Shown here in pieces: positions 1-15,807 of a stretch of 15,807 nt of DNA; positions within the stretch are counted from its first letter, which is position 1, and the number at the start of each line of letters is the position of its first letter. The translations under genes and the position numbers were made by a program. The stretch comes from an uncultured archaeon. Lineage in GTDB: Archaea; Iainarchaeota; Iainarchaeia; Iainarchaeales; GCA-2688035. The notes under the pieces were generated by a model that saw nothing but the letters and a program-made list of their open reading frames with translations, was not told the origin of the DNA and ran no database searches. The DNA lies in assembly GCA_964354805.1 (NCBI GenBank), contig CAYHBD010000046.1, positions 1 through 15,807 of the forward strand, given 5' to 3'.

Positions 1-480
1 TGTTACCTCAAGCACCTTGTTCCCTTTCGTTACAGCCACGCCGCTTTTCATTGCCTCTTCTCTTGTTCCCTTGTAAAGAAGGATCTGCATTTCTTCCTTG
101 TTGCGCTCGAATTCCTCCGCAAACGGCTTCAGGGATTCAAAGACAATGTTGTCGCCGTTGATTGAAATGAATTTATCCTCGCCGACAAAATCTTCCGCAA
201 GGGCGATTGCGCTTGGGATTCCGCCTGCCTCGTCCTGCACCCTGTAAGTGAATTTTACGCCGAAATCTTTTCCGCTTCCAAGGTGTGCAAACAAATCCCC
301 GGCATGGTAAGTTCCGGTTATAATCAGAATGTCCTTAACGCCAGCACTTTTCAGCATCTCAATCGGATAGTAAATCATCGGCTTGTTGTACACTGGAAGA
401 AGATGTTTGTTGGTCGCTTTGGTCAAGGGAAACAGCCTGCTCCCAGTGCCTCCTGCAAGAATTACTCCTCTTAATGTCAT
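1..480 (-). CDS. rmlA: Glucose-1-phosphate thymidylyltransferase (sugar nucleotidyltransferase), 5' part; runs off the left window edge
   Basis: Missing from the ORF track. Manual translation from ATG at 480 gives MTLRGVILAGGTGSRLFPLTKATNKHLLPVYNKPMIYYPIEMLKSAGVKDILIITG...RVQDEAGGIPSAI...INGDN, the RmlA signature GGxGxRLxPxT..K.LLPV..KPMI. The frame is open to position 1. An AGGAGG SD lies in the last codons of the upstream gene. Confidence 0.92.
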   Translation of the reverse strand, partial: MTLRGVILAGGTGSRLFPLTKATNKHLLPVYNKPMIYYPIEMLKSAGVKDILIITGTYHAGDLFAHLGSGKDFGVKFTYRVQDEAGGIPSAIALAEDFVGEDKFISINGDNIVFESLKPFAEEFERNKEEMQILLYKGTREEAMKSGVAVTKGNKVLEVT

Positions 481-481
481 T

Positions 482-1189
482 TCATCGCCTCCTTGCAAAT
501 TTCTTTAGCCTTCTCCGGATTTTTTTAGCTTTGTGTTCTCTGTAAACGCTTCTTAAAAAAGCGCCCTCAATTTTGCCAGCCATTACCCATGGCTTCATTT
601 TGAGGGGGACCTTTTGTTTAAAAAACACCGTGCTTGAATAACCTTTCTTTGCCAGGATTTGTTTGACTGACCTTACATGCAACAGCCCCATCACAGCATA
701 ATCTGGTCTTTTTTTGATGATTTCTTTTGCAATAAAATTCTCTGTTACAGGCACCTCAAACAAGTTGGCTTTATGAATCTGACGAATCGCCCCCAAGAGA
801 TTTTCAGGGGTTGAAGACAAATCGCTTCTTAATATTTCTCTTTCAATTCTGTCCGAGCCCAAGGCAACGCATTGCCCGCCGGCTTTCTTAACGCCTACAA
901 ATACTTTGTAATAAAACAAGAGCCAACTTTCATTGGCTTCAATGTTTTCCCATGCTTCTCTTGTGGAAGTGGGAAGTTTTTTTAATTCGCTTTTCGCTGC
1001 TCCCTCCTGTGTCCTTTTGAATTCCATAAAGTCTTTATCCACTCTCAAATACGTGGAAGCAATCAAAGCAAGCGCTGTTGGTGTAATCGCAAGACCCACA
1101 GTTTGCCTTCTTTTCAAATCTCGCAGGGCTTTTAATATTTCAGCTGCGGATTTTTGTTCAATCTTAGCTCCAATCAACTTTGTAACCAT
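482..1189 (-). CDS. Hypothetical basic protein (~235 aa), possibly a degenerate TraB/Tiki/EreA-like fold
   Basis: Long ORF co-oriented with rmlA and ending 1 nt before its ATG. Start moved from 1216 to ATG 1189 (MVTKLIG) because a GGTGA SD precedes it and the upstream codons belong to the duplicated rmlB end. C-terminal 'ENFIAKEI...AVMGLLHV' resembles the family GxxH motif (weak). Confidence 0.7.
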   Translation of the reverse strand: MVTKLIGAKIEQKSAAEILKALRDLKRRQTVGLAITPTALALIASTYLRVDKDFMEFKRTQEGAAKSELKKLPTSTREAWENIEANESWLLFYYKVFVGVKKAGGQCVALGSDRIEREILRSDLSSTPENLLGAIRQIHKANLFEVPVTENFIAKEIIKKRPDYAVMGLLHVRSVKQILAKKGYSSTVFFKQKVPLKMKPWVMAGKIEGAFLRSVYREHKAKKIRRRLKKFARRR

Positions 1190-1193
1190 CTTC

Positions 1194-1245
1194 ACTTCAC
1201 CAACTGTTTCCACCATTTTTCATTTTCTTTATACCACTGCACTGT
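1194..1245 (-). repeat. Direct-repeat copy A: detached 3' end of rmlB (reads TVQWYKENEKWWKQLVK-TGA)
   Basis: 1194-1245 matches 1897-1948 at 48/52 nt, with perfect blocks of 20, 15 and 11 nt. After a 2-nt indel the match continues through CCATCT (1186-1191 vs 1891-1896). Confidence 0.95.
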
Positions 1246-1259
1246 CCTGTTTTGATATG

Positions 1260-1266
1260 TTTAAAT
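1260..1266 (+). promoter_or_regulatory. Putative archaeal TATA box (TTTAAAT) for the leaderless small ORF at 1291
   Basis: TTTAAAT lies 25-31 nt upstream of ATG 1291, the spacing expected for a leaderless archaeal transcript. Confidence 0.5.
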
Positions 1267-1290
1267 TTGTTTTGCTGCACAGTTTTTTGT

Positions 1291-1401
1291 ATGAATAAAA
1301 AAGAGAGGGTAAGGGCTTTTATTGCCTCTGTGGAGGAGGCTAAAAAAGACCCTGAGTTTAGGCGTTCTATTCGACAATTCATCAAGTATCACACAACCTA
1401 A
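1291..1401 (+). CDS. Small 36-aa protein, putative partner or antitoxin of the PIN nuclease
   Basis: Manual translation: MNKKERVRAFIASVEEAKKDPEFRRSIRQFIKYHTT*. It shows helix-DPEF-helix amphipathic patterning, has a TATA box upstream, and overlaps the PIN gene 3' end convergently by 20 nt. It is shorter than any ORF in the supplied track. Confidence 0.65.
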   Translation: MNKKERVRAFIASVEEAKKDPEFRRSIRQFIKYHTT

Positions 1402-1894
1402 CTATTTTTTTGAAGTTCTCATAATCGAAAAAGGTTGGCGTCCTAATCAAGTGCTTTCCGTTTACTACTTTATAGCTGTCCATGGCTTTCTTTGAGAGCA
1501 TTGTTCTTTTGTCTTCGCTTACCACTATATCAAGGTTTTTTAATGTAGCCGAAGCAACTATAAGAAAATCGTTTTTTATTTCATGCCAGCTTTGGACTCC
1601 TTTATTGTTCTTAAACTCTTTGAAATATTCTTCTGCCAATGCCTCGATTTTTTTTGTCACCTGAATAAAGTGTTTTCCTACAATCAAGTCGAAATTGTTT
1701 AGCAACATCACCCTGCTGCTATATTTGCCCGCTGTTCTTTTCCCTTTCGGAGTTTCTCTTAATTCGTTTCTAATTACAGAATTTCCATAAATGATAACCT
1801 TATTGCCACTTGTTATTTTTTCAACCAAGTCAAGGTCAAACTCAATAACAAAACCATAAATGTTTGTATCCAACAAAAGCCGTAATCTAGCCAT
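1382..1894 (-). CDS. PIN-domain (VapC-like) ribonuclease
   Basis: PIN acidic tetrad motifs: LLLDTNIY, VIRNEL, NDFLIVASA, IVVSED. The ATG directly abuts the rmlB stop. Confidence 0.88.
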   Translation of the reverse strand: MARLRLLLDTNIYGFVIEFDLDLVEKITSGNKVIIYGNSVIRNELRETPKGKRTAGKYSSRVMLLNNFDLIVGKHFIQVTKKIEALAEEYFKEFKNNKGVQSWHEIKNDFLIVASATLKNLDIVVSEDKRTMLSKKAMDSYKVVNGKHLIRTPTFFDYENFKKIVRLCDT

Positions 1895-2857
1895 CTACTT
1901 CACCAACGGTAGCCACCATTTTTCATTCTCTTTATACCACTGCACTGTTTGATGCAGCCCTTCTTTAAATGCAGTGCGCGGTTTCCATCCCAATTCTTTT
2001 TTTATTTTGCCGCTGTCAAGGCTGTACCTCAAATCGTGCCCTGGCCTGTCTGTAACACGCTGAATCATTTCTTCTCCCTTGCCCAATTCTTTCAAAATCA
2101 TTTTTGTTAATTGAATGTTCTGCAATTCATTGCCGCCTCCGATATTGTAGATTTCCCCTGCTTTTCCCTTTTGCAGCACTAAATCAATTGCCTCGCAGTT
2201 GTCCATTACAAAAATCCAGTCCCTAACATTTTTTCCTTCACCGTACAATGGAACCTTTTTGTTCTGCAGCAGATTTGTAATGAATACCGGAATCACTTTT
2301 TCCGGAAACTGGAAAGGGCCATAGTTATTGCTGCTGCGAGTTACAATAACCGGCAGCCCATAGGTTGAATGATAGCTCATTGCAAGCAGCTCTCCGGCTG
2401 CCTTTGCAGCGCTGTATGGATTGCGCGGGTGCAGGGCATCTGTTTCCCTGCTGCTGCCTTTTGGGATTTGCCCGTAAACTTCGTCAGTTGAAATCTGGAT
2501 GAATTTTTCAATGTCCTGCTTTCGCGCTTCCTCACACAATACTTTCACTCCGAAAAAATTCGTTTTCACGAATGAATCCGCATCAGCAATTGCCCTGTCG
2601 ACATGGCTTTCCGCAGCAAAATTTATTACTGCAGAGCAGCCCTGCATTGCTTTTGCAGCATCGCTTGAACTGCAGATGTCCCCTTTAACGAAACTGTAAT
2701 TTTCGTTTCCTTCAATGCCCTGCAGGTTTTCCCTGCGCCCTGCGTATGTTAATTTATCCAAATTCACGACTTCAGTTTCAGGGTGCTTTTCAATGAACTG
2801 CCTGATGAAGTTGCAGCCAATGAATCCGCATCCGCCGGTGATAAGGATTTTTTGCAT
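1895..2857 (-). CDS. rmlB: dTDP-glucose 4,6-dehydratase
   Basis: Motifs TGGCGFIG, NLDKLTYAG, FAAESHVDR, ISTDEVYG, YSAAK, SSNNYGPFQFPEK, DRPGHDLRY. Start set at ATG 2857, which follows a GGTGA SD. Confidence 0.97.
   Translation of the reverse strand: MQKILITGGCGFIGCNFIRQFIEKHPETEVVNLDKLTYAGRRENLQGIEGNENYSFVKGDICSSSDAAKAMQGCSAVINFAAESHVDRAIADADSFVKTNFFGVKVLCEEARKQDIEKFIQISTDEVYGQIPKGSSRETDALHPRNPYSAAKAAGELLAMSYHSTYGLPVIVTRSSNNYGPFQFPEKVIPVFITNLLQNKKVPLYGEGKNVRDWIFVMDNCEAIDLVLQKGKAGEIYNIGGGNELQNIQLTKMILKELGKGEEMIQRVTDRPGHDLRYSLDSGKIKKELGWKPRTAFKEGLHQTVQWYKENEKWWLPLVK
1897..1948 (-). repeat. Direct-repeat copy B: current 3' end of rmlB (TVQWYKENEKWWLPLVK-TAG)
   Basis: 48/52 nt identical to 1194-1245. 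Confidence 0.95.
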
Positions 2858-2866
2858 TTTTTTCAC

Positions 2867-3001
2867 CTTGGTAATAAGTAATTATTAGTATTAATTAAAT
2901 TGCTTAGGGTTAAAAAAGGTTAAAATAAAACTTGGTGCAATGCTCGAATTCTATCCTCTTTTAGCCGAATTCTTTTAAATTACTTTTCAGCACTGTAATT
3001 G
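2867..3001. promoter_or_regulatory. Divergent AT-rich promoter region (rmlB leftward, deacetylase operon rightward)
   Basis: Intergenic between divergent genes. TTTTAAAT at 2973-2980 lies about 25 nt before ATG 3002; TTTAATTA on the minus strand lies near 2892-2899. Confidence 0.55.
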
Positions 3002-4573
3002 ATGCAAATGCCCCAATCTCTTTCAGTTGGATTAACAGCCCTGGTTTTGGGCTGGAAAAGGATAATGCAGCAGGAAGGAATACAGCACTCTGTTTGCAGT
3101 TTCAGCAAGCCTGTGGCAAAAAACGCTTTCGCTGCAATAATAGTGAATTCGCACCTGAACGAAAAGCAAGCCGAGAATGCAACCAGGTTCCTGCAGCAGG
3201 GCGGGGCAATTCTTACAGCATACAATTTTGTTTCAAAAATAGATTCATCAATCCGATTTGAAGAAAAGCACACAAAATTCATTGAACCGCACAGCGATTT
3301 TTTTTCTGGCAGCGGATTGCTTTGGCTGAATGGCAAGGCTGCTGTTTTTGAGGAGGCAGCAAAGCCAAGCGTTTTGCTCAAGCGGATTGGAAAAGGCAGC
3401 CTTATTGTTTTACCTTTTGATCCTGAGAGCGCAACCTTGTCGGAAAAATTTGAAAGAAGGGCATTTGTTGTTGGGATAAAAGCAGTGGCAGAATTTGCTC
3501 CTGCTGCAAGCAAATCCCACATCAGAACCATTGTAAGCAACTGCCTGCAGAGGCTGTTTGAATCAAGGGGCTTGCCTTTCGTGCATTTGTGGTATTACCC
3601 AAAAAAATTCAGTTCAGTGCTGGGTTTCCATGTTGATGTCGATTTTTTTTCGGATGACACAATTGAAACAATTCAATTGTTTAAAGAATTAAATTTTCAG
3701 CCAACCTGGTTTTTGAACATGCAGGCAGCAGCAAGCGCGGAAAAGGAAATAATTGCGCAGCTAAAAAAACAAAAATTCATTGGGCAGCACGCTTTCCTCC
3801 ACCGGTTTTTTTCCGATGAAAAACAAAGCCATGGAAATGCAATGAAAGGCGATTTGGAAATGAAAAAACTTGGATTCAAGCCATGCTCATTTAGCGCGCC
3901 AAACGGTGTCTGGGGCCAGAGCATTGCAAAGGCAGTGCAGCGCCTTGGATATGATTTTGCAATGGGATTCTCCCTTGACAGCGAGAATTTGCCTTTCAAC
4001 CCTATTGTTGGTGGAAAGGAAGCGAGCTTTTTGTTCCTGCCAACTCACCCTGTTTGCATTGGGCTGATGAAAATGTATGATTGCAGCGAAAAAGAAATGA
4101 AAGAATATTTTGCAAAGGTTATTGAAAGGAACAGTGCATTGGGCATTCCGCTGTTCTTTTATGGCCATCCCTTCAAGGAGATTGCGCGGTTCCAGAATGT
4201 GATTAAAGAAATTTTTTCTGCTGCAAGGGCAAGAAAGGATATTTGGGTTGCAAGCCATTTGCAGTTTGCGCAGTGGTGGAGGAAAAGGCAGGGCATTGCA
4301 TTCAGCGCTTCTGCAGATAACAGGAAAGTGAAAATAAAATGCAGTTCTGCAAAGGGTGTTTGCATTAGAATTATTTTTAATGGAAAGCAAACTTTTGCAA
4401 AGGCAAAAAATTCAGGGATTGAATTCAGGCAGCTGAGAAAAGGAAAAAAACTGCCAATTGGGTTTTTGCATGATACTGCTGTAAAGCCGAGCGCTCTTGG
4501 AAAAAAGCATTTGGCGAAAAAATTTGCTGCCTGGGGCGTTAAAAAAGTGTTTGGGGGAAAAGCACTGAAGTGA
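3002..4573 (+). CDS. Polysaccharide deacetylase-like protein (CE4/NodB-type barrel) with an additional N-terminal domain
   Basis: LWYYP...GFHVDVD (motif 1 variant), TWFL, GQHAFLH (metal-binding HxxxH), FSAPNG, FYGHP. Confidence 0.75.
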   Translation: MQMPQSLSVGLTALVLGWKRIMQQEGIQHSVCSFSKPVAKNAFAAIIVNSHLNEKQAENATRFLQQGGAILTAYNFVSKIDSSIRFEEKHTKFIEPHSDFFSGSGLLWLNGKAAVFEEAAKPSVLLKRIGKGSLIVLPFDPESATLSEKFERRAFVVGIKAVAEFAPAASKSHIRTIVSNCLQRLFESRGLPFVHLWYYPKKFSSVLGFHVDVDFFSDDTIETIQLFKELNFQPTWFLNMQAAASAEKEIIAQLKKQKFIGQHAFLHRFFSDEKQSHGNAMKGDLEMKKLGFKPCSFSAPNGVWGQSIAKAVQRLGYDFAMGFSLDSENLPFNPIVGGKEASFLFLPTHPVCIGLMKMYDCSEKEMKEYFAKVIERNSALGIPLFFYGHPFKEIARFQNVIKEIFSAARARKDIWVASHLQFAQWWRKRQGIAFSASADNRKVKIKCSSAKGVCIRIIFNGKQTFAKAKNSGIEFRQLRKGKKLPIGFLHDTAVKPSALGKKHLAKKFAAWGVKKVFGGKALK

Positions 4574-4579
4574 TAAGCT

Positions 4580-5509
4580 ATGCCGGCAAATGTTTTCAGG
4601 AAAATCGCGTCAGCTGTTCTGCCAAGAAAGCTGAAGAGCGCGCTCAAGAGGCTGTTCAGGATTCCGAAAAGCATTGCCGTTTACAAAAAGAAAGCAGCCG
4701 GAAAAATCGTAACAAAACAGGACATAATCAACGGGCTTAGGCAGCTTGGCATAAAGGAAAGGGACACGATTTTTGTCCACAGCTCGCTTGGCGCATTCGG
4801 TTTTGTCGAAGGCGGAGCCCAGGCAGTGATTGATGCATTGCTTGAATCTGTTGGCAGCAATGGAAATGTCTGCATGCCTAGTTTCGGGCCATTGCCTGAC
4901 GGGAAAACGTTTGATGTAGGGAAAACAGCGAGCGGTGTTGGAAAAGTCAGTGACATTTTCTGGCGAATGCCGAACGCAAAAAGGAGCCTTAGCCCTACGC
5001 ATTGCGTTGCATGCATTGGAAAGCATGCAGTGGAAATAACAGAAGGGCACCTGCTGGATGAAACCCCTTTCACCAAAAATTCGCCTTACTACAAAATGAT
5101 GCAATTGGATGGAAAAGTGGTTGCATTGGGCTCGCCTTTGAGGAGAAGCCTTACCTGCAATTACATTTTTGAGGACATGGTTGGCGGCAGGTTTCCTGTA
5201 AAGGTTTATGCTGCAGAGAAAAAGGAATTTGTTGTAATAGATGAAAAGGGCAGGAAGCAGATTGTAAAGAAAAAAGTGCATGATTTGGCACTTGATCCAA
5301 TCAGAATTGATTATAATCCTGAGCTGGCTGACTGGTTTGAAGGGCTTTTGATTGAAAGGAAATGCATGCGAAAGGGAAAAATCGGCGAGGCAACTGTCCT
5401 GGTTTACGGAATAAAATGCCTTATTGATACCTTGGCTGATTTGCTGAAAGAAGGGAAAACGATTTACGCAGTGGAAAAAAGCATTGGAAATAAAAAAGGC
5501 ACGGAATAG
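4580..5509 (+). CDS. AAC(3)/YokD (Antibiotic_NAT) family N-acyltransferase
   Basis: LRQLGIKERDTIFVHSSLGAFGFVEGGAQAVIDALLESVG...MPSF; G.VSDIFWR...RSLSPTH; SPYYKM..LDGKVVALG. Confidence 0.9.
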   Translation: MPANVFRKIASAVLPRKLKSALKRLFRIPKSIAVYKKKAAGKIVTKQDIINGLRQLGIKERDTIFVHSSLGAFGFVEGGAQAVIDALLESVGSNGNVCMPSFGPLPDGKTFDVGKTASGVGKVSDIFWRMPNAKRSLSPTHCVACIGKHAVEITEGHLLDETPFTKNSPYYKMMQLDGKVVALGSPLRRSLTCNYIFEDMVGGRFPVKVYAAEKKEFVVIDEKGRKQIVKKKVHDLALDPIRIDYNPELADWFEGLLIERKCMRKGKIGEATVLVYGIKCLIDTLADLLKEGKTIYAVEKSIGNKKGTE

Positions 5510-5536
5510 AATAATTTAAATTCGGGTGATTTTGAA

Positions 5537-6289
5537 ATGGAAAAAAAGCTGCAGGGAAAGGTTGCCATTGTGACTGGCGCAAGCAGGGGCATTGGGAAAG
5601 CGATTGCTTTGCTGCTTGCGGAGCAGGGAGCAAAGGTTGCAGTGAATTTCTTTGAGAAAAAAGAGCAGGCAGAGGAAACAGTCAAGCAGATAGAGAAAAA
5701 CGGGGGGCAGGCGATTGCAATCAAAGCAGACATAAGCAGCCAAAAAGAAACAGAGGAAATGGTCAGGAAAGTGAAAGAGAAATTCGGCAAAATCGATATT
5801 CTTGTCAACAACGCTGCAATCACTATTGACAAAACCTTCAAGAATTCAACAAAAGAGGAATGGGACAAAATAATGGCTGTTGATTTGGACAGCCTGTTCA
5901 ACACTGTTCACCCAACCCTGAAAATAATGCTTGAGCAGGGAAACGGCGCGATTGTAAACATTGCTTCAGCAAGCGGTGAAATCGGCTTCTTCGGTCAGGT
6001 GAGCTACAGCGCTGCAAAAGCAGGCGTAATAGGCTTCACCAAAGCGCTTGCAAAAGAGGTTGCATCAAAGGGAATAAGGGTGAACGCGGTCAGCCCCGGG
6101 GTAATTGCCGGAACACTTATCAGCGACAAGATTCCGAAAGAAGTGCAGGAAAAATTCGTTGAAACAATCCCGCTCAAAAGAATGGGCAAGCCAGAGGAAA
6201 TCGCAAAAGCGGTCTTGTTCCTTGCATCTGATGACTCAAGCTACATTACTGGGCAAGTGATTGGAGTAAACGGCGGGTTGGTAATGTAA
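5537..6289 (+). CDS. Classical SDR ketoreductase, FabG/PhaB (acetoacetyl-CoA reductase)-like
   Basis: TGASRGIG, DILVNNAA, GQVSYSAAKAGVIGFTKALAKE, VNAVSPG, SYITGQ; GGTGA SD upstream. Confidence 0.92.
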   Translation: MEKKLQGKVAIVTGASRGIGKAIALLLAEQGAKVAVNFFEKKEQAEETVKQIEKNGGQAIAIKADISSQKETEEMVRKVKEKFGKIDILVNNAAITIDKTFKNSTKEEWDKIMAVDLDSLFNTVHPTLKIMLEQGNGAIVNIASASGEIGFFGQVSYSAAKAGVIGFTKALAKEVASKGIRVNAVSPGVIAGTLISDKIPKEVQEKFVETIPLKRMGKPEEIAKAVLFLASDDSSYITGQVIGVNGGLVM

Positions 6290-6799
6290 ATGTCAAAAAA
6301 CAGTATAACCAATTCTTTGGCTGAAGATAAATTACGCTTGCAAATTGTAATTGGTGCTCTTGTAATAACCTTTGCCAATTGGTACGTTTGGATTACATCA
6401 AAGGTTGAATTTATTGCAGAAACCACAGCCGTTTTTACAATTTTACCGATTTTACTTGGGGCATATCTTGTTATGTTAGCAATAGCATATGTGCCAACAG
6501 AGCATATGATAAAGCATAGACCAAATTTGATGGTATTTGCTAACTATTTTTATGCAGCTAGCATTGCTGGATTTATTTCTGGCGAAACAGTGCTTGTAGT
6601 GGCTTATTTGTTAGGGGGTACTACACTCAAAATATTTCTGGCTAAACCAATATTTGGCTTTCCATTATTCGGTTGGCTTTGGCTTTTTGGCTCGCTAATT
6701 TTGCTTTCTGGATTTTACGGTGTAAATCCAATAGCAATAAAGAAACGTTTAAGGTCTCGGAGAATCGCTAAAAAGAAAGCAAGCGCTTCACGGCGTTAG
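6290..6799 (+). CDS. Hypothetical integral membrane protein (~4-5 TM segments)
   Basis: Several long hydrophobic stretches and a basic C-terminal tail. The ATG follows the SDR stop directly, codon usage is visibly more A/T-ending than its neighbours, and it overlaps the maoC 3' end by 12 nt. Confidence 0.75.
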   Translation: MSKNSITNSLAEDKLRLQIVIGALVITFANWYVWITSKVEFIAETTAVFTILPILLGAYLVMLAIAYVPTEHMIKHRPNLMVFANYFYAASIAGFISGETVLVVAYLLGGTTLKIFLAKPIFGFPLFGWLWLFGSLILLSGFYGVNPIAIKKRLRSRRIAKKKASASRR

Positions 6800-7210
6800 A
6801 ATCTTGTGCAGCCCAACCCCTTCTACAACAATTTCGCCTTTCTGGTTGTAGCAGGTTGTTCTCACTATTACGTGCTGCCTGTCCTCTATTTTTGCCAGCA
6901 GTTCGCTTACTGCTTTGATTGTGTCTCCAATGTGCACTGGCTGAAGGAAGCGAAGCGATTGGTCCATCCAGGCGCTGCCTGGCCCAGGCATTTTGGTGCC
7001 AACAACAGCGCTGATTAGCGAGGAAACAAGCATTCCATGCACGATTCTTTGCTTGAACTGGGTTTTTGCAGCAAAGCTTTCATCCATGTGAATTGGGTTA
7101 TTGTCGAGGGAAAGTGCTGCGAATTGCTCAACATCCTGTTCAGTTATTTTTTTGGTTATCTCGCCTTTCTGGCCAATGCGCAGTTCTTTGAATGAAACAG
7201 GTTTTTGCAT
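6788..7210 (-). CDS. MaoC/PhaJ-like hot-dog fold (R)-specific acyl dehydratase/hydratase
   Basis: Hydratase-2 motif FAALSLDNNPIHMDESFA...RIVHGML with catalytic Asp and His intact, plus PGPG and F..PV.IGD. Start set at ATG 7210, which follows an AGGTG SD. Confidence 0.92.
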   Translation of the reverse strand: MQKPVSFKELRIGQKGEITKKITEQDVEQFAALSLDNNPIHMDESFAAKTQFKQRIVHGMLVSSLISAVVGTKMPGPGSAWMDQSLRFLQPVHIGDTIKAVSELLAKIEDRQHVIVRTTCYNQKGEIVVEGVGLHKILTP

Positions 7211-7237
7211 TGAAGCACCTTTTTTTGATTTTTGCAC

Positions 7238-7334
7238 CAGAATTGATTTATATAGAAAAATTTATTCTCATAAAAGCTTTAAAAGCAATAACAGCCAGAT
7301 TTTATTTAATTGATCTTGCCTTTGGGATACAATT
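7238..7334. promoter_or_regulatory. Divergent promoter region between maoC-like and fkbH-like genes
   Basis: TTTATATA near 7247-7254, and a purine run followed by TTTAAAA near 7272-7284 (BRE/TATA-like). Confidence 0.5.
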
Positions 7335-8387
7335 ATGCCGAAAATAAAGCTTGTTATCTGGGACCTTGACAACACCTTGTGGGATGGAACTGTTTTCTAC
7401 AAGGACAAGGAAGCCATTGAAATAAAGCCAGGCACAAAGGCTGCCTTAAAGGAATTGGACAAAAGAGGAATTACAAGCGTTGTCTGCAGCAAAAACGATT
7501 ACAAGGATGCCGAGGAAATGCTGCAGCGCTTTGAAATAAAGCAATACCTCAAGGAATGCAAAATAGGCTGGGGCCTGAAAAGCAAGGCAGTAAGGGAATT
7601 GATTGAAAGCGCGCATGTCCAGCCAGAGGAAACAATTTTCATTGACGATGACGCATTCCAGAGGGCAGAGGTTGAAAGCGCGGTGCAGGGCATCAACACG
7701 CTTGAATTAAAGGATCCAATCGATGTTTTGAATGTTGAAGGCGTAATACCGGAAAACGCAACAGAAATTGACAAGGAAAGGGTAATCCTGCTAAAGCAGC
7801 AGAGGGACAGGGAGGAAGCTGAAAAGAATTTCACAGGCAGCTATGGCGATTTCCTTAAAACCTGCGCAATCAGGATGAGGGCCAGGTTTGCAAAAGAAGA
7901 GGATTTGCTCAGGGTAGTGCAGCTGCTGAACAGGACAAACGAGCTGAATGCAACAGGAAACAAGTATGAGTTCGAGCAGATTGTGGAAAAACACAGGAAA
8001 GGCAAAATAGAAATCCTTGTTTCAGAGCTGATCGACAGGTTCGGGGAATACGGCCTGATAGCGGAATGCATTTTTGAATGCAATGCAAAAGACGTTTTCA
8101 TAAACGATCTGGCTGTAAGCTGCAGGACAATGGGAAGGGGAATTGGCGGTGCAATGCTGTTGACCTTGCTGAACCATGCAAAGGAAAAGGGCTTTCACAC
8201 TGTAACAGGCTACATCCACCACACAGAAAGCAACTGGAGAATGAAGCCACTGTACGAAAAAAGGGGTTTCCGAGAATCCAAAAAAGAGGAAAACAAAACA
8301 TTCTACCAGTTCGATTTAAAGAAAACCCCGATAGGCCCAATGCCAGAGCACCTAAAAGTGGAATTCAACGGAAAGATGCAGAAATAA
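7335..8387 (+). CDS. FkbH-like protein (HAD subfamily IIIC phosphatase/glyceryl transferase with C-terminal GNAT-like domain)
   Basis: WDLDNTLWDG, CSKND, IFIDDDAFQRAEV, RVVQLLNRTNELNATG, DRFGEYGLI, and VSCRTMGRG with the conserved Cys. Confidence 0.93.
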   Translation: MPKIKLVIWDLDNTLWDGTVFYKDKEAIEIKPGTKAALKELDKRGITSVVCSKNDYKDAEEMLQRFEIKQYLKECKIGWGLKSKAVRELIESAHVQPEETIFIDDDAFQRAEVESAVQGINTLELKDPIDVLNVEGVIPENATEIDKERVILLKQQRDREEAEKNFTGSYGDFLKTCAIRMRARFAKEEDLLRVVQLLNRTNELNATGNKYEFEQIVEKHRKGKIEILVSELIDRFGEYGLIAECIFECNAKDVFINDLAVSCRTMGRGIGGAMLLTLLNHAKEKGFHTVTGYIHHTESNWRMKPLYEKRGFRESKKEENKTFYQFDLKKTPIGPMPEHLKVEFNGKMQK

Positions 8388-8397
8388 AATGCACTGA

Positions 8398-8404
8398 TTT
8401 TTTT
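8398..8404 (+). terminator. Oligo-T tract, putative archaeal terminator at the convergent fkbH-like/GT2 junction
   Basis: T7 run starting 11 nt after the fkbH-like stop. Confidence 0.35.
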
Positions 8405-9290
8405 AAAGCAAAAGTTTTCCATACCTTATGCTGCCAACCAGCCTTGCCGATTTTACTGCAACAACATACATTAATGCAAGGAAAATTATTGCAATTGCAT
8501 GCGCCGGGCTCTTGTTTTTAATCAGGACAATCCCCCTTGGGGAGCACAGCTTCAGCTGTTTGCTGCTGCCAGGCCACAAATTTGCGGCAACCTTAAAATC
8601 CTTTGCCGGGTTTACAAGAAAGCCAAATCGAACATCAAGGAATTCAGCTGCGAGCGCCGGATGCTTTTTGAATAACAAGACATCGTTCTGGTGATAGCGC
8701 AGCCTCTGCAGCAGGTATTTGGCCAAGCCAATTGGGCCACTGGGCATTTTTTCCTGGTGATCATGCAAATAACCAGCTTTCACAATCTTGTACTCATAGC
8801 CTTGCTCCATTATTTTGAAGGTCAGGTCAGTGTCTTCCCTGTAGTAGCCATATGCTTCGTCATAGCCATGCACTTTGATAAGCAGGCTTTTTCTGAAAGC
8901 TGTTGAAGTGCCGCCAAAGTCCCCAAAGCTGCTGACTGCTCCAACCTTGCTGTCAGCGAAAGGCAGAAGCAACTGCTTAAGCCAATTCTTTTCTGCTATG
9001 CAGTCATGGTCCATGTTTACAAGGATCGGGAACCTTGCTATTTTAATGCCCGCATTTCTTGCCCTGCAAACGCCCTGGTTTTTTGCGAAATTAATTATTT
9101 TTATTTTCTTGTTGGCGCTGAATTCCTTTTCCAGCATTCCTGCAGTGCTGTCAGTGCTGCCGTCGTTCACCACAATAACTTCATACTCGCTTGGATAATC
9201 CAGCTTGAGCATTGCATTCAATACTTTTCGCAGGGTTGCGGCATTATTGTGGGTTGGTATCACAATGCTTGCCTTTGGAAAAGAAGCCAT
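8403..9290 (-). CDS. Glycosyltransferase family 2 with C-terminal hydrophobic segment
   Basis: SIVIPTHN, VVNDGSTD, ARNAG, DHD (DxD), GYDE...EDTDL. Confidence 0.93.
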   Translation of the reverse strand: MASFPKASIVIPTHNNAATLRKVLNAMLKLDYPSEYEVIVVNDGSTDSTAGMLEKEFSANKKIKIINFAKNQGVCRARNAGIKIARFPILVNMDHDCIAEKNWLKQLLLPFADSKVGAVSSFGDFGGTSTAFRKSLLIKVHGYDEAYGYYREDTDLTFKIMEQGYEYKIVKAGYLHDHQEKMPSGPIGLAKYLLQRLRYHQNDVLLFKKHPALAAEFLDVRFGFLVNPAKDFKVAANLWPGSSKQLKLCSPRGIVLIKNKSPAHAIAIIFLALMYVVAVKSARLVGSIRYGKLLL

Positions 9291-9308
9291 TCTATTACCT
9301 TCAGCGAA

Positions 9309-10322
9309 TTAAATTTTCTTTTCAGTATAAGTTTTGGGGGTAAGCAGGGGAATCTCGGTGAAATGCATGTACCTGAACTCCTTTGCTCCCTCTTCCTTGG
9401 CCCACCCAATTGTTTTTTCCAAGCCCTCACCCAGAGAAACCTTCGGCTTGTAGCCAAAAAGCTTTTTGGCTTTGCTTATATCGCAGTAAGCGATTTTCAC
9501 ATCGCTCGTCCTTTTCTCGACATACTGAACCTTAAGGCCGCTGCCCATTCTTTTCACGATTTCTTCAGCCAAGTGCTTCACTGTATAAGGCTTGTCTGTT
9601 CCAATGTTCACAGGGTTGTCTACAAGCTTTTTATTTCCAACGATATCGCAGATTGGCTCAACAATATCTGAAATGTAGGTGAATGCCCTCTGCTGCAAGC
9701 CATCGCCAAAGATTATCGGCACTTCGCCCTTCAAGCATTTGTTGATGAATATTGGGACAACCCCCCTGTATGGGTCGTCCATCCTCTGCCTAGGGCCATA
9801 AACATTGAAGAACCTGACAATGTAGGGGTCAATGCCTGCAAGCTCATGGTAAACATGCAGATAATCCTCGAATGCTTTTTTTGTAATTGCATAAGGGTCA
9901 TCAGGCAGCAATGGCGCTGTTTCCTTTATTGGCATCTTGCGCTGGGTTCCATACACTGCAATGCTTGAGGTAAAGACAAAGTTTTGCACGCCTGCATTTA
10001 TTGCCTCTGAAAGCATTATAATGCTTCCCATGAGGTTTGTCTGCGCATTGAATTCAGGAATGAAAACGCTTTGCCCTTCGGCTGCATGCGCTGCAAGGTG
10101 GAATACTGTGTCAACACCCTGCAATGCTTTTTTGCAGTCTTCCCTGCTGCAGCAGTCGCCTTTAATGAATTCAACTTCTTTGCCAAAATAGTGCAGGTTC
10201 TGCCCTCCTCCAATAAGGTTGTCAAGAACAGCCACACCCACTTCTCTTTTGCTTAGTTCATTCACAACGTGCGATCCAATGAAGCCAGCTCCTCCTGTTA
10301 CAAGCGCTTTCCCTATTTTCAT
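9309..10322 (-). CDS. NAD-dependent nucleotide-sugar epimerase/dehydratase (extended SDR)
   Basis: TGGAGFIGS, HLAAHAAEG, FTSS.AVYG, YAITK (YxxxK), RFFNVYGPRQ, FGDG.Q.R.F; GGTGA SD upstream. Confidence 0.93.
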   Translation of the reverse strand: MKIGKALVTGGAGFIGSHVVNELSKREVGVAVLDNLIGGGQNLHYFGKEVEFIKGDCCSREDCKKALQGVDTVFHLAAHAAEGQSVFIPEFNAQTNLMGSIIMLSEAINAGVQNFVFTSSIAVYGTQRKMPIKETAPLLPDDPYAITKKAFEDYLHVYHELAGIDPYIVRFFNVYGPRQRMDDPYRGVVPIFINKCLKGEVPIIFGDGLQQRAFTYISDIVEPICDIVGNKKLVDNPVNIGTDKPYTVKHLAEEIVKRMGSGLKVQYVEKRTSDVKIAYCDISKAKKLFGYKPKVSLGEGLEKTIGWAKEEGAKEFRYMHFTEIPLLTPKTYTEKKI

Positions 10323-10357
10323 TTTGCATTCACCTTCAAAACCTTTTTTTTTACCAT

Positions 10358-11821
10358 TTATACGTGGAGAGGCATTGTTCTTGCCACTGTTAGCACTCTG
10401 TCTGAGATAAATTTTAAAGTCCTTTTGAATCCCAGTCTTCTGTAAGTGCTTCTCAGCTGGTTGAACCTGTACAATGGACCGCCAACCATTTTTATTACCT
10501 TCCTTGGGGCATGCTCTAAAATTACCCTGACAAGGTCAATTGCCGGATACATTATCTTGGGGCAATATACATAGAAAGCCAAAACCTTGTGGTATGCCTC
10601 GATTTTTCTGCTGCTGATTGTTGGCAGGTTAAAGCAGTGTTCATCAAACCAGCCCCTTGTATAATCGCACCGCATCATGCCTTTTTTCGACAGCTCATTG
10701 TACATGTCACTACCCTTATGGGCAGCCATCATTGAAACCTGTATCCCGCCAGGGTTCAGCCTTTTGTTGAATTCAATCGTTTCCCAGATTGTCTGCTCTG
10801 TTTCAGTTGGAGCGCCGATTATATTAAACGAGTAGGTATAAATCCCCATTTTTCTGGCGGCATCAAACGCCTTTATCAGGGTTTCCTTTTTTACTGCTTT
10901 TTTTATTACATTCAGCCTTATGTTGTCGTTTGCTGACTCAACGCCTATTGCAACATCTTCGCAGCCAGCTTTCTTAAGCAATCGCAGCAGTTCCAAGTCA
11001 ATCATGTCAGCCCTTGTGATTATTGAGAAAGGTATCCTGATTTCTTTTGCATACATCTTGAAAAATTTCACTGCCCTTGCCCTGTCAGCCGTAAAAACAT
11101 CGTCAACAAAAGGCAGAAAAGGCGGGTTGTATTTCTGCTTTATGTATCTCATCTCTTTGATCAGATTGGCGGCTGACCTGAATCTGACATATTTTCCTTT
11201 TCCTGCGTAAACTTTTCTCAGCATGTTATTATAGCAATAAGTGCAGTTGAATGGGCAGCCCCTTGAGGACTGGGCAGTTACTTCATATTTGTTGCTTTCA
11301 GCCAAAAAAATGGCCCTGTCCGGAATCGGCAGGGCATCAAGGTCTTCTTGCAATGGCCTGACACTGTTTTTTATTATCTTTCCCTGTTTTGTTTTAAACC
11401 AGAAATTTTTTGTCCTAAAATAGTTCCTGCCTGCAGCCATTTTGTCAACCAGTTCAGCGAAGGCTTCCTCTCCTTCGCCAATGCATATTGCGTCAACGCC
11501 TGCAAGCGATATTGTTTCATCAGGCGAACCACTGACATAGGGGCCGCCTAGTACTACATACGCGCCTTGTTTCTTTGATATAAGTGCAACCTTTTTTATT
11601 ATCTCCCTCTCAAATTCCCTGCAGGTTATGCCAACAATGTCTGGTTTGAATGAATGCAGCCTTTGCAGCAGGTCCTTTTCAAGGTTTTTCCTTACGCTGA
11701 TCTTTGAATCAAAGGCGCTTGTGCTATGGCCGTGCTGCTTTAACACTGCTGATAAGTAAGCAAGACCAAGCGGAATATAGGTCTGCAGCGTTTCATTCGG
11801 GTTAACCAAAAGGATGCGCAT
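10358..11821 (-). CDS. Cobalamin-binding radical SAM protein (class B methyltransferase-like)
   Basis: N-terminal B12-binding domain (PLGLAYLSAVL, PDIVGIT, LGGP, GEGEE), followed by SRGCPFNCTYC, DD.F, GVES, IIG.PTET. Confidence 0.92.
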   Translation of the reverse strand: MRILLVNPNETLQTYIPLGLAYLSAVLKQHGHSTSAFDSKISVRKNLEKDLLQRLHSFKPDIVGITCREFEREIIKKVALISKKQGAYVVLGGPYVSGSPDETISLAGVDAICIGEGEEAFAELVDKMAAGRNYFRTKNFWFKTKQGKIIKNSVRPLQEDLDALPIPDRAIFLAESNKYEVTAQSSRGCPFNCTYCYNNMLRKVYAGKGKYVRFRSAANLIKEMRYIKQKYNPPFLPFVDDVFTADRARAVKFFKMYAKEIRIPFSIITRADMIDLELLRLLKKAGCEDVAIGVESANDNIRLNVIKKAVKKETLIKAFDAARKMGIYTYSFNIIGAPTETEQTIWETIEFNKRLNPGGIQVSMMAAHKGSDMYNELSKKGMMRCDYTRGWFDEHCFNLPTISSRKIEAYHKVLAFYVYCPKIMYPAIDLVRVILEHAPRKVIKMVGGPLYRFNQLRSTYRRLGFKRTLKFISDRVLTVARTMPLHV

Positions 11822-11862
11822 TCACAATCACTTTTTTATTCCAAATTTATTCTTTCTTTCGC

Positions 11863-11889
11863 AAGCCTTTCTTTTCAAAAGAAAGGCTT
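11863..11889. repeat. Perfect 13-bp inverted repeat with 1-nt spacer, at the stop of the SPASM radical SAM gene
   Basis: AAGCCTTTCTTTT-C-AAAAGAAAGGCTT; the arms are exact reverse complements. Confidence 0.85.
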
Positions 11890-12943
11890 AATCTATAAAC
11901 CCTGTTTTAATGCAGTTGTCGCAGACAGTGCTGCTTGTTGCCCTGTGCGCTGCAACAGCTTTCCTTGCTGCAATGTATTGGGCATTGTTCCAGATTGGCT
12001 TGAAGCCCTGTTCAAAAGCGTTTCCAAAATCGAATTTCTCATAATAGCTCGAACAGCAGGGGCTTACGTTGCCGTTCCAGTTTATCACGCTCACAAACCA
12101 GAGAAAATGGCAGAACCGCTTTTGCAGCTTCCTCTGTTTTTTGCCGTAATCATACCTGCTCAACTGCTCATTGCTAGGCAGCCATTTCCGCATGCTTTCA
12201 ACCTTCTGCTCATCTGCTGTAAAGATTTCCCTGCCCATGTCAGAGCGAATGCCGCCTATTGCAAGCTCGTCAATGCCGAGCTGTTGCTTTACCTCTTCCA
12301 GCTTAGGCAATTCTTGCTCGTTGTATTTTGACACAAGGAACTGCCAGATTATTTTCGGGTTGCTTTTGCGCAATTGCTTTCTCTTTCCGGAAACCAATGC
12401 AATATTGTCCCAAACTGTTTTCAGTTTGCCGCCGATTCTGTATTTTTCATAGGTTTGCTGAGTTATGCCGTCCATTGAAATGTACAAAACATCCAAGCCT
12501 GAGTTAACCAAATCACTTGCCTGCTGTTCGCTTAATGCAACATTCAAATTTGTGTTAACGCTTGTCTTGATTCTCTTTTTGTGCGCATAGCCAACCATTT
12601 TAATCAAATCCCTGTTCAGGAATGGCTCGCCCCAGTTGTTCAAGTCGATTTCATACAAATAGGGTGCCATTTCATCGACAACGCGCTTGAATTTTTCAAA
12701 CTGCATTGCTCCCTTGCTTCTCCCTTCTGCTCCCTGGCCAGTAGGGCACAAAGGGCATTGCAGCTGGCAAATGCTGCTTGGGTCAAAGCTCAGCTTAAGC
12801 GGATAGCCGATTAGCCTGCTGTTCTTGAACAAGCCGAATTGCACAAAGAGCCCTATTGCGTTCAGGTATTTCCTTATCCCAAAGTATCGTGTAAAGAGAA
12901 ACCTTCGCAATGACCTTTTTGCCTGGAACAAATAATAGTTCAT
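11888..12943 (-). CDS. Radical SAM protein with C-terminal SPASM/twitch domain
   Basis: CQLQCPLC, WGEPFLN, TN, ISMDG...YEKYRIGG, and C-terminal CHFLW...WNGNVSPCC...FGN...IWN...CDNC. Start set at ATG 12943, which follows a GAGGT SD. Confidence 0.92.
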   Translation of the reverse strand: MNYYLFQAKRSLRRFLFTRYFGIRKYLNAIGLFVQFGLFKNSRLIGYPLKLSFDPSSICQLQCPLCPTGQGAEGRSKGAMQFEKFKRVVDEMAPYLYEIDLNNWGEPFLNRDLIKMVGYAHKKRIKTSVNTNLNVALSEQQASDLVNSGLDVLYISMDGITQQTYEKYRIGGKLKTVWDNIALVSGKRKQLRKSNPKIIWQFLVSKYNEQELPKLEEVKQQLGIDELAIGGIRSDMGREIFTADEQKVESMRKWLPSNEQLSRYDYGKKQRKLQKRFCHFLWFVSVINWNGNVSPCCSSYYEKFDFGNAFEQGFKPIWNNAQYIAARKAVAAHRATSSTVCDNCIKTGFID

Positions 12944-13121
12944 TCGAATAAAACCTCGAGGAGCGTTGCCTGGAATAAATGATAGTGCATTAAAATAACA
13001 GGTGCAATAGCCCAATAAATTTATTTTAAAAAGCGCTTAAATACGGATTTGGTTCAACTATCGAATCAACCTGAAAGCAGGCAGCAAGGCTTTTTATTCT
13101 ATTTCAGTTTAAACATTTAAA
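12944..13121. promoter_or_regulatory. Divergent promoter region (radical SAM operon leftward, GT4-rmlC-rmlD rightward)
   Basis: AT-rich intergenic region with a BRE/TATA-like AAAAAGCGCTTAAATA at 13028-13043. Confidence 0.45.
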
Positions 13122-14270
13122 ATGAGGATCTTTTTCATTACCCACACTTACTCGCTTGGAGGCAGCGGCGGCGGGGAGCAGTTCTGCTACAACTTTCTCA
13201 AAGAACTGAGGCGCAGAGGGCATCAGGTTTTTGTTTTCACGGCAGGCGGAAAACAGTTTGCAGCAGAAGAGAAAAAATTGGGTTTGCAGGTTTACCACTG
13301 CCCAGTGGCGGGGCACCACGCTTTCCACAAATTTGAATATGTTTTGCTTGCACTGAAAGCCGCATCGCTTGCAAAGCGCTTCAAGCCAGATGTGATTCAT
13401 GCCCAGAACGATGTTTTCCCTGCGCTGATCGGGGCTGCCGTAAAGAGAAGCACAAAAAAGCCGTTGGTTGTTGCTGTTGAATACCTGAGCGACCAGGCAG
13501 TGAGCCTGAATTTGAAAATAGTTTTTGCTTTGAACAAGCTGCTGCTGCCGAAAATGCCAGCTGATGCTTTTGTGAGCTGGAGCAAATTCGTTGTGGACAG
13601 GTTCTTTGTGCCTTGGGGCATTGAAAGGAAAAAGATTCACATAGTGCCTGGCGCTGTTGACTTGAAGCCTTTTTTGCGGAAAAGCAAACCGCATCCGCTG
13701 CTGGCAAGGATTGGAAAGAATTTGATTGTCAGCGCAAAGCCATTGCACAGCACTAATGCAGCCGGAATAAGCTATATAATAAAAGCAATGGCAATTGTTG
13801 CAAAAAAGCATCCCGATTGGAAATATGTGATTGTGGGAGAGGGGCAAAGCAAGCCAGAATTGCAGCAGCTTGTGGATGAATTGAATCTGCAGAAAAATGT
13901 TTTTTTGGTTGGGGCATTGCCAAACAGCGAAGTTCCATCAGTTTATGCAGCGGCTGAAATCGTTGCCCACAGTTTTGCCTTCAAGGCAACTACCTCGATT
14001 GCCCTTATGGAGAGCATGGCTGCTGGCAAGGCAATTGTTGCAACCGACAGCGGGGAAGTCAGGCCTACTGTTGCAGACACTGCCTTGCTTGCAGGGCAGA
14101 AGGACGCGAAAAGCATTGCAGGTGCTTTGATGCGATTCATTGAAGACCCTGCATTGAGGGAACAAAAGGGAAAGGCTGCAAGGCAAAGGGCAGTGGAAGA
14201 ATATGCTATTGAGGGTGCTGTTGATAAATTTGAGGAAATTTACAGGCATTGCCTGAAAAGGAAAAAATGA
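13122..14270 (+). CDS. Glycosyltransferase family 4 (GT-B, retaining)
   Basis: GGGEQF, PDVIHAQ, IVPGAVD, IVGEG, ALMESMAAGKAIVATDSG. Confidence 0.93.
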   Translation: MRIFFITHTYSLGGSGGGEQFCYNFLKELRRRGHQVFVFTAGGKQFAAEEKKLGLQVYHCPVAGHHAFHKFEYVLLALKAASLAKRFKPDVIHAQNDVFPALIGAAVKRSTKKPLVVAVEYLSDQAVSLNLKIVFALNKLLLPKMPADAFVSWSKFVVDRFFVPWGIERKKIHIVPGAVDLKPFLRKSKPHPLLARIGKNLIVSAKPLHSTNAAGISYIIKAMAIVAKKHPDWKYVIVGEGQSKPELQQLVDELNLQKNVFLVGALPNSEVPSVYAAAEIVAHSFAFKATTSIALMESMAAGKAIVATDSGEVRPTVADTALLAGQKDAKSIAGALMRFIEDPALREQKGKAARQRAVEEYAIEGAVDKFEEIYRHCLKRKK

Positions 14271-14315
14271 AACCTTTTATTACCTTTATTTGATTAATCT
14301 TTATTGGGAATTGCC

Positions 14316-14807
14316 ATGGAAAAACAGCGGTTGATTGAAGGCGTTGTTGTAAAAGAGCTGAAAGTGATAGCCGATGGCAGGGGCAGGCTGTTTGAAATGC
14401 TGAGAAGCGACTGGCCCTTGTTTGAAAGGTTTGGCCAGGCATACATTACAACCTGCAAGCCAGGCTATGCAAAGGCATGGCATTGCCACAGAAGCCAAAA
14501 AGACAATCTGATTGTTGTGAAGGGAAAGGCAAGGATTGGCTTGTGGGATGGGAGAAAAGATTCGCCTACTTTTGGAAAGACAAACGAATTCGTTGCAAGC
14601 GGGGAAAAGCCAACGCTGCTGCTGGTTCCGGAAAACGTTTTCCACGGCTTCAGCGCTTTGGGCAAAGCCGAGGCAATGCTGGTAAACATTCCAACAAACC
14701 TTTTCAATTATGAGCACCCTGATGAGCTGCGGAAACCATTCAATTCAAGTGAAATAAAATTTGAGTGGGGTGCAAGAAAAGGCGACATGCTGCAAACAGA
14801 AGAGTGA
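14316..14807 (+). CDS. rmlC: dTDP-4-dehydrorhamnose 3,5-epimerase family (RmlC-like cupin)
   Basis: IEGV...DGRGRLFE, KAWHCH..Q.D, DGRKDSPTFG, LLVPENVFHGF; adjacent to rmlD. ATG 14316 preferred over TTG 14304. Confidence 0.88.
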   Translation: MEKQRLIEGVVVKELKVIADGRGRLFEMLRSDWPLFERFGQAYITTCKPGYAKAWHCHRSQKDNLIVVKGKARIGLWDGRKDSPTFGKTNEFVASGEKPTLLLVPENVFHGFSALGKAEAMLVNIPTNLFNYEHPDELRKPFNSSEIKFEWGARKGDMLQTEE

Positions 14808-14842
14808 AGCAGGGGTGCGAAAGATTTTGGGATTGAAGGCGC

Positions 14843-15775
14843 ATGGCAAAGAAATTGGCATCCGGCAAACAGAGAAGTGAGGCGTTGAATTTGCATAACT
14901 GCCTTGTCATAGGCTATGGATTGCTTGGCAAAAAGCTGGCTGATGTGCTTGCAGAGAGAGGCATCCGGTTTTCAGTTGCAGGCAATGATGTTGGCTTTTG
15001 GGAAGGCAAAATAAAATTGGACATTAGAGAGAAGGATGCTGTTGAAGCGGTTTTTGCTGAAAAGAAGCCTGATGTCGTTTTTCTGGCTGCCGCTGTAAGC
15101 AATGTTGACTTCTGCGAACAAAACAGGGAAATTGCTTTTGCCGTAAACGTTGAAGGCGCAAAAAATGTAGCGCTTGCATGCAAAAGGCATGGCAGCTTAC
15201 TTGTTTTTTACTCAAGCGATTTTGTTTTCAACGGCAGCAAGGGAAATTACAGCGAGGAAGACAAGGCAGATCCAGTAAATGTTTACGGGCTTTCAAAAGC
15301 AATGGCTGAAAAAGCCATCCAAAAAATAACCCATGGCTGCATTATAATCAGAACCTCTACTTTGTACGGTGCATTTGAATCGGGAAAAAAGGCGGAAACC
15401 AAAAAGGGCAGCTTTGTGCAATGGGTGTATGAATCTTTGAAGCAGGGAAAGCAAATAAGCGTTGTAACCGACCAGACAACAAATCCAACGCTTGTTGATG
15501 ACCTGGCTGCTGTGTCAATCGCGCTTGTTGAAAAAAAACAGGTGGGCATTTTCAACGTTGCGGGCAAAACAGCGCTGAGCAGGGCTCTGTTTGCCGAAAA
15601 AATAGCTGAACGGTTTGGTTTGCAGCAGGAGCTGATCAAGCCGATTTTAAGCAGGGAACTGAATCAAGCAGCCAAAAGGCCTGCCAACAGCTCGCTTTCA
15701 ATGAAAAAGCTGAATAGCATTGGAATCAGCACAAAGAGCGTTGCTGAAGGTTTAGCGCTGTTAAGCGAAATTTAA
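14843..15775 (+). CDS. rmlD: dTDP-4-dehydrorhamnose reductase
   Basis: GYGLLG, AAVSNVDFCE, YSSDFVFNG, PVNVYGLSKAMAE, VVTDQ..NPT, KRPANSSL. Confidence 0.92.
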   Translation: MAKKLASGKQRSEALNLHNCLVIGYGLLGKKLADVLAERGIRFSVAGNDVGFWEGKIKLDIREKDAVEAVFAEKKPDVVFLAAAVSNVDFCEQNREIAFAVNVEGAKNVALACKRHGSLLVFYSSDFVFNGSKGNYSEEDKADPVNVYGLSKAMAEKAIQKITHGCIIIRTSTLYGAFESGKKAETKKGSFVQWVYESLKQGKQISVVTDQTTNPTLVDDLAAVSIALVEKKQVGIFNVAGKTALSRALFAEKIAERFGLQQELIKPILSRELNQAAKRPANSSLSMKKLNSIGISTKSVAEGLALLSEI

Positions 15776-15793
15776 TTGCTTTAATTTAAGCGC

Positions 15794-15805
15794 TTTTTTT
15801 CTCTT
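15794..15805 (+). terminator. Pyrimidine/oligo-T tract, putative terminator after rmlD
   Basis: TTTTTTTCTCTT starting 19 nt after the rmlD stop. Confidence 0.4.
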
Positions 15806-15807
15806 AA

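Follow-up and report, generated by a model that had tools for sequence, protein, structure and literature searches.

How modules of the toxin-antitoxin type move between chromosomes without a mobility gene is poorly understood. The window analyzed here, a 15,807-nt contig of an uncultured archaeon of the Iainarchaeales, raises this question where the stop codon of rmlB abuts a gene for a PIN-fold nuclease, beyond which lies a second copy of the rmlB tail. The scar is clean: the gene is intact, and the spare tail left behind is reused as a ribosome-binding site. Furthermore, three genomes show this scar, each at a different stage of decay.

A direct repeat derived from the rmlB 3' end

The gene rmlB encodes an extended SDR of the dTDP-glucose 4,6-dehydratase type (Pfam GDP_Man_Dehyd, 2.7e-77; Epimerase, 3.2e-63). 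Its longest ORF spans 1895-2866 on the minus strand, from GTG 2866 to the TAG at 1897-1895, with ATG 2857 the likely start rather than the GTG. Orthologues that adjoin rmlA are found in 19 family genomes and are 68-79% identical. In the window, the 5' part of rmlA (1-480, minus strand; glucose-1-phosphate thymidylyltransferase, Pfam NTP_transferase, 2.7e-33) is truncated by the contig end.

A repeat finder located a 52-nt direct repeat at 1194-1245 and 1897-1948, with 48 of 52 positions identical and a spacing of 703 nt, and BLAST self-comparison recovered the same pair (E ~6e-16), confirming what the original prediction had described. When a 2-nt indel is allowed, the match reaches 1183/1888 (63 nt, 89%), and a gapped match on the opposite side (ATCAAA-CAG) carries it on to ~1256. 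There are exactly two copies of the 52-mer in the 49 contigs (1.38 Mb) of the genome. The repeat finder returned no inverted repeat within 1150-2000, and no known RNA family was matched in the window.

Read on the minus strand, the rmlB-side copy (1897-1948) consists of the last 17 rmlB codons and the first base of the stop, TVQWYKENEKWWLPLVK-TAG, which is the true rmlB end. The far copy (1192-1256, minus strand) reads TVQWYKENEKWWKQLVK-TGA, with 17 intact codons (ending in WWKQLVK) at 1245-1195, the TGA at 1194-1192, and a gapped continuation, ATCAAAACAGG, at 1246-1256. Its frame contains no start codon and is closed upstream by a TAA at 1263-1261. Judged by these reading frames, rmlB functionally ends in the rmlB-side copy, and the far copy is a non-coding relic.

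Each copy is followed closely by an ATG, 0 nt past the rmlB-side stop (1894, PIN gene) and 2 nt past the far-copy stop (1189). In both, the sequence GGTGA precedes this ATG, by 5 nt at 1907-1903 and by 7 nt at 1201-1197. GGTGA is complementary to the 3' end of the 16S rRNA of the same genome (GGATCACCTCCT) and is enriched ~10-fold upstream of long ORFs (6.7% vs. 0.7%). These two properties identify it as the ribosome-binding site, supplied by the tail as had been proposed: by the rmlB-side copy for the PIN gene and by the far copy for the next gene.

That next gene, ORF244, encodes 235 aa from ATG 1189 (482-1189, minus strand) and ends 1 nt short of the rmlA ATG. We rejected a start at 1216 (244 aa), because the N-terminal MVETVGEVK it would add is no more than an out-of-frame reading of the rmlB tail. 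The protein, whose C-terminus is basic, had been called an orphan, but it has 10 remote homologues (E 1e-17 to 3e-4), and one member of this family matches PF01963 at 2e-5. Its structure model (pLDDT 76) yields weak fold matches to HopBA1, PMT, RRSP, EreC, and ChaN. We class ORF244 as a divergent member of this small family, whose affinities to TraB/PrgY/GumN (Tiki/EreA/ChaN-type) proteins are weak. Among 30 loci of this family, no extra tail copy was found behind the gene.

A PIN-fold gene and its convergent partner

The ~650 nt between the two copies contain the PIN gene and a 36-aa ORF as their sole genes. The GC content of this inserted unit is 35%, below that of both the genome (44%) and rmlB (44.5%). 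As originally predicted, the unit encodes no integrase, and no recombinase is encoded elsewhere on the contig.

The 170-aa product of the PIN gene (1382-1894, minus strand) has no match in Pfam, NCBIfam, PADLOC, or a PDB sequence search. However, its AlphaFold model (pLDDT 93) has VapC, FitB, and Pyrococcus PIN proteins as best Foldseek matches (probability 1.0), acidic residues D9, E44, D109, and D128 are conserved, and one homologue contains PF01850. The protein is thus identified, solely by its predicted fold, as a VapC-like PIN nuclease, in line with the original assignment.

The original prediction had missed the second gene of the unit, the 36-aa ORF on the plus strand (1291-1401), which converges on the PIN gene and overlaps its 3' end by 20 nt. 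The protein matches no known family. Orthologues occur at the same position in two other genomes, G016 and G173 (67% and 64% identical), and across the order the 36-aa partner adjoins most PIN paralogues, sharing the motif EAKKDPEF..FIKYHT and being kept at ~30 paralogous loci. This conservation makes it a candidate antitoxin of the PIN family. A non-coding block at 1250-1275, near-identical in the three cassette-bearing genomes (G000, G016, and G173), carries the TATA-like TTTAAATT ~27 nt upstream of ATG 1291 and is therefore the probable promoter of the 36-aa ORF, which would be read from a leaderless mRNA. A search of the order (196 genomes) for the exact 22-mer at 1251-1272 found it in these three only and at no other site.

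The pair resembles VapBC type II systems in its predicted VapC-like fold with conserved acidic residues, and in being small, multi-copy, AT-rich, and patchily distributed. It differs from them in that rmlB lies directly upstream and no DNA-binding antitoxin (RHH, AbrB, PHD, or similar) is co-transcribed. Instead, the sole conserved partner is a 36-aa protein encoded tail to tail on the opposite strand with a 20-nt overlap, and the PIN gene, which has no promoter of its own here, is proposed to ride on the rmlB transcript.

The same cassette in other genomes

A scan of genome contigs with the single PIN protein gave no match, but with a PIN alignment as query it detected G016, which belongs to another genus of the same family, and G173, from a different family, and only these; a metagenome scan gave G016 again and two distant matches. 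Both genomes have the order rmlB-PIN-partner-relic with the same left junction, and an extra A is common to the three relics, which read ATCAAAACAG where rmlB has ATCAAACAG. The cassette is present in 1 of 7 genomes in the genus of G016 and in one genome of another family. A further protein, P0007, begins with MVERDGELKM, the rmlB tail in another frame, and may represent a fourth case, its context being read from these N-terminal residues only.

Because G016 and G173 are independent assemblies from other studies, they also bear on the concern that assembly fused two strain haplotypes into a chimera, with rmlB-PIN from one and rmlB-ORF244 from the other. The MAG is fragmented into 49 contigs, the one analyzed here stops inside rmlA at a distance of 1.2 kb, and short contigs (744, 1250, and 2335 nt) often carry the close PIN homologues. 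Nevertheless, both independent assemblies have the same gene order and a relic at the same junction. Furthermore, the junction at 1245/1246 shares ~9 nt with rmlB, which is too little for a mis-join in a k-mer graph. We consider a chimera extremely unlikely.

The relic is intact in the window, carries 3- and 13-nt deletions in G016, where the frame is destroyed and the stop lost, and is reduced to a ..CAG-GGTGAA remnant in G173. Its 3' part, AACAG(TT)GGTGAA, is kept in all three genomes. This retention, together with a window relic only 1-2 changes off the family consensus, would fit a far copy selected as a leader, i.e., a 5' UTR or upstream ORF coupling translation of ORF244 and rmlA. However, the deletions in G016 break the frame, G173 keeps the ribosome-binding site alone, and the relic frame has no start codon preceded by a ribosome-binding site. 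Loss of the frame with retention of the ribosome-binding site indicates constraint on the latter only, and we regard a selected leader as very improbable.

Differences between the two tails had been taken to favor acquisition from another strain. The far copy matches its own rmlB tail at 47 of 51 positions and the tail of another genus at 46 of 51, and its KQ codons recur in both the true tail and the relic of G016; the tail is simply conserved, and acquisition from another strain is not supported. The same figures led us to discard the idea of a recent event based on the far copy most resembling the rmlB tail of its own genome. A recent event is also at odds with the presence of the cassette, the junction, and the extra A in three genomes of two families, from which we infer that the insertion is old and had a single origin.

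Empty and alternative sites in relatives

For 9 of 17 informative family genomes, which are ~30% diverged in DNA, rmlB with a single tail is followed directly by rmlA. Five relatives carry other passengers in this slot, namely NUDIX genes and LAGLIDADG endonuclease-like genes. The original prediction had named empty sites and alternative passengers as what relatives should show, and both are present among these family relatives, along with the same layout in the two independent assemblies. An empty site within the species, with rmlB joined to ORF244, was not found among the relatives compared (~30% diverged in DNA). The suggestion of an accreting array of tail-plus-passenger units is not borne out: there is one extra tail only, and the tail repeat is absent from all five relatives with other passengers. 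Within this archaeal family, the rmlB-rmlA junction of the surface-glycan locus stands out as a selfish-gene hot spot.

This arrangement is reminiscent of integron cassettes, in which a promoterless passenger is likewise placed under an upstream promoter and one slot holds different passengers in relatives. Unlike an integron, the locus has no attC hairpin, attI, or IntI, and its repeat consists of host coding sequence.

A proposed insertion with long target duplication

Insertion of restriction-modification gene complexes with long target duplication was reportedly described by Nobusato et al. in 2000. The published criteria are a target-derived direct repeat of >30 bp, an insert of <20 kb without a transposase, integrase, or mobile-element gene, a unique repeat, and a relative with a single target and no insert (Furuta, Abe and Kobayashi 2010; PMC2853133). 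The cases described are bacterial restriction-modification gene complexes, with no archaeal case through the screen, and in some of them the repeat overlaps a gene 3' end (PMC2853133).

The locus resembles this class in its repeat and in its insert. A direct repeat of >30 bp from the rmlB 3' end (52 nt, 48/52; 63 nt, 89%) flanks a ~650-nt insert without a mobility gene, recombinases being encoded on other contigs only; and the repeat is unique in the genome. As to a relative without the insert, 9 of 17 family genomes carry the target once, with rmlA directly behind it, but they are ~30% diverged; no rmlB-ORF244 junction was found among the relatives compared, and the N-terminus of P0040, a homologue of ORF244, only hints at one. 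The locus differs from the class in its cargo, a PIN toxin-type pair with no restriction-modification genes, in its archaeal host, and in its position at a stop codon inside an operon, where the spare copy now serves the next gene as its ribosome-binding site. It is also common to three diverged genomes rather than being a within-species polymorphism.

We therefore lean, with somewhat better than even confidence, toward a two-gene module that was inserted once, long ago, with long target duplication at the rmlB stop. A selfish module, made up of a PIN-fold toxin-type nuclease and a convergent 36-aa partner read from a promoter of its own, would have entered exactly at the rmlB stop codon, inside the rmlB-rmlA operon, duplicating at least 52 nt and probably ~62 nt of the target, i.e., the last 17-20 rmlB codons. 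The GGTGA in the rmlB-side LVK codons would then have become the ribosome-binding site for PIN, whose translation from the operon transcript would be tightly coupled to that of rmlB. The relic would keep a ribosome-binding site and start context for the displaced downstream gene, so that the operon still works. With no recombinase in the unit, the scar would be of the type known as insertion with long target duplication. Recombination between the two tail copies, which as originally noted would restore an intact rmlB, may delete the cassette precisely, and such a loss route would explain its patchy distribution. If correct, this reading extends a bacterial restriction-modification insertion mode to a toxin-type cassette in small-genome archaea, and shows that an operon can tolerate such an insertion.

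The state of the relic speaks against a single old insertion. A neutral relic as old as the ~25% divergence of PIN between genomes should have decayed. That the window relic is near consensus despite its age would require gene conversion, later homologous re-insertion, or constraint.

Spread by homologous recombination only, with the two rmlB-tail copies as built-in homology arms, would account for this. One route would be a double crossover with its left exchange in rmlB and its right exchange between relic and recipient tail; the right part of the window relic would then be a tail of the recipient that had been functional until recently. The other route would be a Campbell-type integration of a 703-bp circle. 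The near-intact relic in the window compared with the decayed ones in G016 and G173, the limitation of its decay to the left end (indels at 1246-1256), a downstream gene that differs genome by genome (ORF244 in the window, a 96-aa ORF in G016, rmlD in G173), and the patchy occurrence in one genus and one genome of another family all agree with such exchange. So does P0040, a 35% homologue of ORF244, whose N-terminal MVEAAGGMKM is the rmlB tail misread in another frame; as far as these residues define the context, ORF244-type genes lie directly behind an rmlB tail elsewhere. However, the three cassette genomes are no closer to one another in the 3' part of rmlB than other pairs are (~70%), and sliding rmlB identity over 20 genomes is ~70% throughout, with no mosaic signal. 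Moreover, the KQ codons common to the window and G016 relics make the relic middle look cassette-derived rather than recipient-derived, and the origin of the first duplication would be left unexplained. We give homologous spread a real but limited chance of being correct.

Possible site-specific integration and paralogous modules

Integrative elements that target gene 3' ends, usually those of tRNA genes, carry a replacement end and are bounded by attL and attR. Here too direct repeats derive from a gene 3' end and the target gene is intact, and it is conceivable that a tyrosine recombinase encoded elsewhere moved a minimal element with a replacement rmlB tail in trans, the two copies being its attL and attR. 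The site and junctions are the same in three genomes, and of the recombinases that the original prediction proposed to look for, tyrosine recombinases are present in the genome: the PF00589 search matched on C45 (164 bits), probably of the Xer type, and C10 (38.5 bits) only. Serine recombinases are absent from the genome in a PF00239 search. In contrast to known elements, the unit is 0.7 kb long with no integrase in or near it, none being encoded on the 15.8-kb contig, and no circular or second-site copies were found. The rmlB tail, like the conserved 22-mer, is at no other site in the 196 genomes. The repeats have decayed in relatives, and the unrestrained decay of the relics of G016 and G173 shows that no att function is being maintained. 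Site-specific integration is thus improbable.

Paralogous modules argue in the same direction: their sites are unrelated, and the repeats around them vary in length or are missing. They number up to 7 per genome and occur in 31 of the 196 genomes of the order. Bracketing repeats were found at 5 of 36 paralogous modules (31 have none) compared with 3 of 150 random control segments, and 0 of the 150 controls reached 50 nt at 90% identity. The bracketed modules lend weight to the proposed insertion with target duplication; the 31 lacking a repeat speak against it. In one module, the repeat is 21 nt long and lies at the 3' end of a 5S rRNA gene. Another, in G124, has a 54-nt bracketing repeat, part of which recurs elsewhere in a sister genome, and this case may therefore be a dispersed repeat.

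A bolder interpretation, about which we are doubtful, is that the PIN/36-aa module is a recombinase-less mobile element that lands at the 3' ends of transcription units, duplicates tens of bases of its target, and is then spread or lost by ordinary recombination, with the target copies as portable homology arms. Its landing sites would include the rmlB stop, the trpD stop in the same genome, and the 3' end of 5S rRNA in G112. The LAGLIDADG endonuclease-like genes found in the rmlB-rmlA slot of relatives may assist by causing breaks. As to the position of the module relative to its upstream neighbor, we considered a general rule that it abuts the upstream stop codon and rejected it, since tight coupling is seen at only 4 of ~35 loci.

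Duplication of the rmlB tail around a PIN cassette

The genome assembly comprises 1.38 Mb in 49 contigs (88.5% complete), and the window is one entire 15.8-kb contig (C46). Homologues with assigned names (Pacearchaeota, Ainarchaeum) suggest an archaeon of DPANN type. On its minus strand, rmlB (2866 to 1895) is followed by a 170-aa ORF (1894 to 1382), a duplicate rmlB tail (1245 to 1192), a 235-aa ORF (ORF244, 1189 to 482) and rmlA (480 to 1); a 36-aa ORF (1291 to 1401) lies on the plus strand. The duplicated rmlB tail of the original prediction is real. BLAST self-comparison of the window returned a 52-nt direct repeat (1194-1245 vs 1897-1948, 48/52 identical, E about 6e-16), and the search of the genome for further copies found these two only. 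Allowing small indels lengthened the match on either side, to about 1183-1256.

The rmlB-side copy (..WWLPLVK-TAG) is the end of rmlB, with the PIN ATG immediately after it. The far copy reads ..WWKQLVK-TGA-AG-ATG and has no start codon belonging to it. Because the LVK codons contain GGTGA, which can pair with the 3' end of the genome's own 16S rRNA and is tenfold commoner upstream of long ORFs in the same genome, the claim that the tail provides a ribosome-binding site holds. The recorded 244-aa version of ORF244 (start 1216) opens with the rmlB tail in another reading frame; the true start is 1189.

The passenger and its small partner

The 170-aa protein had no match in the family libraries searched. 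Its predicted model, a confident one (pLDDT 93), is most similar in structure to VapC, FitB and Pyrococcus PIN proteins, as would be expected of the PIN nuclease originally proposed, and alignment showed that the acidic residues D9, E44, D109 and D128 are kept among PIN homologues. At this locus the PIN gene lacks its own promoter, and its start is coupled to the stop codon of rmlB.

The convergent 36-aa ORF is a genuine gene. Two related genomes, G016 and G173, encode conserved versions of the protein, and most PIN paralogues of the order are paired tail to tail with a recognizable homologue (…EAKKDPEF..FIKYHT…). A block of ~26 nt (1250-1275), near-identical in all three rmlB-linked cassettes, contains TTTAAATT ~27 nt upstream of the ATG at 1291 and is probably the promoter of the 36-aa gene; outside these cassettes the block was not found among 196 genomes. 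The module occurs in 31 of the 196 genomes, in up to seven copies per genome. From the fold, the pairing and this distribution, we infer a putative toxin/antitoxin relation. The cassette is AT-rich (GC 35% vs 44% for the genome), and rmlB-linked PINs are 65-79% identical to that of the window, compared with <50% for paralogues.

A probable single insertion shared by three genomes

G016, of the same family and a different genus (JBAZQI010000003.1), aligns colinearly with the window for 1630 nt (73.6% identity), a span that starts in rmlB, takes in PIN and the small ORF and ends in a damaged second tail copy. In G173, which belongs to a different family (CAYOAS010000087.1), the gene order is the same, with the relic reduced to ..CAG-GGTGAA. 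The junction ATATCAAAACAG, with one extra A relative to rmlB, is common to all three relics, indicating one origin of insertion. The homologous protein P0007 starts with the tail in another frame (MVERDGELKM) and therefore probably represents a fourth rmlB-PIN junction. Downstream of the relic lie ORF244 in the window, a 96-aa ORF and then rmlA in G016, and rmlD followed by an rmlA-like gene in G173. The 3' end of the far copy (AACAG..GGTGAA) is the only part of the relic kept in all three genomes, as fits a sequence that serves as the ribosome-binding site of any gene placed behind it.

The allelic differences between the copies had been read as favoring acquisition from another strain. They gave no such clue, as the far copy matches the rmlB tail of its own genome at 47/51 positions, that of G001 at 46/51 and that of G021 at 46/49. 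Since the rmlB tail is itself conserved, the age of the event cannot be read from the 92% identity of the two copies. The rmlB DNA is ~70% identical for any genome pair, and the comparison of rmlB identity gave no mosaic signal in cassette-bearing genomes. The far copy is 1-2 changes off the family consensus; the relics of G016 and G173 have decayed. The far copy's intactness could be due to gene conversion, to constraint or to a second, later entry through homologous recombination. KQ codons common to the window relic and both G016 tails are weak evidence for a cassette-linked lineage of tails.

The rmlB-rmlA slot in relatives

The slot was surveyed in 17 informative family genomes. In nine, rmlA directly follows rmlB; two have a gap of 90-175 nt, one (G016) carries the PIN cassette, and five hold other passengers, namely NUDIX genes (G020, G017), LAGLIDADG/HTH endonuclease-like genes (G004, G019) and a 102-aa ORF (G009). 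Empty sites and alternative passengers thus exist as expected, at family distance. The alternative of an accreting array, in which each unit is a tail plus a passenger gene, fails here: none of the five other passengers has a tail repeat beside it. On this survey, the interval from the stop codon of rmlB to the ribosome-binding site of rmlA is an insertion hot spot, occupied by selfish genes. The genes filling it in G004 (L026:107-1048) and G019 (L033:2965-3810) are free-standing LAGLIDADG_3 + HTH genes resembling homing endonucleases.

Relation to known insertions

No recombinase is encoded on the 15.8-kb contig. A search of the rest of the genome found two tyrosine recombinases, both on other contigs, and no serine recombinase. 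The cassette was compared on five features with the class termed insertion with long target duplication (PMC2853133). The window cassette has a repeat >30 bp that is unique in the genome and a small insert without mobility genes; the target is present once in relatives, as seen at family distance only, and the cargo is PIN with its 36-aa partner, not restriction-modification genes. The anatomy therefore fits four of the five features, the single target in relatives only tentatively, at family distance. The literature searched describes such insertions for restriction-modification genes in bacteria, and none for toxin-antitoxin modules or archaea, whereas the window holds a toxin-type cassette in an archaeon. 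We conclude that the cassette insertion is a real, old, recombinase-free scar with functional reuse of the duplicated tail and, with moderate confidence, that it is a variant of this class with PIN toxin-type cargo in an archaeon.

Paralogous modules lend modest support to the target-duplication reading. In G112 (L054:477-1363, contig C97), a PIN module directly follows a gene that Rfam identifies as 5S rRNA (70.5 bits) and is bracketed by perfect 21-nt direct repeats beginning at the 5S 3' end. In G124 (L056:1144-2356, contig C21), module and partner are bracketed by 54-nt direct repeats (98% identity); ~30 nt of this repeat recur at three places in the sister genome G127, and it may be a dispersed element. 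Bracketing repeats were found for 5/36 modules vs 3/150 random segments, a comparison of counts in which related modules are not independent.

The second PIN/small-ORF module of the window's genome (L018:4388-5003; C7:26514-27002) separates trpD from trpC within the tryptophan operon, its PIN ATG overlapping the trpD stop (ATGA), with no tail repeat at this site. G038 has two tandem PIN modules (L008:300-2130, contig C1) with a repeated ~85-nt upstream region and a common N-terminal extension, MPVFYSFLFT, adjoining a divergent sugar epimerase gene. Around a PIN paralogue of G013 (L011:803-2988, contig C51) are four copies of a ~30-45-nt motif (…CCCGGCGGGGGGCAATATGTTTTTATA) that looks like a repeated promoter element.

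ORF244

ORF244 had been taken for an orphan; exhaustive search yielded ten remote relatives, one with a Pfam TraB_PrgY_gumN match. Weak predicted-fold matches were to HopBA1, PMT, RRSP, EreC and ChaN, all of them members of the TraB_PrgY_gumN superfamily. The N-terminus of one relative, P0040 (MVEAAGGMKMVTKL), back-translates to W-W-K-x-L-V-E-TGA-AA-ATG, so this gene probably also lies directly behind an rmlB tail. At 478-500, the last codons and TGA of ORF244 cover a sequence (GGAGGCGATGAA-ATG) that is the rmlB-rmlA spacer of the relative G007. ORF244, too, is therefore an insertion that entered behind the stop codon of rmlB and ahead of the ribosome-binding site of rmlA. Its relatives start MVTKLLGVAH (GxxH motif), and the window copy has GAKI, without that His. 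A second motif, PDYAV.G..H, is retained in ORF244 (482-1189), and the C-terminus is very basic.
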